Shown: positions 1-64,000, counted from the first letter of the stretch. The stretch: DNA of 64,000 nucleotides from an uncultured Christensenella sp. (GCA_964481445.1 CAYZTQ010000001.1:7701-71700), one strand, 5' to 3'. Program-made: numbers and translations. The notes: a model not told the origin generated them from the letters alone.

Positions 1-656
1 CGCTGCGTCGGCTTGAGCGCCGAGGTGAGGAAGTAGTTGGTCTGGGCGGGGAAAACCGCTTCGTTATCAATCACCAGCGCTGGGCCGAAGGAAAAGGCGT
101 TCAAGATGCTCAGCCCCGCGTCAGCGATGGCCTGACGGGCGGCTGCCACATCTTTTTTGTGCGCTTTTTGTACCACATGAAAATTGCCTTCGCTGTCGAT
201 GATCAAAAGATCCTCCCCTGTGGGGCGGTTGCGTATCAGCTTGCCCTGGCGCACGATGAACCGCTCGGAGTTGAACTGAAAATAATCGCCGTTCATGGCG
301 AGTACGGCATGATGGCGGGCGGCAATGGTGGCGGCCTTATGCGAGCCCTTGTGCTTGAAGGTGCTGGCAGGGGCCGTCCGCAGCTGCGAAGGGTGCGTTA
401 TCTTGATATGCGCATAGAGGATGTTGGTGTCATACGCGCGATCTTTGTAGATTTTGATGGAAAGACTTTCGTCCTCATAGCCGCCGTCCTCCGGCAGAAA
501 GCACTTCGCCTTGGGCTTGGGCCCGCAGCTCAAATCCATCGGCAGGGGGGCCAGGGCGCTGGCAGGCGAAGGCGCGGCAGGCTCCGCGCACACCGGCGCA
601 AACGTGAGAAGCAGCAGACCGGCAAGAACACGCGCAAGGACATTTCTTCGAAACAT
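1..656 (-). CDS. Secreted phosphodiester glycosidase-like protein (DUF2233/NAGPA-type). Only the 5' part is present; the gene runs off the window edge.
   Basis: Absent from the ORF track because it is open at the window edge. My minus-strand translation from the ATG at 656-654 reads MFRRNVLARVLAGLLLLTFAPVCAEPAAPSPAS...HKGSHKAATIAARHHAVLAMNGDYFQFNSERFIVRQGKLIRNRP... It has a signal peptide. The AMNGDYF segment resembles the phosphodiester glycosidase family from memory. The + ORF 159..686 is its Arg/Gly-rich antisense shadow. Confidence 0.45.
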   Translation of the reverse strand, partial: MFRRNVLARVLAGLLLLTFAPVCAEPAAPSPASALAPLPMDLSCGPKPKAKCFLPEDGGYEDESLSIKIYKDRAYDTNILYAHIKITHPSQLRTAPASTFKHKGSHKAATIAARHHAVLAMNGDYFQFNSERFIVRQGKLIRNRPTGEDLLIIDSEGNFHVVQKAHKKDVAAARQAIADAGLSILNAFSFGPALVIDNEAVFPAQTNYFLTSALKPTQ

Positions 657-815
657 GTGATACTCCTTGTTTCTAAATCAGCGTAAAAATACCATCATTC
701 AGGGGAACTGTCAACGAACCAACCGGCCCGGAAGCGCGATGCTGCCGGGGCATCCCCTGTTTACAGGCCGCAGCGTTGCGGTTATAGTACGGATAATCGC
801 TTTTTGGGAGGGATT

Positions 816-1670
816 ATGAGAAAGCTCTTCGCCGCGGTATCCTGCCTTCTGCTTTGCCTGTGCCTGGGCGCCGGTGCGTCGGAGGGGGCAGTGGAATACC
901 GCAATATCTCCGTATCGCCGGACGGAAGCTATGTGGATTTTGGCAAGACCCGGATCGCTGACCTGAAGCGCTTCTACCGATTTCTTGATGAGCGGCCGGA
1001 ACTTAAAAAGGTAGATTTGTACGCTACACCGCTCAGCCTGAAGAATATGGAAGCCCTGATGGTTCAATATCCCCGGATCGAGTTCGGCTGCACCTTCAGG
1101 TTTGTGAAAGGCACCCTATCCACCAACGCGCAGGCCTATTCCACCTGGAACCATATTTCCGACCCCATGTATCCCTCTGCGCGCTTTGCGGCGCTCAAAT
1201 ACTGTGATTCGCTCAAGGCGCTGGATCTTGGGCACAACCATATCCGGGAGCTTGACTTTATTGCGCATCTGAGCGACCTGCGCATCCTGATTCTGTCGGT
1301 CTGCGATATTGACGACCTGTCCGTCATCGGCAGCTTTGAGCAGCTGGAGTATCTGGAGCTTTTCAATAACGAGATCATGGATCTCTCACCGCTCAAAAAC
1401 CTCAGGAAGCTGAAGCACCTCAACCTCTGCCACAACCCCTTCAGCGACATTTCGCCCCTGCTGGAAATGAAGCAGCTCAAACGGCTCTGGCTATCCGATC
1501 GCTTTCTGACGACTGAACAGAAACAGATGCTGGAAGACGCGCTGCCCGGCTGCGAAATCTGGTATGCCTGGGGTGATTGCACGGGCAACGGCTGGCGCAG
1601 CAAGGGAGGATACTATCCCGCGATGATGAAGGTGTTCAAAAGCGGCGTTTACGCGCCCCTGCCCGATTGA
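816..1670 (+). CDS. Secreted leucine-rich-repeat (internalin-like LRR) protein
   Basis: ORF 804..1670. The likely start is MRKLFAAVSCLLLCLCLGAGASEG (signal peptide). It contains about 22-residue LRR units: LKALDLGHNHIRELDFIAHLSDLRILILSVCDIDDLSVIGSFEQLEYLELFNNEIMDLSPLKNLRKLKHLNLCHNPFSDISPL. Confidence 0.6.
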   Translation: MRKLFAAVSCLLLCLCLGAGASEGAVEYRNISVSPDGSYVDFGKTRIADLKRFYRFLDERPELKKVDLYATPLSLKNMEALMVQYPRIEFGCTFRFVKGTLSTNAQAYSTWNHISDPMYPSARFAALKYCDSLKALDLGHNHIRELDFIAHLSDLRILILSVCDIDDLSVIGSFEQLEYLELFNNEIMDLSPLKNLRKLKHLNLCHNPFSDISPLLEMKQLKRLWLSDRFLTTEQKQMLEDALPGCEIWYAWGDCTGNGWRSKGGYYPAMMKVFKSGVYAPLPD

Positions 1671-1687
1671 TTCAAGGCTTCTGAAAG

Positions 1688-2365
1688 TCAGGGCTCCGGG
1701 CGCTCGCTGCTCAGGCGGATCTTACGGCCGCTGACAGTCAGCCTGCCCTCGCTTTGCATCTGGTACAGCGTCCTCGTCATGGCGCTGCGGTCGATGCATA
1801 AAAAGTCCGCCAGTTCCTGCCGGGCAAGGGGAAGAAGGGGCTCGTCGCTGCCCTGTGCGGCGGCCAGCTCCGACAGATAGCTCAAGAGCTTGTTTTCAAT
1901 GCTGCGCTTGGACAGATGGCGGATGTTGCCCGTCAGGGAGATGTTCTTTGCCGCGATCATGCGGGTAAGCTGATGCAGGAGCGGGCCCGCGAAGCACTCC
2001 CCCTGCCGCCGCGGGGCCAGCAGCGGCTTGACGGGGAGAAAGAGCACGCGGCTCCTTTCCGCCGCGTTGACGCCAAGCGGTATGCATTCTTCCGCCAGCG
2101 CGAAGGATTCCGCGAATACCTCCCCCGCTTCCAGCTTGTGGATCAGCGTCTGGTGCCCCCAGTAATCGGTCTGCCAGACCTGCACGCTGCCTTCCAGCAC
2201 AATGCCCAGCTCGGTGACACGGCTGCCGGGCGCTATCACCGTTTCGCCGCGCGCATAGACGCGCTCGCTGGCCGAAAGAGCGGTCAGCATATCCTGTATT
2301 TCCTTCATTTCCATCTCCTCAAACAGCGGGCAGCGGCTCAGGGCGTTCACATCAGGCGCATCCAT
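1688..2365 (-). CDS. Crp/Fnr family transcriptional regulator
   Basis: 225 aa. The N-terminal cNMP-binding-like beta-roll (CPLFEEMEMKEIQDMLT...GETVIAPGSRVTELGIVLEGSVQV) and the C-terminal HTH (RQELADFLCIDRSAMTRTLYQMQSEGRL) match the typical Crp/Fnr architecture. Confidence 0.75.
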   Translation of the reverse strand: MDAPDVNALSRCPLFEEMEMKEIQDMLTALSASERVYARGETVIAPGSRVTELGIVLEGSVQVWQTDYWGHQTLIHKLEAGEVFAESFALAEECIPLGVNAAERSRVLFLPVKPLLAPRRQGECFAGPLLHQLTRMIAAKNISLTGNIRHLSKRSIENKLLSYLSELAAAQGSDEPLLPLARQELADFLCIDRSAMTRTLYQMQSEGRLTVSGRKIRLSSERPEP

Positions 2366-2380
2366 CGTTCAGTCTCCTCT

Positions 2381-2396
2381 TGTTGCATCCGCAACA
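2381..2396. promoter_or_regulatory. Perfect 16-bp palindrome TGTTGC-ATCC-GCAACA in the divergent crp/ferredoxin intergenic region; candidate Crp/Fnr-type operator
   Basis: Read directly at 2381-2396. It has 6-bp arms and a 4-bp spacer. A TATGAT -10-like hexamer lies at 2418-2423, which would place the palindrome centre about 41 nt upstream of a TSS near 2430. Confidence 0.35.
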
Positions 2397-2450
2397 TATC
2401 TGATGGGTGGATTATCCTATGATGGCTTCCGTAAGTCAAGGAGGGCGAAC

Positions 2451-3176
2451 ATGAAACGCAAGATTGTAAGCATTGATGAAGCGCGCTGCACCGGCTGCGG
2501 CCTGTGCGCGGAGGCCTGCCATGAGGGGGCCATCGCCATGATAGACGGCAAGGCCCGATTGATTCGGGATGATTACTGCGATGGGCTCGGCGCCTGCCTG
2601 CCCGCCTGCCCCGCGGACGCCATTCAGATCATTGAGCGCGAGGCGGATGCCTTTGACGAAGAAGCGGTCAAAGAAAACCTCGCGTCAAAGGGAAAAACGG
2701 CTAAACCAGCCGCGCAACCCCTCTCTTTCGGCTGCCCGGGCGTGCGGGCGCAGGCTCTGAACCACTCCGCGGCGCAGCAAAGCCCGGAGCCTCAGACAGA
2801 CTGGCCGCAGAGCCGGCTTGCCCAGTGGCCTGTGCAGATACAGCTGGCGCCGCTGACCGCGCCCTATTTTGACGGGGCGAACCTCTTGATCGCGGCGGAC
2901 TGCGCGGCCTACGCCCACGCCAATTTCCACAATCGCTTCATGAAAAACAGGGTGACGCTGATCGGCTGTCCGAAGCTCGATCCCGTCAATTACGCCGAAA
3001 AACTGACCGAGATTCTAAAACGCAACGCCATCAAATCGGTCACGCTGGTGCGCATGGAGGTGCCCTGCTGCGGCGGCCTCGAGCGCGCGCTGGTGCAGGC
3101 GCTGCAAAACAGCGGTAAGTTCATCCCCTGGCAGGTGACTACGCTGAGCATCCGGGGCGATATTTTGGAAGACTGA
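2451..3176 (+). CDS. 4Fe-4S dicluster (ferredoxin-type) domain protein with a Cys-containing C-terminal domain
   Basis: In ORF 2403..3176 the likely start is MKRKIVSIDE, preceded by the RBS AAGGAGGG. Two ferredoxin motifs are present: CTGCGLCAEACHEGAI and CDGLGACLPACPADAI. The C-terminal domain carries CPKLD and VPCCGG. Confidence 0.7.
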   Translation: MKRKIVSIDEARCTGCGLCAEACHEGAIAMIDGKARLIRDDYCDGLGACLPACPADAIQIIEREADAFDEEAVKENLASKGKTAKPAAQPLSFGCPGVRAQALNHSAAQQSPEPQTDWPQSRLAQWPVQIQLAPLTAPYFDGANLLIAADCAAYAHANFHNRFMKNRVTLIGCPKLDPVNYAEKLTEILKRNAIKSVTLVRMEVPCCGGLERALVQALQNSGKFIPWQVTTLSIRGDILED

Positions 3177-3204
3177 GTTTCCGGGTTCTTTAACCCAATT
3201 AGAA

Positions 3205-3240
3205 AACCGCTCTGCTTTTTCAGGAAGCAAAGCGGCTTTC
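3205..3240. terminator. Bidirectional stem-loop between convergent genes
   Basis: CCGCTCTGCTT (3207-3217) pairs with AAGCAAAGCGG (3225-3235) with one mismatch. T/A-rich runs flank it on both sides. Confidence 0.4.
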
Positions 3241-3256
3241 TTTGTGCCGGTCTGGT

Positions 3257-4252
3257 TTATTTGCGGGAAAACTCCTTGGTGTAGCTGACCAGCTCATCCA
3301 CCGTGGTGAAGGCAAGGCCCGTCACGGTGTCGGCGCAGCCGTAGTAGATGGCGATGCGGCCGGTATCGGCGTCGCTCAGCGTCGCGCAGGGGAAGACCAC
3401 GTTAGGCACATCGCCCACGCATTCATACAGCTCGGTGGGGCCCATGATGTAATCCATGCTGCGGTATTTCACGATCCATGGCCTGTCGATATCCAGAATC
3501 GCGCTGCCCATGCGGTAGACAAAGCCGTTGCAGGTGGTGATGACGCCGTGGTAGATCAGCAGCCAGCCTTCATCCGTCTCAATCGGGATGGGGCCGGGGC
3601 CTATCTTGGTGGACTGCCAGGCGGATTCATTGCTCTTGATGGTGCCCATCATGTAGCGGTGGCGGCCCCACAGCTCAAGATCGGGGCTCTGGCTGACAAA
3701 AATATCGCCGAAGGGCGTGTGGCCGTTGTCGCTGGGGCGGCTCATCATCATGTACTGGCCGCCGATTTTGCGGGGGAAAAGCACACCGTTGCGGTTGAAG
3801 GGCAAAAAGGCGTTCTCCAGCTGGGTAAAGGTCTTGAAATCGTGCGTATACGCCACACCGATGGTGGGCGCGCCATGGTAGCCGTTGCACCAGGTCACGT
3901 AGTAGCGCCCGTCCATGAAGCACACGCGCGGGTCGTAGCGGTAATCCACCTTCAAAATCTCATCGTCCGCGCCCTGCATCCGGATGGGTTCATCCTCAAT
4001 TTTCCAGTTGAGGCCGTCCTTGCTGAAGCCGGCGAACAGATCCATGCTGATGGAGCGGCTGTCGCAGCGGAAGATGCCGGCAAAACCGCCTTCAAAGGGA
4101 ACGACCGCGCTGTTGAACACGCTGTTGGAGCGCCGATTGCCGTCCCGCCCGATGATGGGGTTGTTGGAATAGCGCCATACGGGGCCGCGTTCGCCCTGAG
4201 GCTTCTCCTGCCAGGGGATGTTGGGGAGCGCCGTACCGATAATCTTTGCCAT
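3257..4252 (-). CDS. Glycoside hydrolase family 130 protein (beta-mannoside phosphorylase/glycosidase type)
   Basis: In ORF 3257..4294 the start is taken at [18 protein letters not shown], which has a GGAGGAGAG RBS. Segments such as [54 protein letters not shown] and VVFPCATL...IYYGCADT are typical of GH130 five-bladed propellers (from memory). Confidence 0.75.
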
Positions 4253-4561
4253 GTTTCTCTCCTCCGCTTGATGAATCGGGTGATGATGTGTCAATTACCT
4301 TTGACCGGGCCGCCATGAAACAGTGAAGCGGCACCGGATACCGCCGGTTATTATACCTATTGCTTCCCCCACACGCAACGCTGGGAATGGAAAGGCGTAG
4401 AGCGGTGCCAAAACGACTGGCAAGAAGTGGAGCGGCCGCTTCAATTCTATTTGCTGTCAGGCGGCCGGTCTGTTGACTTGCGGGAGGTGAAAGAGTATGG
4501 TTTTTGCATCAGAATCGATGTGCCGAGTGCAGGCAAAAGGCGCGAATAAGGAGAAGCCGAT

Positions 4562-6643
4562 ATGAATCATCAGCATTCCATCAAAATGGACAAGCCGACC
4601 CTTGGGGTCTGCTATTACCCCGAACACTGGCCGAAGGAAATGTGGCAGGATGACCTGCGCCGCATGAAGGAGCACGGCATCGAGGTCGTGCGCGTCTTTG
4701 AATTTGCCTGGAGCGTTGTCGAACCCTATGAAGACGTGTACGATTATGCCTTGTTCGACAGCTTTCTGGATTTGGCGGCAAAAGAAGGCACCCGTGTGAT
4801 CATGTGTACGCCCACCGCTACGCCGCCCGCCTGGCTGACTGCAAAGCATCCCGAGGTGCTGAACGCCGATGTGGACGGAAACCTGATGCATCACGGCCAC
4901 AGAAGGCATTACAATTACAATTCCGATACGTATATCTATTATACAGAACGGATCGTGGGCAGGCTGGCCGCCCGCTACGGGCAGCACCCGGCCATCATCG
5001 GCTGGCAGATTGACAACGAGATCAACTGTGAGATCAACGAGTTCTACTCGGATGCCGACCGCGAGGCCTTCCGGCGGTATCTGCGCGCGCACTTTGGCAC
5101 GCTGGAGGCGCTCAACGCGGCGATTGGCGCCAATTTCTGGAGCCAGAGCTATTCCGACTGGTCGCAGGTGGATCTTTCCCGCCACACGCTGCATGGCCTT
5201 GGCAACCCGCACCTGTCGCTGCTGGAAAAGCGCTTCTTTTCAAAGAGCGCCATCCGCTTTGTGAAGCTGCAGAGCGATATCCTGAGAAAGTATGTCGGCG
5301 ACCGCTTTGTCACCACCAATGGCATCTTCGGGCATCTGGATAACTTTGAGATGGTGAATACGGCGCTTGATTTCATCACCTATGACAGCTACCCCAACTT
5401 CGCCTATGGCGAGGAGGGCATCAACTCCGGCAAAAAGGCGAAAGGCGAGAGCGATCTTGGCGACCGCGCGTGGAGCATGAACCTCTCCTACGCCAGAGCC
5501 CTCAGCCCGAATTTCGGCGTGATGGAGCAGCAGTCGGGCGCCAACGGCTGGGATTTCCGCATGCTCGCGCCGATGCCTAAACCCGGCCAGATGCGCCTTT
5601 GGACGCTGCAATCCATCGCCCACGGGGCGGATTATGTCAGCTTCTTCCGCTGGCGTACCTGCGCCTACGGCACCGAGATTTACTGGCACGGTATTAACGA
5701 TTACAGCAACGGGGACAACAGGCGTCTTGGCGAGCTGAAGACCATTCATCAGGACCTGCGGAAGCTGAAGGGCCTTGAAGGCAGCGCCTATCAGGCGAAG
5801 GTTGCGCTGGCCTGGGATTATCTCAACGAGTGGGACGGCGAGCGCGACCTGTGGCACGGGCCGCTTGACAGGGCCTCGCGTCAGGGCATCTTCGCGGCCG
5901 CGCAGCGCTCGCACACGCCGATGGATCTATTGTGGATCCGCAGCACCAACACCCATAAGACGCAGCCGGAAGAGCTGCTGAAGTACAAGGTCATCTTCTA
6001 TCCGCACGCCTCCATCCTGACAAAGGATACGGCTGCCCTGCTGAAAGCCTATGTGGAGGCGGGCGGCATCCTGATTCTGGGCGCAAGAACCGGCTACAAG
6101 GATGAGTACGGGCGCTGCCCCATGCAGCCCATGCCCGGCGAAGCGGCGGAGCTGTGCGGCGTAAAGGTGAAGGATTATACGCTGGCAAGGCCGGAAGACA
6201 TGGCAAAGATCGTTTGGAATGGAAAGACATACGAAGCCCCGCAGTTCCACGATGTGCTGGCGCCGGAGCGCGGCGCCGAGGCGGCGGCTTCCTTCTCGGG
6301 CTGCTACTATGACGGCGAATGCGCCATGACGGTCAAAAAGTATAAAAAGGGTGGCCGCGTCTACTACCTGGGCAGCGGCTTCTCGGTGGAGATGGCCGCC
6401 GCGCTGCTTGAAGAAACCAGCGTGATCAGCCCCTACAAGGATACGATTGACTGCCCCGGCGAAGTGGAATTGGCCTGCCGCGCCGGCAAAGAACAGGAAT
6501 ATTACTTTGTTCTCAACTATACAAGCAAACCCCAGACAGTAGCCCTGCGTCAAGAACTGACCGATGCCTTCTCCGGCAGTCAGGTTCAGGGGGAGATAAC
6601 GCTGGCGCCCTATGGCGTGCGGGTGTTTGTGAAAAAGAAATAA
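4562..6643 (+). CDS. GH42 beta-galactosidase
   Basis: 693 aa. The N-terminus PTLGVCYYPEHWPKEMWQDDLRRMKEHGIEVVRVFEFAWSVVEP, together with WQIDNEI and the overall length, fits the GH42 family. RBS is AAGGAGAAG. Confidence 0.85.
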   Translation: MNHQHSIKMDKPTLGVCYYPEHWPKEMWQDDLRRMKEHGIEVVRVFEFAWSVVEPYEDVYDYALFDSFLDLAAKEGTRVIMCTPTATPPAWLTAKHPEVLNADVDGNLMHHGHRRHYNYNSDTYIYYTERIVGRLAARYGQHPAIIGWQIDNEINCEINEFYSDADREAFRRYLRAHFGTLEALNAAIGANFWSQSYSDWSQVDLSRHTLHGLGNPHLSLLEKRFFSKSAIRFVKLQSDILRKYVGDRFVTTNGIFGHLDNFEMVNTALDFITYDSYPNFAYGEEGINSGKKAKGESDLGDRAWSMNLSYARALSPNFGVMEQQSGANGWDFRMLAPMPKPGQMRLWTLQSIAHGADYVSFFRWRTCAYGTEIYWHGINDYSNGDNRRLGELKTIHQDLRKLKGLEGSAYQAKVALAWDYLNEWDGERDLWHGPLDRASRQGIFAAAQRSHTPMDLLWIRSTNTHKTQPEELLKYKVIFYPHASILTKDTAALLKAYVEAGGILILGARTGYKDEYGRCPMQPMPGEAAELCGVKVKDYTLARPEDMAKIVWNGKTYEAPQFHDVLAPERGAEAAASFSGCYYDGECAMTVKKYKKGGRVYYLGSGFSVEMAAALLEETSVISPYKDTIDCPGEVELACRAGKEQEYYFVLNYTSKPQTVALRQELTDAFSGSQVQGEITLAPYGVRVFVKKK

Positions 6644-6924
6644 ACCGGAATGGCAAAGGAATGGGGCAAAGCGTATTCGCTGAAGACACGCTTTTGCCCG
6701 TGAGGCAACACAAGGGCAGAGGGGGCAAGGATGATTGGCTTCTCTGCCCTTCTGCTGCATCGGCATCAGGGGAAGTGAAATCACACCGTGAGAGATAGCC
6801 TGATCTCACGGTGGCCTTTCTCGCCTGTTCTTGTTACAATAGGACATCGTCTTTTATGAACATCGGCTGCGCGGCTTTCGGGCCGCAGCTATCGGAAAAT
6901 TCTGGAAACGCAAGGAGAAGGATT

Positions 6925-9051
6925 ATGAGCAAACCGGCTTATCTGGATGAAACCCTCAGTTTTGAACAGCGTGCGCGGGATCTGGTTGCCCGCATGACGG
7001 TGCAGGAAGCGGCGGATCAGCTCTGCTTCAACGCCCCGGCCATCCCTCGGCTCGGGGTCAAAGCCTACAACTGGTGGAACGAGGCGCTGCACGGCGTCGC
7101 GCGCTGCGGGCTGGCGACTGTGTTCCCGCAGGCCATCGGTCTGGCCGCCACCTTTGATACCGAGGCTGTCGGAAAAATGGCGGAGATCATTTCCACCGAG
7201 GGGCGCGCCAAATTCAACGCCTTTCAAAAGGAAGGGGACTGCGGCATCTATAAGGGGCTGACTTATTGGAGCCCGAATGTCAACATTTTCCGCGACCCGC
7301 GCTGGGGCCGCGGGCAGGAGACCTATGGCGAGGATCCCTACCTGACCTCGCGCCTGGGCGTTGCCTTTGTGAAGGGGCTGCAGGGTGATGACAAGCGCTA
7401 CCTGAAAGCCGCCGGCTGTGCCAAGCACTTCGCCGTGCACTCGGGACCGGAAGCAATCCGGCACGAGTTTGACGCCGTGGCCTCCCCCAGAGACATGAGC
7501 GAGACCTATCTGCCCGCCTTTGAGGCCCTCTGCAAAGAGGCGAAGGTCGAAGGCTTTATGGGCGCCTACAACCGCACCAATGGCGAGCCCTGCTGCGCCA
7601 GCCCCGCCCTGCTTGGCAGGACGCTGCGGGAAGATTGGGGCTTTGACGGCTACACGGTCAGCGACTGCTGGGCGATTGCGGATTTTCACCTGCACCATGC
7701 GGTTACGCCCGCCGCGCCCGAATCCGCCGCGCTGGCGCTGAACAACGGCTGCAACCTCAACTGCGGCAACACCTACAAACACCTGATTTCCGCTCTTGAA
7801 AAGGGCCTGATTACCGAGGAGCTCATCCGTGAAAACTGTGTGCGCGCCATGACAACCCGCATGCGCCTGGGCCTGTTTGACGCGGCTACGCCCTGGGATC
7901 AGCTGGGCTATGAGGTGGTGGATTGTGACGCGCACCGCGCCTACAACCTTGAATTATCCCGAAAATCGCTGGTGCTGCTCAAAAACGACGGCCTTCTGCC
8001 GCTGAATGAAACGAAAATCGGCAGCATCGCGGTTATCGGCCCCAACGCCGACAATAATACCGCGCTTGTCGGCAACTACCACGGCCATTACGGCGCCGCG
8101 ACGACGGTGCTGGAGGGTCTGCAGCAGGCGCTGCCGCAGACCAAGGTGCTGCGCTCCCGCGGCTGCCATTTGTGGAAGGACGAGGGGGAGAACCCCGGTT
8201 ACGCGGGCGACGGCGTCAGCGACGCCTTGGCTGTTGCCAGGATGGCACAGGCAGTGGTGCTCTGCGTGGGCCTTGATGAGACCATCGAAGGAGAAGAGAT
8301 GGGCAACAAAGGCGAGAAGTGGACGGGTGATAAGCCGGATCTGCTGCTGCCCGAATGTCAGCGTATTTTGATGGAAGCTGTGCTGAAGCTCAACAAGCCC
8401 ACCATCATCGTCAATATGACCGGCAGCGCGGTCGACCTTGGCAAGGCGGGCGAACAGGCCAACGCGGTGGTGCAGGCCTTCTACCCCGGTGCGCAGGGCG
8501 GGCGGGCTGTGGCCGACCTGCTGCTTGGCAGGTTCAGCCCCTCCGGGCGGCTGCCCGTCACCTTTTACCATAACGATGATCAGCTGCCGGACTTTACCGA
8601 CTATAGCATGGAGGGGCGCACCTACAAGTACTTCGCGGGCAAACCCCTGTATCCCTTCGGCTTTGGCCTTTCCTATACCCGCTTTGAGTACAGCGGCCTG
8701 ACGCTTGAGCCCGCAAAGCCCGGCGAGGCCCTGCGCGGCAGCGTGCGGGTCAAGAATATCGGTGACAGAGATGGCGACGAGGTGGTGCAGGTGTATATCC
8801 GGCATCAAAACGCCCCTGTTCGCACGCCAAAGCATCAGCTGGCGCATTTCGGCCGCGTCAGCCTGAAGGCGGGTGAAGAAACCGTCTATCGCTTTGAACT
8901 CCCCGCGAAATCGCTGGCGCTGATTGCTGACGACGGCAGCTTCTTCTTCGAGCACGGCAGATTCACCGTCTTTGCGGGCGGCAGCCAGCCGGATGAGAGG
9001 TCGCAGGAACTGCTCGGCACAGCTCCGGTGAAGACAGAGGTGGCGTGGTGA
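6925..9051 (+). CDS. GH3 beta-glucosidase/beta-xylosidase
   Basis: In ORF 6811..9051 the start is taken at MSKPAYLDETLSFEQRARDLVARMT, which has the RBS AAGGAGAAGG. GH3 hallmarks are present: NWWNEALHGV, KHFAVHSGPE, GYTVSDCWAI, and a C-terminal Fn3-like domain with PLYPFGFGLSYT. Confidence 0.85.
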   Translation: MSKPAYLDETLSFEQRARDLVARMTVQEAADQLCFNAPAIPRLGVKAYNWWNEALHGVARCGLATVFPQAIGLAATFDTEAVGKMAEIISTEGRAKFNAFQKEGDCGIYKGLTYWSPNVNIFRDPRWGRGQETYGEDPYLTSRLGVAFVKGLQGDDKRYLKAAGCAKHFAVHSGPEAIRHEFDAVASPRDMSETYLPAFEALCKEAKVEGFMGAYNRTNGEPCCASPALLGRTLREDWGFDGYTVSDCWAIADFHLHHAVTPAAPESAALALNNGCNLNCGNTYKHLISALEKGLITEELIRENCVRAMTTRMRLGLFDAATPWDQLGYEVVDCDAHRAYNLELSRKSLVLLKNDGLLPLNETKIGSIAVIGPNADNNTALVGNYHGHYGAATTVLEGLQQALPQTKVLRSRGCHLWKDEGENPGYAGDGVSDALAVARMAQAVVLCVGLDETIEGEEMGNKGEKWTGDKPDLLLPECQRILMEAVLKLNKPTIIVNMTGSAVDLGKAGEQANAVVQAFYPGAQGGRAVADLLLGRFSPSGRLPVTFYHNDDQLPDFTDYSMEGRTYKYFAGKPLYPFGFGLSYTRFEYSGLTLEPAKPGEALRGSVRVKNIGDRDGDEVVQVYIRHQNAPVRTPKHQLAHFGRVSLKAGEETVYRFELPAKSLALIADDGSFFFEHGRFTVFAGGSQPDERSQELLGTAPVKTEVAW

Positions 9052-9214
9052 GGAGGGCGCGCTCTCTCCTGCCCGCATGAAATCTGCGAAAAAAGCAAAA
9101 CCTGCTCTGATCAATCAGATACCGCATCCTGAAGACGATGAGGTTCAGTTATCTGCCGTTCTTGCCGATGATTGCAGGAAGCTATGCTGCGGGATAATTG
9201 GCATTTTCGATTTC

Positions 9215-9243
9215 TTGACAAAGAAACCAGTCAGTGCTATGCT
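9215..9243 (+). promoter_or_regulatory. SigA-type promoter for tRNA-Arg
   Basis: TTGACA (9215-9220), a 17-nt spacer, then TATGCT (9238-9243), about 38 nt upstream of the tRNA. An imperfect hairpin CCCTTGTAAATC/GATTTACAGGGG lies between them. Confidence 0.4.
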
Positions 9244-9280
9244 CAAACTCCCTTGTAAATCAACGATTTACAGGGGATAA

Positions 9281-9357
9281 GCGCCCGTAGCGCAGCTGGA
9301 TAGCGCGTCAGACTCCGACTCTGAAGGCCGTGGGTTCGAATCCCGCCGGGCGTACCA
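9281..9357 (+). tRNA. tRNA-Arg (anticodon CCG)
   Basis: I folded the cloverleaf by hand. The acceptor is GCGCCCG/CGGGCGT, the D arm GCGC-AGCTGGATA-GCGC, the anticodon stem TCAGA/TCTGA with loop CT-CCG-AC, and the T arm GTGGG-TTCGAAT-CCCGC. Discriminator A and an encoded CCA are present. Confidence 0.9.
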
Positions 9358-9360
9358 CCA

Positions 9361-9402
9361 AACAACCCTGATCTTGATACGAGATTGGGGTTGTTACTTT
9401 TT
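9361..9402 (+). terminator. Rho-independent terminator after the tRNA
   Basis: AACAACCC (9361-9368) pairs with GGGTTGTT (9388-9395), with an inner ATCT/AGAT pairing, followed by ACTTTTT. Confidence 0.6.
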
Positions 9403-9619
9403 GCCGGGAACCAACTGACTGTGAGATTTCCGCGCTTATTTCCGTCAGTTGATGTTCTTGCTTTCGCGCTTTGGCGGCTGTTTTGTTGGAATTTATCGGG
9501 TATAGGGCTACTGGAAGGCCGCTTCCCGTTGGCTTGTATTCTTTCCCGTACTGGATACTTTCCCTTCGCTTCCTGCGGCACGGGAAGTGGAGCGGATTTG
9601 CGCGAAGGCAGGAATCCGG

Positions 9620-10867
9620 TTATCCTGCGTAAAAGAGTGCCGCGCGGTCTTCCTCGTCTTCTGTTTCAATGAAGGAGAAAGCGCTGTTTGACAGCACATT
9701 CCCGCGCTGGATTATCATCGGGCCGAAGCGCTTTCTGATCTGGTCGATGGCTTTTGCGAGGGAGGCCTTCTTTTCCCTCTGCGCCGCCTCGCCGAAAAGG
9801 TCCATCTGCTGCGGGGCGCAGGAGAGGGAAAGGCTCCCCACGCTGACGCCGATGGAGCGCAGCGGGAGGGCCTTTTCATAGCCGTGCTGCGTGAAAAGCT
9901 CCATGGCTGTCCGGATGATGTCGCCCGACAGGGCAGTTGCGTGGTCGATGGTTTTCTGGCAGCCCTCGATGCGCAGATCGGTATCCCGGATGGAGAGGCT
10001 GATGCATTTGCCCTCGAGACCTGCTCTGCGCAGACGGGCCGCTACAGATTCGCTCAGCTGGGTCAATACGCAGCGGACTTCGTCTGTTGTTTTCATATCC
10101 TCCGGGGTGGTGGTGCTGTTGCCGACGGATTTGACCATAGGATCCGCCGCGATGCTGGCCACCGGGCTGGTATCCTGCCCCCTGGCGTGGCGCAGATGCA
10201 TGGCGCCGGATTTGCCGAACATGGCCTGCATAAAGCCGGGCGGGGAATTGGCGATATCGCCGATGGTGAACAGGTTGCATTTGGCAAGCTGGGGCGCTGT
10301 CCTGGGGCCGATGAACAGCAGGTCGGACGCGGGAAGCGGCCAGACCAGATTTTGATAATTCTCGGGGCTGATCAGGGTGACGGCATCGGGCTTTTTCATG
10401 TCGCTGCCAAGCTTGGCGAAGACCTTGTTCCACGAAACGCCGACGGAAATGCTCAGCTGCAGCTCCTTCTTCACGCGCTCCCTGAGCCTGTTGGCGACGT
10501 CGACGCCGTCATCCAGCGTGACGCCGGAGGCCGTCAGGTCAACCCAGCACTCATCCAGCCCGAAGGATTCCACAAGCGGGCTCTGCTGAACGCACATCTC
10601 ACGGAATTTTTTGGAATAGTCGATGTAGCGTTCAAAATGGGCGGGCAGCGTGATCAGCTGCGGGCAAAGCTGCACCGCCTGCCAGATGGGCATAGCGGTT
10701 TTGACGCCAAAACGCCTGGCCTCCTGCGTGGAGGAGAGCACGATGCCGTGGCGCCGCTCCGCGTCTCCGCCGACCGCCACGGGCAGCCCGCGAAGCTCGG
10801 GATGAACGGTGAGCTCGCAGCTGGCGTAGAAGCTGTTCATATCGCAGTGGAGAATGACCCGTCCCAT
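9620..10867 (-). CDS. dinB: DNA polymerase IV (Y-family)
   Basis: 415 aa. The N-terminus reads MGRVILHCDMNSFYASCELTVHPELRGLPVAVGGD...RHGIVLSSTQEARRFGVKTAMPIW, and the SLDEC-like segment is FGLDECWVDL, both typical of DinB/Pol IV. Confidence 0.85.
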   Translation of the reverse strand: MGRVILHCDMNSFYASCELTVHPELRGLPVAVGGDAERRHGIVLSSTQEARRFGVKTAMPIWQAVQLCPQLITLPAHFERYIDYSKKFREMCVQQSPLVESFGLDECWVDLTASGVTLDDGVDVANRLRERVKKELQLSISVGVSWNKVFAKLGSDMKKPDAVTLISPENYQNLVWPLPASDLLFIGPRTAPQLAKCNLFTIGDIANSPPGFMQAMFGKSGAMHLRHARGQDTSPVASIAADPMVKSVGNSTTTPEDMKTTDEVRCVLTQLSESVAARLRRAGLEGKCISLSIRDTDLRIEGCQKTIDHATALSGDIIRTAMELFTQHGYEKALPLRSIGVSVGSLSLSCAPQQMDLFGEAAQREKKASLAKAIDQIRKRFGPMIIQRGNVLSNSAFSFIETEDEEDRAALFYAG

Positions 10868-10881
10868 GTTTGCTCCTTAAT

Positions 10882-10926
10882 GAGAACTTGTGTTCTCATT
10901 ATAGAAAAAAGGCGCTCCCTTTGCAA
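10882..10926 (-). promoter_or_regulatory. dinB promoter with an overlapping LexA (Cheo/SOS) box
   Basis: On the minus strand: TTGCAA (10921-10926), 17 nt, TATAAT (10898-10903), followed immediately by the perfect palindrome GAGAAC-ACAA-GTTCTC (10882-10897). This matches the Firmicutes GAAC-N4-GTTC consensus. Then come the RBS AAGGAG and the ATG. Confidence 0.6.
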
Positions 10927-11089
10927 GCCGCTACATATAGGGTCTTAATTGGAAAATGACCACAAAAGGCAGACATGGTAGAAATGAAACGGCATAAAAA
11001 TCAGGCGGAGGGGTTGGGGGCCATCATGCATGGAACGATTGCTTCGTCTGTTTGGGTAGAATAAAGAGGCTGTCCGCTTTGCGGTCGGC

Positions 11090-11118
11090 TTGTTAAATGC
11101 GAACAAATGTGCTACTAT
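11090..11118 (+). promoter_or_regulatory. uvrA promoter with an imperfect LexA-like box in the spacer
   Basis: TTGTTA (11090-11095), 17 nt, TACTAT (11113-11118). The spacer contains CGAACAAATGTGCT (11100-11113), to be compared with the consensus CGAACnnnnGTTCG; there are two mismatches in the right arm. Confidence 0.4.
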
Positions 11119-11144
11119 TTGCTGGGCATCGCCCGGAGGAAGTT

Positions 11145-13970
<2,826 letters not shown>

Positions 13971-14017
13971 TATTGTTTTTTGTATAATGGCAGGGCTTGT
14001 GAAAAGGAGGCCCTGCC

Positions 14018-15253
14018 ATGTTTCTATGCCCGAGACCTGTGTTGAAAAAACTGTTGATGAGCGTCCTGGCGCTGCTCTTGCTGCTGCCCGGCGGCGCGGA
14101 GGCGAGGGGGGAAGGGCGGGATATTACCGCCCAGTGCGTAATCAGCACCTCCGGCCTTCGCAGGGAGTGGAAGAAGGCGCTGGACAGAAGGTACAAGACC
14201 TTCTTTGCCAGATATAACAACCGGGAGATGGAGGTGCAGGTCCGCCTGCCGAAGGGCACGCGGGAGGGCGGCCTCTATCTTTGCTTTTATGTTGAGCCGG
14301 AGGAGCTGCGCGTTTACGGGGATGGGGAAGAAGAACCTTTCTTTACGCAAAGCGGGCCGGGCTACGCGCACCGCTACATCCCCTTTGAGGGCAGAAAGAG
14401 CCTGCGGCTGGTGCTGCGCGGGGCCAAAAAGACCGGCTTTGCGCTGAGCGAGTTCTTCGTCACCTCGGGCAGCACGCCGCCCGATTTTGTGCAGCGCTGG
14501 GAGCCGCCGCTTGAGAGGGCGGATATGCTGGTGCTGGTGGCCCACCCGGATGACGAGCTGCTCTGGATGGGCGGCGCGCTGCCCTATTACGCGGTAGAAC
14601 GGGGGATGGATGTGGCCGTCGCCTACATGACCTGCGCCAACCCGATGCGCCGCAGCGAGATGCTCAACGGCCTGTGGACGGCGGGCATCCGGCATTATCC
14701 CTACATCGGCAGCTTTCGGGATAAACGCAAACAGGGGATAGCAAAAAGCATCCAGCTCTGGGGCGGCATGGAAAAGGTGGAAGCGTACATTGTCGCTTTG
14801 TACCGCCGGCTGAAGCCTCAGGTGGTGCTGAGCCATGATCTGAACGGAGAATACGGCCACCCTGCGCATGTGATTACGGCCCGCGGCGCGGCCGCGGCGC
14901 TGGAACTGGCGGCGGACCCAAAGGCTTTCATAGAAAGCGCGGAGGCCTTCGGCACCTGGAATGTGCCCAAGCTGTACCTGCACCTGTATCAGGAGAATGC
15001 CTTGGAGATGGATTGGGGAAAGCCCTTTGCTTCGCTCGGCGGCGTCAGCCCCATCGAAAAGACGAGCGAGGCCTTTTCGATGCACCGCTCGCAGCGCGCC
15101 AGGTTCAGTGTGGAAACGGGCGGCCCCTACAGCTCCGCCCGCTTCGGGCTGCTGCGCTCGCTGGTGGGGGATGATCAGGATAAAAACGATTTTTTTGAAA
15201 ATATTTCGATTAAACATGGTGTTTTGTCAGACGCTGGAGAAAAGAAACCTTGA
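14018..15253 (+). CDS. Secreted PIG-L/LmbE family deacetylase with an N-terminal extra domain
   Basis: 411 aa with RBS AAGGAGG and a signal-like N-terminus. It carries the PIG-L signature MLVLVAHPDDELLWMGGALPYY and, further on, HDLNGEYGHPAH. Confidence 0.7.
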   Translation: MFLCPRPVLKKLLMSVLALLLLLPGGAEARGEGRDITAQCVISTSGLRREWKKALDRRYKTFFARYNNREMEVQVRLPKGTREGGLYLCFYVEPEELRVYGDGEEEPFFTQSGPGYAHRYIPFEGRKSLRLVLRGAKKTGFALSEFFVTSGSTPPDFVQRWEPPLERADMLVLVAHPDDELLWMGGALPYYAVERGMDVAVAYMTCANPMRRSEMLNGLWTAGIRHYPYIGSFRDKRKQGIAKSIQLWGGMEKVEAYIVALYRRLKPQVVLSHDLNGEYGHPAHVITARGAAAALELAADPKAFIESAEAFGTWNVPKLYLHLYQENALEMDWGKPFASLGGVSPIEKTSEAFSMHRSQRARFSVETGGPYSSARFGLLRSLVGDDQDKNDFFENISIKHGVLSDAGEKKP

Positions 15254-15267
15254 AAAAGAGAATAACC

Positions 15268-16200
15268 ATGAAGCTGCTTTTGTTCATTCCTGCCATCCTG
15301 TGCCTGCTGCTGCTTGCCGTTTATCTGAACCATCAGGTTCAGCTGAAACGGGAGGAGAAGCTGCGCTTGCCTTTGGGACAGCTGGTTGAGGTGGATGGGC
15401 GCAGGATGAGCGTCTATTCGGAAGGATCGGGAGACGTTACACTGGTGTTTCTGTCGGGCGGGGGCACCTGCTCGCCGATCTTGGACTTCAGGTCTTTATT
15501 CACTTTGCTGACAGAGGAATACCGCATTGCCGTTGTTGAAAAATTCGGCTACGGGTTCAGCGAGGTGGTGGATAAGGAGAGGGATATCGATTCGGTGCTC
15601 GCGGATACGCGCGCGGCGCTGCATGCAGCCGGTATCCGGCCGCCCTACATATTGTGCCCGCACTCCATGTCCGGGCTGGAGGCGCTGTACTGGGCGCAGC
15701 AGTACCCCGGGGAAGTGCGGGCGATTGTGGGGCTTGATATGGCAGTGCCCGCCTATTACGAGCAAATGAAGATCAGCCTGCCCTTCCTCAGGGCAGTGAG
15801 CCTGGCGGCGAAAATCGGTCTGACGCGCCTTATTCCCGGCGGTGCGGATGGCGAAGCTGTCCGGCACGGCACCCTGTCTGCCAGTGAAAAGGAGATATAC
15901 AGAGCCGTTTTTCACAGCCGAACCGCGACCGTCTCCATGATCAACGAGGTAAAAGCAGTCAGAGAGAACGCGCGAAAGGTTGGGGCAGGGGCCGTTCCGC
16001 AGGTGCCCATGCTGCTGTTTGTGTCCAACGGCTCAGGAGGAACCGGCTTTGAGGAAGACGCGTGGCGAAAAATACCGGCGGACTACATCAAAAACGCGCG
16101 GGACGCGGAACTGATTCCGCTCAATTGCCCACACTATGTGCATGATTACGAATATAAAATTATCAGTGAGCGGATCAAAGCCTTTCTTTCCCGCCCATGA
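15268..16200 (+). CDS. Alpha/beta hydrolase fold protein, membrane-anchored or secreted
   Basis: In ORF 15250..16200 the ATG at 15268 gives MKLLLFIPAILCLLLLAVYL; the TTG at 15250 is an alternative start. It has an HG-type oxyanion region (VTLVFLSGGG) and a nucleophile elbow-like segment CPHSMSGLEA (G/S-x-S-x-G type). Confidence 0.65.
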   Translation: MKLLLFIPAILCLLLLAVYLNHQVQLKREEKLRLPLGQLVEVDGRRMSVYSEGSGDVTLVFLSGGGTCSPILDFRSLFTLLTEEYRIAVVEKFGYGFSEVVDKERDIDSVLADTRAALHAAGIRPPYILCPHSMSGLEALYWAQQYPGEVRAIVGLDMAVPAYYEQMKISLPFLRAVSLAAKIGLTRLIPGGADGEAVRHGTLSASEKEIYRAVFHSRTATVSMINEVKAVRENARKVGAGAVPQVPMLLFVSNGSGGTGFEEDAWRKIPADYIKNARDAELIPLNCPHYVHDYEYKIISERIKAFLSRP

Positions 16201-16241
16201 CAGATGTTCCGCTGCCGATAAGAGGACTTGTTTTCCAAAGA

Positions 16242-16273
16242 CAATGCCCGTGTTCATGTGAGCACGGGCATTG
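16242..16273. terminator. Bidirectional stem-loop between convergent genes
   Basis: CAATGCCCGTG (16242-16252) pairs with CACGGGCATTG (16263-16273), a perfect 11-bp stem. It sits between the hydrolase stop and the mfd stop. Confidence 0.5.
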
Positions 16274-16275
16274 CC

Positions 16276-19200
16276 CTATACCGCCGGGCTTTCCGCTTTC
16301 GCCTTCTCTTCTTCCAGGGCCTTCAGCCGGTCGATGTTCTCCATCAGCTTTTTCATCAGCTTCAGGCCCTCGCGCAGGGCAGTTTCATCATTTGCATTCT
16401 TGAGCAGCATCAGCAGCGCGGGTCGTTTGCCGCTCTGCAGCGTCAGCTGGCTGCCGGTCATCAGCATGCCCTTGTAAATCAGCTCCGGGTCTTCCGAATA
16501 GTCCTGGCTCAGGCGCAGCCTGAGCGCGCCCTGAGAAAAGGTGACAAGGTCTGCGCCCAGCCTTCCCGCCAGCGCGCGCAGATGGGCCACGTCCATCAGG
16601 TTGAGCACAGGCTGTTCGGGCTCGCCGAAGCGGTCGATCAGCTCGTCCACAAGGTCGCTCTTATCCTGATCGCCCGTGATGAGCGAGATGCGCTTGTAAA
16701 TCTCCATGCGCTGGGCTTCGCCGGGCACATACTCCTCAGGCAGGTAGGCGTTGATGTGCAGCTCCACCCTTGTATCCAGCTCGCTTTCGCGCCTGCCGCT
16801 GAAATCGCCCTTGGCTTCGCGCACGGCCTCTTCGATCATCTTGCAGTACAGGTCGTAGCCTACGGCGCTGACCTGACCCGACTGCTCCGGCCCCAGCATG
16901 TTGCCCGCGCCGCGGATGCTCAGGTCGCGCAGCGCGATGCGGAAGCCGCTGCCGAACTCGGTAAATTCCTTAATGGCGGCAAGGCGTTTTTCGGCCGTTT
17001 CGCTCAGCAGTCTGTCAGGCCGCACCGTAAAATAGGCGTAGGCCGAGCGGGTGCTTCTGCCTACGCGCCCGCGCAGCTGGTACAGCTGCGACAGGCCGAA
17101 ATGGTCGGCATCGTGGATGATGATGGTGTTGGCGCGCGGGATGTCGATGCCGTTTTCGATGATGGTCGTGCACAGCAGCACGTCATAGCTGCCGCTTACA
17201 AAGTCCATCATCACGTCTTCCAGCGCGTTTTCCTTCATCTGGCCGTGGGCGACCGCTATCTTGACCTCGGGCACCAGGCGGCGCAGCGAGGCGGCGAAGC
17301 GCTCGATATCGGCAACGCGGTTGTACAGGTAATAGACCTGCCCCTCGCGGTTCTTTTCGCGCATGATGGCGTCGCGCACCAGCGTTTCCGAATAATCCAC
17401 CACATAGGTCTGCACGGGGTAGCGCTCTTCCGGCGGGCTTTCCAGCAGGCTCAGGTCGCGCACGCCCACCATACTCATGTGCAGCGTGCGGGGGATGGGG
17501 GTGGCGGACAGGGTCAGCACGTCGACCTTGCGCTTGTAGTTTTTGATGCCTTCCTTGTGGGCGACGCCGAAGCGCTGCTCCTCATCCACGATGAGCAGGC
17601 CAAGGTTTTTGATGTTCACATCCCTGCTGAGCAGCCGGTGCGTGCCGATCAGGATATCCAGCTCGCCCCGCGCGGCCCGGGTCAGCACCTCCTTATTGGC
17701 CTTAGGGCTGCGGAAACGGCTGACATAATCCACCGTCACGGGGAAGCCCTCAAAGCGCTTTTTGATGGTCTGCCAGTGCTGCTGCACCAAGATGGTGGTG
17801 GGGGCCAGCAGGGCCACCTGCTTGGAGTTCATCACCGCGCGGAAGGCGGCGCGCACCGCCACCTCGGTCTTGCCGTAGCCCACGTCGCCGCAAAGAAGCC
17901 TGTCCATATTGGCGGGGCGGGCCATGTCGTCCAGTATCTCCTGCACGGCGCGCTGCTGATCCGGGGTCAGCTCATACTCAAAGCGCTCGCCGAACTCGTT
18001 TTCAAAGGCCGCGTGCTCCTCAAAGGCGAAGCCGGGCACGGACTGACGCTCGGCATACAGCTTGACCAGGTCGAAGGCAAGCTTCTGCAGGCCGCTTTTC
18101 ACCTTTTTGCGCTGCTTGTCCCATTCGCCGCTGCCCAGGTCGTTGAGCCTGGGCGCGTTTTCCTCGGCGCCGATGTATTTCTGCACCCGCTCAAACTGAT
18201 CGAGCGGCACGTACAACTTGTCGTTGCCGCGGTAGTTGATAAGCAGGTAATCGCGCCACGCGCCCTCGCTCTGCAGGCGCACGGTGCCCTGATAGATGCC
18301 GATGCCGTGGTGCTCGTGCACCACATAGTCGCCAACGGACAGGTCGGTAAAGGCCTCGATCTTCTGCCCGGAGCCGGTTCGGGCCTTCGCCTTCTTCTGC
18401 CCGCTGCCCAGCACATCCGTATCGGTCAGCAGGACAAGGCGGCCCTCCTCCATGATGAAGCCGCGCGAATAGGGCAGCACGTACAGCGCCGCCTCGCCGG
18501 GCCTGAAAACGGGCGCGCTTTCCTTTGAAATTTCAAGCGCGCAGCCAAACTCGCGCAGGGCGCGCTGCATGCGCTCGGCCCGCGCCTCGCCGCTGCACAG
18601 CACCGCTGCGGCATAGCCGTCCGCCATCCATTGCCTGACAGCGAGCGCCAGCTCGGAGAAACGCCCCTGAAAACGGCTGAGCCCTTGCCCCCGCATCGAA
18701 AGCGTGAGGGCGGGCTCCAGCCCCGCCATGCCGCGCAGCAGCTCCTGCATGGTGACGAGGGGCTGCTGTTTCAGACGCTCCCGCACTTCTTCCGGGTCAT
18801 ACAGCAGGTTCTGCTGGGCGCTCAGGGCCTCGCCCCGCTCGAGGGCCAGGTTCAGATCCTGCGCAAAGCCGCTCTTTCGCTCCTCAAGGCGGCTGAGGGA
18901 GCGGTCGGGCGTATCCACGACAATCAGGGGGTCGTCCATAAGGTCGCAGAGCTGGCGTGTTGCGGGGTAGAGGATGTTGGCCATCAGGTGCATGCTTGGG
19001 AAGCTGCCGCCCTCCAGCAGCCTTTCGATATCGCGCTCAAGCGCTGCCGCGGCGGGCAGGGCGGAAGCATCCTCCGCCTGTGGGGTGTACAGCTGCCGCA
19101 GCTTCAGGGAGCCGCTTTCTTCCTTCAGCGCGGCGCGCAGGCGCTCCGCCGCTTCCCCGCGGTATTTTTTCGGCACAAAGTATTCAAGCGCGGGGCCGAA

Positions 19201-19860
19201 GACGGCCTGCTCCAGCCTGCCCGAGCTGCGCTGGGTCAGGATGTCGAAAGGGCGGATGGAATCGATCACCGTGTCGAAAAACTCGATGCGCACGGGCTGG
19301 TCGCTCTGCGGAGCAAAAACGTTCAGGATATCGCCGATCAGGGCGCACTGGCCCTTGCCTTCCACCATCGGCACCCGCTCGTAGCCCATGTCGGTCAGCC
19401 GGGCGATGAGATCAAGCGGCTCTGTCTCGTCGCCTTCGCGGATGTGTATCTCATCCCCCTGCGCGTAGCTTTCCGGCATCAGGCGCGTCAGCAGCGCCTC
19501 CGCGGGCGCCGCCAGCAGGCGCAGCTCGCCGCTTTTCAGCCGGCCCAGCACGGTCAGCCTCTGCCAATCCGCTTCCCGGCCCGACACGCCGCGCACAAAC
19601 TGCAGATCCGGCGCCTGCAGCGAGGCGGCCGCGCCCTCCAGAAACTTCGCCGCGTCCTGCGCCGCGCGGGCGGCCAGCGCTTCGGAGGAAGCTACGTACA
19701 AAACCTGTCTGCCCGTCTGCCGCGCGAGCGCCGCAGCCAAAAAGGCCCGCTGCGACTCGGTCACTTCATAGAGGGCAGCGGTCTTTCTTGCTTCGCAGGC
19801 GGCCAGCACCTGCCGCCAGCTTTCATTTTTCCTTAACAGATCAAAGGCCGTTTGCTGCAT
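16276..19860 (-). CDS. mfd: Transcription-repair coupling factor
   Basis: 1194 aa. It has a UvrB-homology N-terminal region, the CarD-like segment GDYVVHEHHGIGIYQG, and superfamily-2 helicase motifs (LLCGDVGYGKTEVA, DEEQRFG). The start overlaps the pth 3' end by 20 nt. Confidence 0.95.
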   Translation of the reverse strand: MQQTAFDLLRKNESWRQVLAACEARKTAALYEVTESQRAFLAAALARQTGRQVLYVASSEALAARAAQDAAKFLEGAAASLQAPDLQFVRGVSGREADWQRLTVLGRLKSGELRLLAAPAEALLTRLMPESYAQGDEIHIREGDETEPLDLIARLTDMGYERVPMVEGKGQCALIGDILNVFAPQSDQPVRIEFFDTVIDSIRPFDILTQRSSGRLEQAVFGPALEYFVPKKYRGEAAERLRAALKEESGSLKLRQLYTPQAEDASALPAAAALERDIERLLEGGSFPSMHLMANILYPATRQLCDLMDDPLIVVDTPDRSLSRLEERKSGFAQDLNLALERGEALSAQQNLLYDPEEVRERLKQQPLVTMQELLRGMAGLEPALTLSMRGQGLSRFQGRFSELALAVRQWMADGYAAAVLCSGEARAERMQRALREFGCALEISKESAPVFRPGEAALYVLPYSRGFIMEEGRLVLLTDTDVLGSGQKKAKARTGSGQKIEAFTDLSVGDYVVHEHHGIGIYQGTVRLQSEGAWRDYLLINYRGNDKLYVPLDQFERVQKYIGAEENAPRLNDLGSGEWDKQRKKVKSGLQKLAFDLVKLYAERQSVPGFAFEEHAAFENEFGERFEYELTPDQQRAVQEILDDMARPANMDRLLCGDVGYGKTEVAVRAAFRAVMNSKQVALLAPTTILVQQHWQTIKKRFEGFPVTVDYVSRFRSPKANKEVLTRAARGELDILIGTHRLLSRDVNIKNLGLLIVDEEQRFGVAHKEGIKNYKRKVDVLTLSATPIPRTLHMSMVGVRDLSLLESPPEERYPVQTYVVDYSETLVRDAIMREKNREGQVYYLYNRVADIERFAASLRRLVPEVKIAVAHGQMKENALEDVMMDFVSGSYDVLLCTTIIENGIDIPRANTIIIHDADHFGLSQLYQLRGRVGRSTRSAYAYFTVRPDRLLSETAEKRLAAIKEFTEFGSGFRIALRDLSIRGAGNMLGPEQSGQVSAVGYDLYCKMIEEAVREAKGDFSGRRESELDTRVELHINAYLPEEYVPGEAQRMEIYKRISLITGDQDKSDLVDELIDRFGEPEQPVLNLMDVAHLRALAGRLGADLVTFSQGALRLRLSQDYSEDPELIYKGMLMTGSQLTLQSGKRPALLMLLKNANDETALREGLKLMKKLMENIDRLKALEEEKAKAESPAV

Positions 19861-20422
19861 GTTCTCTCTTGTTATAACGGTTCATGGCAAGGTCGATGCC
19901 GCTTTTCACAAAGCAGTCCGCCGCGTCCGCGGCAAGGGCAAAGGCCTCGTCCATCACTTGCTGCTGATCGCCGAAGCCGGACAGCACCCAATCCTTCAGA
20001 TCCCACTGAGGGGGCGGCGCCCCCACGCCGATGCGGATACGGGGAAAGCGGTCGCTGCCCGTGACGGCAAGGATGTTGCGCCAGCCGTTGTGCGTGCCGG
20101 CTCCCCCATGCGGGCGGATGCGCACCGTACCGGGCTTCAGATCGATGTCGTCTGAGAGGATCAGCGCCTGCTCCGGCTCGATCTTGTACCAGCGCAGCAC
20201 CTCGGCTACGCTTTCGCCGCTCAGGTTCATATAGGTCTGCGGCTTGATGAGGGCCACGCGGGTCCCGTTGACGAGCCCCTCGCCGATGAGCGCCCGGCAG
20301 CGTGTTCTGTTGACGGCGATGCCGTATTTCCGGGCTAAAATATCAAGAACCTTCCAGCCCACGTTGTGGCGGGAGTTTTCGTAGGCCGCGCCCGGGTTGC
20401 CCAGGCCGATGATTGCGAGCAT
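19841..20422 (-). CDS. pth: Peptidyl-tRNA hydrolase
   Basis: 193 aa. MLAIIGLGNPGAAYENSRHNVGWKVLD...KPQTYMNLSGESV...HGGAGTHNGWRNI are classic Pth motifs. Confidence 0.9.
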   Translation of the reverse strand: MLAIIGLGNPGAAYENSRHNVGWKVLDILARKYGIAVNRTRCRALIGEGLVNGTRVALIKPQTYMNLSGESVAEVLRWYKIEPEQALILSDDIDLKPGTVRIRPHGGAGTHNGWRNILAVTGSDRFPRIRIGVGAPPPQWDLKDWVLSGFGDQQQVMDEAFALAADAADCFVKSGIDLAMNRYNKREHAANGL

Positions 20423-20437
20423 GCTGTCTCCTTCAGG

Positions 20438-21253
20438 TCAGGATAAAATCCAGTCTGCCATGGTGATGGAAAGCGGCTTCTCTTCGCTGCCGCCCGAAAA
20501 CAGCAGCAGGGATTTTTCCTTCTCAATGGGCCGGCGCGGCGGCGTATCCTGCGAGAGGACGAAGCTGAGGCCGATCACCTCGACGCTGAACTCGTCCATC
20601 AGCGAAATCAGCCCCCTGGCCGTGCCGCCGCCGCGGATCAGGTCGTCCACAATCAGCGCGCGCTGGCCGGTTTTGACAGCGCGGCGGGAGAGCGACATGG
20701 TCTCAATCCGGCCGCTGCCGCTGGGGTAGTTGATGTTGACGGCGCTGCCCTCATACACCTTGCTCTGACGTCTTGCGATGACGAGAGGCACATTCATGTA
20801 GTCCGCCGTCATCATGGCGACGGGGATGCCCTTGGTTTCCATGGTGAGGATGAAGTCCGGCTTCTCCTCATACCAGGCGCAGGCGATGATCTGGCTGAGC
20901 CCGCGCACGGTGGCCGGGTCGCTCAGCACATCCGACAGGTAGAGGTAGCCGCCGGGCAGAAGCCGCTCCGGCGCCATCAGCTCCTTGATCAGGCCGGATA
21001 AAAATCGCCTTGCGCTCTCCTGCTGCGCGCAGGGGCGGAAGCGCACGCCGCCGGCCGCGCCCGCGACTGTCTGCAGCTGACCGAGGCCGTTGTGCCGCAG
21101 CGAGGCGTCGATGATGGCCATGTCCTCGCTGAGCGTGGATTTGGCCGATCCGAAGCGTTCGCTGAAGGCGGAGAAGGAAATGACCTCGTTGGGTCTTGAG
21201 CCCAGTATTCTGGTCAGGGCAGCGATGCGCTCGGTACGCTTGATCTTATCCAT
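20438..21253 (-). CDS. purR: Pur operon repressor (PRT-fold)
   Basis: This is the C-terminal 272 aa of track ORF 20438..21844, starting at MDKIKRTERIAALTRILGSRPNEVISFSAFSERFGSAKSTLSEDMAIID with RBS AGGGAGGAAG. The PRPP-binding loop is ALIVDDLIRGGGTA. The upstream 196 aa of the track ORF are antisense to the NUDIX gene and are not credible. Confidence 0.85.
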   Translation of the reverse strand: MDKIKRTERIAALTRILGSRPNEVISFSAFSERFGSAKSTLSEDMAIIDASLRHNGLGQLQTVAGAAGGVRFRPCAQQESARRFLSGLIKELMAPERLLPGGYLYLSDVLSDPATVRGLSQIIACAWYEEKPDFILTMETKGIPVAMMTADYMNVPLVIARRQSKVYEGSAVNINYPSGSGRIETMSLSRRAVKTGQRALIVDDLIRGGGTARGLISLMDEFSVEVIGLSFVLSQDTPPRRPIEKEKSLLLFSGGSEEKPLSITMADWILS

Positions 21254-21326
21254 GAATGCTTCCTCCCTTGCAATTCGGCACGGCATTATAGCATAGAATA
21301 TCGAATGATGCCATTCATTATATAAA

Positions 21327-21336
21327 CGAACGTTCG
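21327..21336. promoter_or_regulatory. PurBox-like palindrome CGAACGTTCG upstream of purR
   Basis: The context is ATAAACGAACGTTCGGCTTT, about 75-85 nt upstream of the purR ATG. B. subtilis PurBoxes contain an A-rich/CGAAC core (from memory). Confidence 0.3.
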
Positions 21337-21412
21337 GCTTTGAAACATCCATTTCATCTTTCTGCTTGAGATTCATGCCGACTGTGTATATGATGGGGCG
21401 TGAAAGCGAGGG

Positions 21413-21802
21413 ATGGACATGGTGGAAGTGGTGGCCGCGCTGATACGCAATGGTGAGAGCATTCTGATCTGCAAGCGCCCGGCCGATAAGGCGCGCGCCC
21501 TGCTGTGGGAGTTTCCGGGCGGTAAAATCGAACAGGGAGAAAGCCCCGAGGAGGCCCTGCGCCGCGAGTGCATGGAAGAGCTGGATGTGCGCCTTCGGGT
21601 CGGCGGGCTTTACATGCAGGTGACGCACGAATACCCCGACATTACCATCCGCCTGTCGCTGTACGAGGCGGTCATCCAGAGCGGCCGGCTGCGTCAAAAA
21701 GAGCACGCCGCGCTCGAATGGATCAGGCCCGGCGAGATAGACCGCTACGAGTTTTGCCCGGCGGACGCGGACATCGTGAAGAAAATCCGCGCGGAGAGCT
21801 GA
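21413..21802 (+). CDS. NUDIX hydrolase, MutT/8-oxo-dGTP diphosphatase type
   Basis: 129 aa. The Nudix box is WEFPGGKIEQGESPEEALRRECMEELDV, in a MutT-like context (VVAALIRNGESILICKRP). Confidence 0.75.
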   Translation: MDMVEVVAALIRNGESILICKRPADKARALLWEFPGGKIEQGESPEEALRRECMEELDVRLRVGGLYMQVTHEYPDITIRLSLYEAVIQSGRLRQKEHAALEWIRPGEIDRYEFCPADADIVKKIRAES

Positions 21803-21818
21803 ATCAATCACATAAAAC

Positions 21819-21852
21819 GGGGGAGGCGATAAGGCCTCCCCCACAGAATTTT
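21819..21852. terminator. Bidirectional terminator between the NUDIX gene and htrA
   Basis: GGGGGAGGC (21819-21827) pairs with GCCTCCCCC (21834-21842), a 9-bp stem, followed by ACAGAATTTTT. Confidence 0.6.
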
Positions 21853-21860
21853 TCAGGCTA

Positions 21861-23150
21861 TTACAGGCTGTCGCTCAGGTTCTTCAGCTCTGCCGTGGTG
21901 GTCTGGTAGTCGCCTTCCTGCACCGAGCGGACATCGCCGCTTCCGCTGACGACATCGGCAAGGCCGGGGGCACGGAAGTACTTCAGCTCGACGCTGTCGC
22001 CGGCCTTCAGCTCGCTGAGGGCGCTGATGAGCGCGTCATGGCTGGAAACAACGGTGCCGTTGACTTCCACGATGATATCGCCTGCCTTCAGACCGGCCTT
22101 TTCGGCGGGAGAATCCTTCTCCACCTCGCTGATATAGGCGCCCTGCGGAAGACCGCCGGGAACGGCCGCGTTGAAGCTGTCATTCAGCGTGCCGACCATG
22201 ATGCCCAGGCGCGGACGGTTCGGGTCATCGGGCTGGGCGTTGTCCTTCACCTTCGCGTTTTTCACGGTGTCGGCGTTGTACTCTTCAAGCGCTTGACGGA
22301 TGATGGGCTTGGCCGTGTTGATGGGCACGCACATGCCGATGTTGTCAACGCTGGGGCCGTTTGAGAACATGTTGGGGCTGCTGTCATACTTGAGGGTCGG
22401 GATACCCTGCAGCTCGCCCAGCGTGTTGAACATGCCGCCGCCGGAGTTGCCGCTGGAAATAGCGGAGTCCACCTGGATCATGCTGTTGGTCACGGTCGTC
22501 CTGCGGCCGTAGCGGTCGTTGCCGCTGCCCTGGATGGAACGGTTGTAGGCGGAGACAACGCCCACGGTGACGCTGCGGTCAAATTCCTGCCCCAGCGGGT
22601 TGCCGATGACGATGGCCCACTCGCCTACCTGAATGCTGTCGCTGTCGCCCAGCTTGACGGGCTTCAGACCGATGCCGGGGACCAGCAGCACCGCGACGTC
22701 CAGCGTTTCATCGGTGGCCACCAGCGTGGCCTCGGCTTCCTTGGTGCCGTAGGTGACGGTGATGCGGCTGGCGCCCTTGATCACATGGTTGTTGGTCAGA
22801 ATGTGGCCGTACTCGCTGATGACGACGCCCGAGCCGGTGCCGGCCAGCTGCTCGCGCTGGTAGGCGGGCTCATTGAAATTGTAAAAGCCGCCGAAACCGC
22901 CGAAGCCGTTGCCGCGCGAAGTGACCATCTGGTAGTTGTTGACGCCGACCACGCTCTCGCGCACATCGTTGGCCACCTGAAGGAAGGGGCTGGTGATCTT
23001 GTCGGTGTCCGTCTTGGTTTCCACCACCGCGTCAATCTGCTCGCGGGTCAGGGTGCCGCTTGCAGCCGACGAAGTGAAGGCCAGCGATACCGCCAGCGCG
23101 AAGACCAGCAGCGCGGACAGGATACCCATCTTTTTCTTCTGATTCAACAT
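21861..23150 (-). CDS. htrA: HtrA/DegP family serine protease (trypsin-like plus PDZ)
   Basis: 429 aa with an N-terminal TM anchor. The catalytic motifs are TNNHV (His) and GNSGGGMFN (Ser). The C-terminal PDZ region reads GAYISEVEKDSPAEKAGLKAGDIIVEVNG. Confidence 0.85.
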   Translation of the reverse strand: MLNQKKKMGILSALLVFALAVSLAFTSSAASGTLTREQIDAVVETKTDTDKITSPFLQVANDVRESVVGVNNYQMVTSRGNGFGGFGGFYNFNEPAYQREQLAGTGSGVVISEYGHILTNNHVIKGASRITVTYGTKEAEATLVATDETLDVAVLLVPGIGLKPVKLGDSDSIQVGEWAIVIGNPLGQEFDRSVTVGVVSAYNRSIQGSGNDRYGRRTTVTNSMIQVDSAISSGNSGGGMFNTLGELQGIPTLKYDSSPNMFSNGPSVDNIGMCVPINTAKPIIRQALEEYNADTVKNAKVKDNAQPDDPNRPRLGIMVGTLNDSFNAAVPGGLPQGAYISEVEKDSPAEKAGLKAGDIIVEVNGTVVSSHDALISALSELKAGDSVELKYFRAPGLADVVSGSGDVRSVQEGDYQTTTAELKNLSDSL

Positions 23151-23378
23151 GTAAATTCACTCCCTGTTGTTTCGTGTTGGGGCACTTTCCGTGCCTGTTC
23201 ATAGTGTACCCACCGATTTTGACATGTGCATGAACAATATGTGAATACTGGCGGAAAAGTCCGCCCGCCTGTCTATCCCGCGCGCCGGACGGGGATGATG
23301 AGGGGGCGGGCGCTTCGCACGCTGTCCGGATACATTCACGCGCCGCCCCGCGGACAGGCGGAAAAGCCTTTCAAACGC

Positions 23379-23408
23379 TTGCATAATATTCGCCTGCAGT
23401 GGTATTAT
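23379..23408 (+). promoter_or_regulatory. Candidate promoter of tig
   Basis: TTGCAT (23379-23384), 18 nt, TGG-TATTAT (extended -10, hexamer at 23403-23408), about 60 nt upstream of the tig ATG. Confidence 0.35.
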
Positions 23409-23467
23409 GTAATGTAACGTTCTATGCCCTGCACGGAACGCATCGCCCAACAACTGAGGAGGTTTCC

Positions 23468-24970
23468 ATGGATTTCAGCACTGAAAAATTGTCCGGAAAT
23501 AAGGTCAAGATTTCATTCAGCGTCGCGGCGGAAGATTTTGACGCCGCCATGCAGAAGGCGTATGTCAAGACGAGAGGCCGTGTGAACGTGCCCGGCTTTC
23601 GCAAGGGCAAGGCCCCGCGCAAGCTCATTGAAAGCATGTATGGCGAAGCCGTTTTTTACGACGACGCTCTGGATCTGATCTTTCCCGACGCCTATCAGGA
23701 AGCCGTCACCAAGGGCGACCTCCATCCCGTTGACCGGCCCCAGCTGGATGTGCAGCAGATCGGCAGCGGCAAAGAACTGAAGTTTACAGTAGAAGTATTC
23801 GTCCTGCCCGATGTGACCCTCGGCGACTATAAGAAGCTGAAGGCCACCAAGCATGTGCACGATATTTCCGACGAGCAGATCGAGCACCGCATCGGCCATG
23901 ACATCGAGAAGGCCACCACCGAGCAGGATGTGACGGACCGCGCCGCCAAGGCCGGCGACATCGTGAAGATCGACTACCTCGGCACCGTGGACGGCGTGCC
24001 CTTTGAGGGCGGCAAGGCCGAAGACCAGCGGCTGGAGCTGGGCAGCAACAGCTTTATCCCCGGTTTTGAGGATCAGGTGGCCGGCATGCAGATTGGCGAA
24101 GAGAAAGACCTGAACGTCACCTTCCCCGAGCAGTATCACGCCGAACAGCTGGCCGGCAAGGCCGCTGTGTTCCATGTCAGGCTGAACGGCATCATCGAGC
24201 GCGTGAAGCCCGAGCTGGATGACGAGTTCGCGGCCGATGTCTCGCCCTATACCACCTTTGCCGAGTACCGCGAGAGCATCGTCAAAGAGCTGACCGAGCA
24301 GCGCGACCGCAACGCCGAAACCATGCTGGAAAACGATTTGGTGCAGCAGGCGGTCGATCAGGCGGACTGTGATATCCCCGAGGCCATGATTACCGACGAG
24401 CTGGAAAACACCTTCCGCAACTGGCGCATGCGCCTTGCCTATCAGGGCATCAGCGCGGAAGATTTCATGAAGTACACCGGCCAGAGCGAAGAGCAGATCC
24501 GTGAGATGATGAAGCCCGAGGCTGCCGCCAACGTGAAGACCCAGCTTGTACTGGATGCCATCGCCAAAGAAGAGAAGCTGGAGCCCTCGCAGGAAGCCAT
24601 TGACCACGAGATCGAAGAGCATGCCAAACAGATGGGCCGCGAACTCGCCCAGTACAAGGAGAGCCTCAACGAGCGTCAGCTGGCCTATTACAAGGATCTG
24701 GCCATCACCCGCATGGTGATCGACCTGCTGAAGACAAACGCCGAGGTCACGCTGCACGAGGGCCCCGCTCACGAGGATGAGCCCCTTGACGTGGCTGATA
24801 TCGTAGAGAAGGTGGAGGAAGCCCTGCCCGAGGAGGGCGAGGAAGCCCCCAAGAAAAAAGCCGGGAAGGCCGCTTCCGGGGAAGAAGAAGCCGAGCCCGC
24901 CAAAAAGGCGGCCAGGCCCCGCGCCAGGAAGACGGCCAAGGCTGAAGAGAAGCCGGAAGATCAGGAATAA
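23468..24970 (+). CDS. tig: Trigger factor with a ~70-aa charged C-terminal tail
   Basis: In ORF 23399..24970 the start is taken at MDFSTEKLSGNKVKISFSV, with a GAGGAGG RBS. The ribosome-binding motif is GFRKGKAPR. An FKBP domain is present (IDYLGTVDGVPFEGGKAEDQRLELGSNSFIPGFEDQ). Confidence 0.9.
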   Translation: MDFSTEKLSGNKVKISFSVAAEDFDAAMQKAYVKTRGRVNVPGFRKGKAPRKLIESMYGEAVFYDDALDLIFPDAYQEAVTKGDLHPVDRPQLDVQQIGSGKELKFTVEVFVLPDVTLGDYKKLKATKHVHDISDEQIEHRIGHDIEKATTEQDVTDRAAKAGDIVKIDYLGTVDGVPFEGGKAEDQRLELGSNSFIPGFEDQVAGMQIGEEKDLNVTFPEQYHAEQLAGKAAVFHVRLNGIIERVKPELDDEFAADVSPYTTFAEYRESIVKELTEQRDRNAETMLENDLVQQAVDQADCDIPEAMITDELENTFRNWRMRLAYQGISAEDFMKYTGQSEEQIREMMKPEAAANVKTQLVLDAIAKEEKLEPSQEAIDHEIEEHAKQMGRELAQYKESLNERQLAYYKDLAITRMVIDLLKTNAEVTLHEGPAHEDEPLDVADIVEKVEEALPEEGEEAPKKKAGKAASGEEEAEPAKKAARPRARKTAKAEEKPEDQE

Positions 24971-25000
24971 TCCTCCTGCCGGCAGACAGGAGACCATGGA

Positions 25001-25618
25001 ATGAACAATAAGAACTACCTGATACCCTATGTGATCGAGCGCAGCGGAAGCGGCGAGCGTTCCTACGACATATATTCCCGCCTGCTCAAGGACAGGATCA
25101 TCTTCCTTTCCGGGGAGATTGAGGATGAGATGGCCAACGCCGTCGTCGCTCAGCTGCTGTTCCTTGAGATGGATAACCCGGACGCGGATATTTCCCTGTA
25201 CATCAACAGCCCCGGCGGCTCCGTCACCGCGGGCATGGCGATCTACGATACCATGCAGTATATCAAGGCGCCTGTCCGCACCGTATGCGTGGGCATGGCG
25301 GCCTCGATGGGCGCCTTCCTGCTGATGGCGGGCGAAAAGGGCAAGCGCATGGCGCTGCCCAACGCCGAGGTGATGATTCACCAGCCTTCGGGCGGCGCGC
25401 AGGGGCAGGCGACGGATGTGAGCATCCGCGCGGAGTGGCTGCTGCGCACCAAGAAGAAGATGAACCGCATGATGTCTGAAATGACCGGCCAGAGCATCGA
25501 AAAAGTGGCTGCGGACGCGGAGCGCGATTACTTCATGTCCGCCCAGGAAGCGCTGAAGTACGGTATTGTCGACCAGATTTATGACCCCCGCAAAAAGGAT
25601 GAGGTGAAGGATGCCTAA
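25001..25618 (+). CDS. clpP: ATP-dependent Clp protease proteolytic subunit
   Basis: 205 aa. Family-typical segments are [49 protein letters not shown] and IHQP. Confidence 0.95.
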
Positions 25619-26900
25619 GGGACCGGGAGATCTGCAAAGGTCGCATCATTGCAGCTTCTGCGGAAAATCGCAAAACCAGGTCGAGCGGCTGATTGAAGGC
25701 CCCGGCGTCTATATCTGCGATGAGTGCGTGGCGCTGTGCGCCGATGTTCTGAGTGACCTTCCCAAAGAAAGCAAAAAGCGCGGCGCGCCCGAAAAGCTGC
25801 TCAAACCGGCGCAGATCAAGGAAACGCTGGATCAATACGTTATCGGGCAGGAGCATGCCAAGCGCGCCCTGTGCGTGGCGGTGTACAACCACTACAAGCG
25901 CATCCGCAGCAACGGCGACAAGAACGACGTCGAGCTTCAAAAATCAAACGTCCTGCTGGTCGGGCCCACGGGCTCGGGCAAAACCTATCTGGCCCAGTCG
26001 CTGGCCCGCATCCTGCAGGTGCCCTTCGCCATCGCCGACGCGACCTCGCTGACCGAGGCCGGCTATGTGGGCGAGGATGTCGAAAACATCCTGCTGCGCC
26101 TGATTCAGGCGGCCGACGGCGACATCAAGGCGGCCGAGCACGGCATCATTTACATCGACGAGGTGGATAAAATCGCCCGCAAGAGCGAGAATGTCTCCAT
26201 CACGCGCGACGTGTCGGGCGAGGGCGTGCAGCAGGCGCTGCTGAAGATCGTGGAAGGCACGCTGGCCAATGTGCCGCCGCAGGGTGGCCGCAAGCACCCG
26301 CAAGCCGAGATGCTGCAGATCGACACCACCAACATTCTGTTCATCGTGGGCGGCGCCTTTGACGGGCTGGAAAGTATCATCGCCAGCCGCATGGGCGGCA
26401 GAACGCTCGGCTTCGGCGCCGAGCTGGAAAGCAAGGATGACCTGCGCCTTGGCCGCGTGCTGTCGAACCTGCGGCCGGAGGATCTGGTCAAGTTCGGCCT
26501 GATCCCCGAGCTGGTGGGCCGTCTGCCCGTGATGCTGACGCTGGATAACCTGGACGAAGAGGCCATGATCCGCATCCTGACCGAGCCGAAGAACGCGCTG
26601 GTCAAGCAGTACCAGCGGCTGTTTGAGCTGGACAAGGTGGATCTGCGCTTTACCGACGAAGCCCTGCAGGCTGTTGCCAAAGAGGCCATCAGCCGCAAGA
26701 CGGGCGCGCGCGGCCTGCGCTCCATCATCGAAAGAGCTCTGCTCGATACCATGTTCGAGATTCCGGGCGAAAGCGATATCAAAAGCTGCAAGGTGACGCG
26801 CGAAGTGATAACGGAGGGGGCGGCGCCGGAGCTGATACGCGAAGTGACGCGCGCAAGAAAACGCGCTTCCGTCACTGAGCCGGTTACGGACGCGTCCTGA
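25611..26900 (+). CDS. clpX: ATP-dependent Clp protease ATP-binding subunit ClpX
   Basis: 429 aa. It has a C4 zinc finger (CSFCGK...CDEC), Walker A GPTGSGKT and Walker [10 protein letters not shown]. It overlaps the clpP stop by 8 nt. Confidence 0.95.
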
Positions 26901-26936
26901 GCCGAAAGGCCGTTATCCGTATAGTTTATTTTCATG

Positions 26937-26972
26937 CCTCTTCCTGACAGCATTGGCGGGAAGAGGTCTTTT
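26937..26972 (+). terminator. Stem-loop with a T-run between clpX and lon; terminator or attenuator
   Basis: CCTCTTCC (26937-26944) pairs with GGAAGAGG (26959-26966), followed by TCTTTT. Confidence 0.4.
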
Positions 26973-26986
26973 GACAGGAGGGCCTT

Positions 26987-29335
26987 ATGGCGAAAACGAG
27001 GAGCGGGCAGGGCTTTGAAATTCTGCCGCTGATGCCGCTGCGGGGGATGATCCTCTTTCCCCACGCGACCATGGATCTGGATGTGGGGCGGGATCAGAGC
27101 ATCAAGGCGGTGGAGCGGGCGATGGCGCAGGATCAGCGCATCTTCATCGTGGCGCAGAAAAATATCAACGTGGAAGACCCGGGCTTTGAGGATATGAACC
27201 CCGTTGGCACCATTGCCCGCATCAGGCAGGTGTTGCATATCACCGGCAGCATGCTGCGCGTGCTTGTGGAGGGCGTGCAGCGGGCGAAGCTTGAAAAAGT
27301 GGCCGTTTCGCAGGAAGCCTGGGTGGGTTGGGTCACGCCCATCGCCCCCATCGCGCCTGAGGAAATCACGCCCGAGCTTGCCGCTTCCGTGCGCGTGGCG
27401 CAGGATTATTTCAAGGAGTTTGCCGAGGCGAGCCAGCGGATCTCGCCGGAGGCGGAGCGTACCATCCGCGCCATCAAGAACCCCGATGAGCTGGTGGATG
27501 TGATCGCGGGCAACGCCATCAGCCGCACGGAAGAAAAGGAAACCCTGCTCAATATCCTCGGCACCGCGGAGCGGCTGGAAGCCCTTTCCATTTCCCTGAT
27601 GAAAGAGGCGCGTTTCGCGGGGCTGGAGCGGATGGTGCAGTTGCGCATCCGCATGCAGATGGATAAAAACCAGAAGGATTACTATCTGCGCGAGCAGATG
27701 CGGGTGATTCAGGAAGAGCTGGGCGAAGATGAGGATGAGGACATCGACAGCTACCGTCAGCGCCTGGAAAAGACGCCGCTGAACGCGGAGGCCAGGGAGA
27801 AGGCGGAGAAAGAGATTGACCGCCTCAGCCGCATGCAGGCCGGCACGCCGGAGAGTACGGTCTCCGAAAACTATCTGGACTGGCTGCTTGACCTGCCCTG
27901 GGAAAAGTACACCACCGACAACCTGAAGCTTGACCGCGCCCGCCGGGTGCTCGACCGCGACCACTACGGCATGGAAAAGGTCAAAGAGCGCATCATCGAT
28001 TTTCTGGCCGTGCTGGGGCTCCGGCAGCGCAGCGACAAAAACGCCGCCATGCGCGGCCCCGTGCTCTGCTTCGTGGGCCCTCCGGGCGTCGGCAAAACCT
28101 CCATCGTCAAGGCCGTGGCCAAGGCCATGGGCCGCGAGTTTGTGCAGATGTCGCTGGGCGGCGTGCGCGACGAGTCTGAGATTTTCGGCCACAGGCGCAC
28201 CTATATCGGCGCCATGCCCGGCCATGTAATCAACGGGCTCAAGCGCGCCGGCAGCATGAACCCCGTCTTCCTCTTTGACGAGATCGACAAGATGGGCAAC
28301 GATTACCGCGGCGACCCCGCCAGCGCCATGCTGGAGGTGCTGGACGCCGAGCAGAACATGCACTTCCGCGACCATTATCTGGATGTGCCGATGGATCTGT
28401 CGCGCGTCATGTTTGTGACCACGGCCAACACGCGGGAGTCCATCCCCGCGCCGCTGCTGGACCGCATGGAGATCATCGAGGTACCCAGCTACACCGAAGA
28501 AGAGAAGCTGCAGATCGCCAAGCGGCACCTGATGAAAAAGCAGCTGATCGAAAACGGGCTGGACCCGAAAAAGGTTACCGTGACGCAGGACGCGCTGCGC
28601 TTTGTCATCGAAGGCTATACCAGAGAGGCGGGCGTGCGCACGCTGACCCGTATGCTGGCGACGCTGGCCCGCAAGGCGGCTGTGCATCTGCTCGACCAGA
28701 ATACCGACAGCCTGCGCATCGACCGCAAAACCGCGGGCGCATATCTGGGCGCGGAGCGCTTTCTGCGCGACCCGCTGCAGCAAAAGCCGCTGGTCGGCAC
28801 GGTCAACGGCCTTGCCTATACTGAGGTGGGCGGCGAAATGCTGCAGGTGGAGTGCGTCACCATGCCCGGCACCGGCAAGCTGACCCTGACCGGCAGCCTG
28901 GGCGATGTGATGAAGGAATCTGCGCAGGCGGCCCTTTCCTGGGTGCGCGCCCACTGCAAAGACTACGGGCTTGCGGATGATTTTCATACCAAGCTCGATA
29001 TCCACATCCATGTGCCGGAGGGGGCTGTGCCCAAGGACGGCCCCTCCGCCGGCGTGACGATGGCGACTGCCTTGCTGTCTGCGGTGACGGGGCGCAGGGT
29101 GCGCGCCGATGTCGCCATGACGGGAGAAATCACGCTGAACGGCCGCGTGCTGCCCATCGGCGGCGTGAAGGAAAAAACGCTGGCCGCCTACCGGGCGGGC
29201 GTCAAGCAGCTGATTCTGCCCCGTGAGAACAGCAAGGATTTCGGCGAGCTGCCGCCCTATATCCGGGAGCGCTTTGCCGTGACCTATGCCGATACCATCG
29301 AGCAGGTGACGGCGCTCGCCCTGCTGGAGGCGTAA
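26987..29335 (+). CDS. lon: Lon protease (LonA)
   Basis: 782 aa. It has an N-terminal LON domain, Walker [10 protein letters not shown], and the protease Ser motif [15 protein letters not shown]. Confidence 0.95.
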
Positions 29336-29913
29336 TGGAGATCAAGAAAGCGTCTTTTGTCACCAGTCTGGCGGCCTATGGCAGCTTCCCCGGCAGGGGA
29401 CTGCCACAGCTTGCCATGGCCGGGCGCAGCAACGTGGGCAAATCCACGCTGATCAACACCCTGTGCCGCAACGGCCGCCTGGCCAAGACCTCCTCAACGC
29501 CTGGCAAGACCCGGCTGATCAACGTGTTCCTGCTCAACGAGGCCTTTCACCTGATCGACCTGCCCGGCTACGGCTACGCCAAGGTGGCAAGAGAAGAGAA
29601 GGAGCGCTGGGGCGAGCGGATGGGGAGCTATTTCAGCGGCAACGAGTTGCTGCGCGCGGTGGCGCTGCTGGTGGATATCCGCCACGCGCCCTCGCAGGAC
29701 GATTTGCAGATGGCGACCTTTCTGCGCCAGTCGGGCATCCCCTTTATTACCGTGGCCACCAAGGCGGACAAGGTTTCAAAGGCGGCCCGCCAAAAGCAGC
29801 TGCTGCCCATCGCCATGGCGCTGCAGGTGCAGCCCTTTGACATCATCCCCTGGTCGTCCGAGACAGGGGAAGGGCGGGAGGCCCTGCTGGCCGCGCTGGA
29901 CAAGTATCTGTAA
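29335..29913 (+). CDS. engB: Ribosome biogenesis GTP-binding protein YsxC/EngB
   Basis: 192 aa. It carries G1 [13 protein letters not shown]3 DLPGYGY and G4 TKADK. Its ATG overlaps the lon TAA. Confidence 0.85.
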
Positions 29914-30095
29914 ACGAAAATATCAGCTCATGACCTTTCAGAGGAGCCGTTTGCCCGGTTCCTTTTTGCTTGCGCCAAACTGCTGCGGTTTCGGGCGGCT
30001 CGCTTCTGTGTATACTAAGTGTACAGGAGTTAGTGTACGCTAACTTTGAAGCCGCTGTATTGAAGCGGCGAAACGGGTGAAAGGAAGGTAATATT

Positions 30096-30716
30096 ATGTA
30101 TCAACAGATTCAGCTGCCTTACGCATATAACGCTCTGGAACCCCATATTGACGCGCTGACCATGGAGACCCATTACACCAAACACCACGCCGCCTATACG
30201 AAAAACCTGAATGAGGCGGCGGAGAAGGCCGGCGTGGCCGACAAACCCATAGAAGAGCTGCTTTCCTCGCTGAATGAAGTGAAGGATGAGGCGCTGCGCA
30301 AAACCATCCGCAACAACGGCGGCGGCTATTACAACCACAACCTCTACTTCGGCACCATGGCGCCCGGCGCGGGCGGCAGACCCGAGGGGGAGCTGGCCGA
30401 GGCGATCGACAGACAGCTTGGAGGCTTCGAAAATCTGAAAAGCGAGCTTTCCCGTCTTGGCGCGGGGCAGTTCGGTTCCGGCTGGGTCTGGCTTTCCGCC
30501 AGGAAGGACGGCACGCTCGCGCTCAGCGCTACCCCGAATCAGGATAACCCCCTGATGGAAGGCAATGGCCTGACGCCCATCCTCGGCATCGATGTGTGGG
30601 AGCACGCCTATTACCTGAAGTACAAGAACCTGCGCGGCGATTACATCAAGGCCTTCTTTGAGGTCATCGACTGGAAGGCCGTGGCGAAAAACTATGCCCG
30701 CGTCAAGCAAGGCTAA
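30096..30716 (+). CDS. Fe/Mn-family superoxide dismutase
   Basis: 206 aa. LPYAYNALEPHIDALTMETHYTKHHAAY and the C-terminal GIDVWEHAYYLKYKN are classic Fe/Mn SOD motifs. Metal specificity cannot be called by eye. Confidence 0.9.
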   Translation: MYQQIQLPYAYNALEPHIDALTMETHYTKHHAAYTKNLNEAAEKAGVADKPIEELLSSLNEVKDEALRKTIRNNGGGYYNHNLYFGTMAPGAGGRPEGELAEAIDRQLGGFENLKSELSRLGAGQFGSGWVWLSARKDGTLALSATPNQDNPLMEGNGLTPILGIDVWEHAYYLKYKNLRGDYIKAFFEVIDWKAVAKNYARVKQG

Positions 30717-30731
30717 ACAGACCGAGTTGAG

Positions 30732-30769
30732 GCAGCCGGGCGGAGGAGGCTTCGCCCGGCTGCATTTTG
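30732..30769 (+). terminator. Rho-independent terminator after the SOD gene
   Basis: GCAGCCGGGCG (30732-30742) pairs with CGCCCGGCTGC (30753-30763), followed by ATTTTG. Confidence 0.6.
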
Positions 30770-30796
30770 CCCGTCAGCATCATTTAGTATCTGAAG

Positions 30797-30829
30797 AATA
30801 TTGATAATATTGTTTAGCTGCTATATAAT
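30797..30829 (+). promoter_or_regulatory. suf operon promoter with an overlapping AATATT-GAT-AATATT repeat; candidate MarR operator
   Basis: TTGATA (30801-30806), 17 nt, TATAAT (30824-30829). The AT-rich dyad AATATTGATAATATT (30797-30811) overlaps the -35 element. Confidence 0.45.
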
Positions 30830-30847
30830 ATCGGAGGGGGTGAGAGG

Positions 30848-31381
30848 ATGAGCAGTCAGGAAGAACTGATCAGAAAACTGTACAGAACCGTCAGCCTGGT
30901 GGGCTGTGAGTCGCGCCTTGCGCGCAGCTACGGCACGGCGCACGAACTGACCCCTTCGGATATGGATTTTTTAAAGTGTGTGGAGCGCAAGGCGGACGCC
31001 AAAGCGGGGGATATTTCGCTGTATCTGGGCGTCACCAACGGGGCAACCACGCAGTTGGCCGGAAAACTTGAGCAAAAGGGCTACATTGAGCCTTACCGGC
31101 AGGCAGGCAACCGCAAGGAAGTCTTTTACAGGCTGACCGACTCCGGCCGGGCGGCCTGCCGCGGCTTTGATGAGCATTACGAGAAGATCAAGCGCGAAGT
31201 GGCGGCCTATCTGGGCAGGCTGGACGACGCGGCCCTGCTTCAGATAGACGGCCTGCTCGACGTCATGGCCGAGAACCTTGACGTCGGCGAATACTGCTCC
31301 GTCAGGCACGGAGAGAATCAGAGTGAAAGCCCGCTGTCAGCGGGAGGAAAGAAGTGCGAGAAATGTCGGAAACTTTACTGA
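30848..31381 (+). CDS. MarR-family transcriptional regulator with a Cys-containing C-terminal tail; first gene of the suf operon
   Basis: 177 aa. A winged-HTH region is present (GDISLYLGVTNGATTQLAGKLEQKGYIEPYRQAGNRKEVFYRLTDSG). The tail reads EYCSVRHGENQSESPLSAGGKKCEKCRKLY. The 3' end overlaps the sufC start. Confidence 0.7.
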   Translation: MSSQEELIRKLYRTVSLVGCESRLARSYGTAHELTPSDMDFLKCVERKADAKAGDISLYLGVTNGATTQLAGKLEQKGYIEPYRQAGNRKEVFYRLTDSGRAACRGFDEHYEKIKREVAAYLGRLDDAALLQIDGLLDVMAENLDVGEYCSVRHGENQSESPLSAGGKKCEKCRKLY

Positions 31382-32103
31382 GCATCAGAGACCTGCATGC
31401 TTCCGCTCAGGGGCAGAGCATATTAAACGGCATCAACCTGGACATCAAACCCGGTGAGGTGCATGTCATCATGGGGCCCAACGGCGCGGGCAAATCGACC
31501 CTGGCCAACGTCATTCTGGGCGACCCCCGCTACGAGGTGACGGGCGGCAGCATTCTGTTTGAGGGCATCGATATTACTGAGGAAAAGACGGACGCGCGCG
31601 CCCGCCGCGGCATCTTTCTCTCGTTTCAGGCGCCGGAAGAAATCAGCGGCGTGTCGGTCGAGAGCTTTCTGCGCGCCGCCAAGAACGCGCACATGGGCGA
31701 GACGCAGAAACTCATCCCCTTCCGCCGCGCGCTGAAGGCCAAGATGGAGCAGCTGGGCATCCCCGAAAGCTACGCCTCCCGCTCGCTGAACGTGGGTTTT
31801 TCAGGCGGCGAAAAAAAGAAGAATGAGATTTTGCAGATGGAGATGCTGAACCCCAGGCTCGCCATTCTGGATGAGACCGACTCCGGCCTTGATATCGACG
31901 CGGTGCGCACCATCGCCCAGAGCATCGGCCGCTTTAGAACAGAAAAGAACGCTATCCTGATCATCACGCACATCACCCGCATCCTGCAGGATCTGCCGGT
32001 CGATCAGGTGCACATTCTCTCCCGCGGCCGCATCGTGCGCACCGAGGGAGCGGCCATCATTGAGGAGGTCAGCCGCAAGGGCTTTGCCTCCGTGCTTGCC
32101 TGA
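31363..32103 (+). CDS. sufC: Fe-S cluster assembly ATPase SufC
   Basis: In ORF 31354..32103 the ATG at 31363 gives MSETLLSIRDLH; the GTG at 31354 is an alternative start. It has Walker A GPNGAGKST, the signature FSGGEKKKNEILQM and Walker B LAILDETDSGLD. Confidence 0.9.
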   Translation: MSETLLSIRDLHASAQGQSILNGINLDIKPGEVHVIMGPNGAGKSTLANVILGDPRYEVTGGSILFEGIDITEEKTDARARRGIFLSFQAPEEISGVSVESFLRAAKNAHMGETQKLIPFRRALKAKMEQLGIPESYASRSLNVGFSGGEKKKNEILQMEMLNPRLAILDETDSGLDIDAVRTIAQSIGRFRTEKNAILIITHITRILQDLPVDQVHILSRGRIVRTEGAAIIEEVSRKGFASVLA

Positions 32104-32113
32104 GGAGAAGACG

Positions 32114-33520
32114 ATGGCAAAGGAAAGAACGCAGATAGCCGAGCTGGACAGGAGCCCCTTTGATTTCCGCGACGCGGTGCAGAGCGATTATCAGACGGGT
32201 CAGGGCCTGACGGCTGAAATTGTGGAAGAAATATCGCGGGTCAAAAATGAGCCGGAGTGGATGCTGAAGCACCGCCTGCGCTCGCTGGAACTGTTCAATT
32301 CTATCCCCATGCCGGTCTGGGGCCCGCCGCTGGATGAGCTGGATATCAACAACATCGTCACCTACGTCAAGCCCAACACCGCCATGAAGGATGACTGGAG
32401 CGACGTGCCCGACTATATCAAGAACACCTTCGAGCGCCTCGGCATCCCCAAGGCGGAGCGTGAGTCGCTGGCGGGCGTCGGCGCGCAGTACGACTCGGAG
32501 GTGGTCTACCACCGCGTGCGCGAGGAGCTGCTCAAGCAGGGCGTCATCTACACGGATATGGAAACCGCGGTGCAGGAGTACGAGCATCTGGTGCGCCCGC
32601 TGTTTATGAAGATCGTGCCGCCCAGCGACCACAAGTTCGCGGCGCTGCACGGCGCCGTCTGGTCTGGCGGATCCTTTGTGTATGTGCCCGAGGGGGTGCA
32701 GCTGGATGTGCCGCTGCAATCCTACTTCCGGCTCAACGCGCCGGGCGCCGGCCAGTTTGAACATACGCTGATCGTGGTGGAGAAGGGGGCGCGCGCCCAC
32801 TTCATCGAGGGCTGCTCGGCCCCCCGCTACAACGTGGTCAACCTGCACGCGGGCTGCGTGGAGCTGTATGTGCGGGAGAACGCCACGCTGCGCTATTCCA
32901 CCATCGAAAACTGGTCGAAGAACATGATGAACCTGAACACCAAGCGCTCCAGCGTCGAAAAGAACGGCGCTATCGAGTGGGTGTCGGGCACCTTCGGCTC
33001 GCACAAGACCATGCTGTACCCCTCCAGCTTCTTAAAGGGAGAGGGCGCGCGCTCCAGCTTTACCGGCATCACCTTCGCCGGCAGCGAGCAGCATCTGGAT
33101 ACAGGCACCAAGGTCTACCACATGGCGCCGAATACCTCATCGACCGTCAGCAGCAAATCCATCTCCAAGGACGGCGGCATCGCCATCTACCGCAGCGATA
33201 TCCACATCCTGCCGGAGGCGGTCGGCTCCAAGTCCTCCGTCGTGTGCGAATCGCTGATGATGGACAGGCAGTCGCGCGCCGACACCGTGCCGGTGATGGA
33301 TATCCGCAACGATCAGGTGGATATCGGCCACGAGGCCAGGATCGGCCGCATCAGCGACGCCGCCATCTTCTACCTGATGACGAGGGGGCTGAGCGAGAGC
33401 GAGGCCAAGGATATGATCGTCCGCGGCTTTGTGGAGCCCATCGCCAAGGAACTGCCGCTGGAATACGCAGTGGAAATGAACCGCCTGATCAGCCTTGAGC
33501 TGGAAGGAACCATCGGGTAA
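32114..33520 (+). CDS. sufB: Fe-S cluster assembly protein SufB
   Basis: In ORF 32060..33520 the start is taken at MAKERTQIAELD. At 468 aa the size is typical of SufB, and conserved segments are present (GSFVYVPEGV, HTLIVVEKGA, IENWSKNMMNL, EARIGRISD). Confidence 0.9.
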   Translation: MAKERTQIAELDRSPFDFRDAVQSDYQTGQGLTAEIVEEISRVKNEPEWMLKHRLRSLELFNSIPMPVWGPPLDELDINNIVTYVKPNTAMKDDWSDVPDYIKNTFERLGIPKAERESLAGVGAQYDSEVVYHRVREELLKQGVIYTDMETAVQEYEHLVRPLFMKIVPPSDHKFAALHGAVWSGGSFVYVPEGVQLDVPLQSYFRLNAPGAGQFEHTLIVVEKGARAHFIEGCSAPRYNVVNLHAGCVELYVRENATLRYSTIENWSKNMMNLNTKRSSVEKNGAIEWVSGTFGSHKTMLYPSSFLKGEGARSSFTGITFAGSEQHLDTGTKVYHMAPNTSSTVSSKSISKDGGIAIYRSDIHILPEAVGSKSSVVCESLMMDRQSRADTVPVMDIRNDQVDIGHEARIGRISDAAIFYLMTRGLSESEAKDMIVRGFVEPIAKELPLEYAVEMNRLISLELEGTIG

Positions 33521-33529
33521 GGAGCAGAC

Positions 33530-34630
33530 ATGAATCAGACCATCACCATCAACCGTATGCCCATGCGCGTCTGGCGCAGGCCGCGGGTCAATGATATAGA
33601 ACTGACGCTGAACGCCCCACAGCAAAAGGCGGCCGAAGGCAGCCTGAGCATAGAAAACGCCGACGGCCTTGATATCACCGACCGGCTGCCAATGGCCGAT
33701 TTCAGGGCCCGCGGGGCGGACTATTTTGTGCCGCAGGCGCTCAGCGAGTTTGTGATGCGCAGCGCCTCCCACCGCAGGCTGATCCGCATTCCCAAGGGCT
33801 ACCGGGGCGAATCGCCTGCCTTCATCACCCTGCGCCTTGAAAAGGCCTCGCCCCTGCTGTCTGAGGAGCTGTATATCGAGGCGGAAGAGGGGGCGAAGGC
33901 GCATCTGATTATCAAGTACTACGGTGAAGACGGCCTTCCCTGCGAGCATACGGGCATTACAAGGCTGAACCTTGCAAAGGGCAGCGAGCTGCAGCTTGTC
34001 AGGGTGCAGGCGCTCAGCCGCGAGGCGAAAAATACCGATGCCGTGGAGGCGGTGCTTGATGAGGGAGCTTCCCTCTCGCTCACGCTGGCGGAGCTTGGCT
34101 CGGCGCAGACAAACGCCAGCTGCAACGTGCTGCTTGCGGGCGAGAAGGCGCGGCTGAAGCTCGATGTGCTCTACATCGGCGACGGCGACCGGAAGCTTGA
34201 CATGACCTACCGCGCCGAGCACAGGGCGAAGAAGACCGAGGCCGATATCCGCTCTCGCGGCATCCTGCACGGCACCAGCCACAAGGTGCTGCGTGACACG
34301 CTGGATTTTATTCCCGGCGCCGCGGGCTCCAGAGGCCGCGAGGAGGAGAGCGTGCTGCTGCTGGGCAGCAAGGCGCGCAACATCTCCGTGCCGCTGCTTC
34401 TGTGCGGCGAGCATGATGTGGAGGGCGAGCACGCCGCCACCTCGGGCAGGCTGGATGAGGAGATGATGTTCTACATCATGAGCCGCGGCATCTCACGGGA
34501 AGAGGCCAGAAAGCTGATGGCCAAGGCCTCCTTCAGCGAAATTGTCGAAGAGATCCCCGACCAGCAACTGCGGGAGGAAATCATGGCGGCGGTGGACGCC
34601 TCCATCGACCGGGGAGGCGAGCAGGCATGA
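33530..34630 (+). CDS. sufD: Fe-S cluster assembly protein SufD
   Basis: 366 aa. It is SufB/D-family beta-helix-like in sequence, and the C-terminal FYIMSRGISREEARKLM parallels the SufB C-terminus. Its position between sufB and sufS also fits. Confidence 0.8.
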   Translation: MNQTITINRMPMRVWRRPRVNDIELTLNAPQQKAAEGSLSIENADGLDITDRLPMADFRARGADYFVPQALSEFVMRSASHRRLIRIPKGYRGESPAFITLRLEKASPLLSEELYIEAEEGAKAHLIIKYYGEDGLPCEHTGITRLNLAKGSELQLVRVQALSREAKNTDAVEAVLDEGASLSLTLAELGSAQTNASCNVLLAGEKARLKLDVLYIGDGDRKLDMTYRAEHRAKKTEADIRSRGILHGTSHKVLRDTLDFIPGAAGSRGREEESVLLLGSKARNISVPLLLCGEHDVEGEHAATSGRLDEEMMFYIMSRGISREEARKLMAKASFSEIVEEIPDQQLREEIMAAVDASIDRGGEQA

Positions 34631-35856
34631 ACGGCAAAAGAGCCGATTTTCCTCTGCTGAACAGGCCGGATGCGAAGGGAAGGCTGCTTGCCTACCTGGA
34701 TAACGCCAGCACCACCCAGAAGCCCCTTGCCGTGCTGGAGGCCATGGATGATTTTTACAAAGCCGAAAACGCCAACCCCCACCGCGGGGCCTACGATCTG
34801 TCGGTCGCGGCCACGCAGGCGCTGGAAAGCGCGAGGGAAAAGGTAAGGGCCTTCATCGGCGCGCGGCGCAGTGAGGAGATTATCTTTACCAAGGGCGCGA
34901 CCGAGGCCATCAATCTGGTGGCGCATACCTGGGCGCTGTCCCAGCTGAAGCCGGGGGATGAGATCGCCCTCCTGATTTCCGAGCATCACAGTAACCTGAT
35001 CCCCTGGCAGTACGCCGCGCGCCTGACGGGAGCAAAACTTGTCTACCTGTATACGGACGGCGAGGGCCGCCTGCCTGAGAGCGAAATCATCAAGAAGATC
35101 GGCCCCTCGACCCGTCTTGTGGCCGCCGGGCACATTTCCAACGTGACGGGCGCCGTCAACCCGGTGGAGGCGCTGATCGCGAGGGCGCACAGCGTGGGGG
35201 CGAAGGCGCTGGTGGACGGCACGCAGGCCGCGCCGCATGTGCCGGTGGATGTACAGAAGCTGGACGCTGACTTCTACGTGTTTTCCGCCCACAAGATGCT
35301 GGGCCCGGCGGGCATCGGCGTGCTGTACGGAAAGCTGGAGCTGCTGGACGGCATGCCGCCCTTTCTGTTCGGCGGCGATATGATCGAGTATGTGGAGGAG
35401 CAGTCGGCCACCTTCGCGCCGCTGCCGCAGAAGTTTGAGGCGGGCACGCTGAACGTAAGCGGCGCGGTCGGCCTCGGGGCTGCCATTGACTATCTGAACG
35501 CCACCGGCCTTGAAAAGATAGAAGCAGACGAAAAAGAGCTGACCGCGTATCTGCTGGAAAGCCTCATGGCGGTGCCCCACCTTTCTGTGATCGGGCCGAA
35601 GGATACGGAAGGCCGCATTGGCGTGGTTTCCTTTAGCCTCGAGGGCGCGCATCCCCACGATGTCGCCACCATCGTCAACGCCGATCAGGTGGCCATCCGC
35701 TCCGGGCACCACTGCGCGCAGCCCTTCATGAAGCATCTCAGGGTGCAGTCGACCTGCAGGGCCAGCCTGTATCTGTACAATACCAAAGAAGATATCGACC
35801 GCCTGGCGGCCAGCCTGCGCGGGGTGAGGAGGTGGCTCGGCTATGGAGCTGAATGA
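34627..35856 (+). CDS. sufS: Cysteine desulfurase, SufS subfamily
   Basis: 409 aa. It has LDNASTTQKP, the PLP lysine in FSAHKMLGPAGIGVLYG, and the active-site RSGHHCAQP. Confidence 0.9.
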   Translation: MNGKRADFPLLNRPDAKGRLLAYLDNASTTQKPLAVLEAMDDFYKAENANPHRGAYDLSVAATQALESAREKVRAFIGARRSEEIIFTKGATEAINLVAHTWALSQLKPGDEIALLISEHHSNLIPWQYAARLTGAKLVYLYTDGEGRLPESEIIKKIGPSTRLVAAGHISNVTGAVNPVEALIARAHSVGAKALVDGTQAAPHVPVDVQKLDADFYVFSAHKMLGPAGIGVLYGKLELLDGMPPFLFGGDMIEYVEEQSATFAPLPQKFEAGTLNVSGAVGLGAAIDYLNATGLEKIEADEKELTAYLLESLMAVPHLSVIGPKDTEGRIGVVSFSLEGAHPHDVATIVNADQVAIRSGHHCAQPFMKHLRVQSTCRASLYLYNTKEDIDRLAASLRGVRRWLGYGAE

Positions 35857-36292
35857 GCTGTATACGGAGATTATTACAGAATATGCCGCCGACAAGGCGC
35901 ACTGGCATCATCTGGAGCATGCCGACGTCAGCCAGCGGGGGGTCAACCCCAGCTGCGGCGATGAAATCAGTCTGGAGCTGGAGATCAAGGACGGCGTTAT
36001 CAAAAAGGTAGGGCTCATCGGCAGCGGCTGCGCCATTTCCTCTGCTTCCGCCTCGGTGCTGGCCGATATGATGGAGGGCATGGACGTGGAGGAGGCGAGG
36101 CGCCTTTCCCGCCTGTTCATCGACATGGTGCGCGGCGAAGCGCAGTCGGAGCAGGAATTGGAGGAGCTGGAGGACGCGCTCGCCTTCCGGGGCATCTCCA
36201 AAATGCCGGCGCGCACCAAGTGCGCGGTGCTGGCCTGGCATACGCTGGAAGAAGCCGTCAGGCAATGGCAGGCGAAAAGAGCAAAGGATTGA
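35843..36292 (+). CDS. sufU: SufU/IscU-like Fe-S scaffold (sulfur acceptor)
   Basis: 149 aa. It carries NPSCGDEISLELEI, GSGCAISSASASVL and KCAVLAWHTLEEA, which are SufU-type motifs. Confidence 0.85.
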   Translation: MELNELYTEIITEYAADKAHWHHLEHADVSQRGVNPSCGDEISLELEIKDGVIKKVGLIGSGCAISSASASVLADMMEGMDVEEARRLSRLFIDMVRGEAQSEQELEELEDALAFRGISKMPARTKCAVLAWHTLEEAVRQWQAKRAKD

Positions 36293-36327
36293 TTATTTTT
36301 TATCAGCAGATTTTGCTTATACTTAAA

Positions 36328-36343
36328 GTTTACAATTGTAAAC
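36328..36343. repeat. Perfect 16-bp palindrome GTTTACAATTGTAAAC (motif copy 1)
   Basis: Read directly. It overlaps the left arm of the suf terminator and lies about 90 nt upstream of the SBP-like gene. The same 11-mer, GTTTACAATTG, recurs at 41275-41287 on the minus strand. Confidence 0.5.
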
Positions 36344-36363
36344 GGCCCAGAGAGGCCGTTTTT
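36340..36363 (+). terminator. Rho-independent terminator of the suf operon
   Basis: AAACGGCC (36340-36347) pairs with GGCCGTTT (36354-36361), followed by TTG. Confidence 0.55.
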
Positions 36364-36429
36364 GATTATAATCGTGTTATGATGTTTATGTGACAAAATA
36401 CTCTTTATCCCATCCGGAAAGGAGAAGCC

Positions 36430-38776
36430 ATGAAAAAACTGACAGCTTTGATACTGATTGTCATGCTGCTTGCAGGCGGCGCGCTCTCTGAAAGCGCGCA
36501 GAGCGCTCTGCAGACGGATCTTACCCTCGGGGAGGATTTTTGGGTGAGTTCTTCCGCTTTCCTGGCGGACCGGATGTACCTGACCTCGGGCGGCAGCTTC
36601 TATGTCTATACCCCGGGCACGCAGGAGCCTGAAAAGCTGAAGGTTGTCGACGCGCGCGGCATGGGAAAGCCGGAGGGTCAGTCTGAAGAGGCCGTATATT
36701 ATCAGCTGCGTCTGTTCCGCGACGGAGACAGCCTGTACGCCGTGGATCTGAGCGACAGCCAGATGATCTATCCGCTGGCGCTGGAGGGGCAAGACACTGA
36801 CCATTCAGTCCGGCGTCAGCATCAATACCGAGCCCCTGCGCAACATGGAGTACGGGGACGAGGGCTATATGGACGAGCCTCTTTCCATGCTTGCCCAGAA
36901 TGGCAGGCTGTATGTCATTGCAAGGTTCTGGGGAAATGGCGGCGAGGATGAGCTGAAGCTGTTCAGCTTTGATATAGCGAAGGGCGGCGAGTGCAAAGAA
37001 CATGCCGCGCCGAATGTCTGGAGCCTGGCCCCTTACCGGGAGGGAAAGCTGCTGGCCGCTGTGATGAACCCGCGGGACAGCTATGACCAGAAAGCAATGG
37101 CCAACCGGAATTTCAGGCTGTGCGCCTTGAACCCCGCGGACGACAGCCTGACCGAGCTGTGGGATTCGGGCGTGCCCTTTGACTATAACAGCATTTCGCT
37201 TGCCTACGACGCGGAAAACGCGCTGGCCTATGTGGAGGGAAAGACCGAAATCTATCGTGTTGCCGAGGGGCAGCAAGCGGAAATCTGTGCCTACCTGCCG
37301 CCCAGCCAGTTCGACCAAAGCCTTGGGGGCGGCCTGTTTCCGCTGAAGGACGGCCGGATTCTTTCGATTCGCGGCAGAGACTTTACGCTGCGCGGCACCG
37401 ACCCCGCGCTGCTGCCCAAGGGCAGGCTGACCATCTACGGAAGCTACATGAACGATACGCACCAGAAGGCAATCAAGGCCATGAACGGCATCCCCGTCAG
37501 CTTTCTGGATAACACCTGGTTTTCTTCCGCGCAGCAGCTGGGGCAGGCGCTGGTTTCCGGCGAGGACAGCTTTGATATCTATATGCTTAACGTGAATTTT
37601 ATGGACCTGAAAAACCTGATGAAAAAGGGCTACGCGCAGGATCTGAGCGCCAGCGAGAGCCTGAAAAAATATGTCAGCAGCCTCTACCCCATGATGCAGC
37701 AGGCCGGCAGCCTGGACGGCAAGCTGTACATGGTGCCCGTTGAGATGAACGTGGAAGGATTGTTCTCCTATTACAGCAAGCTGGTCGAGCAGGTCAAGGG
37801 CTTCGAGCTGCCCAAAACCTATGATGAAATGATCGACGCGATTCAAAACTGGAACGACAACCTGGGGGAGGAGTACCCCGACTTTACCATCATGCAGCAG
37901 GACGATTTCAAATACATGATGGTCGCCATGGCGCTCGATATGCAAAAGAACCGCATGGCCATGCAGGGCAGAGACTTCAGTTACAACGACCCGCAGCTCA
38001 GGCACATGCTGGAGCGCGCCCTCTCCCTCAATACCGAGAACATCGCGCAGAAAATCGACTGGACATCGCCTGACGCGCAGAGCCAGTCGGAGGAGCTGTA
38101 CAGCAGGCCGCCTCTGCTTGAAACCTATTATTGGCTTGACCTTGAGCGGATGAACCGTGAGATGAGCAAGGGAGAGGATGAGGAAACGCTGGTCGGCTGG
38201 GGCGATGGAAGCAAGACCTACGATGTGGGCCAGAATAAGCCGCTGATGCTTTCGGCCGCGGAGGGGGAGGAGCCTGTGACACCCATCACTCTGTGGGTCA
38301 TGGCGGTCAACCCCAAGTCGAAGAACTTAGACGCCGCGATCGCCTATGTGGAACAGTATGTCAACAACATCGAGGCTGCCAAAAAGGCCATGATGAACCC
38401 CGATATGAATGAAGACATCGAAAACCCGAGGTTTTTAGAGGAAACCAAATGGCTGGATGAATATGAGGCGCAGATGAAGAAAGCCTGGGAGGAAGCCGAG
38501 GGGGCGGAGAAAACCCAGGCGGAGAAGGACTACCAGGAGGCGGTCAGGCGCAACCAAAAGGAGCGCGAACGCGCCAAATTCAGCGTGCGCGCCGAAACCA
38601 TTGCCTTCTACAGGGAAATCATCAAGAACAGCTATGTCAGGGAGTATGACCCTGCGCTTACATCCCAAGACATGTATCAGCTGCAGCAGCGCCTGATCGA
38701 GGGGCAGATGCCGCTTGACCAATTCCTCAGCGAGTCGGAAGGAAAGCTGCGGCTAATCCGTCTGGAGGGGCAATAA
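36430..38776 (+). pseudogene. Large secreted solute-binding-protein-like protein, paralogue A, interrupted by a +1-nt frameshift in a GGGG run
   Basis: Track ORFs 36430..36951 (frame 1) and 36845..38776 (frame 2) together align end to end with the 783-aa paralogue at 38838..41189. Deleting one G from GGGG (36786-36789) gives ...MIYPLALEGKTLTIQSGVSINTEPLRNMEYGDEGY..., versus paralogue B ...MIYPLSVDGDALVVKDGVSINTEPLRNMEYGDEGY... The reconstructed length is 781 aa. Confidence 0.65.
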
Positions 38777-38837
38777 GAATAGCATCACGGTACAACAGGT
38801 GGAAAGACAGGCAAAGTGACAGAAAGGGGATTGTATT

Positions 38838-41189
38838 ATGAAGAAACTGCTGAGCTATATCCTGACGCTTGCGCTGCTGCTGAGCAGCGGCGCTGCCGCC
38901 GCATCAGAGGCCGCGCCGCAAACGGACGCGGATATTTCGGTGGGTGAAAACAAGTGGCTGGGAAGCAGCGCGATGCTTGACGGCAGGCTGTACTTTGGTT
39001 CGGGTGATGAATATCTGAGCTACACGCCCGGCGAGGAGGCGGTCAGGACGCTTGAACTCAAGGATGAAAGAACGCTAAAGAAAGAGGAAGACGAAACGCC
39101 GAACCTCATGCTGGCTTCGGATGGGGAAAAGCTTTATGGCTTTGCCCTGCATCAGGCGGGCATGATCTATCCCCTCAGCGTGGATGGGGATGCGCTGGTC
39201 GTCAAGGATGGCGTCAGCATCAATACGGAGCCGCTGCGCAATATGGAGTATGGGGATGAAGGCTACATCGAAACCCCCATGCAGATTCTCTGCCAGTCAG
39301 GCAGGGCGTATTTCGTCAACCGCAATTACACCTCAAGCGGTGATGCCAAACTGAGCCTCGGCAGCTACGACCTGGAAAAGGGCGGCGAGATGACCAAATA
39401 TCAGGCGCAGTTCGTCTGGCGTCTGGCCGCCTATAAGGACGGCAAGATGCTGGCGCAGGTGCTGGATCCGGAACAAACCTGGGATGAGAAGACGCAGCAG
39501 ATAAAAAACTACGCGCTGGCGCTCTGGGATCCTGCCGCGGACACGCTGGAAGATCTGGGCGACCTGGGCGTGAAAGCGAATTTCGAAGGCACCCCCATGG
39601 TCTATGACGCGGAAAAGGATCTGCTTTATATTCAGGGCAAAAGCGAAGTCTATCAGCGCGGCGCGGACGGCGTGCTCAAAATCGGCGCCTACCTGGTGCC
39701 CAACCAGTACGGCGGCCAGAGCGCGGATAATATCTACCTGCTGGGGCAGGGGCGCATGGCGGTGGTGGGCGGCCCCAATATCTCGCTGCGGGAGCCCAAC
39801 CCCGATACCCTGCCTTCCGTGCGGCTGACCATCTACGGCAGCTACATGAACCCGGCCCATCAGAAAACCATCAGCGCGATGGGCGGCCTGCCGGTCACTT
39901 TCCTGGACGGCAAATGGTTTGAGTCCGCCCAGAAGCTGGGGCAGGCGCTGGTCTCGGGCGATGACAACATCGACATCATGGTGCTCAGCGCCAGCTTTAT
40001 GGACCTGAAAAACCTGATGAGCAAAGGCTACGCGGCCGATCTGAGCGGCAGCGCCAAACTGAAGGAATACACGGACGCGCTTTACCCGGATATGCGGGAT
40101 ATGGGCCGCTACGAGGGCAAGCTGTTCATGGCGCCGGTATCCGTCAACGGCTCGGGCCTGATGGGCTACTACCCCAAGCTGTTTGAAGAGCTGAGCGAGC
40201 TGAAGGTACCCGCTGCCTTTACCGATCTGGTCGACCTCCTGCAGCAGTGGAACGACGACATGGCGGAAGAGCATTCCGACCTGATCCCGCTGCAGAGCGA
40301 TGACTACAAATTTAACCTGATGTACAAGGCGCTGCGCATGAAGGCGGCCATCGCCGCGGCGCAGGGCAAGGAGTTCTCTTTCGCGGACCCCGAGCTGAAA
40401 GCCATGCTGGAGGCGGTCATCAACCTGAACGCCGATGATATCCTGCCCAAGGTGGATTGGGAGAAGGACCCTGAAGGCGCTGAGGAGCAGATGAATGAGA
40501 TCTACAACCGCACGCCGCTGATGACAGACTACTATTCCACCGATCTGAGGAGTCTTAACTACCAGCTGACCATGCCGGATTCGCAGACCTCCCGCAAGCG
40601 GGCCGGTGAAAACGGCGAGACCATTTCTTCCGGCCCTCTGGAGCTGCTGCGCCTGTCCACTGTCGAGGGTGGGGCGCAGGAGCCGGTGCAGCTCTACCTG
40701 AGCCTGATGTTCGTCAACCCCAAATCCAAACATCTGGATACGGCTATCGCCTATATGGAAGAGTATGTCAAAAATCTGGAGCCTGCCGAAGCGGCGATGA
40801 TGATGCCGGGGATGAACGGGGATATCGAGAACCCCGACTACGAGCAGGAAATCAAGGGCCTTGAGGAATCCTTCCAGTATTACGAGAAGACGATCAAAGA
40901 GGCGGAAGGCGCCGAGAAGACCCAAGCCGAAAAGAATTACGAAGAATTCAAGCAGTACGCGGAAAACCGCCGCGAGGAGGCCAAGTACGCTGTGCGCAAG
41001 GAGACCCTCGCCCGCTTCCGTGAAATCATGGAGAACCGCGCCATCACGACCTATGAATCGAACCTGATCTTCAATAATGAGGATATGAGCAAGCTGCTCA
41101 ACCGCCTGATGCAGGGGCAGATGCCGCTTGACCAGTTCCTTTCGGAGGCGGACGGCAAGCTGCGCCTGATGCGGCTTGAGAACCAATAA
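38838..41189 (+). CDS. Large secreted solute-binding-protein-like protein, paralogue B (N-terminal extra domain, SBP family-1-like core, charged helical tail)
   Basis: 783 aa. The signal peptide MKKLLSYILTLALLLSSGAAAASEA has no lipobox Cys. From about RLTIYGSYMNPAHQKTISAMGGLPVTFLDGKW...DIMVLSA...GKLFMAPVSVNG the core resembles CUT1 sugar SBPs (from memory). The tail is rich in E/K and ends GQMPLDQFLSEADGKLRLMRLENQ. Confidence 0.55.
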   Translation: MKKLLSYILTLALLLSSGAAAASEAAPQTDADISVGENKWLGSSAMLDGRLYFGSGDEYLSYTPGEEAVRTLELKDERTLKKEEDETPNLMLASDGEKLYGFALHQAGMIYPLSVDGDALVVKDGVSINTEPLRNMEYGDEGYIETPMQILCQSGRAYFVNRNYTSSGDAKLSLGSYDLEKGGEMTKYQAQFVWRLAAYKDGKMLAQVLDPEQTWDEKTQQIKNYALALWDPAADTLEDLGDLGVKANFEGTPMVYDAEKDLLYIQGKSEVYQRGADGVLKIGAYLVPNQYGGQSADNIYLLGQGRMAVVGGPNISLREPNPDTLPSVRLTIYGSYMNPAHQKTISAMGGLPVTFLDGKWFESAQKLGQALVSGDDNIDIMVLSASFMDLKNLMSKGYAADLSGSAKLKEYTDALYPDMRDMGRYEGKLFMAPVSVNGSGLMGYYPKLFEELSELKVPAAFTDLVDLLQQWNDDMAEEHSDLIPLQSDDYKFNLMYKALRMKAAIAAAQGKEFSFADPELKAMLEAVINLNADDILPKVDWEKDPEGAEEQMNEIYNRTPLMTDYYSTDLRSLNYQLTMPDSQTSRKRAGENGETISSGPLELLRLSTVEGGAQEPVQLYLSLMFVNPKSKHLDTAIAYMEEYVKNLEPAEAAMMMPGMNGDIENPDYEQEIKGLEESFQYYEKTIKEAEGAEKTQAEKNYEEFKQYAENRREEAKYAVRKETLARFREIMENRAITTYESNLIFNNEDMSKLLNRLMQGQMPLDQFLSEADGKLRLMRLENQ

Positions 41190-41274
41190 TCCATTTTTCT
41201 GAATGCGCGGGGCGCGGGGCTTTAAGCTTCCGCGCCCTTTGCGCTTCTTTGTGCGCCGCATGAAGGCCTCTTGC

Positions 41275-41328
41275 CAATTGTAAACAAGCGCTCTTCTGCT
41301 CCCGACTTTGTGGGTTTTGTTACAATTG
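41275..41328. repeat. Inverted pair of the AT-rich motif: CAATTGTAAACAA (41275-41287) and TTGTTACAATTG (41317-41328)
   Basis: Read directly. The reverse complement of the first copy is TTGTTTACAATTG, so the two arms can pair over about 12 bp with one bulged T around a 29-nt loop. The pair sits between SBP-like gene B and the first permease gene. Confidence 0.45.
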
Positions 41329-41406
41329 ATGGGATCTGCTTATCTTGAAGCCCTGTTTAGAATGAAGTAGTATAGGTATGGTATTAAAAAAACGGAAGGA
41401 GCGGCG

Positions 41407-42264
41407 ATGTTTCAGAAAAAGAAGAGCCTCTGGCTCTTTCTTCTGCCGGGCCTGACAGGGCTTTTGCTGTTTTATGTGGTGCCCTTTCTGGGCGGCATTT
41501 ATTACAGCATGACGGATGGTACCATTTCCAACGAGATCGTCTGGTTTGCCAACTATAAGCGAGTGTGGGACAACGAGGTGTTCCGGCTGGGGCTTAAAAA
41601 CTCCCTTGAGCTCAGCCTGCTTTCTGCGCCCCTTATTTTTGTGTTTTCATTTATTCTGGCTGTTATGCTGCGGACGCTGAAAGAAAAGTCGGTCAGCTTC
41701 CGCAACCTGCTTCTGATGCCTTATCTGGTGCCGAGCGCCGCGCTGCTGATCGTGTGGCAGCAGATATTGTTCGATTTCGGCGGCCCGGTCAACCGTCTGG
41801 TCGCTGCCTTTGGCTTTGAGCGCGTGCTCTGGCTGGAGTCGGAGGCGCTCAGGGTGCCTGTCGTGTTTCTGTATATCTGGAAGAACCTCGGCTTTTCCAT
41901 TGTGCTCTTCTCAGCCGCCCTCTCCTCGGTGCCGGACGCGCTGTACGAGTTTGCCCGTCTGGAGGGCGCGGGCGTGGTGCAGCAGGAGCTGAAAATCACC
42001 CTGCCGATGATTTTGCCCACAGCTTTTCTGGTGTTCGTGATGGCCTGGGTCAACGCCTTCAAAATCTTCAAAGAGGTGTATTTCATCGGCGGCGCCTATC
42101 CGAGGGATTCGGTCTATACCCTGCAGCATTATATGAACAACCAGTTCGCCAAGCTGGATTATCAGAACGTGACGACGGCCGCCTACAGCTTCGCGCTGAT
42201 CGTGTTCGTGCTGTTCGGCATGCTGTATTTAAGCAGGGGGGTGCGCGGAAATGACGGCAGGTAA
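41407..42264 (+). CDS. ABC importer permease (CUT1/MalF-LplB type, binding-protein-dependent family)
   Basis: 285 aa with about 6 TM segments. The EAA loop reads YEFARLEGAGVVQQELKITLPMILP. Confidence 0.85.
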   Translation: MFQKKKSLWLFLLPGLTGLLLFYVVPFLGGIYYSMTDGTISNEIVWFANYKRVWDNEVFRLGLKNSLELSLLSAPLIFVFSFILAVMLRTLKEKSVSFRNLLLMPYLVPSAALLIVWQQILFDFGGPVNRLVAAFGFERVLWLESEALRVPVVFLYIWKNLGFSIVLFSAALSSVPDALYEFARLEGAGVVQQELKITLPMILPTAFLVFVMAWVNAFKIFKEVYFIGGAYPRDSVYTLQHYMNNQFAKLDYQNVTTAAYSFALIVFVLFGMLYLSRGVRGNDGR

Positions 42265-43144
42265 CCCCGCTGTGAGAAAACACCGCCGCAGGCCGCTGCG
42301 GCCCGGGCGCGCGCTCAGCTACGCGGTGCTGGTCATCGTCTGCGCGCTGCTGCTGCTCCCCATCGCGCTGACCTTTCTGTACAGTTTTTTCCCGACGGCT
42401 GAGATGAAGGCCTTTCTGGAGACGCGCAACAATTACGAGCCGGGCCATTTTATGGACATCCTGCTTTCGCCCTCCATTGTGTCGCTGGGGCAGTATTACA
42501 GCCTGATGATCGAAAAGCCCGTCTACCTGCAGCTGTTTTTCAACTCCGTCTTCTATACCCTGAGCATATTGCTGGGGCAGCTGCTGGTAATCCCCATGCT
42601 GTCCTACGCGCTGAGCCGCTTTAAGTTCCGCGGGCGCGACACGCTGTTTTTCATGGTGCTGATGCTGATGCTGCTGCCTTTTCAGGTGACGATGGCGCCC
42701 AGCGTGCTGACCATGCGGACGCTGGGGCTGATGAACACCCGCTGGGCGGTGATTCTGCCCATGATCTTCTCCCCGCTTTACATCTTCCTGATCCGCCAGT
42801 ACATGGTGGGCATTCCAACGGATATGTTTGAGGCGGCCATGATGGACGGTGCCGGTACCTGGCGCTGCTTTGCGCACATGGTGATGCCGATCTCCAAGCC
42901 CATCCTCGGCGCGGCGGCCGCCCTCAGCTTCGCGGACGGCTGGAACATGGTGGAGCAGCCGCTCATCTACCTGAGCAACGATCAGGGGGCCATGCCGCTG
43001 TCGGTCATGTTTGACAAGGTGGCTTCGGCTGAGCCCGGCGTGGCCTTCGCGGGCGCGGCGCTGTACATCCTGCCAGCGCTGCTGATCTACACCTACTTTC
43101 AGGAAGACATCCTGCTGGGCATTCAGCTGAGCGATATGAAATGA
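42251..43144 (+). CDS. ABC importer permease (CUT1/MalG-LplC type)
   Basis: 297 aa. The EAA loop reads MFEAAMMDGAGTWRCFAHMVMPISKP. It overlaps the upstream permease gene by 14 nt. Confidence 0.85.
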   Translation: MTAGNPAVRKHRRRPLRPGRALSYAVLVIVCALLLLPIALTFLYSFFPTAEMKAFLETRNNYEPGHFMDILLSPSIVSLGQYYSLMIEKPVYLQLFFNSVFYTLSILLGQLLVIPMLSYALSRFKFRGRDTLFFMVLMLMLLPFQVTMAPSVLTMRTLGLMNTRWAVILPMIFSPLYIFLIRQYMVGIPTDMFEAAMMDGAGTWRCFAHMVMPISKPILGAAAALSFADGWNMVEQPLIYLSNDQGAMPLSVMFDKVASAEPGVAFAGAALYILPALLIYTYFQEDILLGIQLSDMK

Positions 43145-44508
43145 GCCGCGCGATGAAGATGAAAAAAGTATTGATAAAAGCTCTGCTCGCGCTGGCCTGC
43201 GCGGCGCTTCTTTTGACGGCCGCTTTCGCGCTCTGGCAGGCCCTTGATACGGCGCAGGTAGAGACCGTTCTTCCCGTCCGCGGCAGGCTGCGGGATGAGA
43301 TCCCCCTGGAAGGGGAGGTCTATTTTAAGGAAAGCGACGCCTATTCCATTCCGCTGGCAGCCAAACTGAACCTGTATGTGGAGGAGGTCAGAGTGCGACC
43401 GGGCAGTAGGGTGCAGCCGGGCGACGTGCTGTTCACAGCCTCGGTGCCGGGGTATGAGGCGGAGCTTGAGAAGCTGATGAAGGCCTACAGGGAGGCGGTG
43501 GCGAAGTACTCCGAAAAATCGGCCGCCGGGCTGCATTTCGGCCAGAGCAGCCCGCATAACGATTACTACAACGCCATGATTCACGCCACGGAGAATTATT
43601 GGGAAAAGCTGTACCGCGCCAGGACCGCCGCTCTTGCCGCGGGGCAGGAGCTGCCGGCGAATATCGCCGATTGGAAGGCAGGGCTTTCTGGAACGCGGGA
43701 CAAGGCGCTGGAGGAGGCTGTTAGGGAGGCGCTGTCGGCGAAAGAAGCCATGGACGGGGCGACGGCGACACTGAAAAGCATCTATGAGGAAGGTAAGCCC
43801 GTGCCGCGCCTCGGAGACGCCTACTTTGCCTACATCAAAGAGCTGGACGGCCTCAAGGATGGCGTATACGAACAGCTGCGCGTCCTGATGGATTTTGAGC
43901 GGAAGGTCGACGCGCTGAAGATGACGAAGGCGGAGGCGGGCGGCTATGTGACCGAGCTGAATGTCAAAGAGGGCGAGGGATATGACGGCAGCAAACCGGC
44001 CTACCGCCTGAGCGCCGCGGGAGAGAAGCCGCTGATCCGCTGCGAGACGAGCCACCTGACAAAGGAATTGAGAACCGGCCTGCAGGCCGGGCTGCCCGGC
44101 GGCGGGTCGCTGAGCGTGGTTTCAACAGAGAAAACGCCGGACGGAAAGACCTGGGCGTATCTGGAACCGGATGAGGAGCTTTTGAAAACGCCCGAGGGCG
44201 TAGAGCGGCTGATGGAAAAGAAGCAGGCCCTCCGCCTTCGCTATGAGGCGGAGGAAACCGCGACCCTGCTGCCGGCGGGCGCGCTGCATCTGGATGGCGA
44301 CGGCCGGTACTTTGTCTGGACAGCGCGGAAGGCTGGCGGCCTCCTGCCCGGCCTCAGCGCCGACAGAGCTGCCCGGCAGGAGGTCACGGTGCTGGAAACC
44401 TCGCAGGATATGGCCGCCGTCCGGGAAGAGTTGACCGGCCTTCAGGTGCTGTACCGGGAGAATAAGGCGCTTCATGAGGGCAGGAGGGTACGGCTGCATG
44501 ACAACTGA
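43141..44508 (+). CDS. Membrane-fusion (HlyD/MFP periplasmic adaptor)-like protein, paralogue A
   Basis: 455 aa with an N-terminal TM anchor (KALLALACAALLLTAAFALW). A lipoyl-like hairpin is present (YVEEVRVRPGSRVQPGDVLFTASVP), followed by a helical region and a C-terminal beta-domain pattern (LPAGALHLDGDGRYFVWTARK...VTVLETS). The ATGA start/stop overlaps the permease gene. Confidence 0.5.
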   Translation: MSRAMKMKKVLIKALLALACAALLLTAAFALWQALDTAQVETVLPVRGRLRDEIPLEGEVYFKESDAYSIPLAAKLNLYVEEVRVRPGSRVQPGDVLFTASVPGYEAELEKLMKAYREAVAKYSEKSAAGLHFGQSSPHNDYYNAMIHATENYWEKLYRARTAALAAGQELPANIADWKAGLSGTRDKALEEAVREALSAKEAMDGATATLKSIYEEGKPVPRLGDAYFAYIKELDGLKDGVYEQLRVLMDFERKVDALKMTKAEAGGYVTELNVKEGEGYDGSKPAYRLSAAGEKPLIRCETSHLTKELRTGLQAGLPGGGSLSVVSTEKTPDGKTWAYLEPDEELLKTPEGVERLMEKKQALRLRYEAEETATLLPAGALHLDGDGRYFVWTARKAGGLLPGLSADRAARQEVTVLETSQDMAAVREELTGLQVLYRENKALHEGRRVRLHDN

Positions 44509-44559
44509 TATGAGAATAGACAACGGATTTTATCAAAAGAACAGGGTGGGGGACGCGAG

Positions 44560-46143
44560 ATGAACACGAAACGAAAAGCTTTGAAAGGCCTGCTGATACT
44601 GACCTGCGTGCTGCTGGCCTGCATGTTCTTCGCGCGTACCGTGCAGACGATCACCACCGCCAAGGTGCAGAAAATCACCGCCACCCGCGGAAAGCTGGAA
44701 GATATCATCAAGGTGGACGGAGAGATCCGTTTTTCCAAAAGCGAGCCTGTGACGCTGAAAGGAGCCAAAGACCTGCCTCTGACCATCGAAAAGGTGCTGG
44801 CGCGGCCCGGCTACCAGATCAAAGCGGGAGATACGCTTTTCACCGCTTCGGTGCCGGATTTTGAAGATAAGCTGGAAGCCATCAAGGCGGATTATGATAA
44901 AAAGGTGCGCGAGCGGGCTGAAACTGTGGCCGGCAGCCTGCGCATCAAGCAGACAAGCGAACAGAACGACTATTATAACGCGATGATTCACGCGACAGAC
45001 GACTACTGGGATAAGCTGTTCAAGGCCAAGTCCGCGGCGCTGGCCGCCGGGGTGGAGCTGCCGGACGATATCAGCCAGTGGCAGGTCAACCGTGTGGAAA
45101 CAGTCGTCTCAGACGCGGCAGATGCGAATGCGCAAAAGGATCAGCCCCAGCCCGAAGCGGCGCAGACGCCGGAGGGAAAGCAGACGGAAGAAGCCGCGCC
45201 GGTTGAAACTGTTGAAAAACAGGAAGAGAAGGCGACCGGAGAAAAAACAGCCGACAAGGCTGATACGGCAGAGCGTGATAAGGCGGGGCAGGAAGCCGTG
45301 CCCGATAAAACCCCGGAGCAGAAGACTGAGGAGGCCATGAAGCTGGCCATGCAGCAGGCCTATGAAGCCATGCTCAAAAAGGACGAGGCAACCGATCTGC
45401 TGAAGAGGATTTATACCAAAAAGAACGCGCCCGCCCCCAGAATCTTTGACGGCGTGTTCGATTACATCAAAAAAATCGACAAGATGAGCGAGGAAATCCA
45501 CGATTATCTTGATAAGATGCTGAAGCTTGAGAAGCAGAAGATTGCGCTTGAGCGCATCAAGGCGGAGCGGGACGGCTGGCTGACAGACTTTTCCCTCAAA
45601 GCGGGCGATAAGTATGACGGCAGCAAGCCGGCCTATTCCCTGAGCCTGCCGGGCGAAATGCCGGTGATCCGCTGCGATATCAGCGATGTCAAAAAGACCA
45701 TCACCAAGGGGATGAAGGCCCGGCTGTCCGGCAACGACACCGAGCTGAAAATCAGCGACGTGGTGATTATGGCGGGCGGGAAGAAATACGCCGTCATTGA
45801 GCTGGATGAGGATACGCTTTCCAGCCTCGGCGGCCTGAGCAAGCTGATCAGCGGCCCTCAGAAGATGGAGATCGTCTACAAGGCCAAACGCACCACCACC
45901 CTGATCCCCCTGAGCGCGCTGCGCAGCGAGGCGGAGAACAAATACTATGTCTATGTCATTCAGGAAAACTGGGGCGGGTTGCTCAGCAACAACACCTATA
46001 CGGTGAAAAAGCAGGATGTGACGGTGATCGAGACCTCGGCCAAGCTGGCGTCGATTGAGGATGAAATGAGCCAGCTGCAGCTGGCGGACCGGGAGGACAG
46101 GGCGCTGAAGGACGGTCAGGCGGTGATGGAATATGTCGATTAA
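44560..46143 (+). CDS. Membrane-fusion (HlyD/MFP)-like protein, paralogue B, with an acidic low-complexity insertion
   Basis: 527 aa. It is collinear with paralogue A: IEKVLARPGYQIKAGDTLFTASVP; NDYYNAMIHATDDYWDKLF versus NDYYNAMIHATENYWEKLY; IPLSALRSEAENKYYVYVIQ. An extra E/K/A/T-rich insert of about 80 aa lies at about 45090-45340. Confidence 0.5.
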   Translation: MNTKRKALKGLLILTCVLLACMFFARTVQTITTAKVQKITATRGKLEDIIKVDGEIRFSKSEPVTLKGAKDLPLTIEKVLARPGYQIKAGDTLFTASVPDFEDKLEAIKADYDKKVRERAETVAGSLRIKQTSEQNDYYNAMIHATDDYWDKLFKAKSAALAAGVELPDDISQWQVNRVETVVSDAADANAQKDQPQPEAAQTPEGKQTEEAAPVETVEKQEEKATGEKTADKADTAERDKAGQEAVPDKTPEQKTEEAMKLAMQQAYEAMLKKDEATDLLKRIYTKKNAPAPRIFDGVFDYIKKIDKMSEEIHDYLDKMLKLEKQKIALERIKAERDGWLTDFSLKAGDKYDGSKPAYSLSLPGEMPVIRCDISDVKKTITKGMKARLSGNDTELKISDVVIMAGGKKYAVIELDEDTLSSLGGLSKLISGPQKMEIVYKAKRTTTLIPLSALRSEAENKYYVYVIQENWGGLLSNNTYTVKKQDVTVIETSAKLASIEDEMSQLQLADREDRALKDGQAVMEYVD

Positions 46144-47335
46144 GCGGGCCGCGCTGCTGGCTCTGTGCGCTCTATGCATAGGCGCTGTCCTGCTGTCCCT
46201 CAGGGGGACGCCCGCCGTCTTTGAGTATAATATCCTCTCACCCCGCGTTGAAAAGCCGGAGCCCGCGGCGCCTTCGCCCGAGGAGCAGGAAAGCGGCGGG
46301 CAGCCCAAAGAAGAAAAGCCGAGCGCTCTCAGTGAGCTTTTAAAAGACCTGGATGCGAAGGCGCAGGATCTTGGCGGCGTCCTGTCCGCCTACGGCGCGG
46401 CGGCCTATCTGCCCTCCGCCTCCTGCTCAGACCCTCAGTCGGAGAAGGAACCCAAGGCGGCCCTGCTGAAGGGGATCTGGGGCGCCAGGCTGCACCCGGA
46501 CGGCGTGCTTGTGGAAGGGCGGCAGCTGTATCTGGAGGAAATCGAGAAGGGAAGCCCCTGCGCGGTCATCAACGAGTGGCTGGCCATCAACCTGTACAGA
46601 ATCGGCAATCCCGTGGGGCGTAAACTGCGCGTGGGGGAGGCCGAGTTCACCGTGGTCGGCGTTGTGAAAAGCGCGCGCACCGTGGGGGACAGGGAGCCGG
46701 GCCTTGTGCTGGCGCCCCTGCTTGCGCTGGATAAAGCCGGTATCCAGACCCGGATGCTCAGCGTGCTGATGCAGCCGACGCCCGGCTCGGGCGCCTATGC
46801 CGCGCTCAGCCAGGCGATGGCGAAATGGCAGGAGGGGGGAGACTTTTACAGCCTGCCCAAGGAAGCCTACCGCGTGCGCCTGCCTCTGCGGCTGCTGCTG
46901 TGCGCGCTTGGCGCGCTGGTTGTGGCGGTGACGCTCAGGCTGTCGGGCCTGGCGACAAAAAGTCTCTATCAGGGCGGCAAACACAGGCTGGAAAGGCGCT
47001 ACGCCGTCAACATGCTGCCCGAAATCATCGGGCGCGCCCTGCTGATCCTCCTGATGTACGCTGTAAACGCCGCGGCCATCGCACTGATTTTGCAGGCCCT
47101 GATCGCGCCGGTCTATATCTTCCCGGAATGGGTGCCGGGGCGCCTGGTCGACCCGGGCAAGATCGCCGAAACCTTCTGGATTCTGAGAGGGCAGGAGAAT
47201 GGCCTGCTTTCGCTGCGCACGCCGGAGCTGCTGCGCCTCAGATACCTGCACAGGCTGATGACCGTTTTCTGCTCTGCGCTGTTCTTCCTGCTGCTGCGTC
47301 CCTACTATTTATGGAAGAAACGCGTATTTGACTGA
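46133..47335 (+). CDS. MacB/FtsX-like 4-TM membrane protein with a large extracytoplasmic domain
   Basis: 400 aa. TM1 is AALLALCALCIGAVLLSL. It is followed by an extracytoplasmic domain of about 200 aa containing a MacB-PCD-like segment (AVINEWLAINLYRIGNPVGRKLRVGEAEFTVVGVVKS), then three further TM segments. It overlaps the upstream gene by 11 nt. Confidence 0.45.
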   Translation: MSIKRAALLALCALCIGAVLLSLRGTPAVFEYNILSPRVEKPEPAAPSPEEQESGGQPKEEKPSALSELLKDLDAKAQDLGGVLSAYGAAAYLPSASCSDPQSEKEPKAALLKGIWGARLHPDGVLVEGRQLYLEEIEKGSPCAVINEWLAINLYRIGNPVGRKLRVGEAEFTVVGVVKSARTVGDREPGLVLAPLLALDKAGIQTRMLSVLMQPTPGSGAYAALSQAMAKWQEGGDFYSLPKEAYRVRLPLRLLLCALGALVVAVTLRLSGLATKSLYQGGKHRLERRYAVNMLPEIIGRALLILLMYAVNAAAIALILQALIAPVYIFPEWVPGRLVDPGKIAETFWILRGQENGLLSLRTPELLRLRYLHRLMTVFCSALFFLLLRPYYLWKKRVFD

Positions 47336-47360
47336 TACGTTTGAAGCCTTTGCGCAAGCA

Positions 47361-47394
47361 GCAATCCCTCCGCACCGGCGGAGGGATTGCTTTA
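47361..47394 (+). terminator. Strong Rho-independent terminator ending the transporter-like operon
   Basis: GCAATCCCTCCGC (47361-47373) pairs with GCGGAGGGATTGC (47378-47390), a perfect 13-bp stem with loop ACCG, followed by TTTAT. Confidence 0.7.
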
Positions 47395-47520
47395 TGCGGA
47401 GAATGATACACACGAAAGGGTTGTCAATGATGCGTTTTCAAAACCCTCGGGAAACGTGAATTATCCTATCAAAAAGGGAGAACGGGTACAAAAAAAGATG
47501 CGGAATAGTGCAAAAAGTAC

Positions 47521-47549
47521 TTGCATTCAGTTTGTCACCTGCGTATAAT
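47521..47549 (+). promoter_or_regulatory. SigA-type promoter of the S10 operon
   Basis: TTGCAT (47521-47526), 17 nt, TATAAT (47544-47549). Confidence 0.6.
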
Positions 47550-47763
47550 AACAAGGCTGTCTGTTTAGGGATGACGCGATAGGTTGCCGCCCCGGCCTTG
47601 GGCGGGTAATTATCGCCGACCAGCCCGAAAATCGGGCGACGGACTCAGGTTTTCTGCCGCAAGACCAGGCGGGGGAAAATCACCGGCAGGCACGCAGCGC
47701 CATCTTGCGTCGGCAATGCGGCCGCACCCGGTACCATGAGAACGATTAATAGGAGGAAATCAA
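47550..47763 (+). promoter_or_regulatory. GC-rich structured 5' leader of ~210 nt upstream of rpsJ
   Basis: Several local helices can be read by eye: CCGCCC/GGGCGG (about 47588-47606), CCCGA-AAA-TCGGG (about 47623-47635), CTGCCG/CGGCAG (about 47655-47690) and ACGCA/TGCGT (about 47693-47711). The leader ends at the RBS AGGAGG. Confidence 0.35.
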
Positions 47764-48072
47764 ATGGCCAATCAGAAAATCCGGATCAAGCTCAAGGCAT
47801 ACGAGCACAACTTGATCGATCAGTCCGCCGAGCGGATCGTGGATACCGCGAAGCGCACGGGCGCCCGTGTTTCCGGCCCCATCCCGCTGCCCACCGAGAA
47901 GGAAATCGTCACCATTCTCCGCGCGCCGCACAAGTACAAGGACAGCCGCGAGCAGTTTGAGCGCCGCACCCACAAGCGTTTGATCGATATTCATAACCCC
48001 AATGCCCGCACTGTGGACGCCATGATGAAGCTGGATCTTCCCGCCGGCGTCGAAATTGAAATCAAACTGTAA
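47764..48072 (+). CDS. rpsJ: 30S ribosomal protein S10
   Basis: 102 aa, reading [44 protein letters not shown]. Confidence 0.97.
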
Positions 48073-48088
48073 GGCAGGAGGAACCATC

Positions 48089-48730
48089 ATGAAAAAAGCG
48101 ATTTTAGGCAAAAAGTTGGGCATGACGCAGAAGTTCCTGCCCGACGGCCGTCTGGTGCCGGTCACTGTGATTCTCGCAGGCCCCTGCACCGTTGTTCAGA
48201 AGAAGACTCTGGAAAAGGATGGCTACGAGGCCATTCAGGTCGGCTTTGACACGCTGAGCGAAAAGCGCGCGGAAAAGCTGGTCAGCAAGCCCGCCGCCGG
48301 CCACTTCAAGAAGGCCAATGTCGCCCCCGCCCGCTATCTGCGCGAGTTCCGGCTGGACAACGCCTCCGAGTACGAAGTCGGCCAGTCGATCGGCGTTTCC
48401 GTTTTCGAAGCGGGCGAAAAGATCGATATTACCGGCACCAGCAAGGGCCACGGCTTTACCGGCGTCATTTACCGCTGGAACCAGTCCAGAGGCCCGATGG
48501 CCCACGGCTCCAAGTATCACCGCGGTGTCGGCTCCATGAGCGCCAACTCCGACCCCAGCCGCGTGTTCAAGAACAAGCACATGTCCGGCCACTACGGTGT
48601 CGAGCGCGTGACGGTGCAGAACCTCGAAGTGGTGGAAGTGGATGCCGAGCGCAACCTGCTGCTCGTGAAGGGCGCGGTGCCCGGCCAGGCCGGCAGCCTG
48701 CTGTTTGTCCGTAACACCTGCAAAGCCTGA
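48089..48730 (+). CDS. rplC: 50S ribosomal protein L3
   Basis: In ORF 48056..48730 the start is taken at [16 protein letters not shown], with a GGAGG RBS. Confidence 0.95.
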
Positions 48731-48747
48731 GAAGGAGGATAACGTTT

Positions 48748-49371
48748 ATGCCAAGCATTCAAGTTCTTAACATGCAGGGTAAGGCAGCGGGCGAAATGAA
48801 TCTCTCGGACGAGATTTTTGCCGTAACGCCCAATGTGGCCGCCATGCATCTGGTTGTCCGTTCCATTCTGGCCAACAAGCGCCAGGGAACGCAGAGCGCC
48901 CTGACCCGCGGCAAGGTCAGAGGCGGCGGCCGTAAGATTTACCGCCAGAAGGGCACCGGCAACGCGCGTCACCATTCCAATCGCGCGCCCCAGTTCCGCC
49001 ACGGCGGCGTGGTGTTCGCTCCCCAGCCCCGCGATTATGTGGTCAACGTGCCCAAGAAGGTTCGCCGCCTGGCGATGAAGAGCGCGCTGTCCAGCAAGCT
49101 GTCCGCCGGCGATATCATCGTAGTGGATAAGATCAGCCTCGAAGAGGCCAAGACCAAGCTGGTCGCCAGGATGCTTAAGGATCTGGGCGTCGAGAAGAAG
49201 GCCCTGCTGGTGATGGCCGGCCCCGATGAGAACCTCATCCGCGCCTCGCGCAATATTGAGATTCTCTCGGGCACCAACGTCAACACCCTGAACGTTTATG
49301 ACATCCTGCGCGCAGGCAAGCTGATTATTCTGCAGGATGCAGTGAAAGGCATTGAGGAGGTGTACGCCTGA
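48748..49371 (+). CDS. rplD: 50S ribosomal protein L4
   Basis: 207 aa, containing RQGTQSALTRGKVRGGGRKIYRQKGTGNARH. Confidence 0.95.
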   Translation: MPSIQVLNMQGKAAGEMNLSDEIFAVTPNVAAMHLVVRSILANKRQGTQSALTRGKVRGGGRKIYRQKGTGNARHHSNRAPQFRHGGVVFAPQPRDYVVNVPKKVRRLAMKSALSSKLSAGDIIVVDKISLEEAKTKLVARMLKDLGVEKKALLVMAGPDENLIRASRNIEILSGTNVNTLNVYDILRAGKLIILQDAVKGIEEVYA

Positions 49372-49667
49372 TGAAAAATCCTCATGATATCATCCTGCGC
49401 CCGGTTCTGACCGAAAAGGGCTACAACGGCATCGCCGACAAGCAGTATGTTTTCGAAGTCGCCATCGACGCCAACAAGGTCGAAATCAAGAAGGCGCTTG
49501 AGAAGGTTTTTAAGGACATCAAAGTGGAGCGGGTCAACACCCTGCGCCAGCTGGGCAAGATCAAGACCCAGGGCCGCACCAGCGGCCGTACCCCCGAAGT
49601 CAAGAAGGCCTATGTGAAGCTGACAGAAGACTCCAAGCCCATCGAGTTCTTCGAAGGCATGGTCTAA
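49371..49667 (+). CDS. rplW: 50S ribosomal protein L23
   Basis: 98 aa, containing IILRPVLTEKG...YVFEVAIDANKVEIKKALEKVF. Confidence 0.95.
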   Translation: MKNPHDIILRPVLTEKGYNGIADKQYVFEVAIDANKVEIKKALEKVFKDIKVERVNTLRQLGKIKTQGRTSGRTPEVKKAYVKLTEDSKPIEFFEGMV

Positions 49668-49681
49668 GGGAGGAGTAAGAA

Positions 49682-50515
49682 ATGCCGATTCGTGTCTATA
49701 AACCAACTTCCCCGGCGCGCCGTCTGATGTCGGTGCTGACCTTCGAGGAAATTACCAAGAAAACGCCTGAGCGCTCCCTGCTGCAGGCCAAGAAGAAAAA
49801 TGCCGGCCGCAACAGCCAGGGCAAAATCACCGTCCGTCATCAGGGCGGCGGCGCCAAGGCCAAGTATCGCCTGATTGACTTCAAGCGCAACAAGCTCGAA
49901 GTGCCCGCCAAAGTGGCCGCCATCGAGTATGACCCCAACCGCTCGGCCTTCATCGCGCTGCTGCACTATGTGGATGGCGCGAAGAGCTACATTCTGGCCC
50001 CTCTGGGCCTCAACGTGGGCGACATGGTGCTCTCCAGCGAGTCCGCCGATATCAAGCCCGGCAACTCCCTGCAGCTGCAGAACATCCCCGTCGGCACCCT
50101 GATTCACAACATCGAGCTGCGTCCCGGCGCAGGCGGACAGATTGCCCGCTCGGCCGGTTCCTACGCCCAGCTGATGGCCAAGGAAGGCGGCTACGCCACC
50201 CTGCGCATGCCCTCGGGCGAAATGCGCAAAGTGCCCATCATTTCCCGCGCGACCATCGGCACCGTCGGCAATACCGACCACGAGAACGTCCGCATCGGTA
50301 AGGCCGGTCGCAAGCGCCACATGGGCATTCGTCCCACTGTCCGCGGCGTTGTGATGAACCCTGTTGATCACCCCCACGGCGGCGGTGAGGGCAAGTCGCC
50401 CGTCGGCCTCCCCGCACCTGTTACTCCTTGGGGCAAGCCCGCTCTTGGCTACAAGACCCGCAAGCACAAGAAGTATTCCAACCGCCTGATCATCAAGCGC
50501 ATCAACTCGAAGTAA
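49682..50515 (+). CDS. rplB: 50S ribosomal protein L2
   Basis: 277 aa, containing [14 protein letters not shown]...[15 protein letters not shown]. Confidence 0.97.
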
Positions 50516-50542
50516 GTTAGAAGAAGGGAGGCACCAGAATCT

Positions 50543-50821
50543 ATGAGCCGTTCAGTTAAGAAAGGGCCCTATGTGCAGGAAGCGCTGCTCAAGCGCGTTG
50601 AAGATATGAACAATTCGGGCAAGAAGTCCGTTTTGAGAACCTGGTCGCGTGCGTCGACCATCTTCCCCGATTTTGTCGGCCACACCATTGCCGTGCATGA
50701 CGGCAAGAAGCATGTGCCGGTCTATATCACCGAGGATATGGTCGGCCACAAGCTGGGTGAGTTTGCCCCCACCCGCACCTTCCGCGGCCACGCCGGCGAA
50801 AAAGCGACTGTCCGCAAGTAA
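50543..50821 (+). CDS. rpsS: 30S ribosomal protein S19
   Basis: 92 aa, containing [11 protein letters not shown]...[35 protein letters not shown]. Confidence 0.97.
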
Positions 50822-50841
50822 GAGGAAAGGAGTACCCAAAC

Positions 50842-51225
50842 ATGGCATCCAATACCCGTAATAAAGGGGAAAAGCGCGCCCAGGAACGGGACAAGCGTCC
50901 TCAGGCGCACGTCAAGCATGTGCGCGTCTCCTCCCGCAAGGCCAAGCAGGTCATCGACCTGATCCGCGGCAAGAATGTGGACGAAGCGCTGGCTATTTTG
51001 CAGTTTACCCCCAAGGCTACTTCTCCCATCGTCATCAAGCTCCTCAACAGCGCCATCGCGAACGCTGTCAACAACCAGGAGCTGGACCGCAGCTCGCTCT
51101 ATGTCGCTGAGATTTTCGCCAATCCGGGCCCCACGCTGAAGCGCTATGTTGCCCGCAGCCGCGGCAGCGCCTCGCCGATGCTCAGACGCACCAGCCACAT
51201 CAGCGTTGTGCTGGATCAACGATAA
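50842..51225 (+). CDS. rplV: 50S ribosomal protein L22 with a short basic N-terminal extension
   Basis: 127 aa, containing VRVSSRKAKQVIDLIRGKNVDEALAILQFTPK. Confidence 0.93.
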   Translation: MASNTRNKGEKRAQERDKRPQAHVKHVRVSSRKAKQVIDLIRGKNVDEALAILQFTPKATSPIVIKLLNSAIANAVNNQELDRSSLYVAEIFANPGPTLKRYVARSRGSASPMLRRTSHISVVLDQR

Positions 51226-51240
51226 GAGGGAGGATGAACA

Positions 51241-51912
51241 ATGGGTCAGAAAGTTAACCCGCACGGCGCGCGCGTTGGCGTGATTTACGACTGGAGCACG
51301 CGCTGGTACGCGGACAAGAAGAGCTTCGCCAACAATCTGATTGAAGATTACAAGATCCGCGAAGACCTCAAAGAAAAGTACTATTCCACCGGCATCAGCC
51401 GCATTGATATCGAGCGCAGCGCCGCGAAGATGACCATCAACATCTATACCGGCCGTCCCGGCATGATCATCGGCCGCGGCGGCAAGGGCATTGAAGAGCT
51501 GAAGGCCTATGTCGAAAAGAAGCTGGGCCATCCGGTCAACATCAATGTCGTTGAGGTCAAGACCCCTGACAGCGATTCCCAGCTGGTGGCCGAGAACATT
51601 GCCCAGCAGCTTGAAAAGCGCATTTCCTTCCGCCGCGCGATGAAGCAGTCCATCCAGCGCGCCATGCGCGCCGGCGCCAAGGGCATGAAGGTCAAGGTGT
51701 CCGGCCGTCTGGGCGGCGCCGACATCGCCCGCAACGAGCACTATCACGAAGGTTCCATCCCCCTGCAGACCCTGCGCGCCAACATCGATTACGGCTTCGC
51801 CGAGGCGAAGACCACCTACGGCCGTCTGGGTGTCAAGGTGTGGATCTACAAGGGCCAGGTTTTGCCTCAGGCAAAGAAAACCGCCGGCCGCGTCAGCGAA
51901 GGAGGCAAGTAA
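51241..51912 (+). CDS. rpsC: 30S ribosomal protein S3
   Basis: 223 aa, containing [13 protein letters not shown]...KH domain...[30 protein letters not shown]. Confidence 0.97.
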
Positions 51913-51915
51913 ACC

Positions 51916-52356
51916 ATGTTAATGCCTAAGAGAGTCAAGCGCCGCAAGGTTTTCCGCGGCCGCATGAAGGGCGCTGCCCATCGCGGCAACCTGATCAGCT
52001 ACGGAGACATCGGCCTGGTGGCGACCGACCCCAGCTGGGTGACCAGCCAGCAGATCGAGGCCGCCCGTATCGCCCTGACCCGTCACACCAAGCGCGGCGG
52101 CCAGGTATGGATCAAGATTTTCCCCGACAAGCCCGTTACCAAGAAGCCTGCCGAGACCCGCATGGGTTCCGGCAAGGGCAGCCCCGAGTTCTGGGTGGCA
52201 GTTGTCCGGCCCGGCCGCGTGATGTTTGAGATCGGCGGCGTTGAAGAAGCCGTTGCCCGTCAGGCCCTGCGCCTCGCGGCCAGCAAGCTTCCTCTGCGCA
52301 CCAAGATCTACACCCGTGAGCAACTTATAGAGAAAAACGGTGGTGAGAAGCAATGA
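51916..52356 (+). CDS. rplP: 50S ribosomal protein L16
   Basis: 146 aa, containing [19 protein letters not shown]...[24 protein letters not shown]. Confidence 0.97.
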
Positions 52357-52556
52357 AGGTGAGCGAATATGCAGCCATGAAACCCGAGGAACTGACCGCA
52401 GCAATCGCCGATCTCAAGAGCGAGCTTTTCAACCTGAGATTCAAGCTGGCGACCGGTCAGCTGGAGAACACGATGCAGATTTCCTCCGTCAAGCGCGACA
52501 TCGCTCGCGCCCTGACGGTTCAGACCCAGGCCAGCAAGAAGGCTGCGCAGAAGTAA
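52353..52556 (+). CDS. rpmC: 50S ribosomal protein L29
   Basis: 67 aa, containing [29 protein letters not shown]. Confidence 0.93.
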
Positions 52557-52577
52557 GCCGTGAAAGGAGGCAATTCT

Positions 52578-52838
52578 ATGTCAGAGCAAAGAGGACTTCG
52601 TAAAACCAGACAGGGCGTGGTTGTCAGCGACAAGATGGACAAGACCATCGTCGTAGCCATCACCACCCGTGTCCGTCACCCGCTCTATGGCAAAATCGTG
52701 AAGCGCACAACCAAGCTGAAGGCGCACGATGAGGAGAATGCCTGCGGTATCGGCGATACCGTGCGCGTGATGGAGACCCGCCCGCTCAGCCATGACAAGC
52801 GCTGGCGCCTGGTCGAGATTGTCGAGAAAGCGAAGTAA
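52578..52838 (+). CDS. rpsQ: 30S ribosomal protein S17
   Basis: In ORF 52560..52838 the ATG at 52578 follows the RBS AAGGAGG. The protein reads [26 protein letters not shown]...[16 protein letters not shown]. Confidence 0.93.
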
Positions 52839-52902
52839 TGTATGCGACCTCTCATGGGAAGCAAGTTCACCATGATGAGGAATCTATAAAGGAGGAACCA
52901 CT

Positions 52903-53271
52903 ATGATTCAGCCGCAAACGCGACTCAAGGTCGCTGACAATTCCGGCGCAAGGGAAATCATGTGCATCCGTGTTCTGGGCGGTTCGTTCCGCCGCAGCGG
53001 TTCAGTGGGCGATATCATCGTCGCCAGCGTGAAATCCGCTGCTCCGGGCGGCACCGTCAAGAAGGGCGATGTCATCAAGGCTGTGATTGTGCGCATGCAT
53101 AAGTCCATGCGCCGTCCCGACGGCAGCTACATCCTCTTTGACGATAACGCAGCCGTTATCATCAAGGACGACCACCAGCCGGTCGGTACCCGTATCTTTG
53201 GGCCGGTGGCCCGCGAACTGCGCGAGAAGGATTTCATGAAGATCGTTTCTCTCGCCCCCGAAGTACTGTAA
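52903..53271 (+). CDS. rplN: 50S ribosomal protein L14
   Basis: 122 aa, reading [28 protein letters not shown]. Confidence 0.97.
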
Positions 53272-53277
53272 AGGAGC

Positions 53278-53598
53278 ATGGCGATGAAAGTACATGTAAA
53301 GACCAAGGATGAAGTCATTGTCATCTCCGGCAAGGATAAGGGCGCCAAGGGCAAAGTACTCTCGGTCAGCCCCAAGACCGGCCGTGTGACGGTCGAGGGC
53401 GTGGCCATGGTGACCAAGCACCAGAAGTCCCGCGCTCAGGGCCAGCCCGGCGGCATCATCCACAAGGAAGCCGCGATTGACGCCAGCAACGTGATGCTTG
53501 TCTGCCAGAAGTGCGGCAAGCCCTCCCGCGCGGGCGTGAAGGTTGAGGACGGCAAGAAGATCCGCGTGTGCAAAAAGTGCGGACAGCAGATTGACTAA
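53278..53598 (+). CDS. rplX: 50S ribosomal protein L24
   Basis: 106 aa with the KOW motif [18 protein letters not shown]. An alternative ATG lies at 53284. Confidence 0.93.
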
Positions 53599-53614
53599 GG
53601 AGGAGGAATAGCAA

Positions 53615-54160
53615 ATGGCAACTCGTTTGAAAGAAAAATATCTCGCCGAAGCTGTCCCTGCTCTGCAGCAGAAGTTCGGCTACAAGAACCCCATGGAGAT
53701 CCCGCGCCTTGAAAAGGTGATCATCAACATGGGCCTGGGCGACACCAAGGACAACGCCAAGGCGCTGGAAGTCGCCGTCGATGAGCTGACCCAGATTGCC
53801 GGTCAGAAGCCCCTGGTGACCAAGGCCAAGAAGTCCATCGCGAACTTCAAGCTTCGCGAGGGCATGAACGTCGGCGCCAAGGTGACCCTGCGCGGCGCCC
53901 GCATGGAAGAGTTTGTTGACAAGCTGATTTCCATCGCGCTGCCCCGCGTGCGCGACTTCCGCGGCGTCAGCACCAAGGCCTTCGACGGCCGCGGCAACTA
54001 CGCGCTGGGTGTCCGCGAGCAGCTGATTTTCCCCGAGATCAACTACGATAAGGTAGAAAAGATCCGCGGCATGGAAATGATTTTTGTGACGACCGCCAAA
54101 ACGGATGAGGAAGCGAAGGAACTGCTGAGCCTCCTGGGCATGCCGTTTGCGCAGCAGTAA
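53615..54160 (+). CDS. rplE: 50S ribosomal protein L5
   Basis: 181 aa, containing [37 protein letters not shown]. Confidence 0.97.
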
Positions 54161-54175
54161 GGAAGGGAGTAATCC

Positions 54176-54361
54176 ATGGCAAAGACAAGTATGAAGATCC
54201 GGCAGAGCCGTCCTGCCAAGTTTACCACCCGTGCTTATACGCGCTGCCGTCTGTGCGGACGTCCGCACTCCGTGCTGCGCCGCTACGGTGTGTGCCGTAT
54301 CTGCTTCAGAGAACTGGCCTATAAGGGCGAGATCCCCGGCGTCCGCAAGGCCAGCTGGTGA
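54176..54361 (+). CDS. rpsN: 30S ribosomal protein S14, type Z (zinc-binding)
   Basis: 61 aa, containing [10 protein letters not shown]...[38 protein letters not shown]. Confidence 0.95.
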
Positions 54362-54387
54362 TGGAATGACGAGAAGGAGGTTCCAAC

Positions 54388-54789
54388 ATGATCGTAAATG
54401 ATCCCATTGCCGATATGCTGACCCGTATCAGAAATGCGCAGGTTGCCAAGCATGATTCGGTCGTCATCCCGGCCAGCAATGCCAAGCAGGCGATCGCCAG
54501 GATTCTGCTTGACGAAGGATATATCAAGGCTTTCGAAAGGATCGACGACGGCGTGCAGGGCCAGCTGAAGCTGACGCTCAAGTATGTCAACGGCAAGCAG
54601 CAGCCCGTCATCGCCGGCCTGAAGCGCATCTCCAAGCCCGGTCTGCGTGTTTACGCCAAGTGCGAGGAGTTGCCCAAGGTGCTGGGCGGTCTGGGGGTGG
54701 CCATCGTGTCCACTTCCCGCGGCCTGATGACCGATAAGAACGCGCGCAACAACAAACTGGGCGGCGAAGTGCTGGCCTATATCTGGTAA
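54388..54789 (+). CDS. rpsH: 30S ribosomal protein S8
   Basis: 133 aa, containing [19 protein letters not shown]...GGEVLAYIW. Confidence 0.97.
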
Positions 54790-54815
54790 CCGACTGACGC
54801 ATTGGAGGTAGAAGT

Positions 54816-55355
54816 ATGTCTCGTATCGGAAAACTTCCGATTCCGGTTCCTGCCGGCGTGTCGGTGAAGGTTGATGACCACAATCTGGTTGTGGTCAAAG
54901 GCCCGAAAGGCACTCTGTCCCAGCAGGTAAACCCGGATATCAAAGTATCGCAAAACGATGGAGCGATCGTTCTCGAGCGCCCCACCGACAGCAAGCCCCA
55001 CAAGGCCATGCACGGCCTGTACCGCGCGCTGCTGCACAACATGGTTGTCGGCGTGACCGAGGGCTTTGAAAAGTCCCTCGAGCTGGTCGGCACCGGTTAC
55101 CGCGCCAGCGTTGAAGGCAGGAAGCTGACCATGAACGTCGGCTACTCGCACCCCGTTGTGTTCGAGGCGCCCGCCGATGTCACCTTTGAGACCCCCGCCC
55201 CCACCCAGGTGGTGGTCAAGGGCATTGACAAGCAGGTTGTCGGCAGCCTGGCCGCGGATATCCGCGGAACCCGTCCGCCGGAGCCCTACCTTGGCAAGGG
55301 TGTCAAGTACAAGGGTGAGCGCATCCGCCGTAAGGAAGGCAAGGCCGGTAAGTAA
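54816..55355 (+). CDS. rplF: 50S ribosomal protein L6
   Basis: 179 aa, containing MSRIGKLPIPVPAGVSVKVDDHNLVVVKGPKGTLS. Confidence 0.97.
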   Translation: MSRIGKLPIPVPAGVSVKVDDHNLVVVKGPKGTLSQQVNPDIKVSQNDGAIVLERPTDSKPHKAMHGLYRALLHNMVVGVTEGFEKSLELVGTGYRASVEGRKLTMNVGYSHPVVFEAPADVTFETPAPTQVVVKGIDKQVVGSLAADIRGTRPPEPYLGKGVKYKGERIRRKEGKAGK

Positions 55356-55375
55356 TCGAAAGGGAGTGAACGCAT

Positions 55376-55744
55376 ATGTTCAAAAAGCGTGACAGAAACG
55401 AAGTACGCGTAATCAGGCATGCACGTGTCCGCAAGAAGATCAGCGGCACGCCCGAGATGCCGCGCCTGTGCGTCTATCGCAGCAATGCGAATATCTATGC
55501 CCAGATCATCGATGATTCCAAGGGCATGACCCTTGCGCAGGCTTCCACCATGGATGCCTCCGTGAAGGGCACGTTCGATGATGTGAACAAGACCGCCGCC
55601 GCCAAGGTGATCGGCAAGCTCATCGGTGAGCGCGCCGTTGCCGCCGGCATCGAAAAGGTTGTCTTTGACCGCAGCGGCTATCTGTACACCGGCCGTGTCG
55701 CTTCTCTGGCAGAGGGTGCCCGTGAAGCCGGGCTCAAGTTCTAA
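55376..55744 (+). CDS. rplR: 50S ribosomal protein L18
   Basis: 122 aa, containing [34 protein letters not shown]...[26 protein letters not shown]. Confidence 0.96.
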
Positions 55745-55762
55745 GTGAAGGAGAAGGAAGGC

Positions 55763-56260
55763 ATGCAACGCAGAGAAGAACAGTCTGAGTTCAAAGAAAA
55801 ACTGGTTGCCGTCAACCGCGTCGTCAAGACGGTTAAGGGCGGCCGCAACTTCCGCTTTTCCGCTCTGATGGTCGTTGGCGACGGCGCTGGCCGTGTCGGC
55901 GCCGGTATGGGCAAGGCGGCTGAAATCCCCGAGGCGATCCGCAAGGGTGTGGAAGACGCCAAGAAAAACATGATCAACGTTCCGATCGTCGGGACGACCA
56001 TCCCTCACCAGTCCATCGGATATTTCGGAACCAGCAAGGTGGTTATGCTGCCTGCTGAAGAAGGGGCCGGTGTCATCGCCGGCGGCGCCGCCCGCGCGGT
56101 GCTGGATCTGGCCGGTGTGAAGGATATCCGCGCCAAGTCCTTTGGCACAGCCAACCCTATCAACACCGTCAAGGCGACCATGGAAGGCCTCAAGCAGCTT
56201 CGCTCGGCCGAGCAGGTGGCCAAGATGCGCGGCAAGACGGTCGAAGAGATCGTGGGCTGA
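55763..56260 (+). CDS. rpsE: 30S ribosomal protein S5
   Basis: In ORF 55745..56260 the ATG at 55763 follows the RBS AAGGAGAAGGAAGG. The protein contains [32 protein letters not shown]. Confidence 0.95.
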
Positions 56261-56270
56261 GGAGGGCAAG

Positions 56271-56453
56271 ATGAAGTTACAGATTACACTGACCAAGTCC
56301 CCGATTGCCTGCCTGCAAAAGCAGATTGATACCGTGAAGGCGCTCGGCCTTCGCAAAGTTGGCCAGACAGTGGTCAGAGAAGACAATGCTGCGGTTCGTG
56401 GGCAGATCTTCCGCGTTCAGCACATGGTCAAAGTGGAAGAAATCAAGGAATAA
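56271..56453 (+). CDS. rpmD: 50S ribosomal protein L30
   Basis: This is an internal start of track ORF 56142..56453, with RBS GAGGAGGG. The 60-aa protein reads [38 protein letters not shown]. Confidence 0.93.
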
Positions 56454-56466
56454 GGAGGACGGCCTC

Positions 56467-56907
56467 ATGAAACTGCACGAGTTGAAACCGGCATTCGGTT
56501 CCACGACTGCTCCGAAGCGCCTTGGCCGAGGCGTAGGTTCCGGGCTTGGCAAGACCTCAGGCAAAGGTCACAAAGGCGCCAAAGCCCGCTCCGGCGGCGG
56601 TAAAGCCCCCGGATTTGAAGGCGGCCAGATGCCCTTGTATCGCCGTATCCCCAAGAGCGGCTTCACCAATGTGTTCCGCAAGGAATACGCCACGGTCAAC
56701 CTCTCGGCGCTGGAGCGCTTTGAAGACGGCACGACCGTGACCGTGGAGCTTCTGAAACAGCACGGCCTGGTGAAGCAGGTGAAAGACGGTGTCAAAGTGC
56801 TTGGCGGCGGCGAGCTGACCAAAAAGCTGACTGTACAGGTTGATCGCTTTACCGCCTCCGCGAAAGAAAAGATCGAGGCGCTCGGCGGGAAAGCCGAGGT
56901 GATCTGA
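56467..56907 (+). CDS. rplO: 50S ribosomal protein L15
   Basis: This is an internal start of track ORF 56359..56907, with RBS AAGGAGGA. The protein reads [37 protein letters not shown]. Confidence 0.95.
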
Positions 56908-56908
56908 C

Positions 56909-58216
56909 ATGTGGGAGACGCTGCGTAACGCATGGAAGGTTCCGGAGCTGCGCAAGAAGCTTCTGTACACCCTGATGATGCTGGTCGTCTATCGTCTGGT
57001 CAGCGTCGTGCCGGTTCCCGGCATCAATGCCTCGGTCGTTCAGGATGTTTCCAAACAGTTTGATATGCTCGGCCTGGTCAACATGATGACCGGTAACGCC
57101 TTCAGCCAGATGACTGTCATGGCGATGGGCATCACCCCTTACATCAACGCCAGCATCATCATCCAGCTGCTGCAGATCGCCATCCCGTCGCTTGAGCGGC
57201 TGGCGAAGGAAGGCGGGGAAGAGGGCAAAGCGAAGCTGAACCGCATCACCCGCTATTCGACCATCGTTCTGGCTGCCCTGCAGGCCATCGGCATCATCGC
57301 CGGCCTCAACAGCGCTACCACCCAGTCGGGCGCGCGTGTGCTGATGGACAGCTACAACAACTTCTGGGGCCTTCTTTCCATCGGTATCATCATGGCCGGC
57401 GGCACGGCCCTGGCCATGTGGATCGGCGAGAGGATTACCGCCAACGGCATTGGCAACGGCATCTCGCTTCTGATCTTTGCCGGTATCATCTCTAACCTTT
57501 TCAACGGCATGCTGCTCTCCTTCACGGATGCTCTGGGCCTGACGCATTATTCCGCAGCCGGCAGCCCCGTGGTCAACTTCCTGATCCTGATGGTTACCGC
57601 GCTGGTCATCATTACGGTGGTTACCTTTGTGGATTCGGGTGAGCGCAGAATCCCCGTTCAGTACGCCAAGCGCGTTGTCGGCCGCAAGATGTACGGCGGT
57701 CAGAGCACGCACATCCCGCTGAAAGTGGTTTCGGTCGGCGTGCTGCCCCTGATCTTTGCCTACAGCTTCATGGCCTTCCCCGGCACCGTCATCTCCATGT
57801 TCGGTACCAACTCCGGGGCCTACAAGTGGTGGAACACCTACATGCATCCGCAGGCGCCGATGTACCTTGTTGTCACCGCGCTGCTGATCATCGCGTTCAG
57901 CTACTTCTACTCTTCCATCAGCTTCAACCCGCAGGATATCGCAAAGAATATCCAGCAGCAGGGCGGCAACATTCCCGGTATCCGCTCGGGCAAGAACACG
58001 GTGGATTATCTGGCCCGCACCACCAACAGGCTGACGCTGTTCGCGGCCATCTTCCTGGCCATTCTGGCCACCATCCCTTCGCTGCTCTACATCTGGAAGA
58101 ACGTGCAGATTCCGTTTGCCGCCTCTTCCATCCTGATTGCAGTGTCGGTCGCGCTTGAAACTGTCCGCCAGATTGAGGCGAACCTGGTCATGCGCAACTA
58201 CAAGGGCTTCCTGTAA
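56909..58216 (+). CDS. secY: Preprotein translocase subunit SecY
   Basis: 435 aa with about 10 TM segments. It begins ELRKKLLYTLMMLVVYRLVSVVPVPGIN and carries ...GGNIPGIRSGKNT. Confidence 0.97.
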   Translation: MWETLRNAWKVPELRKKLLYTLMMLVVYRLVSVVPVPGINASVVQDVSKQFDMLGLVNMMTGNAFSQMTVMAMGITPYINASIIIQLLQIAIPSLERLAKEGGEEGKAKLNRITRYSTIVLAALQAIGIIAGLNSATTQSGARVLMDSYNNFWGLLSIGIIMAGGTALAMWIGERITANGIGNGISLLIFAGIISNLFNGMLLSFTDALGLTHYSAAGSPVVNFLILMVTALVIITVVTFVDSGERRIPVQYAKRVVGRKMYGGQSTHIPLKVVSVGVLPLIFAYSFMAFPGTVISMFGTNSGAYKWWNTYMHPQAPMYLVVTALLIIAFSYFYSSISFNPQDIAKNIQQQGGNIPGIRSGKNTVDYLARTTNRLTLFAAIFLAILATIPSLLYIWKNVQIPFAASSILIAVSVALETVRQIEANLVMRNYKGFL

Positions 58217-58294
58217 GCAAGAGACGCTCTTTGATAAGAGCACGATTTCCCCCTCTGCCCTTCGGGGCAGGGGGCGGAAATTTGAGGTAAGTAC

Positions 58295-58921
58295 ATGAAT
58301 TTGATTTTCTTAGGCCCTCCCGGTGCAGGCAAGGGCACCCACGCTGTCAGGCTGGCCCAGCAACTGAGCATCCCCCAGATCTCGACGGGCGATATGCTGC
58401 GCGGCCATGTGAAGGCGCAGACCCAGCTTGGCCTCGAAGCCAAGAAATACATGGACGCCGGCGAGCTGGTGCCCGATGATGTCATCATCGGCATGGTAAA
58501 GGTCCGTCTGCAGGAAGCGGACTGCAGGAACGGCTATATCTTTGACGGTTTCCCGCGCACTGTCGCGCAGGCGGAGGCGCTGGAAAAGTTCACGAAGATT
58601 GACGCCGTGCTCAACCTGATTGTGTCCGATCAGGTGATCATCGATCGTCTGAGCGGCCGCCGCGTCTGCCCGGACTGCAACGGCACCTTCCACATCAAGC
58701 ACCTGGACAACCCGGAAGTCTGCCCCACCTGCGGCGGTAAGCTTGTCATCCGCAAGGACGACCAGCCCGAGACCGTGCTCAATCGTCTGGAAGTGTACCG
58801 CAGGCAGACGGAGCCCCTGATTGACTATTACAAGCAGAAGGGTCTGCTGCGCGACGCCAACGGCGAAGGAACTTTGGACGCCAACTACGCCGAAGTTCTG
58901 GAGGCGCTCGGTATTCAATGA
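58295..58921 (+). CDS. adk: Adenylate kinase (zinc-lid type)
   Basis: 208 aa. It begins [17 protein letters not shown] and has the lid CPDCNGTFH...CPTCGG. Confidence 0.97.
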
Positions 58922-59685
58922 TTACGCTCAAGAACCCGGCGCAGATCGCGAAGATGCGTTCCGCGGGTCACCTCCTGTACGACGTGCTTCAAAGCATCCG
59001 GGAGGTGATCAAGGCGGGGGAAAGCACCGCCGCGATCGACGCTTATGCCGAAGAGAAGATCAGGCGGGCAGGTGCCGTCCCTTCGTTTCTCCATTACCAG
59101 GGCTATCCCAAGTCCATCTGCGCGTCCATTGACGACGAGGTGGTGCACGGCATTCCCTCTGACTCCGCCATCCTGAAAGAAGGCAGCATCCTGTCGGTTG
59201 ACTGCGGTCTGATTCTGGACGGCTGGCAGGCTGACAGCGCCTTTACAGTGGGCATCGGCAACATCTCAAAAGAGAAGGCCGAGTTGATCCGCGTGACCGA
59301 AGAATCCTTCTTTCTGGGCGCGGCCAAAGCAGTTGACGGCAATCGTCTGGGCGATATCGGCAGCGCGGTGCAGAAACTGGCGGAAGCGCATGGCTACGGC
59401 GTGGTGAGAGAGCTCACCGGCCACGGCATCGGCCGGAACATGCATGAAGACCCTTCTGTCCCCAATTATGGGCTGTCAGGGCACGGCACCCGGCTGAAGG
59501 CCGGCATGGTCATCGCCATTGAGCCGATGATCACCCTCGGCAGCTACCGTGTGATGGAGATGGAAGACGGCTGGACCATCAAGACGGTGGACGGTTCCCC
59601 TTGTTCCCACTACGAGCACACGGTTGCGATCACGGAAAGCGGCCCCGAGCTGCTCACTTTGCCCGGTTACAGCTTTCCGGGTTAA
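58918..59685 (+). CDS. map: Type I methionine aminopeptidase
   Basis: 255 aa. It has metal-ligand contexts [27 protein letters not shown] and HYEHTV. Confidence 0.95.
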
Positions 59686-59697
59686 GGGAGGAAGATT

Positions 59698-60012
59698 TTG
59701 AAAGCACCCCTTCGTGAAGGAATTGTGGCTGTTTCACAAAAAGGTCGTGACAAAGGCCGTTCCTTTATGGTATTATATCAGTTGGACGCTGATTTCGTGC
59801 TGATTGCCGATGGTAGCACCCGGAAGCTTCAAAATCCCAAGAAAAAGCGCCGCAAGCACCTCATGTCAACGAGCGGGGAGTTCCCCCAGCTGGCAGAGAA
59901 GTATCAAGAGGGAAGACTGACAGACAGCGAGTTGCGCAAAGCGCTTGCAAAGCTGTCTGGAGACTGTCCTGACGCAGCCAATAAGGAGGGCTCAGTGTTT
60001 GGCCAAAAGTGA
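59698..60012 (+). CDS. Small KOW-domain (L14E-like) RNA-binding protein
   Basis: 104 aa with a TTG start after the RBS GGGAGGAAG. It reads [32 protein letters not shown]...KKKRRKH. Its position between map and infA is typical in Clostridia (from memory). Confidence 0.6.
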
Positions 60013-60220
60013 TGTCATTGAAATCGAAGGGAAAGTAGTCGACGCATTGCCTAATGCGATGTTCCTGGTCGAACTGCCCAACGGGCACCAGATCATGGCG
60101 CATATTTCCGGCAAGATGCGCATGAATTTCATCCGCATTTATCCCGGCGACAAGGTTACCATCGAACTGTCACCTTATGACCTGACCCGCGGCAGAATTA
60201 CCTGGCGCAGCAAAACGTAA
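59999..60220 (+). CDS. infA: Translation initiation factor IF-1
   Basis: This reading frame lies inside track ORF 59945..60220. The TTG start at 59999 follows the RBS AAGGAGGG (59983-59990). The 73-aa product reads (M)[69 protein letters not shown]. Confidence 0.9.
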
Positions 60221-60262
60221 TCTTCGCTGCCTTTCGGCAGCTGATTTGAGGAGGTTAATCCC

Positions 60263-60376
60263 ATGAAAGTTCGTCCCTCAGTAAAGCCCATGTGCGAGAA
60301 GTGCAAGGTCATCAAGCGCAAAGGCAATGTGATGATCATTTGTGAGAATCCCAAGCACAAGCAGAAGCAGGGCTGA
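60263..60376 (+). CDS. rpmJ: 50S ribosomal protein L36
   Basis: Too short for the ORF track. My translation is [37 protein letters not shown] (37 aa), with RBS GAGGAGG. Confidence 0.95.
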
Positions 60377-60516
60377 CTCAACCAGGTGATAAGCTGCGCG
60401 GGCGGCTGCCTCCTGCCTGGCAGGAGGACCGCGTGGTCAATCATATAGACCGTCCCCGCAAGGGCTCGGTCAACATTCATTCTTACCTATGATTAATGTG
60501 GAGGTGTATCCAACAG

Positions 60517-60894
60517 ATGGCACGTATAGCGGGCGTTGACCTGCCGAATGAGAAGCGCGTAGAAATCGGGCTTACCTACATCTTTGGTATCGGCCTGAAG
60601 ACTTCACAGACGATTCTGGCCGATACTGAAATTGATCCCAACACCCGTGTGAAGGATCTTTCCGAAAACGATATCAGCAAGCTGCGTGATTATATCGAGC
60701 ATCATGCGAAGGTCGAGGGCGACCTGCGCCGTGAGATCTCGCTGAACATCAAGCGCCTGGTCGAAATTGGCTGCTACCGCGGTGTGCGTCATCGCCGTGG
60801 CCTGCCCGTCAGGGGACAGAACACCAAGCAGAACGCCAGAACCCGCAAAGGCCCCAAGAAGCAGGTGGCCGGCAAGAAGAAGGAAACCAAGTAA
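60517..60894 (+). CDS. rpsM: 30S ribosomal protein S13
   Basis: In ORF 60496..60894 the start is taken at [26 protein letters not shown], with a GGAGG RBS. Confidence 0.96.
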
Positions 60895-60937
60895 GCGTTT
60901 GATGTTGTAGGCAGTCCCGCCTACGGAAGGAGAATCT

Positions 60938-61339
60938 ATGGCACCCAAAGCATCGCTTAAAAAAGTATCGCGCAAGCGCCGCGAAAAAAAGCTCGTCGAA
61001 CGGGGCGTTGTGCATATCCGTTCTTCGTTCAATAACACCATTGTCACGATCACCGATGTGGCCGGCAACGCGCTCAGCTGGGCTTCCGCCGGCGGCATGG
61101 GTTTCCGCGGCAACAAGAAATCCACCCCCTTTGCGGCCCAGATGGCGGCTGAAACCGCTGCCAGGGCGGCCACTGAGTTTGGCCTCCGCACCGTGGATGT
61201 GCTGGTCAAGGGCCCCGGTTCGGGCCGTGAAGCCGCCATCCGCTCACTGCAGACCGCCGGTCTGGAAGTGACCATGATCAAGGACGTGACGCCGATTCCG
61301 CACAACGGCTGCCGTCCGCCAAAACGCAGAAGGGTGTAA
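60938..61339 (+). CDS. rpsK: 30S ribosomal protein S11
   Basis: 133 aa, containing [36 protein letters not shown]...[15 protein letters not shown]. Confidence 0.97.
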
Positions 61340-61352
61340 GGAGGGAAAGTAA

Positions 61353-61949
61353 ATGGCAAGAAATACTCAGCCGATTGCAAAGCGCTGCAAAGCACTGGAT
61401 ATCTCTCCCGCCGTGCTCGGCTACAGCAACAAGAAGACCACCCGCAACCCCGGCGGCGAGCGCCGCAGGAAGGTCAGCGAGTATGGCCTGCAGCTTAAAG
61501 AAAAGCAGAAGGTTCGTTTTATCTACGGTGTGCTGGAGCGTCAGTTCCGTCGCTATTACAAGCGCGCGGTCGATATGCGCGGCGTCACCGGCGAAAACTT
61601 GATGCAGCTGCTCGAGCGCCGTCTTGACAACGTGGTGTTCCGCCTGGGTTTCGGCAAATCCCGCCGTCATGCCCGCCAGCTGGTGACCCACGGGCATTTC
61701 CTGGTCAACGGCCGCAAGGTGGATATCCCCTCCTACACGGTGGATGTGGATGACGTGATTACCGTCCGCACCCGCAGCCGTGAAATGGAGCACTTCAAGG
61801 CCCTTCGCGAAGGAGGCTTCAACATCGTGCCCAAGTGGCTGTCACTGAACGCGGACGAGCTGAAGGCCACCATGGTGGCGCTTCCCGGCCGTGAGGATCT
61901 TGACTTCCCGCTTCAGGAGAACCTGATCGTCGAGTTCTACTCCCGCTAA
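61353..61949 (+). CDS. rpsD: 30S ribosomal protein S4
   Basis: 198 aa, containing [26 protein letters not shown]...[11 protein letters not shown]...[21 protein letters not shown]. Confidence 0.97.
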
Positions 61950-62012
61950 TCCATGATAATGGAGTCAACTACTTCGGACAGCAGATTAGCAATAGGAGGA
62001 AGAGAAGCTGTG

Positions 62013-62954
62013 ATGGTAGATATTGAGAATCCCCGTATCGAACGCAGCGGCAGCCAGGATGAGTTCTATGGCCGGTTCACCGTAGAACCGCTTGAGCGCG
62101 GTTACGGCCATACGCTCGGCAATGCGCTTCGCCGCGTCCTGCTGAGCTCCCTTCCGGGAGCCGCCGTTACCAGCATCCAGATTGAAGGCATACAGCACGA
62201 ATTTTCCACCATCCCCGGTGTCAAGGAAGATGTGACGGAGATTATTCTCAACATCAAGGAGCTGACGCTCCGCTCCTTCTGCGAAGAACCCAAGACCGTG
62301 GAAATCAATGTGACCGGCCCCAGGGAAGTGACCGCGGCCGATATTCGCGTGGACAGCGATATCGAAGTGGTCAACCCCGAGCTGCACATTGCCAGCCTCG
62401 GCAAGGACGCCAGCCTGCATATGTGGCTGACGGTTGACCGCGGCAGCGGCTATGTGCCCGCCGAGAAGAACAAGCCCAATCCCGCCGTCATCGGCCTCAT
62501 TCCGATTGATTCGATCTATACTCCGATTCGCAAGGTCAACTATATGGTCGAAAACACCCGTGTCGGCCAGATTACGGACTACGATAAGCTGATCCTCGAA
62601 ATCTGGACCAACGGCAGCCTCTATCCAGAGGAGGCCGTGGGTATGGCCGCCAAGCAGCTCACCGAGCAGCTGGCGCTGTTTACCCGCCTGACGGATCATC
62701 CGATTCAGCCGGCCGCCAGCGAAAACGAGACGGGCATGGCCGGAAAATCGGTCGATATGACGATTGAGGAACTGGATCTCTCGGTTCGTGCGTTCAACTG
62801 CCTGAAGCGCGCCGGCATCAATACGATCAGCGAGCTCATCCAGAAGGACCAGGAAGAAATGATGAAGGTTCGCAACCTTGGCAAGAAGAGCCTTGAAGAA
62901 GTCGAGCAGAAGCTCGAACTGCTGGGCTTGTCTCTGCGCCGCTCTGAAGAATAA
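62013..62954 (+). CDS. rpoA: DNA-directed RNA polymerase subunit alpha
   Basis: In ORF 61953..62954 the ATG at 62013 follows the RBS AGGAGGAAG. The protein contains [33 protein letters not shown], and its CTD reads [26 protein letters not shown]. Confidence 0.95.
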
Positions 62955-62989
62955 ACCACTGCCCCACCTGGGCAAAGGAGGATATCCCC

Positions 62990-63502
62990 ATGGCTGTACA
63001 ACGTAAACTTGGCCGGAGAAGCGACCAGCGTCAAGCTCTGCTGCGCAACCAAGTGACCAACCTCTTATGGTATGGCCGCATTGAAACGACTTTGGCCCGC
63101 GCCAAGGAAGTTCGCAGCATCGCAGACCGTCTGGTCACTCTGGCGATTCGCGAGCACGCTAACACCGTGAGCGCTAAGAAAGAGTATCATAACGAAAAGG
63201 GCCAGATTGTCAGCATTGACGTCGTCAACGACGCGCCCGGCAAGCTGCATGCCCGCAGGCTGATGATGGCCTATCTGTACGAAATGCCGCATGCCCGCCT
63301 GGACGATGAGAACAGGAAAGAATACCGCGAGCGCACGAAGGACAACAATCACCCCCTGATTGAAAAGATGTTCCGCGAGTACGCCCCCAAGTACCAGAAG
63401 CGCAACGAAGAAAAGAACGTTGCCGGCGGCTATACCCGCATCTATAAGCTGGGGCCCCGCCGCGGCGACGCCGCGGAGCGCGTGCTGATCGAAATGATCT
63501 AA
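62990..63502 (+). CDS. rplQ: 50S ribosomal protein L17 with an internal insertion of ~45 aa
   Basis: 170 aa. It reads [47 protein letters not shown] ... [24 protein letters not shown]. The middle segment is extra relative to the ~120-127-aa E. coli and B. subtilis L17. Confidence 0.93.
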
Positions 63503-63520
63503 TAGATTGCTGCTTTTTCA

Positions 63521-63546
63521 AAGTGCCGGAAACGGCACTTTTTTGT
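63521..63546 (+). terminator. Rho-independent terminator of the alpha operon
   Basis: AAGTGCCG (63521-63528), loop GAAA, CGGCACTT (63533-63540), followed by TTTTGTT. Confidence 0.75.
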
Positions 63547-63665
63547 TGCCAAAGATACCAAATCATCACGCTGATTGGCAGGCATTCGGGCGTTTCGGCA
63601 TATTTTTCTTTTCTTCTTTCCATAAATAGGGTATACTGTTTTTAATATATCGGAAGGACGAGAGC

Positions 63666-64000
63666 GTGCGGAGGATAGCGGTTTTTGCAGGGGCCTTTGA
63701 TCCCATTCATCTGGGTCATATTCAGGTCATTCAGTCGGTGCTTGCGGAAGGGCTGGCTGATCAGATTATCCTTTTACCAAGCTGCACACCGCCGTACCGA
63801 AAACCGATCATTCCGTCCGGGCCTCTTCGGGCGCTTTGCTCGGCAGCCATTCAAAACCTTTCGAATGTTGCTTTGGCGGATGAGAAGCCCCTGAGATCGG
63901 GGCAGAGCATCATCGAGGCCATCAAAGCCATCAAGCAGAAAAACGGCAAGGCGGAATACCTGTATATCGTTGGCGCCGATAAGCTGGCCGGCCTTCTGCA
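63666..64000 (+). CDS. nadD: Nicotinate-nucleotide adenylyltransferase-like protein. Only the 5' part is present; the gene runs off the window.
   Basis: Absent from the track because it is open-ended. My translation from the GTG at 63666 reads VRRIAVFAGAFDPIHLGHIQVIQSVLAEGLADQIILLPSCTPPYRKP...EYLYIVGADKLAGLL. The nucleotidyltransferase signature GxFDPxHxGH and the PP(H/Y)(K/R) and GAD motifs are present. Track ORF 63685..63894 is in a different frame and is rejected. Confidence 0.65.
   Translation, partial: MRRIAVFAGAFDPIHLGHIQVIQSVLAEGLADQIILLPSCTPPYRKPIIPSGPLRALCSAAIQNLSNVALADEKPLRSGQSIIEAIKAIKQKNGKAEYLYIVGADKLAGLL

Follow-up and report, generated by a model that had tools for sequence, protein, structure and literature searches.

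Two groups of described ABC systems resemble the locus reported here. The first comprises CUT1 importers that rely on a shared ATPase, such as AraNPQ, LplABC and MsmE–AmyCD of B. subtilis, served by MsmX (PMC11466899), and Athe_0595–0598 of A. bescii, served by MsmK (PMC12838199). These combine a MalE-like substrate-binding protein (SBP) domain with two BPD_transp_1 permeases bearing EAA loops, and are encoded in operons without an ATPase gene in which the SBP comes first and is followed by a longer spacer. Forming the second group are the Gram-positive MacAB-like systems, YknXYZ of B. subtilis and Spr0693–0694–0695 of S. pneumoniae, in which a membrane-fusion protein (MFP)-like component is encoded immediately upstream of the permease. 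Type VII permeases normally adjoin their ATPase gene, and to our knowledge the described roles of MFP and MacB-type (type VII) components are all in export, extraction or mechanotransduction. ATP drives every type VII system characterised so far, and in B. subtilis eight of eight pair with their own nucleotide-binding domain (NBD) (PMC11466899).

Components of both groups are combined in the window, a stretch of 64,000 nucleotides from an uncultured Christensenella sp. Seven genes spanning positions 36430–47335, all on the + strand, encode two giant SBP-like proteins (S-A and S-B), two CUT1-type permeases (P and Q), two MFP-like proteins (M1 and M2) and a MacB-type permease (X). This cassette has the CUT1 features listed above, including the gene order, but departs from the known CUT1 systems in two respects: its SBPs, of ~780 aa, have extra N-terminal β-rich and C-terminal helical domains and no lipobox, and the operon always runs on into genes for an MFP-like protein and a MacB-type permease. 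Each part comes from a well-known family, but no description of their hard-wired combination without an ATPase was found in the literature searched. The first-pass annotation, made from the sequence alone, had likewise not recognised it as a described system. Mentions of ‘MacB’ in PMC12838199 turned out to be strain names and were discarded.

Layout, boundaries and conservation of the cassette

Gene calls place the seven genes at the coordinates and on the strand given in the first-pass annotation, and reproduce the start/stop overlaps that it had reported downstream of the S genes (14 nt for P/Q, 4 nt for Q/M1 and 11 nt for M2/X). Its observation of the importer/MFP/MacB-like gene set as a whole is confirmed with one correction: S-A is present as a paralogous SBP-like gene, but it is split here and is not one open reading frame (ORF). 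Both bounding terminators that it had proposed were also recovered. At the 5′ boundary, the suf operon upstream ends in an intrinsic terminator (36340–36361, + strand), which the terminator scan reports as an 8-bp stem with five GC pairs followed by TTGATTAT, a T-run. At the 3′ end, 25 nt past the X stop codon, is a perfect hairpin with the loop ACCG (47360–47391, + strand), which measures 14 bp and is likely to be the operon terminator; it is missing from the terminator scan list because its T tract (TTTAT) is weak. An Rfam scan of 36000–48000 found no RNA element other than a sub-threshold match to the 3′ end of sX6 lying over this hairpin. Within the 217-nt spacer between S-B and P, a GC-rich hairpin and the T-rich tract after it (41205–41250, + strand; GGGCGCGG...CCGCGCCC TTTGCGCTTCTTTG) may act as a partial terminator that sets an excess of SBP. 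The best reading of the locus is that the seven genes are a co-transcribed unit, conserved as such in Christensenellales-type Clostridia.

At least 91 species-level genomes of gut and digester Clostridia carry the cassette. At all 72 loci with enough surrounding DNA, each from the representative genome of a different species and with X identities of 28–73%, the genes lie on one strand in the order S(n)–P–Q–M–X. Median gaps over these loci are 108 nt for S–P, 7 nt for P–Q, 15 nt for Q–M and 3 nt for M–X, the S–P spacer being the only long gap in the cassette family; 47% of the M–X pairs overlap. The flanks vary, with no flanking gene family present at more than 12 of 78 loci, and no regulator, glycoside hydrolase or ATPase was found to be conserved among the flanking genes of these 78. 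Look-ups begun from S recover the same cassette independently. Fortuitous adjacency of the importer and the MFP/MacB halves is rejected on this synteny, as order and tight gaps are kept over 72 loci between unrelated flanks. The earlier suggestion that each accessory component is duplicated in tandem did not hold for the family, whose core is S(n)–P–Q–M–X: M is duplicated only in the window and in its close relatives (L007, L009 and L094), so duplicated accessories are not a defining feature of the cassette. The number of S copies per locus ranges from 0 to 5, and orphan S pairs are also seen elsewhere.

A CUT1 importer with giant binding proteins

S-A (36430–38776, + strand; SBP_bac_8 match at 1.5e-7) is broken in the window into the overlapping ORFs 36430–36951 and 36845–38776 by a 1-nt insertion in a run of G (GGGG for GGG, at about 36786–36789). 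Deleting one G gives a protein of 781 aa with no stops, and the same organism has GGG and an intact S-A of 781 aa in two other, independent assemblies (L091 and L092). S-A is therefore not a true pseudogene of the species, and the extra G is a sequencing error or a strain variant.

S-B (38838–41189, + strand; 783 aa) is a paralogue of S-A, with 45% identity over the full length. It carries a Sec signal peptide without a lipobox and is composed of three domains: an N-terminal all-β domain (residues ~31–318), a MalE-like domain (~330–660) and a C-terminal helical domain (~668–782). Its AF2 model (pLDDT 83.8, pTM 0.81) matches sugar SBPs in Foldseek (SmoF, XOS-binding protein 4g68, LpqY and TMBP; E ~1e-12), a whole-protein comparison that is dominated by the MalE-like domain, and the S profile finds sugar SBPs among PDB sequences at E ~1e-6. 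The similarity of S to MalE-like (family 1) SBPs is limited to the central ~330 residues. The N-terminal domain has no Pfam or NCBIfam match and, when used alone as a profile against PDB sequences, gives only matches with E ≥ 0.2, of which the top two are β-propeller proteins.

A Sec-type AxA signal peptide without a lipobox is found in 81 of 83 S proteins. Christensenella is devoid of LPS and outer-membrane genes (PMC11448272), and as S is secreted without a lipobox, some retention of the SBP is needed. The prevalence of lipobox-free signal peptides strengthens the idea of a scaffold for unanchored SBPs, one of two roles on which the first-pass annotation had speculated, the other being a coupled import/export device.

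P (41407–42264, + strand; 285 aa) and Q (42251–43144, + strand; 297 aa) each contain six TM helices, a BPD_transp_1 domain above the gathering score (1.2e-13 and 2.5e-11, respectively) and an EAA coupling loop. P is UgpA-like (6.5e-22) and Q is UgpE-like (7.9e-25), and the two are also similar to MalF/MalG. Read from the translations, the EAA loop is LYEFARLEGAG...ITLPMILP in P (EFARLEGAGVVQQELKITLPMILP) and FEAAMMDGAGTW...MVMP in Q (FEAAMMDGAGTWRCFAHMVMP); these loops must be the docking sites for an ATPase dimer of the MalK/MsmX type. Together, S, P and Q constitute a CUT1/type I ABC importer.

MacA/MacB-like proteins without an ATPase

M1 (43141–44508, + strand; 455 aa) is a membrane-fusion (periplasmic adaptor)-like protein with one N-terminal TM. 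Its Pfam matches to Biotin_lipoyl_2 and HlyD_D23 lie below threshold, next to a C-terminal RND_mfp match, and several M members have sub-threshold Biotin_lipoyl_2, HlyD_D23 and HlyD_3 matches at the positions expected of an MFP, in which the N-terminal anchor precedes a lipoyl half, an α-hairpin, a second lipoyl half and a β-barrel. A word-indexed homology search with M1 gave four proteins, and the M alignment was built from the loci; the family profile (A2) matches EmrA (2.9e-4) and MacA (1.3e-3), both weakly. M2 (44560–46143, + strand; 527 aa) is a paralogue 36–44% identical to M1, with a low-complexity insert of ~80 aa rich in E, K, A, T and P in the hairpin region, and has no Pfam domain match.

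X (46133–47335, + strand; 400 aa) is a permease of MacB/type VII fold without an NBD. Preceded by about five cytoplasmic residues is TM1 (~3–23), followed by a large extracytoplasmic MacB_PCD domain of ~225 aa (~25–240) and then TM2, TM3 and TM4. MacB_PCD (PF12704) scores 35.4 bits (cutoff 27) and is present in 39 of 39 X homologues; the X profile matches the MacB PCD (7.5e-11), YknZ (3e-9) and Spr0695 (3.5e-9). The AF2 model (pLDDT 84) has full-length Foldseek matches to MacB (1e-10), Spr0695 and LolE/LolC, and aligns with the extracellular domain of YknZ with an r.m.s.d. of 3.5 Å over 178 columns. X shares with E. coli MacAB–TolC and LolCDE a 4-TM fold, a stalk and a Porter/Sabre-type core domain (Foldseek 1e-10 to 1e-4), but has neither the fused NBD of MacB nor the LolD that accompanies LolCE. 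Of the MacB_PCD/FtsX assignment made previously, MacB_PCD and the full-length MacB fold stand, but the Pfam FtsX domain (PF02687) does not, giving no match in X even at E ≤ 1 and being absent from the precomputed domains of the 39 homologues. The other family assignments (SBP, BPD_transp_1 and, with weak scores, MFP-like) agree with the profile and fold searches.

Alignment A1 of the X family contains 20 invariant and 26 near-invariant columns. Invariant across the family is the motif PVYxFPEWVP in the extracytoplasmic TM3–TM4 loop, which suggests a conserved protein–protein interface; the cytoplasmic TM2–TM3 loop is also conserved (L286, Y290 and P296). In one X subclade, a cytoplasmic C-terminal extension of ~150 aa comprises an SCP2_2 lipid-binding-type domain, and is not a hidden NBD.

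X is homologous, and M probably so, to the members of the Gram-positive MacA/MacB-like pairs YknX/YknZ and Spr0693/Spr0695 (PDB 5xu1, 5f9q), minus the ATPase subunit. M resembles YknX and Spr0693 in being a single-TM, MFP-like protein encoded just upstream of the permease. Unlike YknZ and Spr0695, X lacks a detectable Pfam FtsX domain, has a long TM3–TM4 loop containing the invariant motif and sits in an importer operon; and no equivalent of YknY or Spr0694 is encoded in cis at the 72 loci. An outer-membrane partner for M–X is not expected because the lineage is without LPS and outer-membrane genes.

The absence of an ATPase from the cassette, noted in the first-pass annotation, is borne out by a six-frame motif scan of 36300–47400, which found no Walker A, LSGGQ-type or Walker B motif, and hence no missed ATPase domain in any ORF or frame. 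Both ATPase motifs occur in the window only in SufC (31.3 kb) and UvrA (11.1–14.0 kb), the two ABC ATPases already named there. A MalK/MsmX-type ATPase (ABC_tran plus TOBE) is absent in cis, both in the window and within or beside the 72 cassettes, and a dedicated NBD of the MacB N-terminal, LolD, FtsE or YknY type is neither fused nor adjacent to X at these loci. The sole ATPase near a cassette, 350 nt downstream of X at locus L016, is of the MetN type because it has a NIL domain, and was rejected as the cassette ATPase. Other CUT1 operons of the cassette genomes (for example, L002, 15971–19397) are also without an ATPase, which fits a shared ATPase, as with MsmX and MsmK.

Possible roles of M and X

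The explanation that we prefer, and to which we give an even chance, is that the cassette encodes one five-component envelope machine, a CUT1 importer with an MsmX/MsmK-type ATPase in trans and with M–X as a dock for S. P and Q would be powered by this shared ‘multitask’ ATPase, encoded elsewhere. A membrane-anchored M oligomer seated on an X dimer would build a platform or funnel on the extracytoplasmic side, next to the permease, a YknX/YknZ-like docking module that would hold and position the giant secreted S proteins in place of a lipid anchor. The N-terminal β-rich domain of S may capture a large carbohydrate-type ligand, which the MalE-like domain would hand to P and Q, and multiple S paralogues may widen the substrate range. 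That the MFP and type VII parts are an obligatory, ATPase-less dock or funnel of an import machine in thin-walled, outer-membrane-less Clostridia is possible but doubtful. Conceptually, such a machine would recall the Mce and Mla lipid transporters, in which an ABC permease is associated with an oligomeric extracytoplasmic ring protein and, in mycobacteria, the ATPase, MceG, is shared and encoded elsewhere. The analogy would lie in an importer-side ABC permease, a membrane-anchored oligomeric adaptor and an ATPase encoded elsewhere; the cassette has no sequence or fold relationship to Mce or Mla, no MCE domain and a different permease family.

Counting against the preferred explanation, a passive, unpowered X would be without precedent, and the conserved TM2–TM3 loop could dock an ATPase encoded elsewhere; a pure scaffold model also does not explain SCP2_2. 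These three points favour an active role for M–X, as a type VII mechanotransducer or exporter served by a MacB/FtsE/LolD-type ATPase in trans and coupled to the importer, which might, for example, extract a glycan that is amphipathic or lipid-linked from the membrane or wall and pass it to S, or expel an import by-product. The cargo of LolCDE, DevBCA and YbbAP (YbbAP–TesA) is lipidated or hydrophobic, one X subclade carries the lipid-binding-type domain, and X has the full MacB/LolCE fold of a class whose characterised members are all ATP-driven (PMC11466899). Also weighing against the preferred explanation are the weak E-values behind the MFP assignment of M and the lack of a conserved glycoside hydrolase or regulator nearby. 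An active M–X is nevertheless unlikely: in contrast to the usual type VII permeases, no MacB-type ATPase gene lies beside the cassette in 72 of 72 loci, the cytoplasmic segment before TM1 of X is very short, and the long X variants place their C-terminal cytoplasmic domain on the NBD-docking face.

A single motor for both halves, with the MsmX-type ATPase pool, or P–Q with its NBDs, also driving X, would suit a cassette that is wholly without an ATPase, yet strictly co-inherited and translationally coupled. We consider this true hybrid quite improbable, as the type I EAA-loop and type VII coupling-helix geometries differ and precedent is lacking. Scarcely credible is the view that a sugar importer merely happens to adjoin an unrelated remnant of drug or peptide efflux, or that M–X are decaying relics. 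The components do come from normally separate architectures, and the Pfam FtsX domain is not detected in X; but order and tight spacing persist between variable flanks in 72 species-level loci, at identities as low as 28%, X has its invariant and near-invariant columns and a confident fold, and there are about 200 clusters (50% identity) with E ≤ 1e-30.

If the reading of M–X as a dock is true, the cassette would represent a class of ABC importer with a new architecture, and would offer one answer to how unanchored binding proteins are retained in bacteria without an outer membrane. Should M–X work in import, or without a motor of its own, the roles of MacB-fold and adaptor proteins would be wider than those listed at the outset. 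Christensenellales and their relatives are a prominent but poorly characterised gut group, and the cassette provides a concrete target for finding out what they feed on.

Layout of the cassette

Between the suf operon (SufC, 31354; SufS, 34627; NifU, 35843) and the S10 ribosomal operon, of which rpsJ (47764) is the first gene, lies a + strand cassette of composition S(n)-P-Q-M-X. It opens with two giant SBP-like proteins, S-A, split over 36430..36951 and 36845..38776 (781 aa once the reading frame is restored), and S-B (38838..41189, 783 aa), followed by the CUT1 permeases P (41407..42264, 285 aa) and Q (42251..43144, 297 aa), the MFP-like adaptors M1 (43141..44508, 455 aa) and M2 (44560..46143, 527 aa), and the MacB-type permease X (46133..47335, 400 aa). 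The gene overlaps of 14, 4 and 11 nt reported in the first-pass annotation are exact by ORF coordinates, and the terminator that it placed upstream was recovered by a terminator scan (36340–36361). The hairpin that it described after the cassette is perfect, with 14 bp, 3′ of the last stop codon (47360–47391), and has a weak T-tract.

Both parts of S-A belong to a single gene, interrupted by one additional G in a G run (36786–36789), the window having GGAGGGGCAAG where L091 and L092, independent assemblies of this organism, read GGAGGGCAAG and keep the 781-aa ORF intact. The extra G is either an error in sequencing the homopolymer or a frameshift of the strain, possibly a phase-variable one. 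The earlier count of seven genes holds biologically, although the first gene is frameshifted in the window.

S-B and P are separated by 217 nt (41190–41406), in which a GC-rich hairpin precedes a T-rich tract (about 41205–41250); this may be a partial terminator yielding SBP excess. The S10 operon follows the cassette directly on the 3′ side, in the window as in the related genomes L093 and L094. The rpsJ leader of ~370 nt (47400–47763) contains a promoter-like TTGCAT...TATAAT (about 47523–47551) and a GC-rich stretch, and has no Rfam match.

Importer and exporter-type components

Both P and Q match BPD_transp_1 (Pfam), are UgpA/UgpE- and MalF/MalG-like (NCBIfam), and have EAA loops visible in their translations. 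S-A matches SBP_bac_8 (Pfam). The predicted model of S-B (pLDDT 83.8, pTM 0.81) is composed of three parts: an all-beta N-terminal domain (~31–318), a MalE-like domain and a helical domain at the C-terminus. By Foldseek (E~1e-12), the MalE-like domain resembles sugar SBPs such as SmoF, LpqY, TMBP and a binder of xylo-oligosaccharides. Sequence searches gave no detectable relatives of the N-terminal domain. A Sec-type signal ending in AxA, without a lipobox, is present in 81 of 83 full-length S proteins. The cassette has the TMDs and SBPs of CUT1 importers, from which it differs in the missing ATPase in cis and the atypical SBPs; it would work like a CUT1 importer.

Look-ups with S homologues recovered the same cassette twice (L093, L094) and, the third time, two orphan genes in tandem (L095:5184-9794) that encode giant SBP-like proteins of the S type (777 and 732 aa). 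This pair is without P-Q-M-X and lies beside an ABC2 exporter and a two-component system. Genes of S paralogues can therefore also lie outside the cassette, as those of accessory binding proteins usually do.

X matches MacB_PCD above threshold in Pfam, which detected no FtsX domain. A profile of 20 X sequences matches the MacB periplasmic domain (7.5e-11), YknZ (3e-9) and Spr0695 (3.5e-9), and the AlphaFold model (pLDDT 84, pTM 0.75) matches full-length MacB (1e-10, 426 columns) as well as Spr0695 and LolE/LolC. X is therefore a genuine membrane domain of the type VII fold, whose TM region has diverged. Topology, periplasmic core domain and fold are shared with the MacB family, whereas the Pfam FtsX domain is undetected and the partner ATPase subunit (NBD) has no gene in cis. 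Located in the unusually long TM3–TM4 loop is a family-invariant extracytoplasmic motif, PVYxFPEWVP.

In a subclade of 15 loci, X is ~150 aa longer (~550–570 aa) and ends in a C-terminal SCP2_2 (sterol carrier protein-type) domain (E 1e-8 to 5e-5). Four are L037:10001-11689, L050:8104-9768, L072:8014-9720 and L075:9902-11620, and 11 were assigned by length (L041, L046, L048, L051, L052, L055, L068-L070, L077 and L085). Being SCP2_2, the extension was ruled out as an ATPase; presumably cytoplasmic, it hints at a hydrophobic ligand or oligomerisation role.

M1 has sub-threshold Biotin_lipoyl_2 and HlyD_D23 matches and a C-terminal RND_mfp match (Pfam, NCBIfam); M2 has no match in either database. 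In several members of the M family, HlyD_D23, HlyD_3 and Biotin_lipoyl match below threshold where the split lipoyl domain is expected, and a profile of 30 sequences matches EmrA (2.9e-4) and MacA (1.3e-3). M, which has one N-terminal TM, is likely to be an MFP, albeit with weak statistics. An E/K/A/T/P/Q-rich low-complexity insert of ~80 residues in the predicted hairpin region of M2 (residues ~180–260) is absent from M1.

A conserved, ATPase-less unit

With X as query, a word-indexed search retrieved 39 clusters, in all of which PF12704 is the sole domain. Searched exhaustively with an HMM, 1.84 billion representatives yielded 202 clusters at E<=1e-30 and 391 at E<=1e-10; past these extends a long tail of weakly scoring, generic MacB-like proteins, a distribution that argues for a distinct, medium-sized family. 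Relatives of X occur in 91 genomes (scan of one genome per species), nearly all from Christensenella, Christensenellales, Candidatus Limiplasma, Egerieenecus or gut and digester MAGs of unclassified Clostridia.

All window proteins were mapped onto 80 loci kept from the species scan and six fetched earlier. S, P, Q, M and X have identical order and strand at every locus mapped, and the cassette is complete in 72. Median gaps are 7 nt (P-Q), 15 nt (Q-M) and 3 nt (M-X, where 47% of pairs overlap); at S-P the median is 108 nt, this long spacer being a family feature. There are no conserved flanking genes, the commonest flanking family occurring in 12 of 78 loci. The emphasis of the first-pass annotation on duplication of each accessory component does not carry over: S varies from 0 (a contig end) to 5 copies, and M is single except in the window, L007, L009 and L094, where it is doubled, a lineage-specific duplication.

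Six-frame scanning of 36300–47400 found neither Walker A nor Walker B patterns and no ABC signature, and only SufC and UvrA combine Walker A and ABC signature among ORFs of the window. Nor does any mapped locus have an ATPase gene within the cassette; the one nearby ATPase, downstream of the cassette in L016, is MetN-type with a NIL domain. These results show the cassette to be a conserved and tightly coupled unit, without an ATPase gene, that joins a CUT1 importer to a YknX/YknZ-like pair.

Energy supply and the role of M-X

P and Q would be driven by a shared MsmX/MsmK-type ATPase. MsmX of B. subtilis drives at least six systems (PMC11466899), and MsmK provides a shared-ATPase precedent in A. 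bescii (PMC12838199). L002:15971-19397, near the cassette, is an ordinary CUT1 operon (SBP of ~500 aa and two permeases) without an ATPase gene, and second P/Q pairs in L025, L029, L043 and L081 likewise belong to such operons, which fits a common sugar-importer ATPase in the lineage.

M-X, comprising a membrane-anchored M and an X with a large extracytoplasmic domain, may form an extracytoplasmic dock or funnel holding the unanchored giant S proteins. The lineage stains Gram-negative, yet is without LPS and outer-membrane biogenesis genes (PMC11448272), and a freely secreted binding protein would therefore be lost unless retained. The main rival is that X is a powered mechanotransducer, driven by an unlinked MacB-type ATPase. 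An unpowered X would be unprecedented, as type VII systems of B. subtilis have their own NBD in eight of eight cases (PMC11466899), and owing to its conserved cytoplasmic TM2–TM3 loop (L286, Y290, P296) X could dock an unlinked NBD; however, a powered X without an adjacent NBD in 72 loci would be equally unprecedented.

The components are of known kinds. Searches of full-text literature turned up no account of their combination, which the first-pass annotation had likewise not recognised as a described system. If M-X is an import component, the cassette could represent a new architectural class.
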